Below, in pieces: positions 1-64,000 of a stretch of DNA of 64,000 nt. The DNA lies in the NCBI RefSeq assembly GCF_035084215.1, contig NC_090357.1, positions 11,904,001-11,968,000 of the forward strand, read 5' to 3'. Position 1 is the first letter of the stretch, and each line of letters begins with the position of its first letter. The DNA is from Heptranchias perlo (taxonomy: Eukaryota). Under the pieces are notes generated by a model that saw only the letters and a list, made by a program, of their open reading frames with translations, was not told where the DNA came from and made no database searches. A program made the position numbers and the translations under genes.

Positions 1-272
1 TTAGTTTCATACACTAGTTTCTTTGGAACAGCAGGTACCAGGAAATAGTCACTCCTTTTCTCCATTCTCTTGATGCTTAAATATAATGGTCGAGGTCCAG
101 CAATGGGCATCTCTTTTTTGGCTAGAGAATGGTATGGGATTTTTTTTCTTTGATCATGAAATTGGAAAATGTTGCTCTTGTGCTGTTCTTAAAGCATTTA
201 CTTTTCAAGTCTTTGGCTGTTATTGATCTGGTAATGGCAACATAAGGTATTTATAGACAACATTGTCTTCAG

Positions 273-3200
273 CTGTGCAGGCCGCTATCTTGGCTGGTGA
301 CAAGTCAGAGAATGTACAAGACCTGCTATTATTGGACGTCACTCCTCTATCCCTGGGCATTGAAACAGCTGGTGGTGTAATGACTGTCCTGATCAAACGT
401 AACACCACCATTCCAACAAAGCAAACACAGACCTTCACCACCTACTCTGACAACCAGCCTGGCGTGCTCATCCAGGTGAGAACCTAATTTTTGTGTTGCA
501 TTTAAGCTGGGTGTGACTAAATTTTGGAGAAACGTTAATATGATTGAGCACATAAAAGATGTGCAGGATATTAACCACAGTAACATGCATTTATATAGTG
601 TCTTTACGGAGAAAAACATCCGAAGGCACTGCAGAGGCATAAGGGAAATGATGAACACTGAGCCAGATATTGGGAGGAGTGACCAAAAGCTTGGTTGAAG
701 AGGTGGGTTTTAAGGAACTGCTTAAAGGAAGAAGTAAGTGGCGAAGCAGAGGGGTTTAGGGAGGGAAATCCATGCCACAAGACAATCTGAGGAATAGGGA
801 GGAGGTGTTGTAGGACTACTACAAGCAGTTACAGATAAAGTGTCTTGAGAATTTTAAATTTAAGGTGTTGGGACCAAAATCTAATGTAATTTGGCATGGA
901 ACATGCTGATGGGAGAGCAGGATTTGGTGCTGGATAGGATATGAACAGCAGAGTTTTGGATGAGTTGAAGTTTACTAAGGGTGGAGGATAGGTGGTTGGC
1001 CAGGAGAACATTTAAGTAGTTCTTTCTGTGGGTGACACAGGCATGGCTCAGGGTTTTAGTGGCAGATGCATAGAGGCTGTTGATGCTACAGAAATGAAAA
1101 TGTTTTTTTTTGTGATGGTGAGGATATGGGGTCAGAACCTGAGCTTGGCCTCATGTTAAAATGGAATGCTGTAGTTGTCATGATTTTAGACAGTACATTT
1201 CTTTGTGACCAATAAGTTTAATTTTCTCCCTACCTTCTGATGGTTGATGTTGTACTACATGGAGTGCTAGTCTTCTCATTGTTTGCCAATGTAGCTCTTT
1301 TTCATGCCACTCTTCTATGGGCTGTGACTATTGGACTGGCTAGTTAGAATACTAGCATTGCAGCTGAGTTGGAGCTCTCCTTGCCCAATATTCACCATTG
1401 CAATTTCCAGGAGGAGCCATACATCAAAGTTTGATTATGATAAAGATTGGTGGCACAGTAAGTAGGGTAGACAGGAACATATAATTACAAAGATAGATGA
1501 AATGAGTAGGCAAAACTGGCAGGTGGATTTCAAAGCAGGTAAGTGAGGTCATCCATTTTGAACCAAAAAAGATGGATCTAAGTTTTTTTAAATGGCGAAA
1601 AATCAGGAATCGTGGAGGTCCAAGAGATTTAGGGTCCATGTACACAATAAAATGTACTTGTTGGGTACAAAAAAAATCAAAGGCTAATGGAATGTTAGCC
1701 TTTATATCTAGAGGGCTGGAATATAATGGGGAGGAAGTTTTGCTACCACTATTCAAAGCCTCAGTTCGACCACATCTGGACTACTGGGCATCGCAACTTA
1801 GAAATGATATATTGGCCTTGGAAGGAGTGCAGTGCAGATTCACTAGAATGTTACCTGGGCTCCGAGTTAGATTGAGGAGAGATTACACAAAGTAGGCTTA
1901 TATTACCTGGAATATGGAAGGTTAAGGGGTGATTTGATTGAGGTTTTTAGGATTTTGAAAGGAATTGATAGGGTAGATGGAGAAACTTTTTCTGCTGGTG
2001 GGGGAGTCTAGGACAAGAGAGCATAACCTTAAAATCAGAGCCAGGCTATTCAGAGAAGTTAGGAAACACTTCATGCAAAAAGGGTGGTAGAAGTTTGGAA
2101 CACTCAAAGCAGTAGCTGCTAACTCAATTTTTAAATCTGAGATTGATTGTTTTGTTTTTTGCAAGCCAAGGGTATTGAGCCAAGGTGGGTGAATGGAGTT
2201 AGGATACAAACCAACCATGATCTCCAGAGCGGAACGGGCTGAATGGCTTTCTCCTATACCAGTGTCTCCATTGCATCTGTTGTGATTATGCCACCTTCCA
2301 CACTAGTGTTTCTGATATATCTTTCCTCAACTGAGGTTTCCCCTCACTTTGATGGGGCCTACTCCTGTTTGTGTTCCTAAATATCAATCAAGAGCAGGAA
2401 GTCTGGTTTCCCTCTCCCCTCCTGAGTTTAAAGGTGGAGCCAGGTTTAACATCTGTTGCAGCCTGGCTGCAAGCAGATGCAACAGACTGGGGAGTGAACC
2501 TGGGAGTTTGTTTTGCATGGCTTATCAAGTTGCCAGAGGGTGCCTTTACAGTGGGCCAGGAGAGGTTCACCCATGTGTGGGACAAATTTGTCAAGAATGA
2601 AGTGAAAATATTCACACCACTGACTTTAACAGTGGGCTATTTTTTTTACTTAGTCTTCCTTGCAATTGCATTAAATAATTGAGTCCTTTGGTCTTGAGCC
2701 AAGTGACAATTGCACACCTTTTTTATAATTTAGCTGTTGAACCAACTTAAGGAAGCATTTGTATACATGTTAAATGTATATGCAGTATCTGGAAGTTGAA
2801 TGAAGCCACTGATTTCATCCCCCTGTATGATGCATGTGTCTATAAACTTTCAATTAATGCACTTGTTTTAATATAGGTATACGAGGGTGAACGAGCCATG
2901 ACTAAGGATAACAACTTGCTGGGCAAGTTTGAGCTGACTGGAATTCCACCTGCTCCACGGGGTGTGCCTCAAATTGAGGTGACATTTGATATTGATGCCA
3001 ATGGTATCTTGAATGTGTCTGCAGTGGATAAGAGCACTGGAAAGGAAAACAAGATTACCATCACAAATGACAAAGGTGAATCACTGCTTTGCCATTTTTA
3101 CTTTCAGTTAATGCAAATTGTTTAAAGTGCCTTCCCTAGTGTTGATCAAAACTTTTGATATTTGTTCCCTCTCCAAATCTGCTGTTGTCCCTGTTTTCCC

Positions 3201-6200
3201 CCCCAAAAAAAAAACCTTGAATGGTCTGTCAAGTCCTTGAACATGTTACTACCTATCTTTCCTCCAAATCCCATGTTTGAACCTCATGTTTCTGCCCCTG
3301 CCACAGTACTGAAATGGCCCTGATCAAAGTCACAAATTACATCTTGTCACTGTGGTGCACTATCCATTCTTGACCTGTCTGTAGCCTTTTGGTTTGATTG
3401 ACCATCATCCTCCAATGCCTCTCCTGTTGAACTGAATGGCACTGCGCTTGCCTGATTCCACTTTTGCCTATCCAATCATAGCCAGAGAATCTCTGCAATG
3501 GTTTCTCTTCCTGCACATTTACCCCTGGAGTCCCCAAGGATCTATCCTTGGCACATTCCTATTTCTCATCTATATGCTGATGCTGCCTAGCTCTAGTTCA
3601 CTATCTCCTCTCTTGACCCTGTCCCTGTGTTGTCAAACTGCTTGTCTGACATCCAGTCCTGGATGAGCTGAAATTTCCTGCAAGCTGTTGTCTTTGGTCC
3701 CTGCCACAAACTTTCTCCAAGCCACTGATTTCATCCCCCTGTATGACAATTTGCTTTTGCTAATCACCTTCAAATGCCCCTGTCATGCTGTAACAAACTT
3801 GCAGCCAAAAACTGTTTTGGTCTATAAATGGACTAAATACATTGTGCCAATCCAAATCAAACATGCCAAAAGCAGTCTGATTTGAAACTAGTGTGAAGTG
3901 CCACTGACAGCATGATATAGCACAGGATTAGGCCTGTGCTACTCTGAGGAATGTTGACTAATGGCCACATGCTTCCTTGAAGCACTGATCACCCCAAGCT
4001 ATTTCAGTTCTTTCTGGAAACATTGGTTGAGGCCTTGCAGATTTTCAAATCATTCCTGTGCTGTTTGACATCACTAGCTGGACATAAACAGGGATTAAGT
4101 GTAGCTCAGCATTTATAGAAAGAATGATGTAAATGGCATTTGGATTAAATCAACAGGTCGTTTGAGCAAAGAAGACATTGAACGTATGGTCCAGGAAGCT
4201 GAGAAGTACAAATCAGAAGATGAACAGCAGCGGGACAAAGTCTCATCGAAGAATTCTCTGGAGTCCTATGCTTTCAACATGAAGGCTACCATTGAGGATG
4301 AGAAACTACAGGGCAAAATAAGTGATGATGACAAGCAGAAAGTTTTAGAGAAATGTAATGAAGTTATCAGCTGGCTGGATAAGAACCAGGTAAATCGCTA
4401 GACTTAAAATTAGTCAAGGTTATTCTGTTATAGGATAATTCTTCACGTCACATGGAACACTTGATGGCATTTTTTTAAAAACTTGAACACGAAAATATAT
4501 CTGCCTATGTGGATGAATAAATTGTTTCAAGTGTGGAGAATGGATCAGAAGTTCCATTGGTTCTCTCATATTACTCAAGCTGTTTGTCCCCATTTTTGTT
4601 TTTTGGTTTCATGCTGGAAAATATTTCCATTGGTGCCAGGAGCTCTCCTGTTGCTTGCCCAGCTCATGAGGTTAGTGTTGACAAGTTATTCCCTTTCTGT
4701 GGGAAGAGAGTAAAGCACATTTGAGGCTTGTTGGTCTCCTCAATTAGGTGTACATGTATCCTTCTAAGCAGGAGTCAACTGATGGAAATCTTGACTGAAA
4801 ACCCTGGCTTCCCCTCCTATTCCACCCAAGGATGTTGAGACCAATTAATTGTAGTGCACAAGTTAATTTGACAGACATAGGCTCAAACCTGGAACCTCTT
4901 GGTGTTTAAGCTCAGTACCACACCAGATGGTGCAATTGCCTACTTTACTAGTTACGAAGAAAATTTTCTTTGTTTCCCTCAGGAAGAATTAAGTAAGTGA
5001 GGAATAAAGAATGCAACTTACAAAGTTAACTCTGAGGAGCAAAGGGATTTGGGTGTCTGTGTACATATCACTAAAAGCTAGTGCAAATGTAAGAAAAAGT
5101 ACTCAAAATGCTAATGAAACGTTGGCCTTTATGTTATGGGTGTTGGAATTCAAAAGTGAGGAAGTGATGCTTCAGTTGGACAGAGGATTGGTCAAACCCC
5201 ATTGAGTACTGCATTAGTTTTGGGAACCAAACTTCAGGAAGGACATAGTGACCTTGGAGGTGTATGGTGCATGATCACCAGAATGATACCAGGGCTTAGA
5301 GGGTTAAATTGAGGACAGGCTGTATATAAATTTGGCTTTTATTCCCTTGAAATAAAGTATTTTCTTGAGTTTGCAAGATTGAGGTGATCTAATTGAGGTG
5401 TTTAAAATTAAAAGGATTTGATAGGGTAGGTACAGAACTATATTCTCTAGTGGAGGAATTCAGAACGAGATCATAATAGTGCTAGGCCATTTAGGAGTGA
5501 AGAGGAAGATTTTTTTCTTTTTAAAAGGGGTGGTTGAGATTTGGCACTCCCTAACCTAGAATGCTACAGATGCTAGGTCAATTAAATTTTTAAGAAGGGT
5601 ATCAAAGGTGGATAAATGGAGTTGAGGTACAGATCAGCCTTGATCTGATTGGTGCAACAGGCTCGAGGGGCTGAATGGCCTATTCCTATATAACAGCCTT
5701 GAGTACAAGATATTAAATTGAGCGACAGCAACCATAAGCTGGGTCTTTATCAATCAGGCACTGAGTCTTGGCTTCAGCTTGGTTTAGTGACCTTGTCAGA
5801 AATGACTTCGTGAAAGGTGGGGAAAAGGAAGAAGGATTTTAATGAAGGAAGGACCAGAGCAGACTGGTAATCCATTGATTCTGTGAATAGACATGCTTGT
5901 GATATTTTTCTAGTGCCCAGGGGGTGAGATCTTCATTTTGGAGTCACGGGCTTGACAGATCCTTTAAAGGAAGACCGCTATTAAGAATAAAGTTAAACAG
6001 TTCCAAGTCTTTGTGCTTTTACTTTATTACACTAACTAATGGTGTGTTTGTATACCTACGGTATGGGCTGACTTGCCAAATTTTTTTTAGACTGCAGAAA
6101 AGGATGAATATGAACATCAACTGAAAGAAATTGAGAAGATCTGCAATCCAATCATTACCAAGTTGTATCAGAGTGCTGGTGGTATGCCCGGTGGCATGCC

Positions 6201-6267
6201 AGAAGGCTTTCCTGGTGCTGCTCCTGGAGGAGGATCTTCTGGACCAACCATTGAAGAAGTTGACTAA
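273..6267 (+). CDS. HSPA8: Hsc70/HSPA8 tandem copy 1, last four coding exons only (5' part is upstream of the window)
   Basis: GT-AG exons 273..475 (203 nt), 2877..3075 (199), 4157..4389 (233), 6091..6267 (177). The first three sizes match vertebrate HSPA8 exons 6-8. Translation: [35 protein letters not shown]...[22 protein letters not shown]...[34 protein letters not shown]. Confidence 0.95.
577..1160 (-). mobile_element. Decayed L2-type LINE 3' fragment in an intron of HSPA8 copy 1
   Basis: Reverse complement resembles the L2 tail at 32555..33370 and 54585..54880 (tttgaccaagctttt...ctatataaatgca). Confidence 0.6.
1425..2260 (+). mobile_element. CR1/L3-type LINE 3' fragment (RT C-terminus + 3' UTR)
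   Basis: [15 protein letters not shown]...VRPHLDY...[15 protein letters not shown]; homologous to other CR1 copies in the window. Confidence 0.85.
3170..3746 (+). mobile_element. Decayed L2-type LINE RT fragment
   Basis: ggagtccccaaggatctatccttgg (PQGSILG), ctcatctatatgctg; parallels the L2 pieces at 9298..9760 and 32555. Confidence 0.7.
5020..5690 (+). mobile_element. Decayed CR1 LINE 3' fragment
   Basis: ANETLAFM...[11 protein letters not shown]...LVKPH, then CR1 3' UTR (ggctcgaggggctgaatggcct). Confidence 0.8.
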
Positions 6268-6399
6268 ATATTAATGTAAATGCATCAGTAATAGAAAACT
6301 GGGTATTTATCTGTGTACTGTAACTTAGGAATGCAAAATGTACTATTGCCCTGTAACAATGTGGTGTGAAGTTTAATGAGATTGAAAAGCATCTTGTTA

Positions 6400-6405
6400 A
6401 ATAAA
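6400..6405 (+). terminator. Polyadenylation signal of HSPA8 copy 1
   Basis: AATAAA about 130 nt after the stop codon. Confidence 0.65.
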
Positions 6406-7099
6406 TTCCAGTTGAAAACTTTTCCTCGTCTTCTAATAAGAGTGATACACAAGTTGTTTGCGTAGAAATTTACAGCACTGAAGGAGGCTATTTAGCCCAT
6501 TGCGTCTGTGCTGGCCGAAAGAGCTGTTTTGAAGTTGGTGGCTTGAATCATGTCGCAACATGATCCCAAGGCACCAGTGGCCCTCCAGTAGCTTCTGGCC
6601 ATTCTTCATATTTGTGCTTAGACAGTGAACAACTGGCTATTTGACTAAGACTACAGAAGAACCCAATCCTGTACACTTCTGGCAGAATTTACAGAATCCC
6701 AATCAAGAATGGGAGCTCTGGACATAGTCTTCCTTTCTACCTGTAACCTGTGGATATTCAGGGCAGTTTTAATCCCAATAAAATAGAATAATTACTACAT
6801 CCCACAAATCCAACTTAGAAACTTTTAGATGTATTGTCATACACCACCCTTTTAAAGCATTTTAGAATGAATTTGCAGCTCAAACCTGAAACTAAATAGC
6901 AAGTGTCTTTTCAATGTTGGAACATGGATTTGAATCTCCTCTAGGAGGAGGGGCTTTTCTCTGAATATGAGAGCCTTAATTTCACACAGGCCATCTCTTT
7001 AAACCATTCCCTTTTTAACCCCCCACCACCCGATTCCCCCTTTTGGTGTCTTGAGTTTTTAAAAAAAACTTCCCCCAAGTCACTTAGAACTACCCTCAA

Positions 7100-9760
7100 T
7101 TTGTTATGATACTTCAACGCATATTGATCTACCTAACCACTCCCTCTCGTCCGCCTTTTGATGCCCTTGTTACAGCAAACCCTTTACTCCAAGCCCAAGA
7201 GGTGCAGACTTAGGCATATCTAATGCACAATTGGTTTAGCCATCCATCACCAAATCCGGAAGGTCCACAGCAAGTGCTATCCAGCTTCATTCCTGTTAAA
7301 ACTACCCACTACAGAATCATCTTCGAGCAAAGATTACCCTCAGCTGCTTTTCTCCACAACCAACTATTTCCTCTAACCCCTTCCACCCTTGCTTCTAGCA
7401 AGTGAGAGGAACTGATGGACTTTTATCACTAAGATTGAGACTATTTGTTCAGCTGCCTTCACTCTTCCTCTTGAAAATAACTCCCCCTTCTCCCCCCCCC
7501 CCCCCCCCCCGGTTCCCTCTACTTACACCTAAATCCACATCCCACTCTGATCTCTTTTTTTCCCCCCTCATACTCATCAAGCTTGTTTGTTAACCACTAT
7601 CACTAAAACATGATCTGGTCATTAACACATTGCTGTTTGCAGGACCTTGCTGTGCACAAATTGGCTGCTGCGTTTCTCTACATTACAACAGTGACTACAC
7701 TTCAAAAGTACTTCATTGGCTGTAATGCACTTTGGGACATCCTGAGATCGTGACAGGTACTATATAAATGCAAGTTCTTGTTTTGTCCGTGAGACCCATC
7801 CCCTGCGCCCTTGACCATTCCCACTTAACTACCAACCCAACATCCTTTCCTGGCCCCCATGCTAGCTGACTGTTGTAAGTGGCTCCCTCTCCTTAGGTAT
7901 TATCCCCCTCCCTTTCAAAATTGCGATCATCACCCCTCAAAAAAAAACACTCGTCTCCACTGTCTTTACAAACTACTGCCCCATTTTCAACCTCAATTTC
8001 CTCTCACGAGTCCCTGTAATAGTCCTAATTTAAAATCACGAATTACGTACTCTGGAACTGTGACTGCTGTATTATCCTTTCTCGACCTCTGCAGCTTTTG
8101 ACATGGTCAACCACATCGTCCTCCAACTTGGTGGGAATGACCATACTTGGTTCTGCTCTTACCTAGCTGATCATAGAGGATAGAAAATAGGAACAAGAGT
8201 GGGCCATTCAGGCCTGCTCCGCCACTGAAAATGATCATGGCTGATCGTCTAACTCAGTACCCTGATCCTGCTTTTTCCCCATATCCCTTGATCCCTTTAG
8301 CATTAAGTATATCTATTTCCTTGAATACATCTAATGACTTGGCCTCCACTGCCTTCTGTGGTAGAGAATTCCACAGGTTTACCACCCTCTTGAGTGAAGA
8401 AATTTCTCCTCATCTCTGTTCGAAATGGCATATCCTGAGACTGTGACCATTGGTTCTGGACTCCCCATCCATCGGGAGCATCCTGCATCTCGTCTGTCTG
8501 GTCCTGTTAGAATTTTATATATTTTGATGAGATCACCTCTCATTCATCTAAATTCTAGTGAATATAGGCCTAGTCGACCCAATCTCTCCTCATACGTCAG
8601 TCCTGCCATCCCAGCAATCAAAACCTTTGTTGCACTCCCTCCATAGCAAGGACATCCTCAGATAAAGAGACCAAAACTGCACACAACACTCCCGATGTGG
8701 TCTCACCAAGGCCCTGTACAACTGCAGTAAGACATCCCTACTCCTATACTCAAATCCTCTTGCAATGAAGGCCAACATACCATTCGCCAGCCTAACTGCT
8801 TGCTGCACCTGAATGCTCGCTTTCAGCGACTGGTGTACAAGGACACCCAGGTCTCGTTGCACCTCCCCTTTTCCCAATCTATCACCATTCAGAAAATAAT
8901 CTGCCTTTTTATTTTTACAACCAAAGTGGATAACCTCACATTTATCCACGTTATACTGCATCTGCCATGTTCTTGCCCACTCACCCAACTTGTCTATATC
9001 ACATTGGAGCCTCTTTGCATCCTTCTCACTGCTCACATTCCACCCCAGCTTTGTGTCGTCTGCAAACTTGGAAATGTTACATTTAGTTCCCTCATCAAAT
9101 TATTTATAAATATTGTGAATAGCTCGGCCCAGGCATTGATCCCTGCGGTATCCCATTAGTCATGGCCTGCCACCCAGAAAAAGACCCGTTTATTCCTACT
9201 CTCTGTTTCCTGTCTATCAACCAATTCTCAATCCATGTCAGTATATTCCCCCCAATCCCATGTGCTTTAATTTTGCACACTAACCTCTTGTGTGGGAGGA
9301 TCTGCAGTAATGGCTTCTCTTCCTGCTTGTGCACTGTTATCTTGATCCCCCAACGATCTATCCTTGGTCCCCTCCTTTTCATCTACATTTTGCTACTTGG
9401 CAACATCATCCACACATTCGGTCAGCTTCCACTTGTATACTGACACCACTTCTCTGCACCCCTTTTTACTGCCTCTGTTGTCAGACGTGTGCTATCCAGT
9501 CATGAAGTAGCCACAATTTACTCTGGTTAAACATTGAGAGGATCAAAACCAGTGTCTTTGTCCCTTGCTACAAACTCCATACCCTCCCAATCTCGGCATC
9601 CTATTCAATCCCGAGCTGAGCTTCTAACCCTATATCCTCTCCGTCGCAAAGACTACTCACTGCCACTCATAATATCACCTACCTCAACCACTGCCTCAGC
9701 CCAATTGCTGCTGAAACCTTCATTTGTGTCTTTGTCACCTCCAGTTTCGACTTCTCTATC
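7100..9760 (+). mobile_element. Old L2-type LINE, interrupted by a SINE tail (7590..7780) and a minus-strand CR1 (8173..9295)
   Basis: L2-like text breaks at ttacctagctgatcatag (about 8176) and resumes at aggatctgcagtaatggcttctct (about 9298); LDLSAAFD-like and PQRSILGP motifs. Confidence 0.65.
8173..9295 (-). mobile_element. CR1 LINE 3' portion (RT + 3' UTR)
   Basis: ORFs 9104..9382 (WIENWLIDRKQRVGING..GIPQGS) and 8590..9036 (LQCDIDKLGEWARTWQMQYNVDKCEVIHFG...LYRALVRPH). Confidence 0.9.
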
Positions 9761-10109
9761 AGATCCATGAAAATTCACGACAATACAACAGTGAGTACAC
9801 TTCAAAAAGTACCTAATTGGCTGTAAAGCATTTTGGTCGTGAAAGGTGCTATATGAATGCAAGTTCTTTCTTGATTCTCTTTTTCTATTCTGTAATGTTA
9901 TTACCTTAGCTTTTCCTTTTTATTTCATGTTTCTAGTTTTTCCAGCCTAATCTTTGCTGCTTTCAGTTTTAAAAAATTGTCCACATCTAAAACCCAATAC
10001 TACACTATACTTGTTACTTCCCTATAACATTCAGTAAAATATAAAAAACACATATTTTTGCAGGACAAGTTATGAGTCCAGTACTGTTTTACCACTTGCC
10101 AGGTTCCTG

Positions 10110-10810
10110 CTTCACCAGTGGTTTATCACAGAGTTCCACATCTTAACCACTCTGCAAATATTATTTCTAATGTCTCCTTTGATTCTTTATGATTATCTGC
10201 ATCTTCTCACCAACCAACGGAAATATATTTAATCCTCATGGTCTTAAAAAAATTCTAATAGGTTTCTCCTCAACCCTTCTCTGCTTAAGTGGAGGAAAAA
10301 ATCCTAACTTTGTAACTAATCCCTCACCCTTGGTAACATCCCAGTTAATCTATGCTGCACCTTTCCCATTGCATTTATATCATTTCTATAATGGGCTACT
10401 TAAAACTGCATAATACTGCAACTGCAATCTAACGTAAGACATTCTATAAGTTCAACATCACCTCTCTGCGTTTGGATTCTGTGTCTCTCATTGCAAAACG
10501 ATTGATTTAGTTCAACTGTTCTCTGGCGTTATTCGTTTGTGCTGCCACCTTTAATGACCTATGTGTCAGCATGCCAAGGCCCCTCTGCTCCTGTACTCCA
10601 TTTTAAATCTGAGCAAATCTTACTTCCAAAATGTATTACTTTCTATTCCATGCAATGAACTGCATTCGCCACGTAACTGCCCATCCTTCTAGCTTACTTC
10701 TGCCCTCAAGAGTTTTTCACTGGAAAACCTCCCAATCATGCCTCCCAATTTTGTGTCAGCAGCAATTTTTTGATATTGATCCCTTAATTCTCAAGTATAG
10801 ATCATTTAAG
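10110..10810 (-). mobile_element. Older decayed CR1 fragment
   Basis: Weak similarity to the adjacent CR1 copy (gagttccacatcttaaccactctg, gccacctttaatgacctatg). Confidence 0.55.
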
Positions 10811-10869
10811 AAATAACAGATTTAAAGAGGCCACATGTGTTGAATATTCGAACAAGCTGTAATCTTTAT

Positions 10870-12260
10870 TCATAGAATCTTACAGCACAGAAGGAGGCCA
10901 TTCCGCCCATCATGACTGACGGCTCTTTGAAAGACCGGTCCAATTTAGTCCCACAGCTTTTTCACCCTAACCCTGCAAATACATGTCCAATTTTGAAAGT
11001 TCCTATGGAATCTGCTTCCACCACCCTTTCAGGTAGTGTGTTTGAGTTCTTAACAACCCTCTGTGTGAAAACGTTTCTCCTCAATTCCCCTCTGGTTCTT
11101 TTGCCAATCATTTTAAATCTGTGACCCAACTTGCCAGAGGAAACAGTTTCTCCCTACTTGCTCTATCAAACCCCTTCATAATTTTGAATACCTCGATTAG
11201 GCCTCCCCTTAACTTACTCTGCTCTGAAGAGAACAATCCCAGCTTCTCCAATCTCTCCACATAACTGAAGTCCTTTATTCATGTTATCATCCTGGTAAAC
11301 TTGAATACTCCAATTGAGTACACAATACTCCAGCTGAGGCCTAACCAGTGATTTGTAAAGATTTAGCATGACTTCCTTGTTTTTGTTTTCAATGCCCCTA
11401 TTTACAAAGCCAAGTATCCTCATACGCTTTTTTAACAGCCTTATCAACTTGCCCTGCCACCTTCAAAGATTTGCGAATATGCACCCCCAGGTCCCCCTGC
11501 TCTTCCACCCCCTTCAAAATAGTACCATATAGATTACACTGGCTCTCCATGTTGTTCCTCCCAAAGTGCATCACTTCACAATTATCCACATTAAATTGCA
11601 TCTGTCTTGTGACTGCCCATTTCACCAGTCTATCTACGTCCTGAAGTCTGCTACTATCCTCTTCACTATTTACTACATTGCCAAGTTTTGTATCATCCGC
11701 AAACTTCAAAATTGTACTCCCTATACCCAAGTTCAGGTCATTTACATATAGCAAGAAAAGCAATGGTCCTAATACCAACCCCTGGGGGATCCCACTGCAT
11801 ACTTCTCTCCAGTCAGAAAAACATCAGTTCACCACTACTCCCTGCCTATCCCTTAGCCAATTACATAACTAAGTTATCACTGTCCCTTTAATCCCATGTG
11901 TTTCTATTTTCTGAATAATTCTGTTATGTGATACTTTGAAAAATGTCTTTTGAAATTCCATATATACATCTACTGCACTACCTTCATCAACCCTCTCTTC
12001 ATCAAAGAACTCAATCATGTTTGTCAGACACAATTTGCCTTTAACAAATCCGTGCTAGCTCCTTATTAACCTTCTCCAAGTGAGAATTAATTTTGTCCTT
12101 GACAATGGTCTCTAGTAGTTTTCCCACCACTGACATTAGATTGACTGGCCTGTAGCTACCAGATTTATCCCTCTTCCCTTTTTTGAATAAGTGTGTAACA
12201 TTTGCAATCCTCCAGTCCTCTGGCACCACTCACATATCCAAGGAGGATTAAAGACTGTGG
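10870..12260 (-). mobile_element. CR1 LINE RT fragment + 3' UTR
   Basis: VPEDWRIANVT.LFKKG...YRPV.LMSVVGKLLE; VLGPLLFLLYVNDL...KFADDTKLG; LYKSLVRPQLEYC. Confidence 0.9.
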
Positions 12261-12733
12261 TCTCAGTATTCTGTGATCTCAGTGAATAATTGTCTCTGTT
12301 CTATTGTCTACTGACATGACGACCACTGTTCACCAATCTCAACTATAAGAGAAAGAGGAAATACCCATTGAGGTCAGTCTCCATTAGATATTAATGTCTA
12401 TTGACACAATACTGATCCCTGTTTCCATTAGTGAACAACTAGGAGTGCCAAGGCAGATATTATGGCAACAACTGTATGTAATCTGCTTTCTCCCCATATA
12501 GTCAGATGTGGTACTCAATTTATCCACCTCAGAAGTATGAGGCGGAGTGAATCCTGCCAGCAGTCAATTGTAGTCTATTTTGTTACACACAATGGCAAAA
12601 TGATGTGTAGTTTTTCAGTGTAGTATCTTTGTGCATACCGTCACAATTGTATGAAATTTTCTCCATGTTTCTGATACCGGGTAATATATTGCAAACTTCT
12701 CCAAAATAAAAATGAGGGGTACGGTAGTTTAGA

Positions 12734-12932
12734 CTGTCCTTAACAGGCCTGGCCTATGTGTGACTCCAGTCCCACACCAAAGTGGGCTACTCTTTACTGC
12801 CCTCTGAAATGGCCTAGCAAGCTACTCAGAGGTTCAAGAAGGCCCACCATCACCTTCGCAAGGAAATCAGGGATGGACATTAAATGCCAGCCTTGTCAGC
12901 AACACACACATCCTGAGAATGAAGTAAAAAAA
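12734..12932 (+). mobile_element. Short non-autonomous element (Meta-type SINE core fused to LINE 3' tail)
   Basis: First half matches 23611..23703 (ggcctatgtgtgactccag...tgccctctgaaatggcctagcaagc); second half matches LINE tail 26540..26647 (ggttcaagaaggc...agggatgg...cacatcc...A-rich). Confidence 0.8.
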
Positions 12933-13049
12933 CACTGGGCCGGGTAAGATAATGAGGTACGTTCCCTGGCATGGCATAGATGGAAACTACTGATACCTAT
13001 CTGTTGAAATATTAATTATATTCATAAAATAGATGGAAAACGCAAGAAA

Positions 13050-13910
13050 AGAATATACATGGTTGAACAAGGTTATTTGGCCCATTTTATTTCCTCCACC
13101 TAGAAAAACCTGCATAGCATCCAACTATCTTAAATAATTCCAAGGTTTTTGCATTCACTACCCTACCCGGAAGTCTGTTCCAAGTGTTAATCACTCTGTG
13201 TGTAAAAGCACTTTCTGATATCAGTCCAAAATTTGTCTTCAGCTAGTCCGAATCTGTGCCCACTTGTCCCTCCTGTTTTGTGCAGCCCAGTGCAAAGCCC
13301 ATCCCACCAAAACATCTACAAGAGGGTGCTGCTATTAAAGTGAAATGAGCAGTCTATGCAAACTAAAATCAATAATGGGTGATTCAGATTATAATCAAAT
13401 TTGGATTGATAATGCACGTAATTCTGTGATGTGTTCTGCATACTAAAATTCTGAGCACAGGTAACCAGTCTTCTCCTACTGTCAAGATTTGCTCTGAAGT
13501 AGTATATCAGGTATATCTTTTTCTATACAATTTAATATATATCCAATACATTCTCAGTCACGTTTTAAGCTTGAAGAGCTCACTTTTCTCCAGTCTTTTC
13601 TCATTGTCATAACTCATCCAGAGAAGATGTGTCAAAGGGCTTGAATGTTTCTTTTGTGTCTCAGTGAGAAAAACTGATCACAGTACACACTGAACAGTCT
13701 AACCAGAGCCCTGTGTAATTTCAGCATAAGAGTCTCTGACTTGCACTCTACTGAATTAGCAATAAAGCATCCTATTTGTTGCAGTGACTGACCATGTTAC
13801 GTGCTGAGTCTACAAAAGCCCCTAAATTTCTTCTAACTTCACTCTTAGTTTGATGCCATTCATAGAGATGTCTGCCACCTATTTATTTTTCCAATGTGCA
13901 ATATTACTTT
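13050..13910 (-). mobile_element. Ancient decayed CR1-like fragments
   Basis: Residual CR1 3'-region motifs on the minus strand (gttccaagtgttaatcactctgtgtgtaaa, ctaaccagagccctgtgtaatttcagc). Confidence 0.45.
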
Positions 13911-13917
13911 ACACCTG

Positions 13918-14350
13918 TCAGTTGGTAGCACGTTCGTCTCTAAGTCAGAAGATTGTGGTTTCAGGTCCCACACCAGAGACTTGAGCACAAAATCCAGGCT
14001 GACACTCCAGTGCGGTACTTAGGAAATGCTGCACTGTCAGAGGTGCCGTTTCATGGATGAGACGTTAAACAGAGGCCCTTTCTGCCCTCTCAGGTGGACG
14101 AAAAACATCCCATGGCACTATTTTGAAGAGCAGTGGAGTTCCCCAGCAACCTGACCAATATTTATCTCTCAACCAACATCACTAAGATTATCACATTGCT
14201 GCTTGTGGGACCTTGCCGTGTGCTAATTGACTACTGTGTTTCCTACATTACAACAGTGACTACACTTCAAAAAGTACTTCATTTGCTGTAAAGCGCTCTG
14301 GGACGCCCTGAGGTCGTGAAACGTGCTATATAAATGCAAGTCTTTCTTTT
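13918..14350 (+). mobile_element. Deu-domain SINE (SacSINE1/AmnSINE1-like), near full length
   Basis: tRNA-like head (ggtagcac...gtcagaag...ggtttcaggtccca); Deu core (gaggtgccgttt...gatgagacgttaaac...ctctcaggtggacg...atcccatggcactatt); L2-like tail gctatataaatgcaagtctttc. Family recognised from memory. Confidence 0.8.
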
Positions 14351-14867
14351 TCTTTTCTATCCATATTGAATTTTTTGTCATTGTTCTTCCTACTTACAGA
14401 TTTTGTATGTCCAAAGATGGTGCTGAATCATTTTCAGGTAAATTCTTCAGACATCTCAAGTACACTTAAATAACATCTATATAAAATCATGAGTAAATGG
14501 CATGATATTTGTGAGATGTGAGGAAACATTTAGATACTGAAAATTCAATACATGAGAAAAAAAGGTTTGGCAAACATCAGTGCATAAAAGGATCCTTTTA
14601 AATTACTGCACACCTGTAACAATGACCTGCAATGTGGCTTTTTATTTTATACATGAAAAGTTTAGAATAATTTCCTCACTTTAAATAAATGTATTAGCTT
14701 ATTGTGTCATAAATACTGTAACGTGTACTATCCCTTACCACTTACTTCCTCTTCATTTGGACTGATCACTGAGAACGAGTGTTATGAATAATTAGCATAA
14801 AGTATGCTTTAATTTTGCTGCGTGCTTAGACTTAAGTAATGGCCCACGAGATCGAAAGGTAACACTA

Positions 14868-15070
14868 AATCAAAAGCAAAATACGACGGATGCTGGAAAT
14901 ATGAAATAAAAACAAAAAAGTGCTGGAGAAGCTCAGCAAGTCAGGCAGCATCTGTGGAGAAAGAAACAGAGTTCACGTTTCAGGTCGAAGACCTTTCGTC
15001 AGAAGTCTTGTTTCTTTCTCCACAGATGCTGCCTCACTTGCTGAGCTTCTCCAGCATTTTCTGATTTTCT
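14868..15070. mobile_element. Small fold-back (inverted-repeat) element enclosing a degenerate hammerhead motif, probably Penelope-derived
   Basis: 48-bp arms 14921..14968 and 15009..15056 with one mismatch; minus strand of the loop reads CTGACGA-A-AGGTC-TTC-GACCT-GAAA-CGTG. Confidence 0.75.
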
Positions 15071-15499
15071 TATCGAAAGGTTGACAATTAGCTTTCTTCC
15101 AGAATTTCTATGTTTATATATCTTGCTGCATTGGCCCGCATACCTGAGGTATCTCAAGTGTTCGCTTGAAAATTATGCAGCCAAAATATTTGCCAAACCA
15201 TACACAATGGTTTAATGGAAATGGATTCAAAATCCAAACACTACATTTTTTTTCCCCCAATTCTTTTTTTTTTCATTGTGTGCTGATCAAAAGATGGAAG
15301 AAAATACTCTGGATAATAAACAGTGAAGGTTTGCTCACAAGTTGCTCGTGGATAATAACTACTATTTCTCCTGATCCAGGTAATTCCAGGAAGCTAAAGG
15401 GCTCCACCATCTCCCATCCCCCACCAGCAACCAACCGAAGAAAAATCCCCCTTTGAACCTTTGCCAGGAAGCAGCTCTCGGTTCCCGCCACCCGCCCGT

Positions 15500-15595
15500 G
15501 ACGCGTCCAATTGAAAAGGCAGATGACGTAACACGCTTTCTAGAACTTTCTGCCGAGGTATAAAAGCTCCGGGCGGGCGCGGCCCGGCCTCATTG
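15500..15595 (+). promoter_or_regulatory. HSPA8 copy 2 core promoter: CCAAT, CRE/ATF, perfect heat-shock element, TATA, Inr
   Basis: CCAAT 15507..15511; TGACGTAA 15524..15531; tTTCt-aGAAc-tTTCt 15537..15551; TATAAAA 15559..15565; Inr-like CTCATTG 15589..15595; CpG-rich. Confidence 0.9.
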
Positions 15596-15666
15596 CGGCG
15601 CTGCGGACATCGCCAACAGCTCTCTGTGTGGAACAGAATCCTCCAGACTGACGCATTAATCACAGG
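15592..15666 (+). other. HSPA8: Non-coding exon 1 of HSPA8 copy 2
   Basis: Starts at the Inr about 30 nt after TATA and ends at donor CAGG|GTAAAG (15666/15667); vertebrate HSPA8 has a non-coding first exon. Confidence 0.7.
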
Positions 15667-16811
15667 GTAAAGTATCAACTCAACAATTTGGTCCATTGCG
15701 CAGCACGGAGTTTTTAAAAAAAATTTCCTTGCCATCCTTTTTTTTCCCTCCTATTTCGTTGCCTCTTTTCAGAGTAAATTTGAGGCCTTGCTTCGGGTGC
15801 TGAAGTGGATTTTTTTTTTTTGCGTTTTTTCCTCCAACGGCCGTGTTCATTTGGAAGTTTGCCGCTGTTTATTCGGGTATTTTGTCTCTTTATCCGCCGC
15901 AGGTCGATGTGCGAGTGCTGGTAATTTCTCGTTGACCGAGCGATTTTTTTTTGTTCTCTTTCCCCCCCCCCCCCCGCCTCGAACTTTCGCTGGAAATGGC
16001 TCCTATTATCTGCAAAGTGGAGGTTCCGGCTTGCGTGCCGATCCCATGCGGGTGGACAGAACCCTGATTCAGATCGATTGACCTTCTGAAATGTTCGTTA
16101 AAACTATTTCACACGAGGAATAGCCCGTACTTTTCGAAGTCCTTCTTAAGGGAAGGAGAGGGTGGGGTGATGCAGGAAGCTTAAAGGCCTTGATTTCCTG
16201 CAAGTAGGACCAGGTCTCCTCGAAACTGAAACCCAACCGCCTGGTCGGCAAAAGCTGACTTCTCAGCAAAATTACTGCAGTTCATTCGGACTTTTTTTTT
16301 TGTTCCAAATGTGACTCCGTACCGTTTGATCCCTTGGTACAAGTGATCACGTGTTGCCTTCAGCCACGTGTTTGTGGGGTGAAGAGAAAGTTGAACGTCC
16401 AAGGTGACTAAAGTCTGAACTTTCTCGACTGCGAAAGCAACTTCATTTTATTTTTCCAATTTTTGATCCTAATGGATTATTTATAGCAAAAGTGCCTTCA
16501 GATTTAAAACTGCATGACTTAAGTAGCAGTTTAAACCAATAATGTAAACGCTAGAGGAAACTTAGAGGTGTAGCTGCTGATTTATCTATTCTTGTTGCAA
16601 CATGAATTACTAACTTGTGAAATAATTACTCAATGGATGTATTGTGCAATCCTGATCATACAGCTGAATTTAGAGAACTAAGTCATTTTGGTGAAAACAC
16701 TTATCAATTTGGATGGTGATTAGTGACTTTATGGACAATTATACATTAATTATCATTGGTTCTGAAACATTTTATAAAGAATTAAACAAAGTTTTATTTC
16801 TTACAGGTAAC

Positions 16812-20982
<4,171 letters not shown>

Positions 20983-21057
20983 AGTGCACAGCATGTCTAT
21001 TGGTCATGAGGGAGTGGTTGGCTAGGATTGGCTAATAAGTGCACTTAAAATCTGTCC

Positions 21058-21159
21058 AATAAACTGAAATAAGATCTAAGGAACTGACTTTGGTAAAGTT
21101 TTGGATGATGCACTTGAGTATTCATTCTATTGATGTTCATGTCAGTCTCTATGAATAAA
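21058..21159 (+). terminator. Two polyadenylation signals of HSPA8 copy 2
   Basis: AATAAA at 21058..21063 and 21154..21159. Confidence 0.65.
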
Positions 21160-21527
21160 ACCTATGACCAGAACTTGCCATGTTTGTGCCTTTCTTGCAT
21201 AAAAAATTTGAGTTTGAATTAATTCAGCTAACTTGGCTAGATGCAGATGGTTGATCCTGTTCCCTGCTTAAACTGGTCATACAAAAACAAGTGTCTACAA
21301 CATCACATCAGTTGAAAGTGTACATAGACTTGGTGTTTCAGTCAACAAGCAGCAAATAGTAAAACCACTTAATGAATAACCAACTTTTTAAATCACCTTT
21401 CTCATCTAGTCAACAGTACTTGACATGCAAACAAAATAAACTGCAAGGTGTTGGAAATCTGAGAAGGATTAGAAATGGGTTAGTGTTAAATCTTCAGGAT
21501 GTTGACCTGAAATGTTAAGTTTCACTC

Positions 21528-21825
21528 AGTCAGCTGTGGCTCAGCAGTAAGTAGCATTCTTGAATCAGATTGTAGGTTCACTTGAGCACATAATCTAGGC
21601 TGCCCACTACTGTGTTGTCTCAAGTGAGATGAGAAACCACTAATCTTCCCTCTAGTGGATGTAAAAGATGGCACTATTCAGGAGTTCTCCCTGGTCTTTA
21701 CTAATATTTATCCCTCAACAAACATCACCTAAATTATCACATTGCTGTTTGTGGGACCATACTGATTGCAAATTGGCTGATGTATTTCCTATGTAGACTA
21801 TACTTGAGTACTTAATTGGTTATTG
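21528..21825 (+). mobile_element. Decayed Deu-type SINE
   Basis: Colinear with 13918..14350 (cttgagcacataatctaggctg, gtggatgtaaaagatggcactatt, attatcacattgctgtttgtgggacc). Confidence 0.7.
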
Positions 21826-21867
21826 ACTGGGCCTTCCTGAAGTGAAATATGAATTTTTTTGTTTCAC

Positions 21868-22002
21868 TCCTTGGGATTTAAAGGAATAGGTTATGCTGAT
21901 AGGGTTAGATGAAAAGCAGTGGGAGGAGATTAGAACATAACACCAAATTGCATAGATCAGTTGGAACAAATGGCTTGTTTCTATGCAGTACATTCTATGT
22001 AA
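21868..22002 (+). mobile_element. CR1 3' UTR fragment
   Basis: Matches the tail of the CR1 at 50800..50925 (atgctgatagggttagatga...tacattctatgtaa). Confidence 0.65.
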
Positions 22003-22905
22003 AGTAAGATACTGTAACCATGGTTCAAATGCCATTGGATGTTCTCCCTTTGATTTTACTTAACATGACAATAAGCTGTTTGGCCCAAGTAGGCTCTGAT
22101 TATCCATGCATGATGGCCTAATCGTATATATCCACCCTGTTCTCCCTTACAGGCTCCTATCTAACCCAGTACTTAATAGTGACAGTCTGCTTCGATCATA
22201 ACTTTAGTAGTGCACTCAACTTCCGAATCCTCTTAAGTTGTTGCTCCTACACATTTCTACGTTAACATTTAATCTAGATATGACCCCTTACCACTGGAAA
22301 TCTGTTTCTATCTACTCTGGCCCTTGGGTTTTTTTAAACGCTTGAATCGAATCACCTCTGGTTTTCATTACAACAATCAAGTCTTTTTCCGTGCTGCGCT
22401 CCAATCTGCCTCCTATTGCCACCATGGATGCAGTCTGTGTGCAGCTGGGGATCTGCAGATTTCAAAGCAGCTGTCCACTTAAAAAAAAATCATTCTCAGG
22501 ATAAGGGTGTTGCTGGCAAGGCCAGCATTTACTGCTCATCCCCAGTTGCCTTCGAAGGTGGTGGTGAGACTTTTCATTGGAGCTCTGTCCTGGGTGGTGT
22601 CGAGCTTCTTAAGTGGCGCAGTTGCACCCATCTAGGCAAGTGGTGAGTATTCCATCACACTCTTGACTTGTGCCATGTAGTTAATAGAGAGGCTTTAGGG
22701 AGTCAGGAGGTGAATCATTTGCTGCAGAATGCCCTGCTGTAGTAACCATCGCATTTATGTAGCTGGTCCTGTTGAGTTTCTGATCAATGGCAACCCCCAG
22801 GATGTTGATGGTGGGTGAGTAGGCAATGGTGCTGCTATTGAATGTCAAACAGAGGTGGTTGGACTACCTTGTTCGAGATAGTCATTGTGTGGCATAAATG
22901 TTACT

Positions 22906-23471
22906 TGTAAGCAATCTTACAACACCAAGTTATAGTCCCAACAGTTTTATTTGAAAATCACAAGCTTTTGGAGCTTACCTCCTTCGTCAGGTGAGTGAGG
23001 TTCTAAAATCGCACAGCATATATTGGGCTGGGAGACAGTCACAGCAATCAAAGGTGCCATTGGTGTTCAGACAGGTTAGCCACGGAAAACATTATATCCC
23101 AGTATACTGAATACACAATGGCTCAGATTACACAGACAAAGAGAAAGAGAATGTCCAGTTGTATTAAAAACAGATAACCCCACCAGTGGGGAAAAAAAAG
23201 TTATCTGTTTTTAATACAACTGGACATTCTCTCTGCCTTTCGGGTCTCTTTTTTTCTCTCTTTGTCTGTGTAATCTGACCCATTGTGTATTCAGTATACT
23301 GGGATGTAATGTTTTCCGTGGCGAACCTGTCTGAACACCAATGGCACCTTTGATTGCTGTGACCGTCTCCCAGCCTAATATATGCTGTGCGATTTTAGAA
23401 CCTCACTCACCTGACGAAGGAGGTAAGCTTCAAAAGCTTGTGATTTTCAAATAAAACTGTTGCACTATAAT
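22906..23471. mobile_element. Penelope-pLTR-derived fold-back element with about 250-bp inverted arms, a hammerhead-like motif in each arm
   Basis: Left arm 22930..23178 and right arm 23200..23471 are near-perfect reverse complements apart from one indel, centred on ccccaccagtgggg. Arms are homologous to the Penelope 3' region 33853..34222. Confidence 0.9.
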
Positions 23472-23480
23472 TATTTTAAT

Positions 23481-26400
23481 TAAATTCAATTAATTAAAAT
23501 AAAAATCTGGAATTAAAATACTAGTATCAGTAATGATGGCCATGAAACTACCGGATTGTCGTAAAAACCCATCTGGTTCACTAATGTCCTTTAGGGAAGG
23601 AAGCCTGTCGCCCTTACCCGGTCTGGCCTATATGTGACTTCAGACCCACAGCAATGTGGTTGATTCTTAATTGCCCTCTGAAATGGCCTAGCAAGCCACT
23701 CAGTTGTAAAATCTCGCTACGAAAAGTCATAAGAATAAAACCGGACGGACCACAAGGCACCGGACACGACAACGGCAAAACACCAAGCCCAGTCGACCCT
23801 CCAAGGTCCTCCTTACTAACATCTGGGGACTTGTGCCAAAATTGGGAGAGCTGTCCCACAGACTAGTCAAGCAACAGCCTGACATAGCCATACTCACAGA
23901 ATCATATCTTTCAGCCAACGTCCCAGACTCTTCCATCACCATCCCTGGGTATGTCCTGTCCCACCGGCAGGACAGACCCACCAGAGGTGGCGGTACAGTG
24001 ATATACAGTCAGGAGGGAGTGGCCCTGGGAGTCCTCAACATTGACTCTGGACCCCATGAAGTCTCATGGCATCAGGTCAAACATGGGCAAGGAAACCTCC
24101 TGCTGATTACCACCTACCGTCCTCCCTCAGCTGATGAATCAGTCCTCCTCCATGTTGAACACCACTTGGAGGAAGCACTGAGGGTAGCAAGGGCACAAAA
24201 TGTACTCTGGGTGGGGGACTTCAATGTCCATCACCAAGAGTGGCTCGGTAGCACCACTACTGACCGAGCTGGCCGAGTCCTGAAGGACATAGCTGCTAGA
24301 CTGGGTCTGCGGCAGGTGGTGAGCGAACCAACACGAGGGAAAAACTTACTTGACCTCATCCTCACCAATCTACCTGTCGCAAATGCATCTGTCCATGACA
24401 GTATTGGTAGGTGTGACCACCGCACAGTCCTCGTGGAGATGAAATCCCGTCTTCGCACTGAGGACACCATCCAACGTGTTGTGTGGCACTACCACCGTGC
24501 TAAATGGGATAGATTCAGAACAGATCTAGCAGCTCAAAACTGGGCATCCATGAGGCGCTGTGGGCCATCAGCAGCAGCAGAATTGTATTCCAGCACAATC
24601 TGTAACCTCATGGCCCGGCATATTCCTCACTCTACCATTACCAACAAGCCAGGGGATCAACCCTGGTTCAATGAGGAGTGTAGAAGAGCATGCCAGGAGC
24701 AGCACCAGGCGTACCTAAAAATGAGGTGCCAACTTGGTGAAGCTACAACTCAGGACTACATGCATGCTAAACAGCGGAAGCAACATGCAATAGACAGAGC
24801 TAAGCGATTCCACAACTAACGGATCAGATCAAAGCTCTGCAGTCCTGCCACATCCAGTCGTGAATGGTGGTGGACAATTAAACAACTAACGGGAGGAGGA
24901 GGCTCTGCAAACATCCCCATTCTCAATGATGGCGGAGTCCAGCACGTGAGTGCAAAAGACAAGGCTGAAGCGTTTGCAACCATCTTCAGCCAGAAGTGCC
25001 GAGTGGATAATCCATCTCAGCCTCCTCCCGATATCCCCACCATCACGGAAGCCAGTCTTCGGCCAATTCGATTCACTCCACGTGATATCAAGAAACGGCT
25101 GAGTGCACTGGATACAGCAAAGGCTATGGGTCCCGACAACATCCCAGCTGTAGTGCTGAAGACTTGTGCTCCAGAACTAGCTGCGCCTCTAGCCAAGCTG
25201 TTCCAGTACAGCTACAACACTGGCATCCACCCGACAATGTCGAAAATTGCCCAGGTATGTCCTGTCCACAAAAAAAAGCAGGACAAATCCAATCCGGCCA
25301 ATTACCGCCCCATCAGTCTACTCTCAATCATCAGCAAAGTGATGGAAGGTGTTGTCGACAGTGCTATCAAGCAGCACTTACTCACCAATAAACTGCTCAC
25401 CGATGCTCAGTTTGGGTTCCGCCAGGACCACTCGGCTCCAGACCTCATTACAGCCTTGGTCCAAACATGGACAAAAGAGATGAATTCCAGAGGTGAGGTG
25501 AGAGTGACTGCCCTTGACATCAAGGCAGCATTTGACCGAGTGTGGCACCAAGGAGCCCAAGTAAAATTGAAGTCAATGGGAATCAGGGGGAAAACTCTCC
25601 AGTGGCTGGAGTCAAACCTGGCACAAAGGAAGATGGTAGTGGTTGTTGGAGGCCAGTCATCTCAGCCCCAGGGCATTGCTGCAGGAGTTCCTCAGGGCAG
25701 TGTCCTTGGCCCAAACATCTTCAGCTGCTTCATCAATGACCTTCCCTCCATCATAAGGTCAGAAATGGGGATGTTCGCTGATGACTGCACAGTGTTCAGT
25801 TCCATTCGCAACCCCTCAGATAATGAAGCAGTCCGAGCCTGCATGCAGCAAGACCTGGACAACATCCAGGCTTGGGCTCATAAGTGGCAAGTAACATTCG
25901 TGCCAGATAAGTGCCAGGCAATGACCATCTCCAACAAGAGAGAGTCTAACCACCTCCCCTTGACATTCAACGGCATTACCATCGCCGAATCCCCCACCAT
26001 CAACATCCTGGGGGTCACCATTGACCAGAAACTTATCTGGACCAGCCATATAAATACTGTGGCTACGAGAGCAGGTCAGAGGCTGGGTATTCTGCGGCGA
26101 GTGACTCACCTCCTGACTCACCAAAGCCTTTCCACCATCTACAAGGCACAAGTCAGGAGTGTGATGGAATACTCTCCACTTGCCTGGATGAGTGCAGCTC
26201 CAACAACACTCAAGAAGCTCGACACCATCCAAGATAAAGCAGCCCGCTTGATTGGCACCCCATCCACCACTGTGGCTGCAGTGTGCACCATCCACAGGAT
26301 GCACTGCAGCAACTCGCCAAGGCTTCTTCGACAGCACCTCCCAAACCCGCGACCTCTACCACCTAGAAGGACAAGGGCAGCAGGCGCATGGGAACAACAC

Positions 26401-26647
26401 CACCTGCACGTTCCCCTCCAAGTCACACACCATCCCGACTTGGAAATATATCGCCGTTCCTTCATTGTCGCTGGGTCAAAATCCTGGAACTCCCTTCCTA
26501 ACAGCATTGTGGGAGAATCGTCACCACACGGACTGCAGCGGTTCAAGAAGGCGGCTCACCACCACCTTCTCGAGGGCAATTAGGGATGGGCAATAAATGC
26601 CGGCCTTGCCAGCGACGCCCACATCCCGGGAACGAATAAAAAAAAAA
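23481..26647 (+). mobile_element. Near full-length young single-ORF non-LTR retrotransposon (APE endonuclease + RT; CR1/Zenon-like), with poly(A) tail
   Basis: One frame from about 23710 to 26583, broken only by TAA 24817..24819. APE motifs LLTNIWGL, ILTESYL, YRPP, VGDFN, LDLIL, CDH. RT motifs [47 protein letters not shown]. Poly(A) ends at 26647. Confidence 0.95.
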
Positions 26648-26999
26648 CATTTATCCACTCCAGTCCATCACCGGCATCTCCACATCATAAATATTACTTG
26701 TCACTTAACCGCCCAAGCGTGAATGTTGTCAATGTCTTGCTGCATGTGGGTATGGACTACTTCATTATCAGGAATTGCGAATGGAGCTGAACACTGCAAT
26801 CATCAGCAAACAGCCCCACTTCTGATTTAATGATGGCAGAAAGGTCATTGATGAAGCATCTGAGAGATAGTTGGGCCTTGGACGTTGCCATGAGGAACTC
26901 CTGCAGCGATGTCCTGGGACTGAGATAACATGCTGGATTGTTGCCAGCAAGCAAGTTAAGCTTCCATAATGTCACAAAGGATAGCTAAAGACTTGACAG

Positions 27000-28800
27000 A
27001 CACACCTGTCAGTTGCAGCATACCCTGGGAGACAGTTTGCACATAGGTATAATGTTCTTCAAACAACCTTTTATCAGGATGAGTCACCCTGATTTCTGGG
27101 GCCCACTCCAAAGCCGTAAGTAGCCTCCTCTTAGAAGAAGGCACATCTTCGCGCACTACCCACGACTCCAGGTGAATCATCCAGTGCTAATAATTCACTA
27201 CCAGTATCTAATTTGTGCCCTGGGGAAAATATCTCAGCTGGTATTTGGGAGAGAGGAAGCAAGTGCTGCAGGTGATAAGTTGGTGCAGGTTGGGGCAGAG
27301 GAAGACGGGCTAGGATGAAGCAGCTTGAAATGGTGAGCGAGCTGGCCCTCATCTTCTGCCTTATCATCATACGATACGAGGAATAATAAACTCCTCAGGT
27401 CCCCTTGAACACCATTTTCCTTCAGCTGTGCCTCCTGTTGCTGTGGTGGATTTGCAAGAAAGGATGGCAGACGGTAAGAATGGGTGAGCATTGTCCCCTT
27501 AGTATTAGAGAAAGGTGATGGAATGTTGTGCGTCTATAGTGCGTCACAAGGTTGCTTGGTCCATAGTGTGGATGTTCAACTGCTAACCTGGTACCAGCAA
27601 GATGCCAGTAACCTCACCATCTGCCACGGCAATGGCCGAGTCATTGCCAATGAGCTGCATGGCGTTATCCTCGAAGGGGGGAAGAGTTTAAAGGTGACGA
27701 TGCCCCCACTAGTGGCCTGCCTTTGGCTGGCATTGTGTGCCAATTTCTCCTGCAAACGTAAGTAAATGTCGCTAAAGTTCGCAGGTGCCAAGTGGCATGG
27801 GAGGTGAACTAAGAGATGTGGGGTATGAGTGTTAAACTGGGGGAAGGGGGTTTTTGGTTATGCAAGGGGAGCCTGTAGTCATAGTGCAGGATAGGGAGTT
27901 AGAGCCGCCCTTAACCTAAGTGCACTGTGAAGGCTAAGATGTGCATGTGTTGTTTTAGAGGATAAAGAGTGTGATGGTGCTCAAAATGTGCAAGGAAGAA
28001 AGGGGAGAGCAGGTTAATTTTTGGGCCCTTGACTGGTCAGGTCATTGAACATTGTGCAGCACAGAACTACAGTGCCCGTACCACCTCCCTCCAGGCAGCA
28101 TAAGTGGCAGTTCTAGCAGGCTTGGTGGAAGGCAAACCCAGTAGTCTGTGCCTCCTGTATTGTTCTGGATGTAGCCCTGCCCTGCTGCCTCCTAGAGTGG
28201 TCATAATTCTGTGCAATAATTTGAGAGAAATAGAAGAGTGAAGAACTGTTGCTGTCTTAACTGCTGGTCTCGTTTGCACCCCCCTAGAATGCTGCTGAAG
28301 AGTGCAGGCTGACCAGTGTCTTTAAAGGCTGTGCAAAAATTTCCTTGTGGTTCAGCTGCTCACACCTGTTTTACACGGGTTTTACACCAAATGTAAGCCT
28401 CTACTTCTGAATGTCCAATCGTTTTAATTTTAAAATTTTGAACCCTACTGTGCTTCATTCCCGGACCCTCAATCCAACATTGTTCTCCACTCCTCGGCTC
28501 CCTCTGCTGTGCTCTATTCCATGTCATTTATTCCCCCTTATATTGCTTCCTACCTCCCTCCACTCTGCTTTGCTGCCCACTCCCCACTGTGCTCTGCATC
28601 TGTTTCCTTTTATGCTAGGCATCCTGCTCCTCTTGGGTTCACACGAAGGTAAATTAAAAAGAAAAAACGTACCCTTTTGTTCATGGCCTCCAGCGGTCCC
28701 TTTAAGGACCACTGGTTAGGCCGCAGCAAGAAAGACCTGAGCAGAACATGCCTGCCTCATGCTCCACTCAGCGCTGACCAATTTCTGAGAGTGATCCTTA
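27000..28800 (-). mobile_element. Decayed DNA-transposon-like remnant (possible Harbinger Myb/SANT-like ORF)
   Basis: Minus-strand peptides ...LLGLPSTKPARTATYAAWREVVRAL and ...MFNDLT resemble Myb/SANT-like domains of Harbinger elements; heavily disrupted. Confidence 0.35.
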
Positions 28801-28874
28801 AACAAACATTGGGCCCTTCATTCGCAGATGCAAGAGACCTAGCGCTTGTATAAGGGAGGAGAGCATAATTTCAC

Positions 28875-29065
28875 AAGTAAAGAAAAACTATATACATTTA
28901 TTTAGCACATTTCATATCTTCAAAATGTATCATATGAATTACATTTTGAAGTGTAGTTACTGTTGTTATGTCAGCAAAGGCAGCAGCCAATTTCCATACA
29001 GCAAGGTCCCACAAACACCAAATGAGATGAATGACCAGTTAATCTGTTTTGGCGGTGTTTGTTGT
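28875..29065 (-). mobile_element. Deu-type SINE 3' fragment
   Basis: Reverse complement of the SINE tail (ttttgaagtgtagttactgttg...gcagccaatt...cagcaaggtcccacaaac). Confidence 0.65.
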
Positions 29066-29101
29066 TGCCAGTATTTGGGAGATAAAATTATTTTACAACA
29101 G

Positions 29102-30681
29102 GTACTGCCAGGATATGGGCATGGAGTTATTTTACAAAAAATATGGCGCTTCCTGGATACTGGGACAGAACAAGTACTGCCAAGTTATGGGGATAGTATT
29201 CATAGGTACAAGATGACTTGGGAGGAGTATTGCTGTTTCACAATAGGAATTGCCATGGTGATTTGGGGCTATTGCTTCACAACAAATATACTGCAACATA
29301 ATAAGTAAAAAGGTTTGTGAATAGTCTTTCATTGACTGTGATATTTTAATATTTTGCAATGCCATTTTCTGTTTTCTTGGCAGAGTTGTAGGTAATCACC
29401 ATTTTCCTGTTGTACTACAGGGAGTGTTAGTCAGGTCTCATGAGAAAAATTTGTATTTTCTCAGCAGAAGAATTTAGGTTAGGATAATTGCGATAAACTG
29501 ATACAAAAGTCAACTTAAATTTCAATACAATGGATAATCAGCGAATGTAAACAATAATAATAACCTGTTATTACACCCATGCTTCAGGACCTGTACATCG
29601 CTAATGTGAATTGTAGATGACAAGACTTCTTTAATATTAACTGCTTTTCTATCACTGGTATAGAATTTATGTTACATTGTTGCATATCAATTTCTCCATG
29701 AGCTCCACTCAATAGGAGCTAAGTGGCTAAATTCCCCACTTGGTGTGATACTGAGCCATACAAACTTGGAAGGTCCTAGTTTGATCCTTAGTCTGTGCTG
29801 AATTATCAACCTAAGGTGGCAGTAAGGATGCTACAGTTAACCTCTGGATCCATGGCCTGGGGCAAAATAAAGGTTCCTACTCCTGATGACTAAGAAGTAA
29901 CTCATCTTGTAAAGTATGAGTGTGCTGATATTGGATGAATGTAGGATCAAGCTCAGGAGTAATGGCCCACAAAGTCAAATAGCCAGCTAACACTAGGCCT
30001 AATTTTTCTGATCAAGCAGAAATCCTGTTGGTGCCAGGTGAAAAGAAAAAATGATTTTTTTTTAGAAGTTTCCTGCTTTGCCTGGAGCAATCGATCACAG
30101 ACGATTTAATGTTTAAACACGTCTTCTTGCTGCAGCCAGGAATACAAAGGTATCCCTGAGTGTTGTTACGGAGTTAATCATGTTGGATGATGTATTCCTG
30201 TCGTTAACATCTTATTTGAGTACTCAGGGTCTGACATCACTTCTGGTGGAAAATCCTGGAAGTGGTGGCAAAACAGCTCTCCACTGCAATTCCTGCATCG
30301 GCCCACCCAGAAACTACCAAAAAAACAGATGGTAGATATGTGGAAAATCCAAAACTCACTGTCGAGCCTCACATATGAGAATGGCCACTTGGCTGAAATA
30401 TTGGACACTTACCAGTACCTGTGGAATTATAACCAAACAAGATTCAAAGCCTCCAGGAGAGGAGGACAAAGGAAGGAATTCGATAAATAAAAGGGACCTT
30501 CCTGGCCTGCATGACTCAGTATGACACTGATGCATTTACTCACTGCACTACTAGGGAAGACGTTGCTCATGTGAATGCTTCATTTAAGGCTGCAGATCGT
30601 CCTCGTATGGATTTTAGCTCGGAGGTTGCAAAGATCAGTGCCTACTTCTCAAGCATCAGCTTGCCGGAATTCAACTGTTGA
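29102..30681 (+). pseudogene. Two-exon remnant of an unidentified protein-coding gene (probable unprocessed pseudogene)
   Basis: Exon A 29102..29304 (AG/GT-bounded, open, ends in phase 2) splices in frame to exon B from 30136. In-frame TGA 30188..30190, then about 99 open codons to TAA 30488..30490. A frameshifted open tail ends at TGA 30679..30681. Confidence 0.5.
29715..29995 (+). mobile_element. Ancient tRNA-headed SINE-like repeat (related minus-strand remnant near 4650..4945)
   Basis: tggtgtgatactgagcc...ggtcctagtttgatcc matches the reverse complement of 4880..4945; B-box-like motif. Confidence 0.4.
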
Positions 30682-32078
30682 GCTGATAAATGTATTGAAT
30701 CTTTGGTAATATTTCTTTGTAAAATATATGTAAGTATTTTTGCAATGAGATGGATATTTTTAATGTTCAAATACAAAATTGAGCTGTTAATACGGTAACA
30801 AGATGGTTTTGTGATTATTTGATGTCTTTATTGGACTGCCTTAGATTTTAAAGTGCAAATATGAAATTTGTATTTGTAATCAGAACCTGTCTTTGTAATG
30901 CTCTGTGACTTTGTATTAAAATTATTTGGAAAATATTTTTAATGTCTTACACTTTTCTGATAATTAATGAGACGAAAAGCACAAGCCACTGTGTGGTATT
31001 TTGGACTTGGCTGTAAGGAATTCTTCCAAATCAGAGATCAGCAAATCAGCTCCACTTCAGCTAGGTCGATCATCCAGAAGGTGGTGGATTTGAAGAAGCA
31101 TGTTAAATTATATGTTTGGAATTTGTCCATTGATGATTTGAAGTATCAGAGTCTTTCTCTAACTTAACAGATACTCAACTCCAGTGTCCATTGATCTCCA
31201 CGGGCGTTACCAGAAATACTTAAGAACTATTTTATTCGGCTTCGCTCCCAGCACAGAGCCTCTCTGAAGGCGAGAGACAATTGGTTGTGCGCCAAGAAAC
31301 AGCGAACCGCATTTTTTGGCAGAGAAATTTGGGGCTGTGGGCAAGGCTGTGCATTAGAGGCATAAGAATGATGCGATTGGGTCCATCCCAGTGCTGAGTT
31401 CACCCATATTAAATGGGTGCACGACAAATCCTTTCGCCTGGCCTGCGCGCATTGGATTCTTAAAGCAAAGTTACTGATACAAAACTTGACGGCAAAGCTC
31501 TGTTATTTTTTCCATTTAGCATTGGCATTTGGTTCATTTTGCTCCTTGCATTAGTCTTTCTTGCTGGGGTGTAATATTATTTGCCTTGTTTGTTTTTTTG
31601 GCAATACTTTATTGTTGCTTGCTGCTGCAAGTCAAGTTGTAAGTAATTGGGGAGGATGGGAATTTCTTCAGGGATTCCGATAGTGCTGCATAATTTAGAT
31701 GAGAAAGACAAGTATGTGAAAGGATCACTAGTCACAGTCACAGTGTCTGGTTTTGGTCCCTTTGTTTTTGAGGGCTCCCATGCAGATGGCTGTGAAGTTG
31801 CTACTTGCTCCAGGGTGCACTGCAGTTGTGAAAATTCATGACATATTGCTGCAGACAGGTTGGAGGTGCATTCCTGCACATTCTTCAACAACCCTTGCAG
31901 GGTGTTCATCGTTGTCTTCAAGATGACATAAAAGGCTTTTTGGTCATCATTTAAGTCCCTTCTGAAGACTGGTCCAGTAGGGTACAAATTCCTGGCTTAC
32001 ACAACAGAGAAATGCCTGAAGCTGGGAGCCTGAGCAACTGCTTGATGTTCCTCAGCTGCCAACTCCACTTGGTCTTCT

Positions 32079-32143
32079 TAGAGTCATAGAGTCATAGAGT
32101 CATACAGCACGGATAGAGGCCCTTCGGCCCATCGTGTCCGCGC
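32079..32143 (-). mobile_element. Very short CR1 3' end with (TCATAGAG)n tail
   Basis: tagagtcatagagtcatagagtcatacagcacggatagaggcccttcggccc. Confidence 0.7.
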
Positions 32144-32554
32144 TTATTGAAAGTTAAATGCAAAAGTCAAGAGAATATAATTTAGCTTGTTGTTGATAAT
32201 ATTTATCTAATGGTAGTCTGTACTCATGCATTATTCTGTTCAGCCTTTGGATAAGGACTGTATACAGTAGATCCCTGACATGTTTCCTATTCGAAACAAT
32301 TATAAATAATAACTGTGGCTTGAATACAATGGGGAAAAAGAAGTAAACTGAAGCTGACCTAACATGTTGTAAGTTGATGTGACACATTATAGTCTTATAA
32401 CATGGATAATGTACCTTCTGCTTGAAGATGTGAAAAAAAATGACTGGTTCTTTCTTTCATACATTTGCTGTGGCTGCAGGGACCATTTTAATTAGTTTGA
32501 CTTTTCCTTTGGTTTTTTGATGATACGGTTTGATGGTGAGTGGGAGCGTATAAT

Positions 32555-33370
32555 TAAATATTGGGAAGACCGAAGCGATCGTCTTTGGTCCGCGCCACAA
32601 ACTCCGTTCCCTAGCCACCGACTCCATCCCTCTCCCTGGCCACTATCTGAGGCTGAAACAGACTGTTTGCAACCTTGGCATCCTATTTGACCCTGATATG
32701 AGCTTCCGATCACATATCAGCTCCATCACCAAGATCACCTATTTCCACCTTAGTAACATCGGCCATCTCCGCCCCTGCCTCAGCTCATCTGCTGCTGAAA
32801 CCCTCATCCATGCCTTTGTTACCTCTAGACTTGACGATTCCAATGGTCTCCTGGCCGGGCTCCCATCTTCCACCCTCCATAAACTTGAGCTCATCCAAAT
32901 CTCTGCTGCCTGTATCTAACTCACATCAAGTCCCATTCTCCCATCACCTCTGAACATTGGCTCCCAGTCTGGGAATGCCTCAATTTTAAAATTCTCATCC
33001 TTGTTTTCAAATCCCTCCCTGGCCTTTCCCCTCCCTAACCTCCTCCAGCCCTACAATCCTGCGCGATCTCTGTGCTCCTCCAATTCTTGCCTCACGCGCA
33101 TCCTTAATTTTAATCCCTCCACCATTGACGGCTGTGCCTTCAGCTGCCTAGGCCCTAAGCTCTGAAATTCCCTCCCTAAACCTCCCCGCCTCTCTATCTC
33201 TCTTTCCTCCTTTAAGACACTCCTTTAAACTGACCTCTTTGACCAAGCCTGACCTAATATCTCCCTGTGTGGCTCGGTGTCAAATTTTGTTTGATGACAC
33301 TCCTGTGAAGCGCCTTGAGATGTTTTACTATGTTAAGGGCACTGTGTAAATAGAAGTTGTTGTTGTTGTT
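32555..33370 (+). mobile_element. L2-type LINE 3' fragment
   Basis: ORF 32698..32919 HISSITKITYFHLSNI..LRPCLSSSAAETLIHAFVTSRLD..N.LLAGLP; (gtt)n tail. Confidence 0.88.
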
Positions 33371-33902
33371 TGTTGCTTTGCATGTAATTTTCTCCAGTAT
33401 CTGATTGGTGGCAATAGAACTGCTAGAATGTAAACTTTTGCTCATATATAGATCAAATGTAGTTCACTGAAGTCATATTTCATGAGCGCCATGTCATAGA
33501 CTCAACAATACAGCTCATGGTATAAAAAAAATTGTTGTGCATTCGCAGTCTTTCATGCATACTTTCAACAGTAAGTGTTTGGATAATGGGCAGGACTATA
33601 CCCTACAATTAGAAGTTAGTTAAGTCAAGGTTACTTTATCTCAAGAATGATGATTCATAATGCAGCCCGGGGGCACTTTGAATTGGTGTATTAATGTATT
33701 GCACCATAGAATAACCAAGATGGTTCAGGTTCCATCTTGATCTTGGCTCGGTCACTAGGGAGGTGTCGAGTGGAGCTCAGGAACTGTTCCAGATGGTAAC
33801 TGTGAAAGGAGTGCCAAAGTATGAGTCAAGCTATACCTGTACTTGTATCAAATGTAAGGAGTCTTACAACACCAGGTTATAGTCCAACAGCTTTATTTGA
33901 AA

Positions 33903-33939
33903 TCACAAGCTTTCGGAGCTTTCCTCCTTCGTCAGGTGA
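33903..33939 (-). ncRNA. Minimal hammerhead ribozyme in the Penelope 3' pLTR
   Basis: Minus strand: TCAC-CTGACGA-A-GGAG-gaaag-CTCC-GAAA-GC-TT-GTGA. Complete CUGANGA/GAAA/UH core, stems I and II, palindromic AAGCTT stem III. Confidence 0.85.
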
Positions 33940-35831
33940 GTGTAGGATTCCATAAAGGTACAGCATAAATAGTCAGAGAACAATGCCTGGTGATTACAGA
34001 TAATCTTTCCAACTGCCCGTTATCACACCTCGGCAGAGATATAATCAAAGCAATCAAAGGAGTGGAATGGTGTTCAGACAGAGAAACATTACATACAAGA
34101 CTACTGAATACACAACCGGTCAGAACACAAAGACAGAGAGAGAGAGAGACACCCGAAAGGCAGAGAAAGAGAGAGAATGACCAGTTGTATTAAAAACAGC
34201 TAACTTTTTTTCACTGGTGGGGTTACATGTAGCGTGACATGAACCCAAGATCCCGGTTGAGGCCGTCCTCATGGGTGCGGAACTTGGCTATCAATTTCTG
34301 CTCGACAATTTTGCGTTGTCGTGTGTCTTGAAGGCCGCCTTGGAGAACGCTTACCCGCAGATCGGAGGCTGAATGTCCTTGACTGCTAAAGTGTTCCCCG
34401 ACTGGGAGGGAACCCTCCTGTCTGGCGATTGTTGCGCGGTGTCCGTTCATCCGCTGTCGCAGTGTCTGCATGGTCTCGCCGATGTACCATGCTCCAGGGC
34501 ATCCTTTCCTGCAACGTATGAGGTAGACAACGTTGGCCGAGTCGCAGGAGTATGAATCATGTGCCTGGTGGGTGGTGTCCTCTCGTGTGATGGTGGTATC
34601 TGTGTCGATGATCTGGCATGTCTTGCAGAGGTTGCTGTGGCAGGGTTGTGTGGTGTCGTGGACACTGTTCTCCTGAAAGCTGGGTAATTTGCTGCGAACT
34701 ATGGTCTGTTTGAGGTTAGATGGCTGTTTGAAGGCGAGTACTGGAGGCGTGGGGATGGCCTTAGCGAGGTGTTCGTCGTCATCGATGACATGTTGAAGGC
34801 TGCGAAGAACATGGCGTAGTTTCTCCGCTCAGGGGAGGTACTGGACGACGAAGGGTACTCTGCTGGTTGTGTCCCGTGTTTGGCTTCTGAGGAGATCTAT
34901 GCGATTTTTCGCTGTGGCCTGTCGGAACTGTCGATCGACGAGTCGAGCATCATATCCCGTTCTTACAAGGGTGTCTTTCAGCGTCTGTAGGTGTCAATCG
35001 CATTCCTCCTTGTCTGAGCAGATCCTGTGTATTCGCAGGGCCTGTCCATAGGGGATGGCCTCTTTGACGTGGTTAGGGTGGAAGCTGGAAAAGTGGAGCA
35101 TCGTGAGGTTGTCCGTGGGCTTGCGGTAGAGTGAGGTGCTGAGGTGCCCATCTTTGATGGAGATTCGTGTGTCCAAGAATGAAACCGATTCTGAGGAGTA
35201 GTCCATGGTGAGTTTGATGGTGAGATGGAACTTGTTGATGTTATCGTGTAGTCTCTTCAGTGATTCTTCGCCGTGGGTCCATAGGAAGAAAATGTTGTTG
35301 ATGTATCTGGTGTATAGCGTTGGTTGGAGGTCCTGTGCAGTGAAGAAGTCGTGCTCGAACTTGTGCATGAAAATGTTGGCATATTGGGGTGCGAATTTGG
35401 TCTCCATGGCTGTTCCGTGTGTTTGGGTAAAGAACTGGTTATCGAAGGTGAAGACATTGTGATCCAGGATGAAGCAGATGAGTTGTAGGATGGCGTCTGG
35501 AGATTAGCTGTTGTTGGTGTTGAGTACTGAGGCTGTTGCAGCGATGCCGTCATCATGGGGGATACTGGTGTAGAGTGCCGAGACGTCCATCGTGGTGAGA
35601 AGTGTTCCTGGTTCAATTGGTCCGTGGGTGCTGAATTTTTGTAGGAAGTCTGTAGTGTCGCGACAGAAGCTGGGGGTTCCCTGTACGATGGGTTTCAGGA
35701 TGCTCTCGACGTATCCAGAGAGGTTCTCACACAGGGTTCTGTTGCCTGATACGATAGGACGTCCGGGTGTGTTGGCTTTGTGTATCTTTGGGAGGCAGTG
35801 GAAGTCTCCCACGCGGGGAGTACGTGGGATG

Positions 35832-35978
35832 ACAGTTACATGGGTAAGATGGGTATAGAGGGATATGGGCCAAGTGCAGGCAATTGGGACTAGCTTAGTG
35901 GTATAAACTGGGTGACATGGACATGTTAGGCTGAAGGGCCTGTTTCCATGTTGTAAACTTCTATGATTCTATGATTCT
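35832..35978 (+). mobile_element. CR1 3' tail inserted into the Penelope ORF
   Basis: Ends in ttctatgattctatgattct; flanked by g[g/t]gatga; Penelope coding sequence continues on both sides. Confidence 0.8.
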
Positions 35979-38239
35979 GTGATGAGAGCACGTAGGATGC
36001 TTTGAACGTCTGGATTGAAGGTCTTGATCAGTTTGTTGAGCTGGTGGGTGTGTTCTTTGGTCGGATCTGCGGGTAACCATCTGTAGCGTTCCTGGTTGTC
36101 CAGTTGTCGGTATGCTTCTTTGCAATAGTCCGTTCTGTTCGGTATGACGATGGCTCCTCCTTTGTCCGCTGGTTTGATGACGATGTTGCAGTTGGTCTTG
36201 AGAGCGTCGATGGCATTGCGTTGTGCTCGGGTGACATTCTGGATTGTCTTGTGAGTGCGGCTGATGAATCTGGCGTTGACGCATCTCCTGACTGCTTGAG
36301 CATACATGTCAAGCTTAGGGCAGCGACCCTCCGGAGGAGTCCAATTTGACTCTTTCTTCTTCGGTTGCTGTACCGCGGATCCCTCTGTCTGCTGTTCCGG
36401 ATCGTTGATTGTCTCATTGGGTTCGCTGCTGAAATCTTGGGATTTGTGGAAGAATTCCCGGAGCCTCATTCTCCTGATGAATTCCTCTGTGTCCGCCACG
36501 AGACCGATTGGGTCCATTTTGGTGGTGGGGCAGAAATTGAGCCCTCGGCTGAGAACTTCGATTTCGTCTGGTTGAAGGGTGTGGTCGGACAAATTGATGA
36601 TAACCTTCCCTGTGGTTGCAACCATGGTACCGGGGGAGGCTTGGTTGATGCTGGTGGTGATGCCGAGTTTCTCAAGCTTCCTGCTCTTGGTTTTCATATA
36701 GGCAGCGTAGTTCCGTTGCCTCGTCTGTTTGGCGGTGTCTCGTAGCTGGTCTGCTGTGTCCTGAGTACAGGTTGAGAGTATGGACTCTATCTTGGTTTCG
36801 AGGTTGCGGAGTCTGCTGTAGAGTTGGTGTACTTGTATCACACAGTACAATTACGCAGTAGTATTACGGAGATCTGAAAGCAAGTTGCCTAGCTGCCCTT
36901 TTAGCAGTGGAAATGTGCATGATGTAGATAAAACTTAAAGTAGTTTAAAAACAAAACTTTCAAAAAATAGTTTAGGAGTAAGTAATTTTTATTTGTGTAA
37001 AGTATGCAGGCAATAAATGTCTCCCATCTTGTGTTTAATGATTTTTTACCCCTTTGGTTTTCTCGGCCCTTTGTCAACTGTGGCTGAGAAGAGCATGCAA
37101 CCTTCGTCCAGGTTCCACTATCGCTATTCTTAACCAGGCACCTGAGGTGCACAAGAGAAGCTTGGGGCAACTCTCCCAGATATTTTCTCTCCCTGTCTGA
37201 GGGGAGTATCTAGCCTCCAATCAGCAGCTTCTCACGATTATTTAGTTGAGATCAAGAACTCAAAGAATGGGAATCAGATCAGTTTAATCTCAATCCATGG
37301 TGTACCGATTGCTGTTGCACCAAAATGTGACCCATACAAGAGGATCTTTATGAGCCATGGCTCATTCTCCAGTTGTTGATTTGTGCTACTGTTTAGTAAT
37401 AGTGATAAAAGAAATCAAACCCCTGCCTAAATTTTAATACAATAGATGCATGCAAAGATTGGATAATATTGGGCCTGTTCACTTGAACACTTCTGATGGA
37501 ATAATCCCAATTTCAAAGTTGACAATAACTACTTCTGGTAATGTCACTGGGGTTAGATTGGGTATTTGATAAATAGTTTTGCACGCTAATATTTCAAATT
37601 TCTGCTAGTTAAATTTCAAACTCAACTTTTGAATGGTCACTGTGGCTGGAGGTAGATTTGCAAATCATTTCTTTAGAGGAATTATGCCAAATCTATAATC
37701 TCACATTTCTTCTCATTGGCTTGTGCTTTTCTTCTGAATGAAAGAGGTGAAGGCTAGGGCAAAGTCCGTTGAGAATAGAAGATAGATTTAGGCCTGAAAT
37801 TTGCTCAGATCCCCTGAAAATCCATCTGAGACAAAGTAGAGCACACCACATATTCAAGTGAAACTACTGCAGAGACTCTATTTGCAGTGGAATTGGATGT
37901 GTTGAATATGTCACAAAACTGTTGTAGAAGTTATGGGAAGCATGGATACCAGTCTCACATGAAGAAGGGATCCCTAAGGATGAGGTATTCTGAAAGGCGA
38001 TAAGAAAAGTCATTGAAGGAATTACCTATGTCAGGGGAAGGGGATTGGGTTTCCGAGACTATAGACCCCAGTTGAACTGAATCAAGTGGAAGACAGATCA
38101 GAAATATTATATACACAGGAGTCCTGATTATTTTGAAGCTTACTTCTTGGCAGAGTATCTCCATCTGTCTTAAAGTGGCTAAATGCCACAACAATGTCAG
38201 GTTAAAATGGATGCCAATTGGAAACATAGATGGGTCAAT

Positions 38240-38412
38240 TAAAAATGTAAACAGAAAATGTTGGAAATACAGAGCTGGTCCATCAGCATCTGTAAAGAGA
38301 AAAGGCAGGTTAGTGTTTCAGATATCGACACCTTGTCACTACTCTTGTTTTCTCTTTGCAGCTAATGCCAGACCTGCTGTGCATTTCCAGCATTTTCTGT
38401 TTTTATTTCAGA
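38240..38412. mobile_element. Degenerate copy of the small fold-back family (as 14868..15070)
   Basis: aaacagaaaatgttggaaat...cagcatctg / gacctgctgtgcatttccagcattttctgtttttatttcaga. Confidence 0.6.
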
Positions 38413-38799
38413 ATTTGAAGTTTTACTCTCCTTTTATATATAGTCAATTAAATTTGGCTAGATGTGATCTCTGCTTTAAGTGCAGAGCGCAAGATGTCCT
38501 TGCAGTGCCCCATAATTTATTAGATGTCCCACGTACTGTTTGGACGTATTCCAGGAGGTTTCATCACATCACCTCCCACCTCGCTCAGCCCTTTTTTTCC
38601 CCTCATCTCCAATACTTTTTACAACTAATAAACAAAAGTGTTCAAAGAAAATGAATTAAAAAAAATCACAATTGCTTCTTAATGCTTTTATGATTTTTCT
38701 CCCGGGTTGCTTGCAGCAGTGTCCAGGGGATTAATCTTTAATTCCTGGAGGGTTGGCAACTCCTGTCGGCCAGATGTTGACAACTCTGATCAAACTCCT

Positions 38800-38918
38800 G
38801 CGGTGGACCAAGGTGTGTGAACTACAACTCCCGGCGTGCCCTGCGGCGGGACGCTGGCCAGGTATCGCGAGATCTGCCGGAGCGGGGCGTCCATGTTGCT
38901 GGTGAACGTTGGCCTGTG
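38800..38918 (+). promoter_or_regulatory. CpG-island promoter and non-coding exon 1 of the TTC3-like gene
   Basis: ZNF143/THAP11-type motif AACTACAACTCCCGGCGTGCCCTGCG 38820..38845; TATCGCGAGA (CGCG/BANP-type) 38863..38872; donor GTG|GTGAGT at 38918/38919; no TATA box. Confidence 0.75.
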
Positions 38919-38996
38919 GTGAGTTTGATCTTTATTCGAACGAGCAGGTCGGTGGGGATTGTTAGAGCGCCGCATTACCAGCTTAAAGTGTTCAAT

Positions 38997-39018
38997 TATA
39001 TATATATATATATATACA
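38997..39018. repeat. (TA)n microsatellite
   Basis: tatatatatatatatatata. Confidence 0.9.
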
Positions 39019-39822
39019 TACACAATGAGCGATTTCGGTATCGTGACCACGGCGGAGCGGTTCGAGAGTCGGTCGGTCGGGTTCCACCACCAAGCTGGCG
39101 GTTGAGTTCCTGGCAAAGTTTGGTCGGAGACGGAGGGCGGGAGTGACGGGTCCTGAGGCTTCACGGGGGGGGGGGGGGGGCGGGTTGGGATTGGAGTTAA
39201 AACTCCCAGTTGGGATTGAGGTGATCAAAGGGGAGAGAAACTAGAAAACCCTTTCCAAAAATCTGCAACTGGGTTTGTTTCCTTTTAGGAGTGAGATACC
39301 CCGAAATATTTTAAATGCACAACTCACTCCCCATGAGCGAGATTTGGGATTGATTTTGACCAAATCTTCCTCTTTTTGAAGGACAGTTTCAGATATTCCG
39401 CCTTTGGGCCGTCACCCCCTTGAAAGTAATGTTTAAAATTCTGTCTCGTAGTGTAAGACGATGATGCCGCCGTAGACACGCAAAATATCACCCTGTATGT
39501 TATGTTTATTTTGCGGAGGGTTTGATGTTTTTTGTTTCATGCTTGTGTTTGGTTGTTAATTATTGTTTATATTTAATCTTAATGTTGTTAATTCCCAGAA
39601 AAATACATAAGACACGCACGTACGTACACACGAATGTAACACAAGCCAGTGTTGTGAAGGTGTTGCTTGTGTGAGATTTAATAACATGTAGTTTGTAACG
39701 CTGGCTGAAATTGTCGATCAATGTTTTTGCTTTGTTTGGACAGGAGACAGTAGCTTGATAGAAGGTGCTGGAAAACATTATACATGTCCAATTTTTAATA
39801 TTGCAGTTCCTAGCTTGCAATT

Positions 39823-42800
39823 ATGGACCCTGGGGTTTGGGACAGTGATGGCTGTACTTCTTCTGATTCAAATGACTTACCAGATCTAGTTTCCTCTGAT
39901 GAGGTAAGTAGAAAGAATTGCTCTGGTCACTGTAGCAACATAAATGCATTCAAAAGCAATGTTTATGGTATCAATACACATCGTAAACAGAGAAATTCTT
40001 CCTCCATTTTTGGGGCAGAGCAGAATCTGTCTGTTCTATACCTGTTCTGAGTTGTTTGACATTGACACAGGGTGGCCAAATATTGACACGTGTACCAATC
40101 CCCATCACTGTATCCATCACCTTGATGCACAGCGAAAATCCCATAATATTTTAAAAACTATTATAAAATGGAAAAATTATAGTATTTTTGATTCTAACTC
40201 CCTGGACTTTGAAGTAAATAATATGGCCTAGTAATGTTGCGGCAGATCTTTGTGTTTTTGTGAATGTTTAGACTGCAGACTAAAATATTTGAAGCAGTTC
40301 TACATTGGTCATATACTGGTAATTTTGTTAAATTAAACAAAATTGATCAGACAAGATTGGGACATCAAATTGCATAAGTTCTATTGTATTAAATTCTTGC
40401 ATGTAACTTATTTTCTCTAGTTCAAAATTGATTTGGCGGGGGGGGTGAGGAGCTGGGACATTTTAAACAAAAAGACTGCATACACGAGTGAAATGGGGAC
40501 CAATCTCACACATAAAACTGGCTGTGCCTTTTTATGCTTGCACACATGATGACACTAAATTAGGAGGTGCAGTAAGTTGTGTCGATGGGAGCAGGAAGTT
40601 ACAAAGGAACATAGACATATTAAGTGAATGGGAAAAACTATAGCAAATGGAGTTCAATGTGGAGATCCAAGAAAGACAAATCAGAATATTTTAATGGCGA
40701 AAGACTAGGAACTGTGGAGGAACAAAGGTATTTGGGTGTTCAGGTGCACAAATCTGTAAAAGCCAGTACACAGGTTCAAAAAGTAATTAAAAAGGCTAAT
40801 GAAATGTTGGCCTTTATCTCAAGAGGCTGGGATACAAAGGGGAGGAAGTAATGCTTCAGTTGTATATAGCCTTCATCAGATCCCATCTGGAGTACTGCTT
40901 TCGGTTTTGGGCACTGCACCTCGGGAAGGATATATTGAACTTGAAAGGGGTACCGTGCAGATTGACCAGAATGAAACCAGGGCTTAAAGGGTAAAATCAT
41001 GAGGACAGGTTGTATAAACGTGGCTCATATTTCTTTGAGTTTAGAAGGTTGAGGGGTGATCTAATTGTGGTGTTTAAAATGATAAAAGGAATCAATAGGG
41101 TAGATACAGAGATTCATTTTCCTCCGGTGGGGAAAATCCAGGACAAGGGGTCACCATCTTAAAATTAGAGCTAGACCATTCAGGAAGTGCTTTTTCACAC
41201 AAAGGGTAGTGGAAATCTCCCCAAAAAGGCAGTAGATGCTGATGAAATGTCAAAAATACAAATTTCCTCATTCCTTCAATTGGTGATGATGTGAGGTATT
41301 CAGTAGGAATAACTGAGGCCTGCTGGTAGCATGGGGTTAGTTTGATTTTCCAAATCCCAGCATCCATCAGGTTCTGCATCTTTGGTTCAAGTCTGCTTTT
41401 ATGTCATCTGGGATTTTTTAAAATGTAGAAGTGACTGAGTGAGTGACTAGAAGAAATAAAATTCTTCCATTCGATGCTGCAACACCAGCAGGTTACATTG
41501 CAACCTGTGTGTTCTACTTATTTCTTAGAAAATGATTATTGTAAAGAAAATATAAAGGGTATTTTAGATTTCTGTCAAATGTACTAAACTTAGTTCAAAT
41601 CGTTCTTTGTCGTGCTAACTAATTTAGTCATTTGTGACATTGAATGAATGAGCTGCTTATAGATTTGTTTTACTTATTGTTTAATTATAATTACAGGATT
41701 TGAAACCATGGTTTCCTCCGATTGCTCCCCCAAAGATAAGCTATGAAGGTAAAAAAACTCAAAAGGATTCTTTTCATGTTTTGAGAGAAGAGATTGGCTA
41801 TTGTAGAGCTAGCCAGGTACAAAAGTAATACCGACTGTGATTGTAGCAGTGCTGGCAAATGATTTAATTTAAGGATTACAGAAGCATTCAGTTGAAGCAC
41901 GTTGAAACATCAGCGGGATTTTAGAATATGAGTTAGTGCCTTTAATTCTCTAGGTGACGAGGTTGCAGATAGCTGTCCCACTGGGGAGTTGCTAGGTTGA
42001 AACTAGATATTTCCTCAAAGGAAAGGAGTTTTGTAGTGAGTTATTTATTGCAGATTACTGTTGTGCACCTCTCATGGCTGGCTTAAGAAAGCATTGACTG
42101 AGACAATGGAGCAAATCACCGACTAGCCTACTCAGCTGGAGAGTGGTGTGTAGTTTGGGGAACCAAAACAGAAAGACAGTATTTAAACATTTTCAAAATT
42201 ACTGGGGTCGAGGTGGATGAGTACACAATTTTAACCAATGCAACCAAATTCCAATCCAACAGACTCAGGATGAAAGTGTCTCTCTCTCTCTCTCTTCTCT
42301 CTCTCTCAGCCATAAAGGCCTTATGAGAAATATGTTTGGGTAATCTGAACTCAGTTCCTAGTTGGTGTGAGAACACAGCACAAAACTCTCCCAATTTGGC
42401 TCTTAATTGGCACTGTCACCCAGTGAGGTCACAACGATGGCCATGTAGGAATCATTCTGTTGTAGTAAAGGTTACTCTTTCGAGGTTGGGGGAGGGCAAA
42501 AGGAGCACTGCTTGCTTCTGGCTGTGCTACCCCTGATTGGATGACAGCGGTGTTCTATTCCTGGCTCTAACATCTCTTATTTCAATTATTACAAAAAAGA
42601 GGAAGGAATAAAGTTTGGATCAAAGACTGAATAATCTTTACAAACTTTGACTTTGGAGATTTTTGCATTCTTTGACATTTTTTTGTAATTTGAGAAACAA
42701 ATGCAACTGGTCTTCTGCAAAGCTCAGAAGTTTGTCCTGTTCTAAATTTATTTTGTCAGGTTTAGAATTTTGTAATGTTAGACATTATGGAGAAAACAAT

Positions 42801-45800
42801 AGTCTCTTTTAACAGTGAAGTTATTCATGTATAGTAATGGGGTTACAGAGTATTTAGAATAAAGAACTTCAGTTTTGTCATAATCCCAGGTTATAGGATT
42901 TCAGTTTCATTTCTTTCTTAAATGAAACACCAATTTGGTAGACAAAACTGATTGCAGTGGAAGAATGTTTTTAAAGTTACTGGTAAGTCTATTCAATTTT
43001 TTGTAGACAGTTAACTTGGACATTTTTCACCATTATCTGTTAACTGTTGTAGTTCCAAATATTGTAAAATATTTTGTGAGGATATTTACAGCACTGTAAT
43101 GCAGACTTTCCTGTAAAGGTATTATAATTTTGATTAAGCTTCTACAGTATTTATGATGGAGATCAAAGCAGTAAACATACCGTACTTGGAGTATAAGAGT
43201 AAGGAGGCCTTGCTGCAATTCTGTAGGGCTCTGGTGAGACCACACCTGGAGTACTGTGCACAGTTTTGGTCTCCTTACCTAAGGAAGGATATACTTGCCT
43301 TAGAGGGGGTGCAACGAAGGTTCACTAGATTGATTCCTGGGATGAGAGGGTTGTTCTATGAGGAGAGATTGAGTAGAATGGGCCTATATTCTCTGGAGTC
43401 TAGAAGAATGAGAGGTGATCTCATTGAAACATATAAGATTCTTGGAGGGCTTGACAGGGTAGATGCTTAGAGGCTGTTTCCCCTGGCTGGAGAGTCTAGA
43501 TCTAGGGGTCATAGTCTCATGATAAGGGGTCAGACATTTAGGACTGAGATGAGGAAAAATTTCGTCACTCACAGGGTTGTGAATCTTTGGAATTCTCTAC
43601 CCCAGAGAGCTATGGATACTCAGTCATTGAGTATATTCAAGACTGAGATCGATAGATTTTTGGACACTTGGAGAATCAAGGGGTATGCGGATAGGGTGGG
43701 AAAGTGGAGTTGTGGTAGTAGATCAGCCATGATATTGAATGGCAGAGTAGGCTCAAGGGGCCAAATGGTCTACTCCTGCTCTTATTTCTTATGTTATGTT
43801 CTTGTGGCTTTAGGTGCAAGCTTGACATTCCTTTATTGAGAGACTAGGCAGTTAGCTCAGTGCCTGACCTATACCATTGTTGCTCTTTAACTTGCTGCTG
43901 GGAGATGTGCCAGAACAACCTGCAGTGACTAGGCTGCTGATTTAAAATGAGCTTTTTTCTCTCCTGTGCTTCTTCCCTCTGTTCCTCTCACTGAGCAGAA
44001 ACAACTGGGCAACATTTGCCACTTTCCTGACAAACAAACTGAGATTGGGAACTCCTGGCACAAAGTAGTGAACTTAATGTTCCGTGTCACAAAATGTTGC
44101 CACACCAACCAGTTGTGCCAAACTAACATTCTGAAGACGTAGGGAGGGAAGAAATTCAGAAATACTTAGTTGATGTATGCTAAACGTATTGTTTTAATAT
44201 TAGTGCTGGTCAGGCAAGTTCATTTAAATATAGAGTTAGGCTCTTGAGACCAAAATTGTCATAAATGTAATCAGTATATTTTGAATGGGATCTATACATT
44301 TCTCATATACAGTGCTTTATATTATTTAACATGAGAAATGTAACGCTGTTGTAAGGTGCGCGGGTGGGGGGGGTTCTTGGAAAGCTACAGCAGGTACATT
44401 GTACTGTTCGGCTAACAGCTTGAAAAGGCTATTAGGATAGGCTTACTGCATTGCTTTTTTTTTGCTTAGCTCTGCTCTTTTGAGCCTCTGTTGTTGAAAG
44501 ATCGATTAGATTAGGTATCCATCTCGCAATTTCCTTTCCTAAGATGGTGCATGTTCTTATTTCTAGTGCTGATTCCGAAGAGATGGTGTTACCTGAGGAT
44601 GTCTGTGTTGAAGAGGTACTGCCACATTGTAAAAGTGCAGCTCCTGAGCCCAATTCTTTTTGGCAGGCCTCATCTAGATGAACGCTACAGGAACTGGGCT
44701 GCTGAAGCTGAGCTCGTTCAATATGAGCAGTAAGTTTTGCAGTAACAATAGCAGCTATACAAATGATACAACAAATAAATCCATATAACTAATCTATAAT
44801 AGTAGCCTTATTCCAAGTTTAGAATGCAACTATACTGTTTTATATGTGACTTCTAATACAAGATTGTCATTTTTCAGTACAAGCATGTTTTATTCTGGAT
44901 TCAACTTGATCTAAATGATCTGTCAAACTAAAATTCAACCAACCAGATTTAAAAAGTGTGCCTTTTTCAGTTTTTAACAGATTTTCAATGATAAATTTCT
45001 TAAAGATATTCTTAATTACTTTTACTGATTTTTAAACCCAAACTGTTGAGTCTTACCGTCCCTAATGATTTACTGTTAGTAAAGTGCAGAAATATCTCAA
45101 TTTTGGCAAAGCATGCAAGATAAATTTCCACTTTTTGGAAGACAGTGTTTAAAAGTTATTTTTGTTGGTTTGGAGGAAGAATTAAAAAAACAATTTAAAA
45201 AGATTGAATGAAACCATACATTAAACAAGGAAATAAGTAGAACAGAATATCCCAGAATTGGAATTAAAAGCTATTTATCTGACTCAAATACAGCTGTCAA
45301 TCAAACTATTATTTCAGAAAGATTGATGGGATGTCAATTATATTGGATGTTTGTATTTCAGTTGAGTAGGTTGACTAATTCCTGAGACACCCATTGGTCT
45401 GTCCCAGAACAACCCCAGGAATTAACACTTACCTAACCACTTTTTCTACATTCAAAATGGTGTGACACGAGCACACTACATTGCTTGCTCTTGCTATAAC
45501 TGAGCTACCTAGAAGGTGCACTTTTTATAAACTGTACTTTAAGTTAAATTGGCTGGGTTCAAGTAAAATTTTCCGCTCTGCTATAGGATTATGCACTTCC
45601 ATAATCACAGACTATAATCCCCAGGGGGGTTAAAATGGCAGCCTGGTGGAACCCACTGTGTTGCTGCAGTGTAACCCCCCTACCATTTTAATTCCTGGGT
45701 TTTTGAGAGCATGGAGGCTACCCATCACAGGCAGGCAGGGACCTCATAAATAATAAAATGTCGGGATCTGATGTAATTTGGACCCCAGTGTAATTTTAAC

Positions 45801-48800
45801 CGAGATGCATGAATCGCACGTAGTCTCCAAGAAACATCAGAGTAGAAGAGACATAGGTAAGTAGTACATTTTTGTTTACATTTTTGAAATGTTTCTTGTG
45901 GCCCTCCTGGCCCAACAAGGAAACCTTGGACTTCACCTGCCCCGGTCTCCCCCTCTCCTCGAGCTTTGATCGGCCCAAACCCCCTCCTGCCTGATGTTCC
46001 TTGCCGGTGACTGTTTCGTTTGGCCTCACTGTTCGACTCCCTGCTCCGATTTTAAAATTGGGGCTTATGTCTTCATGATTTAGTATTGATATAAAGTAGT
46101 TTAAACAACACTGTGCAGTTTTGCCCCCACATCCTGGAATCCTTTCCTTAAATTATTCTTTTACGACATCCCTCCTTACTTTCCAAAGCGTTTTTAAAAC
46201 CTCCTTTCTCCAAATGTATTTTTGGTCATACCTCTAATTTCCCTTCCTATTCCTACTTGATTCTGTGTCCCAGCTGCAAAGTGCCTTGGGATATTTTAGT
46301 ACATTAAATGTGTTATATAAATGCAAGGTGTTATATAGTAAAAAGTTGAAACATCTTAAAATGCTTCATGTATAGGTGTAGTAACTGTTACATCGGCAAA
46401 TATTACAGCCATTCTGTGGCACTGAAGTGCCAGCAAGTTGCTTTGAATACTGCCATAGAACTGTTTAATGCTCAAATGAATCACTGGAATAGGCAGAAGT
46501 GCCGTCAATTTACCATCTTGGCTGAAGGACGGCGTCACCAACTGCAGTCCTCCCTTGTTACTGCACTGGAGAGTCTGTCGGTCTAGATTATGCGTTCAAG
46601 GAAGAGAGACAAGGGCCTAGAAATGCAGCCGCCACTTCTCGGGCACTAAGCAGCCTCATAATCCTCCAATACAGCGGGCAAGAAACGCGCACTCATTAGG
46701 AGCCGGAAGTGCATCACCTGCCCCGTTGGTAAAGGCCAAAAATTCGGCGGCTGCACTCTGAAAAACCAGGTCTACGTGCGGCCTAACAGGCTGTCCTTAA
46801 AGATTTCAAAATATACTTACCTAAATGCGGAGCTGGGAGGAGCAGGAGTTCTCCTGATCACACATGCTGCTATCTTCCACCCCGCACCTCCGATTGCCAC
46901 CGCTACCCCCCGTCCCCTCCAGGCCAGTGTCCTTTATGATCATTGCCTCGGGAGCTCAACTGTGTATGTATTACACAATTGTACAATATGTGTTATGTGG
47001 AATAATGCTACTGCTGTTATAAAACAAAATGTTCTCTAAGTCATAGTGAGTTATAGGACAACACCTAGTTTTTAATTATTTTTAAAATAGGGTGACATAT
47101 GAATGGTGGTATAACAAGAAAGCCTGAATTCTGGAAATCAAATAAAAGCAGAAATGCTGAAATTGCACAGACTGTTGGTATGATTGCATCAATTAAAGCA
47201 TTGTTTCCTTCTCTTGGTATAAATCTGGTAATGAGTTTTTCAAGACACTTTTACCACATCAGCTCATCCCTTTAATTCAGGCACCTTTGCTGTACTTTAA
47301 CCCAAATCTTTATATCTTTCTTGATGTAACTACATGACCTTCAGACTAATCAGAAAAAACATACCACTATGTTTAAGATAGCAATTAGGACACACCTTTG
47401 TTTAGGAAAAGCTCATTTTCTTTTTGGGAATGAAAATATTATATGTAGAGTACAAAACTCGTTGAATATTGTCTCAGCTGCATGCTCCAGACTCTCAGAT
47501 ATGACACTCCCTGTCTAGGTTGACAATGAAGACTCTCTTAGTTGGGAGAGGTACTGGAGGGCCTGTGGAACCATATACTTACTGTAAGAGTCACTACCTC
47601 CAGGAGAAAATTGGTTAAAAAAATAGTTTTCTATATTGGCATTAAATTTGCTGCATTTTGCCCTCCTTTGCTCATATTGCTTGCAGCCTACTGTACTTCT
47701 ACTCTAAAGAGGCTTTTTAAAATTGTAACAGTTCTAAATACAAAATGTAATACACTTTTTAAAAATGATCATGGATTGTGTGTTACCTCTCTGTATAATT
47801 ATCAGTTAATTTCATGGAACGCCAGCACCAGTACTGAGGCAGGAAGGAACTGTACTCCACCTGAATCGGAATGGGACCAGAGTCCTAGCGGAAAGGATAA
47901 ATAGGGCGGTGCATAAGGCTTTAAACTAGCAAGATGGGGGGAGGGATCTGGCAGCAATAACAAAAGCTTAAAGATAAAAGAAACAGGAGATGACTGTAAA
48001 GGTCAGACCAGAGTAAGGAATAAAGATAACATAAACGGTCAAGGAACAAACAGAAGTATAAAAGGACTGTTAAAGTAAAAGGAACAACTATTCGAGATGA
48101 ATTAAACTGCCTGTTCAGCAATGTTCACAGTGTCCAAAATAAAACCGAGGAACTGGAGGTAATAATCTGTAGCGAGGAACTAGATGTAGTAGGAATAACT
48201 GAAATATGGCTACATAAAGAACAGGACTGGCAACTAAGCATTGCAGGCTATAACATAATCAGAAAGGATAGGGAAGGAAGAAGGGTGGAGTAGCTGTACT
48301 AATTAGAAATAACAATGGCAGTAGAAAAAGGGGCATAACTAACAGAAGGATAGAAACAGAATCCATATGGATTGAAATAAAAGACAAGAGATTACGCTAA
48401 TAGGGATATACTACAGACCACCTAATAGTGGAAAGGAGGTGGAGGAAGAAATATGTATGCAAATATATGAAATGAGTTAAGGACATAGAATGATAATCAT
48501 GGGAGATTTTAACTATCCCCAAATAAACTGGCAAGAAGAGGAAGGTAAAGGGGTACAGGGAATGGAGTTTTTACAATATGTGGAGGACGTCTTTCTTACC
48601 CAGTATGTGAAAGGCGCAACGAGAGGAAGCACTACTGGATCCAGAAATGGGAAATGAACCAGAACAGATAAGAGAAGTAAGTGTAGGGGAACATCCAAGC
48701 AAAAGCGATCACAATATCATAAGGTTTAAGATAAAGATTGAGAGGACATAAGTAAGACAAAGACCAAAGTAATAAATTGCAAAAAAGCTGATTCTCAGGG

Positions 48801-51800
48801 GATGAGAATGGAACTAGGGAAAATAAACTGGAAAAATTTACTGCTAAACAAAGAAATAGAATAGCAGTGGGAAACATTTAAAATGGTGATCAATAGAGTC
48901 CAGGAGAAATATATCCACTAAAAAAACAAGAACAAACTAGCCAGAAATGATACACCATGGATGAATAAAGAAATATGATCAAAATTGAAACTAAAGAAAA
49001 AGGCATACACTAAGTAGATAGGAAACAGAGAGGATAACAAAAGGGAATAAGAAAAGATTAGGAAAGAAGTGAAAAAAACAATTTGGAAGGCAAAAAGAAA
49101 CTATGAAATTAAATTATCAAGGAATACAAGAAGAAATAATAAAGTATTCTACAGACACATCAATAACAAAAGAAAAACCGGATAGGGATCGGGCCACTAA
49201 GAGATACACACGATAAACTCACAGGTAATGACAGCAAAATGGCAGAAATATTAAATGATTACTTTGCCTCAGTATTTAACAGGGAGACTAACATGGTGGG
49301 CATGACATTAGAAGAAGAGATATGAAGACATTTAAGATCGAAAGGAGGGCGATAATTGATAAGCTAATCAAACTTAGAGAGGATAAATCCCCTGGTCCAG
49401 ATGGATTGCATCCGCGCATATTAAAGGGATTTAGGGAAGAGATGGCAGACGCACTATTACATATATATATAAAAATTAATTAGAAAAGGGAATAGTGCCA
49501 GAGGACTGGTGGACAGCTAATGTGATTCCTATATTTAAAAAGGGAGATAACCAGTCCAAGGAACTAGAGTCCAATTAGCTTAACGTCGGCGGTAGGAAAG
49601 ATAATGGAATCCTTACTCAAAGATGTAATAGAAAAACATCTAGAAACCGAAAATATAATAAAGAATAGTCACCACGGATTTCAAAAGGGAAGGTCATGCT
49701 TGACCAACCTTATTGAATTCTTTGAAGAAGTAACAGAAAGGGTAGACATGGGTAATGTAGTAGATGTAATATATTTGGATTTTCAAAAGGCCCTTCGATA
49801 AGGTATCGCATAGTAGACTTGTGACTCAGGTCAGAGCATATGGAGTCACGGGACAAGTAGCAGAATAGATAAGAGAGAAAAGAGAGAGTAGGGGTTAAAG
49901 GTAGTTACTCAGACTGGCAAGAGGTGGGAAGTGGTGTTCCACAAGGATCAGTGCTGGGACCACTGTTCACCATTTACATAAGCAATTTGGACACGAGTCG
50001 GAAGTACAATTTCAGAACTTGCGGACAACACCAAATTGGGGGTTATAGTTAACATCGAGGAGGACTGCGACAAAATACATTAATATACTTGCAGAATGGG
50101 CGTGTAATTGGCAAATGAATTTCAATATAGATAAGTGTGAGGTACTACATTTTGGTGGGAAGAATAAGGGGGCCACATGCTGCTTGGATAATAAGAGTAA
50201 AGGAGGTGGAGGAGCAGAGGGATCCAGTGGTACCGATACACAAATGACTAAAAGTAGCAACGCAGGTTAGTAAGGCCATATAAAAAAGTAAACCAAGCAC
50301 TGGAGTTCGTTTCTAGAGGGATAGAATTGAAAAGCAGGGATGTTATGTTCAACTTGGAAAGAACCTTGGTAAGACCGCACTTGGAGTACTGTGAACAGTT
50401 CTGGTCTCTATTATAAAAAGGATATAGAGGCATTGGAGAAGGTTCAAAAAAGATTTACTAGGATATCAGAACTGAGAGGTTATACCTATCAAGGAAGATT
50501 GAGCAGGCTGGGGCTCTTTTCTCTAGAAAAGAGAAGACTGAGGGGTGACCTGATAGACGTCTAAGATTATGAAAGGGTTTGATAGGGTGGACATAGACAA
50601 AATGTTTCCACTTGTGGGGGAGACCAGAACTAGGGGCCATAAATATAAGATAGTCACTAATAAATCCAATAGGGAATTCAGGAAAAACTTCTTTACGCAG
50701 AGAGTGGTTAGAACGTGGAACTCACTACCACAAGGAGTAGTTGAGACAAATAGCATAGATGCATTTAAGGGCAAGCTGGATAAACACATGAGGGAGAAAA
50801 GAATAGAAGGATATGCTGATCAGGTTGGATGAAGTCGGGAGGGAGGAGGCTCGTGTGGAGCATAAACAACGGCATGGACCTGTTATGCCGAATGGCCTGT
50901 TTCTGTGCTGTACATTCTATGTAATTAATATTCATAAGCCCATCAAGATAGTTTGAAAGGCACTGGAACAAAAAACGTTCTATTTGATATTTTTCTTAAT
51001 GACAAGCCTATATTTTCATATGGGAGATGAATGTGGTCTATTCCTCAGCATTGTTATTATCTATTTTGATGAGCGTGAATTCAACTACAGAAAAGATCAA
51101 GTGTCAGCACCAAGCTTGGGGTTAATTTTGACTGTGCAATAGTGTAAAACGGGTTGTTGATTCGCTATTCAATTACTTGCTGGCTTCACCAATGTAGCCG
51201 TTGGGAAGACCATAGAAAACTTTTTGTAAGTTATTTATGGTAGTCAACAGATGTGATTCGCCCAACTATATATGTCAATACATCTGCAGTATTGTAAATT
51301 TCTTTCGTAAGGGTTCATGAAGCTGCTTTTTTTTTGACAAAGCATCTTTTATTTCTTGTAGTTGTGGCGAACTGCAGGACCTTGATCTCAAAACACTGAA
51401 GATCGTAGATCTTTTGGAATCTGCACACAGGGCTCTGCTTGTTTATGTTGTAAGTGCCTAGAGCATTGCCGAATAGCCTACTTCTTTTCCTGTCCTCCTA
51501 AATACCAGTTTTTCATCTATTTTCCAATCATTTTGCAGTTGAAGAGACTATTGCTGATACAGTTTGTTCATACTGTTGGTGAATACCTTGTTAAGGTAGG
51601 AACCCAGTTATTTTTCCATTTCTGCAAAACTAATTTTTAAAAAGCACAAAACAACTACACGGGTATAAATATTTAAAGTAATTTCATGAAGTAAAACTGA
51701 TTACATTTATAAGGTAAATATATATTTTTTTAATATATTGGAACAAAGATGTATAAAGGATTGGATCAGGCTGGTCCCAAAGTCCAAAACATATTGGCAA

Positions 51801-54800
51801 ACAGTCTATCATAACAACATCTGAGTCCATTTCAAGATGATTCTGAACAAGAAATCAATGGGGATGCTATGCTCATGACTTTTTCTTCCTTCTATAATGT
51901 GCAACCTTCCTGGCTGTTTGTTATAAAAGTTCAACTAAAAAAAATAATGTATCACCCCTATGAAATGGAGAAAATGGGGTGTTCTGGGTGGCTTCATTCA
52001 AAGGCTAACGGCCAGCATGTGTAGGTAAAAATTCTTTTTCACTACAGCATTCTTTACATACCAACAGAATATAACTGAGTAGTAAGTTACAGTATAATGA
52101 AACAATGTGCACTTGCTGTTTTCAAAATGATAACTATGATTCTTTCTTTTGTGCTTCATTACCTCTTGGATTTGCATTGAGTATTTTAATTCAGAAATTA
52201 AAGATAAACTTATTTTCAGTGTTCCACTTTGGAAGAGGCAATAAAAGTGATAAAGCAGCAATTGATTTTTCGGGATGCCTGGAAGTCGTTGACTTTTGGG
52301 AATAAAATGCAAAAGGCTACAGCCCTCGCTCTCACTGGTCTTCATTGTGAGTACCATCTGATTACACGTTACTGTCTGTAAAGAGTTCTAAACTTAATTT
52401 TCCGCTTCTGGTTGAAAATATATGCATTGCTCGAAGTGAGCTTCTCTTCAATCCAGAAGGATTTTACAGTGCTAAAATTTTGATAATTCTAATTAAATAT
52501 TGATTAGCAACAAAAATGGCAAGAAAGCATTGAGGCAAAGTGCTTTCGACTGTGCGCTGATGCTAAACTTTTGCAATGTGAATGTGCCAGTGCTGTGATA
52601 ATTCACCAGTGTCCATGTCCATGACTTGCTGCCTTTTTTTAAGTTATGTATTTTATGCATCTCCTGACGATGCTTAATATTGATGCTATTTACATAAGAG
52701 GTCAAGGGTTCAGGGTCAGCCTTAGGATGTATTTATCCTATTAGTCATTCTCCCGTGGTACTGCATATGAGTAGTCGAGGGGAGGACGAAGGGAGGAGAG
52801 CAGAAGGAAAGGGAATGTGGGTGAAAATTCAGGGAGATACACAGTAATCAAGTATTTTTTTTGTTTGAGCATCCATTATAGTGTTCCTTATGATTTCTGT
52901 TTCGTGGATGGTGGAGAGACAAACAAACTAGTGTGGGTGGCAATGGGGGCAGCTGGCAGATCAAAGCAGTAAGCAGTAGGGCAGCATATAACTGGCCACA
53001 GATTGAGACTGACCAGCCGGTCAGAACAGGAAACAGGAGTGAATAAGCAGAACGGCCAGCAATGACAAAACATCAGCAGGGGAGTGTGAATACTAGGATG
53101 TATCTCAAGGCTGGTCAGTCAGCAGGGACGGACAACAGCAACAAGGAGCAACGGACCATAGATGAGAGGGAACATTTGGAAGGGGGTGGGGGATATCCAG
53201 CCATGGCTTACAGCTGGTTGGTTAGCAGGGTGGAGCGCACAATGAACAGGCTGGCAAATCAGAAGAGGATGGTGGACTGCAGCAGCTTGCAGCACGGACC
53301 AGTGTATGACAGTCAAAGACCATGAACAAATGGTGACCAGAGTTGGGCCACCACTATATAGGCATCGTACCAGAAGATTTTTTGGTTGTTGAATAAGTCA
53401 GAATAAATTTTCTTTCTTGTTTCTCCCAAACCTGTGTGCTGATTCTACTTACGAACATATAAAATTGACGGGCAGGAAAAGACCAGCTGGTTCCTCAAGC
53501 CTGCCCTGCACCATGATGGCCGAACTATCATGGCTAAACACTTCTTCCCTCCCCCGACCTTTCTCCTCACACCCATCCCTGCAGCCATGTAATCTCTTGG
53601 GAGAGGCAAAAAACAGAAAAAACCCAGGTGAAGAAACACACTGTAAAATTCCTCTCCAACCCCTTCAGGCAATCAAAACCAGTCCAGGAGATCACATGGA
53701 CCAAGCGTTATCAATAAAGACACTTACCTTCTATATGATGCGATCTCTGCCCAGTCAGGAACCGGTTCAGCTCCCTCCTGAAGGCAATGCAGAGAGTCAG
53801 CACCCACCGCACCAGCTGGCAGTGTGTTCCAGAGGCTCATAATTATCCGGGAAAAGAAGAACTGCCTAACATCCAGTCTATTCCTACTCTTCCATAGTTT
53901 AAGCGCATGTCCTCTGGTCCTTCACAACCTGTTAAACTGGAATAATCTATCAATAGGGCTGCTATCCAGCCCTTTAATTATTTTATAGACCTCCATCAGG
54001 TCACCTCTAAGTCTACGCTGCTTTAAAATAAATGAGTGTCACCTGACGAAGGAGAAAGCCTCCGAAAGCTTGTGATTTTCAAATAAAACTGTTGGACTAT
54101 AACCTGGTGTTGTAAGATTCCTTACATTATTAAAGGGGGCTCACAGAGCACCATTCTCAGTATAGGATAGGGAAAGCGTCGCACAGACTGGCTTGAAAGA
54201 AAATCACTCTGCAGCGCCATCATGTGGTTAGAGACTCAAACCAGCTTTTAAACTGTCCCAGTACCACTGGCACTCACATTAATGAAAAGATCCAATTAAA
54301 AGGCTATTGGTGTACCAGAAAAATGTAATATTTAGGTGTGGACACATTTAAAATGGGAAATCTCACAGAGGTGTTTACATATGAGTTTCCGTGGAAGATG
54401 TGACAAATGTACGTCATTTAATAATATACGTGTGTTCCTGATATTCATCTTCAGCTGGAAAGCAATTGTTGACATGGAATGGTAGTACACTTGTTGAGTT
54501 TATTTTCACTAGCACCACGTACTGAGTCATCAAATAATCGCATGCCATTTTTAAATGTACCATTAGCAGCTGAACTTAATTAGCCCTACAACCTTTTGAG
54601 ATCTCTGCGCTCCTCCAATTGTGGCCTCTTGCGCATCCCCGATTTTAATCGCTCCACCATTGGCGAATGTGCCTTCAGCGGCCTTCGCTTCTCTTAACCT
54701 CTCCGACTCTCTCCATCTCTTTCCTCCTTTAAGACGTTCCTTAAAACCTACCTCTTTGACCAAGCTTTTGGTTACCTGTTCTAACATCTCCTTATGTGGC

Positions 54801-57800
54801 TCGGTGTCAAATTTTGTTTGATAACGTTCCTTGGGACGTTTTACTATGTTAAAGGTGCTATACAAATGCAAGTTGTTGTTGTGGTGAGGCATAAATACAG
54901 AAATAGTTTTCCTATGTGTGTTACATAATTAGGCTTCAGATAGAATCAATTACTATCAAAGCAGCCTGCTTAATTGGCACCCCATCCACCACCCTAAACA
55001 TTCACTCCCTCCACCACCGGCGCACAGTGGCTGCAGTGTGTACCATCCACAGGATGCACTGCAGCAACTCGCCAAGGCTTCTTCGACAGCACCTCCCAAA
55101 CCCGCAACCTCTATCACCTGGAAGGACAAGGGCAGCAGGCACAAGGGAACAACACAACCTGCACGTTCCCCTCCAAGTCACACACCATCCCGACTTGGAA
55201 ATATATCGCCGTTCCTTCATCGTTGCTGGGTCAAAATCCCTATCTAACAGCACTGTGGGAGAACCTTCACCACGGACTGCATCGGTTTAAGAAGGCGGCT
55301 CACCACCACCTTCTCAAGGATGGGCAATAAATGCTGGCCTTGCCAGCGACGCCCACATCCCATGAATGAATTAAAAAAAACTATATTATCTTGTGTTGGA
55401 ATAGCTGATTAAATGATACTGAACAGTTTATAATTTACTTCATATTGGCTATTATCTTGCCGTATTGGAAGCTCTAATGCGATATCTAGTCTAGTTTACA
55501 AAAACACACTGCTCAAATTTTGTAACGTTAGTACTTTTATTTAAACGTATAGACTTGCAAGATTTTATAATACTGGGTTCCATTGTGCCTAGTTTATAAT
55601 ACAGACAGGAAAGTGATCTTGCAACCATACTGTTAAAAAATTAATTGCACCAGCCCTACCAATCTTCCGATAATGTAATGGTGTTATATCAAGTATTGCT
55701 TGTCCAGAATTTGCTCTGTATCTTGTGAACATATTTTCACCAATGATGGAACTTTGTTTTTCTTATCCCATATCAGTCTTAACAGTGAAAGCTTCCTGGG
55801 GGAAAAGGAAATCTAGAGAAACTGGAGTACACAAAACATATTAATTTGACTTGCATGAGGGCATGCTTACATTAAGACTCTTAAATTGGACACAGAATGT
55901 TGTGGGTAGCTATGAATAATGCAAAAGGCTCATTGGTTCCATTATTTTCCCGGTAGTGTACCTGGAATGGTTTGAATCCTACTTATATTCATATGTCCGC
56001 TTGGCTGAGTGTTAGCACTCTTACCTTTTGAGTCCGAAGTTCGTGGGTTCAAGATCCACTCCAGAACAGTAGGTTGACACTTCAGCGCAGTACTGAGGAT
56101 GAGACATTAAAACCAAGGGCCCATCTCCCTGCTCAGGTGGTTGATAAAGATTCCATGCCATGATTCAAAGAAGAGCTCTCCCAGTGTCTTGGTCAATATT
56201 GATCCTAAAACCAATATCGCCAAAGCACATTAACTGGTCATTTAACTGATTGCTGTTGGTGGGTCCTTGCTGTGAACAGCTGCATTTGCCCACGTAACAG
56301 TGACTATACTTCAAATGTAATTCATTGCCTGTAAAGCCTTTGGACGTCTTGAAAATATGAAAGACACCATATAAATCCAAGATTGTTTGTTCCTCTAACT
56401 TTATCCATACAAAGAGTTTTCCCCCAAACTTACTTCTCAGGACAATGATTTTCTCTTTTTTAAAAGAAACTCTACTCCGGTTTTAGTTAACCCGTTGAAA
56501 TGTGAATTGGTTTTCCACCTAGTTTTTGAGATTTATTCAATTTGCGGCCTTTACTGGCAAACCTGATGGAAATACTTAATGAGGCAGTGCCCTGTTAGCA
56601 ATCCCTTTTTAAAATATCGAGTGGTTATTAAAAAAATTATGTATTCATTCTCATTCAAATTTTATTTGCTAAATGTGTTCCAGTAGTGTGCTGATGATTT
56701 GACAAATGAACTGATTTGGAGGAGTCGCTGAGTGCAATAGTGCAAGGGAGCTGAATTGATCCTTAAAGTTGAAATTACAAGATGACTGCAACATCTGGGA
56801 TAATTGACTGTGTACCAGTGGTAATTTAACTCCCTCATGTGGTTGAGCACAGTAACTCCTCCGAAGTAAAATGACCAAACTTAAGCAAGCGATTAGAAGG
56901 GTCAGACTTACAACAAAAACAGTTAATGCTGTGCTTTTATGTTTTAAAAATCCCAAAAAGTCATATTGAACATTGCGAGCTATACATATGCTTATAATGT
57001 TTAAATACTCTGTGGAACATGATAGTTTCTAGATACAAAAGGCATCAAGGGGTATGGGGAGAGAGCGGGAATATGGTATTGAGATAGAGGATCAGCCATG
57101 GTCATATTGAATGGCGGAGCAGGCTCGAAGGGCCGAATGGCCTACTCCTGCTCCTATTTTCTATATTTCTAAGTTACTGAAACTCCTAACATGGAAATAT
57201 CATGCAACTGGTTAAGGATGAACAATGTACGATGTAAGATAGAATGTTGCTCTGAAGTTTCACTCAATTTATCTGGGAGGGATTGTAAAGAGAAACTTGC
57301 AAACCCTTTATTAAGAGATTGGGTTCAGTCCATAAAAGAACAGATTGTACACTTCTCTTAATGTCATCAGCACTCACTGTTAAGCTAAGCTTTAAAAATT
57401 CAGGCCCAAATTTGGTCCATGTTCCTTCGTTTAGCTGCAACTTCATGGTTGTTTTTTTTGTTGTAGATTTCAATCTTATAAAGAAATATTCTCTAGATCA
57501 TAATGATCTGTTTGAGCAATTTGAAGATCAGTGCTTTCAGGAAGAGGAGGTAAGAGATTCAACTGGCTTTTTGTTGTAAGTAATTTAGTCCCATTTTGTA
57601 AAGTTCATAACTAGATGCTATGAATTCAGAAACATGTTTCAGTTAATTATTTTCTAATATAATTAGAAATGTAGAAAAAATAATTTTGGAAAGATGCATA
57701 ATTTTCCAAACAAAAGCAGTTCCTTGAAGCACCAAAAATAAGTTATCATTATAGCAGGTTATGTGCCATGTTGAAATTAAACTCCCCTTTAGCAAGTTCT

Positions 57801-60583
57801 ATCCCCCCCATGGCAGACAGTACTGTTTGGAAACAGTAGAGTAGCTACACATCACTGAAACTAGCATCATTAATCATATTTCATTCTCAAATAATCACAG
57901 TTCTTCATACTTAACAGAGAGCATGAACAACTAATATGCTGCAGTAGAAAAAGATGTCAATTAAAGATGTATATTGAAGCATTCTTTGCTCATTAAAGTG
58001 AAGGATGTTGCTGGAGAATGAAATAATTTTTCACTTTGGCATCCATTCTTAACTGGATGCATTGCACTCCTTAATTCTAGTAATACAGGTTGGATGCTTC
58101 CTCAACAACTTGCCTCATCACCAATCTACTGCACTAGTATGAACTTTTCCATTTCCCAGTCCACCATCCTTATGGCTAATGTACAGAACTATTTTGTGTT
58201 GCGAACCTCTAGCTCATAAGCACTGAGTTGATACTCCCTAAACTGCTTTCATATAGGACCATTGCAGTCAACAGAGAGAAGATGCTTCCATCTAATTAGT
58301 CGGCGCTGGTTCTAGAGGTGAAAGGGATAATCCACTAGCCCACTGTACCTCTCAGTCCATTAGACAATTCAAACTTAGTAAATTAAAATGTCACTCAATA
58401 TATAGCATACATATTTCCAATATTTATTTTAAATGTATTCTAGGATGGGCATGATCAACCTTTTATGATTTTAAATACCAGATATTTGGTATAACAAAGT
58501 TTAATTTTCTCATGATTATTCCTTTCAGTGACATTTGAGTTTGGCAGAAATGCATTTATTTAGTAGTTTATATCATTTACATGAGAACTACACCTTCCTT
58601 CTATCTCATGGTTGAACGGAAACAAAATGCTGTGGAACAGCTTCCTGGTTCATAAGCAATAAAGTACAAAGTTGCTCAAGATTTTCTTTGTATTCTGGAG
58701 CATTTCACCCCACTTTAACCACTTCTGCATAAATTGTTTTATCCCTGTACTGCTGGATCTGATTAATGTGACTAGTTTACCGCCTTAACACATTTCAGCA
58801 GAGTTTCGTAGAAAAATGCTGCCAAGCAAGGACAGATCTGTAGAATCCCTTTTGTTTGATTTTCCATTCGGCCTTGAAAATTAACTACATAATTGAGGAG
58901 AGGGATAGTGTTCTTAAAGTCTTCAACTTTCTTGTTATCACAGCAAGCAAAAATATTTCACGAACAATGGGAATCAGACATGAAAAAACAACATTATGAA
59001 GCAGCAGTGAGGTCTTTGAACAAAGCAATAAGAGTCTGGTAAGTATTCAATGTTAGGGGTCCATGGACAAGGTAGAAAGTTTTTGCATACTTGTGAATGA
59101 GGCTAATGAATTACAGTGGAAATGCAGGCATTTTGGTATCTTGGCGTGTGTGCACCAGATGAATTTCATAGCACTCATCTGGAATACCTCCCAGTTGTTG
59201 GCTTCTGTACAACATTTCTTGCAAAATGTTCAAGAAATTTTTACGGGGTAAAAAGGTCCAAAGTAGTAAAGGTGTCGGTTTAGGCTTGTGATGTCTTCAA
59301 ATTGGCGAGTTTGTGGTTTCAACTGGGGCACTGAGGCTGTGGTTAGTTACCCCAGGTTGCTTTTCCAGGTTTTTTACTATCTGATCACAGAGCATTAGCA
59401 GGTTTCTAATTTCTTTCTGTTCTCCCTGGGCTAATGAAGGAAATCAGATACCACGGATGCCTGGAGCTCTTTCACGTTTTTTTTCTTTATTCCTGTATTT
59501 TGTAACTCACTCTAGGTTGATTTGAACCTTCTGCAGCAATTTCACAAGACAACTGATGTAGCCCAGATTCTCTATTAAAACATCAGATAGATATTAAAAC
59601 ATTCTGTTTTCTTGCATTCACCATTCCCATGAAATGTTCTACATGTTGATAACACAGGACTGTGTGGTATGTGTATTATGTGATTTTAATGCATTTTGAG
59701 AAATGTATGGAGAACTGATTTGTGCAAATTCTTGTTGCAGTGCATTTAATCATTTGCTGTATGAGAAGAGATCTTATTGCTATTTGCAGATGTGTCAGTA
59801 CAAGTAAGTTTGCATCTGTTCTTCTCTAAACATTGTTATTTTAACAAGGAAAGCAATTTCAGACATTGCATTACATTTGAAAAGCTTAGTCTTATGTCGC
59901 ATGGGTAATTTTTTTTCATTAATGCAACACGGTTGGGAGAAGTATTTGAGGAGCTCTTCTCTGAAGTCCAGAAGATATTCATGTCCTAGAAGAAGATGCC
60001 AAGAGGATCAAGCCATGTTTAGATTTTTAACATACTGAAGACACATGAAATTATGAAATGTGCCACACTATTGCCCATTGTTCAATATAACCCTTACTTG
60101 CCATTCGCAAAAGTTTTGCCTCTTTAAAAAGACAGAATTATGTTCAACCTTGTGACTCATTGGTAAAAGCCCTTTTTAGGTTTTAAGAAATAACATTTTC
60201 CCATTTACAGATAAAAGTGACTGGATTTGTCCTTTTCTGTCATTCTCTTTTGGGACCCCTTGTCGAATGCAGTTCCTTATGACTTTCTCACTCAGAGAAA
60301 TCATCAAAATATTCTCTCTTTAAAATGCCCTTACTTAAATATTTATACAGCTTTGAGATGTATACTGCCTCAAGTAAGAATACAGAATTTTAAAATTAGT
60401 TTTAATAAGTAGTTACAACTAAAATTTGGATCTGGTTTGGATGCATTAATTTTAATTTCTTCATTATAATAACAGTATAAGCTCAATTATAATGTATTAT
60501 TCACTTTGCGCCACTTTATATTTGACAGAAAAGCATGGAGTGATGCCAAACGGTGCATTGTCCTGAGGCCTCATTCTATAGAG
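39823..60583 (+). CDS. Divergent TTC3-like TPR protein (TTC3/DZIP3/RNF214 E3-ligase family), N-terminal 288 aa; incomplete at the window end
   Basis: Phase-consistent GT-AG exons 39823..39903, 41697..41748, 44567..44729, 51362..51449, 51539..51595, 52220..52346, 57467..57549, 58944..59038, 59741..59803, 60529..60583 (864 nt, no stop). Colinear with TTC3 as recalled: [30 protein letters not shown] ~ ICSIWCSKPISVLQDYCDAIKINIFWPLLF; [14 protein letters not shown] ~ EINLKKLQHLELME; [10 protein letters not shown] ~ AMEEALNWIK; TPR segment [50 protein letters not shown]. Confidence 0.85.
40548..41240 (+). mobile_element. CR1 LINE 3' fragment
   Basis: gatgacactaaattagg (DDTKLG), [31 protein letters not shown]. 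Confidence 0.85.
43184..43800 (+). mobile_element. Young CR1 LINE 3' fragment
   Basis: [49 protein letters not shown]...[14 protein letters not shown]; CR1 3' UTR. Confidence 0.92.
47920..50925 (+). mobile_element. Decayed near full-length CR1 ORF2 (APE + RT) with 3' UTR
   Basis: ggaataactgaaatatgg (GITE.W), tactacagaccacct (YYRPP), atgggagattttaac (MGDFN), [21 protein letters not shown]...[20 protein letters not shown]; many frameshifts. Confidence 0.9.
53450..54025 (-). mobile_element. CR1 3' fragment (different subfamily)
   Basis: Minus strand reads [18 protein letters not shown]...; tail ttatatgttcgt. Confidence 0.75.
54039..54126 (+). ncRNA. Solo Penelope pLTR end with an intact minimal hammerhead ribozyme (54039..54075)
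   Basis: TCAC-CTGACGA-A-GGAG-aaagc-CTCC-GAAA-GC-TT-GTGA, then ttttcaaataaaactgttggactataacctggtgttgtaagattccttaca (same tail as 33853..33902). Confidence 0.85.
54585..54882 (+). mobile_element. L2-type LINE 3' tail
   Basis: Colinear with 33048..33370. Confidence 0.8.
54957..55380 (+). mobile_element. 5'-truncated copy of the single-ORF LINE family (23481..26647)
   Basis: [35 protein letters not shown]...; matching 3' tail and poly(A). Confidence 0.92.
55998..56385 (+). mobile_element. Deu-type SINE, decayed
   Basis: tRNA-like head (gtgggttcaagatccactccaga); core gatgagacattaaa...ctcaggtgg...; tail. Confidence 0.75.
57027..57172 (+). mobile_element. CR1 3' UTR fragment
   Basis: gatcagccatg...gaatggcggagcaggctcgaagggccgaatggcctactcctgctcctatttt. 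Confidence 0.8.
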
Positions 60584-60589
60584 GTAGGT

Positions 60590-60995
60590 ATAACAAGCAT
60601 TCCCTGGAATTTAGAAGATTAAGGTGGTGATTTGATCGAAGTTTTCAAGATATTAAGGGAACTGATAAGGTCGATAGAGAGAAACTATTTCCGCTGGTTG
60701 GGGATTCTAGGACTAGGGGACATAGCCTAAAAATTAGAGCCAGGAGTGAAGTTAGGAAACACTTCTACACGCAAAGGATGGTAGAAATTTGGAACTCTCT
60801 TCTGCAAACGGCAATTGATGCTAACTCAATTGTTAATTTTAAATTTGAGATTGATAGATTTTTGTTGACCAAAGGTATATTAAGGGAAATAGATACGGTG
60901 CGTATATGGATTTAGGCCACAGATTGGCCATGATCTCATTGAATGACGGAACAGGCTCGAGGGTCTAAATGGCGTCCTGTTCCTATTTTCCTGTT
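60590..60995 (+). mobile_element. CR1 3' fragment immediately after a TTC3-like exon
   Basis: Colinear with 1900..2260. Confidence 0.85.
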
Positions 60996-63654
60996 CAGTT
61001 GGTAATTAGATCTCATTGAGATTTTCAGTTAATATTCAGTTTTCAAAATAAGAGCAAAACTCCAGTGGCATCTGAACACCTTATGCCTACTGCTTGGAAA
61101 TCACTCATACGTGTCCTAAATGTTACATAGACTGACTTGGGGGCTGCAGTTCTTCTCCCCTTTCTTTGGCGACACTGTTGTGGCAAATGTTAGGATGCTA
61201 TGTGTAGTTTAATGACCTCCTTACTAATTGTGACTTACACTATAAGCTTCTTAAGTGATATCTGCAGTTGATTACCAGAAAATAAATGATTAGGTGATAT
61301 TAATTTTCAATCTCCTGTGCTCGAGTACTGAGACAAAAGGAATATAAGATTATGTTACAACCAGAAGTTGTTTGCTTTAACTATATGCATGTTTCCAATT
61401 GAATTGTATTTTCTGTTGAAGTATTACTATATAGTTGCATACTTACTGGTGTGTCTCAATCACCCATGTATCCCTGTCCTTAGTGTTAGGTAGCCCAGGA
61501 ACAGACATTTTGCTTTGAACTCTCGGATATGACTGTGAAATTCTGATAACAGTCACATGCAGAAGAGCTGCCTTGCATGGAGCCATTGCAGTGGAACTTC
61601 ATGATGTCAGATAGGGAAGGGGAAATGCTACATAAGTGACTAACAACAGCCTGAAAGCAATCAGCAGTTTTAAACAAGGCAACAAAGGAAGTGTAATAAA
61701 ATTGGAATGGGGCAATTCAATGGCATACACTTCCACTTTATATACCAAGCATTTGTTAAATACTAAGCATTCTATTTGGTGCAGCAGTTCTTTTTTAATT
61801 CTACAGATAAAAGGAAAAGAAACTGCAAATGCTAGAAATCTGAAATAATTCAGCAGCGCACAGTGGGCTTGTGAAAAGATGGGGTTAACGTTTTCGGTGT
61901 AGTAGATCCTTCATCTGAACCCTTTAATTCTATCCCTGGTTTAAAAAGTGGTTACTATAAGGCCATCTGCTGTATTTTTTTTATATAGTATTGCTCCTTG
62001 GACCTGGCCGCAGACTTGCTTAGATTGAACAACATTTTTGATAATAGAGGCATTGATGAGGAGGATTGTCTTATGGCACACAGTACACTCTCAGGCAGCC
62101 ATTTTATTTTTGACTTTTATAGTCTTGGTACATACTGGCTAAATCAACCCATCAACTGTGTATGTCAGTTCAGATTCCTCATGCTGTCCAGGTCAGTCGG
62201 TCTTCAAAGCCATTTATCTTCTCCCTCACCTACCCCAGTAGTACATGCTGTTCAACGAATATTCAAATTGAAATAAAATTCTAATCTTTCACCATATATA
62301 TATATATGGTGTGCTATTCTCCTGTAATACACAGTAAATAAGTCCAGCAGTTCAAATCATGTGGTGCAACATCATTGAAGTTCAAGTGACATGATTTCGA
62401 TCAGTGAAGCCTGCTTTCCTTGGCTGTCAACCATGATAGCAGCTGCCATCAAAAATGCCTCTAAAATAGAGTAAAGCTTCCATCCAATGAATTTCACTGA
62501 TGAAGGAAAGATTGGTGGGCTGAATGCTGTTCATTGCAAAGCTAGTGTGCTTGTTTCTTTTCCCTGTTCCTCACACAAAAATCTTGGTTTTAAATTGTGC
62601 CACATTTGTTTTCATTTTCTACAGTTCATCAGTTTTTTGGATTGAATCTTTCAGCTCCTCATTTCAAGATGTTTTCTATTAAAATGATTTGTTTTGGCAT
62701 ATCTGCATTCCGTCACCTTTCAGCAATTCCAATGGAGGCTCTAAGTTTAGTTTGTATCAGATCTGATGGGAGCACTCAAGCAACCATGTTTTATCTTCAG
62801 AGGAGTTGGAGATGAAAATGAAATGAAACTTCCTTTTTAGATGCTTTAGGACTTGAATACACAAAGGATTGATTCCAAATAATTTGTGCACTGGAGATGT
62901 TTGCTACATGATCAGTGTTGTCACGAGGCTTATTTTGGCTGTTGGGTAGCAGTGATTCTTGTGGCCCATAAAAAAAATCTTAGTCTCTTGAGCCTCACTA
63001 ATTGTAGATACTGGTGCGAGTAAGTCTGACAGTAAGTAGCTAAGACTTTTCAACCAAAGGGCTGATGAGTAAATCCTTTGCTTTTTTGCACATTTATTAA
63101 TGTACTTGGAGAGAAGGCAGTGGGTCCCTGAGTGCATCAATGGTGTCAGTAGCATCTCCTAATAGCTGCAGATCTGCATCAAGTCACACACATATTTTCT
63201 CTCTCCTAACTTGCTCTGTATCTTTTACTTTTTTTCTCTAAATCTTATATCTTGTTTCTCCTATTTTTCACTTTTGGTTTTGTATATTATCTTTATTTAT
63301 TCCTTTTATCTTATATTAATTGGTTAACTCACGAGCACACAAGCCACCTCTCATAGTTTTGAGAGTGAGACTTGAAGTAAAGACTTTTGAAAAATTGTGC
63401 TGATGGAATGTGCCACTTTCTCCTGCAATATTTGGCATCTTAATAATTATGACTAATATATATTGTCCACTTGCCCAAGAGCTTAGTGTAGGTTAGTGAT
63501 CTGCAAGAAAGCAATGAGTTTCTCACTCAGTTCCCAACTCTTTCTCACTGGGGACCAGAATGGTAGTATGAGATCAGAGATTGCCCATCTTTCATTTAGA
63601 AATCTATTCCAAGTGATTGGGACTGGCATGAAGCACAGACTGAGCAAAGATTAG

Positions 63655-63790
63655 AAAGAAAGAACAAACTTCCCTTTACATAGCACCTTAAGCATGTCAT
63701 CAGGGCGTGCCAAAGTGCTTCACTTTTGAAGTGTAGTCTCTTATGTAGGCAAATGTGGCAGCCACTTTGTACATACTAAGATCCCACATA
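63655..63790 (-). mobile_element. Deu-type SINE 3' fragment
   Basis: Reverse complement of the SINE tail (aaagtgcttcacttttgaagtgtagtc...atcccaca). Confidence 0.55.
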
Positions 63791-64000
63791 ATAATGAATT
63801 CAAATAGAGGCCATTTATGATTAGTGTTATTTAATATCATTTCAAAAAATGATTCTCCATTAGAGCTTCACCCTTGCTGTACTGTACTCTACCTGGACTG
63901 GCCTTGTTCCCAAAAATTTAAGAACTAGTACACTATAAGAAAAATTACACTTAGTCAAATATGCTGTTTGTGTGATAATCTTAAATTGCTCACAATATTC

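What the first reader, a model, noticed from the sequence alone, without database searches (positions are those of the whole stretch)
22906..23471. Palindromic non-coding Penelope derivative with a hammerhead motif on each strand
Seen: a roughly 560-bp hairpin made of two inverted copies of the Penelope 3' pLTR, folded at ccccaccagtg, the sequence just past the GIY-YIG stop in the coding copy (34211..34222). Hammerhead motifs lie at 22958..22994 (-) and 23407..23443 (+). Both carry the same GAAA-to-AAAA core change. The element starts with the tgtaag..cttaca mini-hairpin and has a 16-bp TSD. Established: Penelope elements carry minimal hammerheads and often show inverted terminal repeats. Inference: this may be a non-autonomous, retrozyme-like fold-back family that yields long dsRNA hairpins from either strand. 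The shared mutation implies one arm was templated from the other.
Basis: partly seen in the sequence, partly recalled or inferred. Interest (0 to 1): 0.7.

Follow-up and report, generated by a model that had tools for sequence, protein, structure and literature searches.

The report
Dead-end Penelope retroelement hairpin insertion
This DNA hairpin is two back-to-back copies of the end of a Penelope jumping gene, later split by another transposon; it is an ordinary, likely one-off insertion whose self-cutting RNA motifs are likely dead, not a mobile family of its own.

Summary
The hairpin (about 250 paired bases, 21-nt loop), both hammerhead motifs and their shared G12A change are real. The element is longer than described: a 3.2-kb LINE splits its right arm, and the Penelope 'tail' and second target-site copy lie beyond it (26648-26701; 15 of 16 bases match). 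It is not an amplifying family. The junction has 9 genome-wide matches (up to 2 mismatches) against 2,176 normal junctions; 6 are fold-backs with arms only 70-82% like this one, and 3 are loop flips. Head-to-head arms with a tail on one side are this family's usual insertion form (58 of 80 sampled loci; one-sided tail in 51 of 53) and are published for Penelope elements. G12A is a recurring CpG change (75 against 1,518 copies) that should kill cleavage, and one hammerhead per strand cannot work as a retrozyme. The arms share four variants, so one template, but arm-length asymmetry favours two cDNAs primed from both cut strands over snap-back. The scan has noted this architecture before, in this and other genomes. 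Verdict: ordinary; mild mechanistic interest.

The parts
22893..22908 (+). Left copy of the target-site duplication (last 3 nt are also the element's first 3 nt)
   Evidence: 15/16 match to 26686-26701; old LINE is continuous across the two copies
22906..23178 (-). Left arm: tail-less Penelope pLTR copy, from pLTR position about +25 after the stop codon to the CTTACA end; 22-nt internal deletion
22906..22921 (.). tgtaag-caat-cttaca mini-hairpin, the tail-less end of the pLTR (likely the inner RT start site)
   Evidence: family ends; role inferred from PMC11167929
22958..22994 (-). Minimal type I hammerhead motif, G12A (22969)
23175..23203 (.). Head-to-head junction: TAAC (23175-23178, holds the ORF stop codon) / 21-nt loop / GTTA (23200-23203); 4-nt inverted microhomology
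23175..23470 (+). Right arm: pLTR from the stop codon on, cut at 23470 by the LINE
23407..23443 (+). Minimal type I hammerhead motif, G12A (23432) and a stem II change (23430)
23471..26647 (+). Later LINE insertion (AP endonuclease + RT, one in-frame stop, A-tail) that removed about 21 nt of the pLTR end
26648..26685 (+). Last bases of the pLTR and the 36-nt Penelope tail: the true 3' end of the insertion
   Evidence: 90-98% to tails at other loci
26686..26701 (+). Right copy of the target-site duplication (first 3 nt may be element sequence)
22490..22905 (-). Older LINE fragment that served as target, left half (continues at 26690-26929)
33850..36850 (-). Broken coding Penelope copy of another pLTR subtype (RT and C-terminal GIY-YIG pieces); reference only

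Best explanation
It is a single, heavily 5'-truncated Penelope insertion with the family's usual layout (target copy, tail-less pLTR backwards, pLTR forwards, tail, target copy), later split by a LINE, and likely built at insertion from two cDNAs primed on the two strands of a staggered cut and joined head to head at the TAAC/GTTA microhomology. Shown: layout, boundaries, target duplication, lack of sister copies, G12A. Inferred: the protein came in trans from a coding family member; both cDNAs were copied from one RNA, one from the tail start site and one from the CTTACA start site; both stopped near the stop codon. The copy is now likely inert: no ORF, both ribozymes likely dead, 3' end broken by the LINE. 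Any read-through transcript would fold into about 250 bp of dsRNA, a by-product and not a shown function.
For: Layout. Same layout is the family norm: 58 of 80 loci taken in order along contig C1 have an inverted partner; tail on exactly one arm in 51 of 53; a 10-18-bp target repeat at 50 of 53. Junction rare and not clonal: 5 exact and 9 with up to 2 mismatches, against 2,176 normal ORF/pLTR junctions; left arms of the other 8 matches are 70-83% like the window's over aligned columns; nearest relatives (94-97%) have other junctions, most with ORF sequence. One template: 4 shared variants; across 51 pairs rare shared variants 10 against 1.0 with shuffled partners (max 6 in 1,000). Two cDNAs: the tail-less arm reaches further 5' in 12 and the tailed arm in 7 of 36 clean junctions (difference of 10 nt or more; 17 ties); at this same junction the loop sits on the tailed arm in 4 loci (window included) and on the tail-less arm in 2. 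In vitro a Penelope protein cuts and extends both strands and starts RT at two sites that bound the tail (PMC11167929).
Against: The junction does recur (6 fold-backs), more than a uniform spread would give, so it is a minor hot spot rather than strictly unique. The window's four shared variants form a haplotype seen in no other copy examined, which fits arm-to-arm copying or later conversion as well as a lost source. Arm starts were read against one reference copy, so subtype indels and later deletions blur them; the loop can flip (3 matches), which weakens loop ownership as a test. Pattern searches miss copies with more than 2 changes in 24 bases (L004 has a nearby, different junction).
Confidence: 0.87

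Rival explanations
1. Same one-off insertion, but made by snap-back: one cDNA primed at the tail ran to the stop codon, folded its 3' GTTA onto TAAC 21 nt back and copied itself up to the CTTACA hairpin (self-priming, as proposed for Adineta elements). Confidence is for this step against two-cDNA priming.
For: In the window the loop is on the tailed arm; the junction folds as a small hairpin (z -3.1, partly by construction); four variants shared by both arms and by no other copy examined; one-sided tail follows naturally; PMC3846280 reads such junction palindromes as self-priming.
Against: A copy of a tailed first strand cannot reach further 5' than that strand, yet the tail-less arm is the longer in 12 of 36 clean junctions, and at this very junction the tail-less arm holds the loop in 2 of 6 loci. 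12 of 22 unpaired copies lack the tail, so the inner site seems to prime by itself.
Confidence: 0.3
2. A non-autonomous, retrozyme-like fold-back family that is transcribed, self-cleaves on either strand and is re-inserted as a unit.
For: Same junction at 5 other fold-back loci; target duplication present; hammerhead motif on each strand.
Against: Those loci differ in pLTR subtype, arm length and tail side; no sister of the window's arms has the junction. One hammerhead per strand, where retrozymes need two in tandem (10.64898/2026.07.22.740005); minimal hammerheads showed no cleavage as single motifs (PMC4209133); G12A slows cleavage 500-fold or far more (PMC2553840); the motifs are fully paired in the fold.
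Confidence: 0.03
3. A post-insertion inverted duplication (replication fold-back or repair) of a solo pLTR, unrelated to reverse transcription.
For: Short inverted microhomology at the junction; shared private variants; loop micro-inversions at the same site show DNA-level switching there.
Against: The left arm ends exactly at the family's CTTACA end without any flank, the target duplication encloses both arms, and most family insertions look the same.
Confidence: 0.05

Closest known systems
Endonuclease-bearing Penelope-like element insertions with inverted pLTR, 30-40-bp tail and TSD (Adineta Pen2a_Av, PMC3846280; general scheme, PMC8557442; passages read)
   Same: Inverted 5'-truncated copy next to the upstream pLTR, tail at one end only, TSD, short overlap at the junction, TATA-like box about 20 nt before a TCACT initiator-like motif.
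   Different: Both arms stop at or after the stop codon, so no ORF is left; split by a LINE; TSD up to 16 bp against 8-10 bp reported for Adineta.
Minimal hammerheads of metazoan PLEs (Cervera and De la Pena 2014, PMC4209133; parts 1-2 of 4 read)
   Same: CUGANGA, extra nucleotide before stem II, GAAA, palindromic AAGCUU stem III, short stem I; the paper already notes dual motifs 100-700 bp apart on opposite strands in Schistosoma.
   Different: Both copies here carry G12A.
Poseidon element PAc of Anolis (Frangieh et al. 2024, PMC11167929; parts 1-2 of 4 read)
   Same: pLTR hammerhead followed by an AC-rich stem-loop and tail; genomic ends at two fixed sites 36 nt apart.
   Different: The paper does not treat inverted arms in the parts read; nothing was assayed here.
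Non-LTR retrozymes (PMC7229834, search listing only; 10.64898/2026.07.22.740005, part 1 of 5 and passages)
   Same: Non-coding, pLTR-derived, type I hammerhead.
   Different: Retrozymes are head-to-tail tandems with two or more intact same-strand ribozymes and many like copies; this is head-to-head, single and mutated.

Membership tests
EN+ Penelope-like element insertion | Family encodes RT with C-terminal GIY-YIG endonuclease | tested here: inconclusive
   Pfam GIY-YIG E 3.4e-4 and 4.4e-4 (21 bits, cut-off 22.6), RVT_1 only E 0.21; YIDD in L019; CCHH-like residues recognised from recall. Order RT then endonuclease then pLTR is clear, curated cut-offs not reached on these broken copies.
EN+ Penelope-like element insertion | pLTR directly after the ORF, holding a minimal hammerhead | tested here: met
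EN+ Penelope-like element insertion | Inverted 5'-truncated copy at the 5' end | tested here: met
   58 of 80 family loci
EN+ Penelope-like element insertion | 30-40-bp tail at one end only | tested here: met
   36 nt at 26650-26685; 51 of 53 pairs
EN+ Penelope-like element insertion | Target-site duplication | tested here: met
   50 of 53 loci with 10-18 bp by the same rule
Non-LTR retrozyme | Tandem direct units with at least two same-strand hammerheads | tested here: not met
   one motif per strand, inverted
Non-LTR retrozyme | Intact catalytic core | tested here: not met
   G12A in both; effect from PMC2553840
Non-LTR retrozyme | Dispersed family of like copies | tested here: not met
Non-LTR retrozyme | Self-cleavage and circular RNA in vivo | not testable with these tools
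   only assembled contigs of runs guessed to be RNA were on hand

The most novel reading that the evidence does not exclude
The insertion, with thousands of relatives, is a fossil of twin priming: a Penelope dimer cuts both strands 12-16 bp apart and each end primes a cDNA on the same RNA, one from each of the two RT start sites, which explains the inverted arms and one-sided tail. The pile-up of arm ends just 5' of the hammerhead marks the RNA's 5' end, so the commonest product is a roughly 200-bp palindrome of the transcript's leader.
Probability: 0.55. Interest if true: 0.5.

Novelty: new member of a known kind. Interest (0 to 1): 0.22.

Why it matters
As a locus it matters little: one dead copy among thousands. 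As data it bears on an open point that PMC8557442 names, how Penelope elements form their tandem/inverted structures and one-sided tail. The genome holds a large natural sample of junctions (at least 2,674 head-to-head hammerhead stubs) that can tell two-strand priming from snap-back. It also warns that such hairpins can be mistaken for MITEs, microRNA precursors (weak Rfam hits) or retrozymes.

Tried and rejected
Rfam: no hammerhead family hit at E up to 5; only sub-threshold microRNA-precursor hits from the hairpin shape. Window's coding copy as source: rejected, other subtype. G12A as a family trait: rejected, 75 against 1,518 exact-motif copies, and the mirror C-to-T change is in 9 of the first 100 listed. 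Expression: no RNA holder on record; contigs of four runs of one sample, guessed to be RNA, cover the arms and LINE as repeat pieces, none of the 32 listed pieces spans the junction, and three unique-flank bins have no cover: no verdict on transcription, strand, editing or small RNAs. The protein atlas gave no answer. Literature searches listed no paper on Penelope fold-back families in sharks or on twin priming of Penelope elements; the library lacks most subscription journals and Repbase reports, and no supplements were read (those of PMC4209133 list further hammerhead families).

Full report
1. Setting. The window is G000:C36:11904001-11968000 of a 3.25-Gb genome; its repeats look shark-like (recalled, and so labelled in earlier notes). 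The finding lies about 1.9 kb past the stop codon of an HSP70 gene (stop at 20982; Pfam HSP70) that has two SNORD14 in introns, and past three poly(A)-like hexamers (21058, 21154, 21435).

2. Observation. The inverted repeat is real: arms 22929-23178 and 23200-23470 align with 9 substitutions, a 1-nt gap and a 22-nt gap; the + strand folds at -447.8 kcal/mol, z -49.7. The loop is 21 nt (23179-23199), closed by TAAC/GTTA; TAA is the stop codon of the family ORF. Hammerhead-like motifs lie where stated, and a core scan of the window found 5 motifs, these two with AAAA and three with GAAA. With GAAA the motif folds into stems I and II, with AAAA it does not (none of the four monomer folds is strongly better than shuffles except 54033-54085). 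No 16-bp repeat flanks 22906-23471. The right arm stops at 23470, a LINE follows (23471-26647; AP endonuclease and RT), then the last pLTR bases and a 36-nt tail (26648-26685), then a 15/16 copy of 22893-22908. The older LINE on either side is continuous across the duplication. Order of events, inferred from nesting: old LINE, Penelope insertion, young LINE with loss of about 21 nt of pLTR.

3. Is it a family? The normal ORF/pLTR junction has 2,176 exact matches. The fold-back junction has 5 exact matches and 9 with up to 2 mismatches. Of the 9, 6 are fold-backs (window, L148, L149, L150, L155, L156) and 3 are inversions of the loop alone in otherwise normal copies (L151; L153 and L154, two arms of one insertion). 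Within a locus arms are nearly identical, between loci they are different pLTR subtypes: 70-83% to the window's arm over aligned columns. The 40 scored nearest relatives of the arm are 94-97% identical; I mapped 28 loci of them (L027-L055 without the window's own, several being two views of one insertion): most join the pLTR to ORF sequence and none has this junction. So the junction is a small recurrent hot spot, set by a 4-nt inverted microhomology, not an amplified unit.

4. What the family does at insertion. I fetched 80 of the 81 loci formed by the first 100 listed hammerhead matches on contig C1. 58 of 80 have an inverted partner next to the 5' end; of 53 pairs with both arms reaching the pLTR end, 51 have the tail on exactly one arm, 1 on both, 1 on neither. 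50 of 53 loci tested have a 10-18-bp target repeat, 45 of them 12-16 bp (one mismatch allowed, no shuffle control). Junctions are spread from deep in the ORF to the hammerhead; 72 of 138 arm starts fall in the 20 nt around and just before the core (positions 220-239 after the stop; core at 234). The sample was chosen by a hammerhead match, so shorter anchor arms are excluded, but the bins upstream hold only 11, 2, 1, 1 and 2. Genome-wide, 2,674 loci have two hammerhead heads back to back within 30 nt, with varied centres and from several families. A TATA-like box and a TCACT motif precede this point, as PMC3846280 notes for Adineta pLTRs; that this is the transcript start is inferred.

5. The shared mutation. 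Against the majority of 28 related arms, both window arms share 4 changes (23342, 23344, 23387, 23432); 3 further changes are in the right arm only and 5 plus an insertion in the left only. No other pLTR copy held has the combination, and a pattern over the first two changes hits one other place, a different subtype. G12A alone is a CpG transition: 75 exact copies against 1,518 with G; CpG positions change 5 times as often as others (17 of 336 against 59 of 5,704). Across 51 pairs, arms share rare variants 10 times against 1.0 expected with shuffled partners, and share the subtype in nearly all. So one template per insertion; whether RNA or the other arm is not decided by this.

6. Mechanism. 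Frangieh et al. (PMC11167929; parts 1-2 of 4 read) show that a Penelope protein cuts and extends both strands, is predicted to be a dimer, starts RT at two sites that bound the tail, and does not need ribozyme cleavage in vitro. Two cDNAs primed from the two 3' ends of a staggered cut give exactly target copy, reverse arm, forward arm, target copy. Snap-back (self-priming, PMC3846280, passages) gives the same junction but requires the tailed arm to reach furthest 5'. At the window's junction the loop is on the tailed arm in L150, L155, L156 and the window (tail behind the LINE) and on the tail-less arm in L148 and L149. This favours two cDNAs; caveats are one reference for several subtypes, later deletions, and loop flips. 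For this one locus both routes remain possible.

7. Ribozyme and RNA. Each strand has one motif; minimal hammerheads showed no cleavage as single motifs and little as dimers (PMC4209133). G12 is the general base; G12A slows cleavage over 500-fold in minimal and about a million-fold in full-length ribozymes (PMC2553840, passages). In a transcript of either strand the motif is fully paired. Retrozymes are defined by tandem units with at least two complete motifs (10.64898/2026.07.22.740005). The dsRNA potential is real, but transcription of this locus was not shown either way.

8. Known or new. Inverted 5' copy, one-sided 30-40-bp tail and pLTR hammerhead are the textbook layout (PMC8557442, passages; PMC3846280), and opposite-strand hammerhead pairs 100-700 bp apart are in print for Schistosoma (PMC4209133). 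It is a new member of a known kind. The scan's own notes hold 58 findings with these words in at least 9 genomes and many in this genome; they agree but are not independent evidence. My reading before that look-up was already a one-off insertion with run-off palindromes; the arm-asymmetry test came after it. Interest 0.22; the twin-priming reading, not found in my searches, would merit about 0.5.

Noticed in passing
genome-wide; loci L068-L147: About 190-230-bp palindromes that fold just 5' of the hammerhead are the commonest product: both arms start at position 215 or later in 29 of 51 one-tailed pairs; 2,674 loci have head-to-head cores within 30 nt. Likely run-off at the transcript's 5' end.
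   Followed up: partly
window 14860-15070 and 38243-38408: Short palindrome of a second Penelope-like family with an intact minimal hammerhead (14978-15002, minus strand) at its fold and an extension on one side; an older decayed look-alike at 38243-38408.
   Followed up: partly
window 54039-54128: Tail-less single pLTR stub that begins at the hammerhead, core intact.
   Followed up: no
L151, L153, L154: The 18-25-nt loop between TAAC and GTTA is inverted in otherwise normal copies; in L153/L154 both arms of one insertion carry the flip, so it was likely in the template.
   Followed up: partly
window 2867-3077 and 19896-20106: Two neighbouring HSP70 genes (stops at 6267 and 20982) share a 211-bp block at 100% while other blocks are 75-88% alike: likely gene conversion.
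   Followed up: no
window 12738-12933: Short element that joins a 5' piece (like 23612-23703) to the 3' end (like 26584-26646) of the LINE; contigs show similar long skips. Likely a non-autonomous derivative of that LINE.
   Followed up: no
window 23471-23502: The LINE begins with an AT-only near-palindrome (87.5% self-complementary) and shows no target duplication of its own.
   Followed up: no
window 35830-35975: A roughly 145-bp insertion of another repeat interrupts the RT region of the coding Penelope copy.
   Followed up: no
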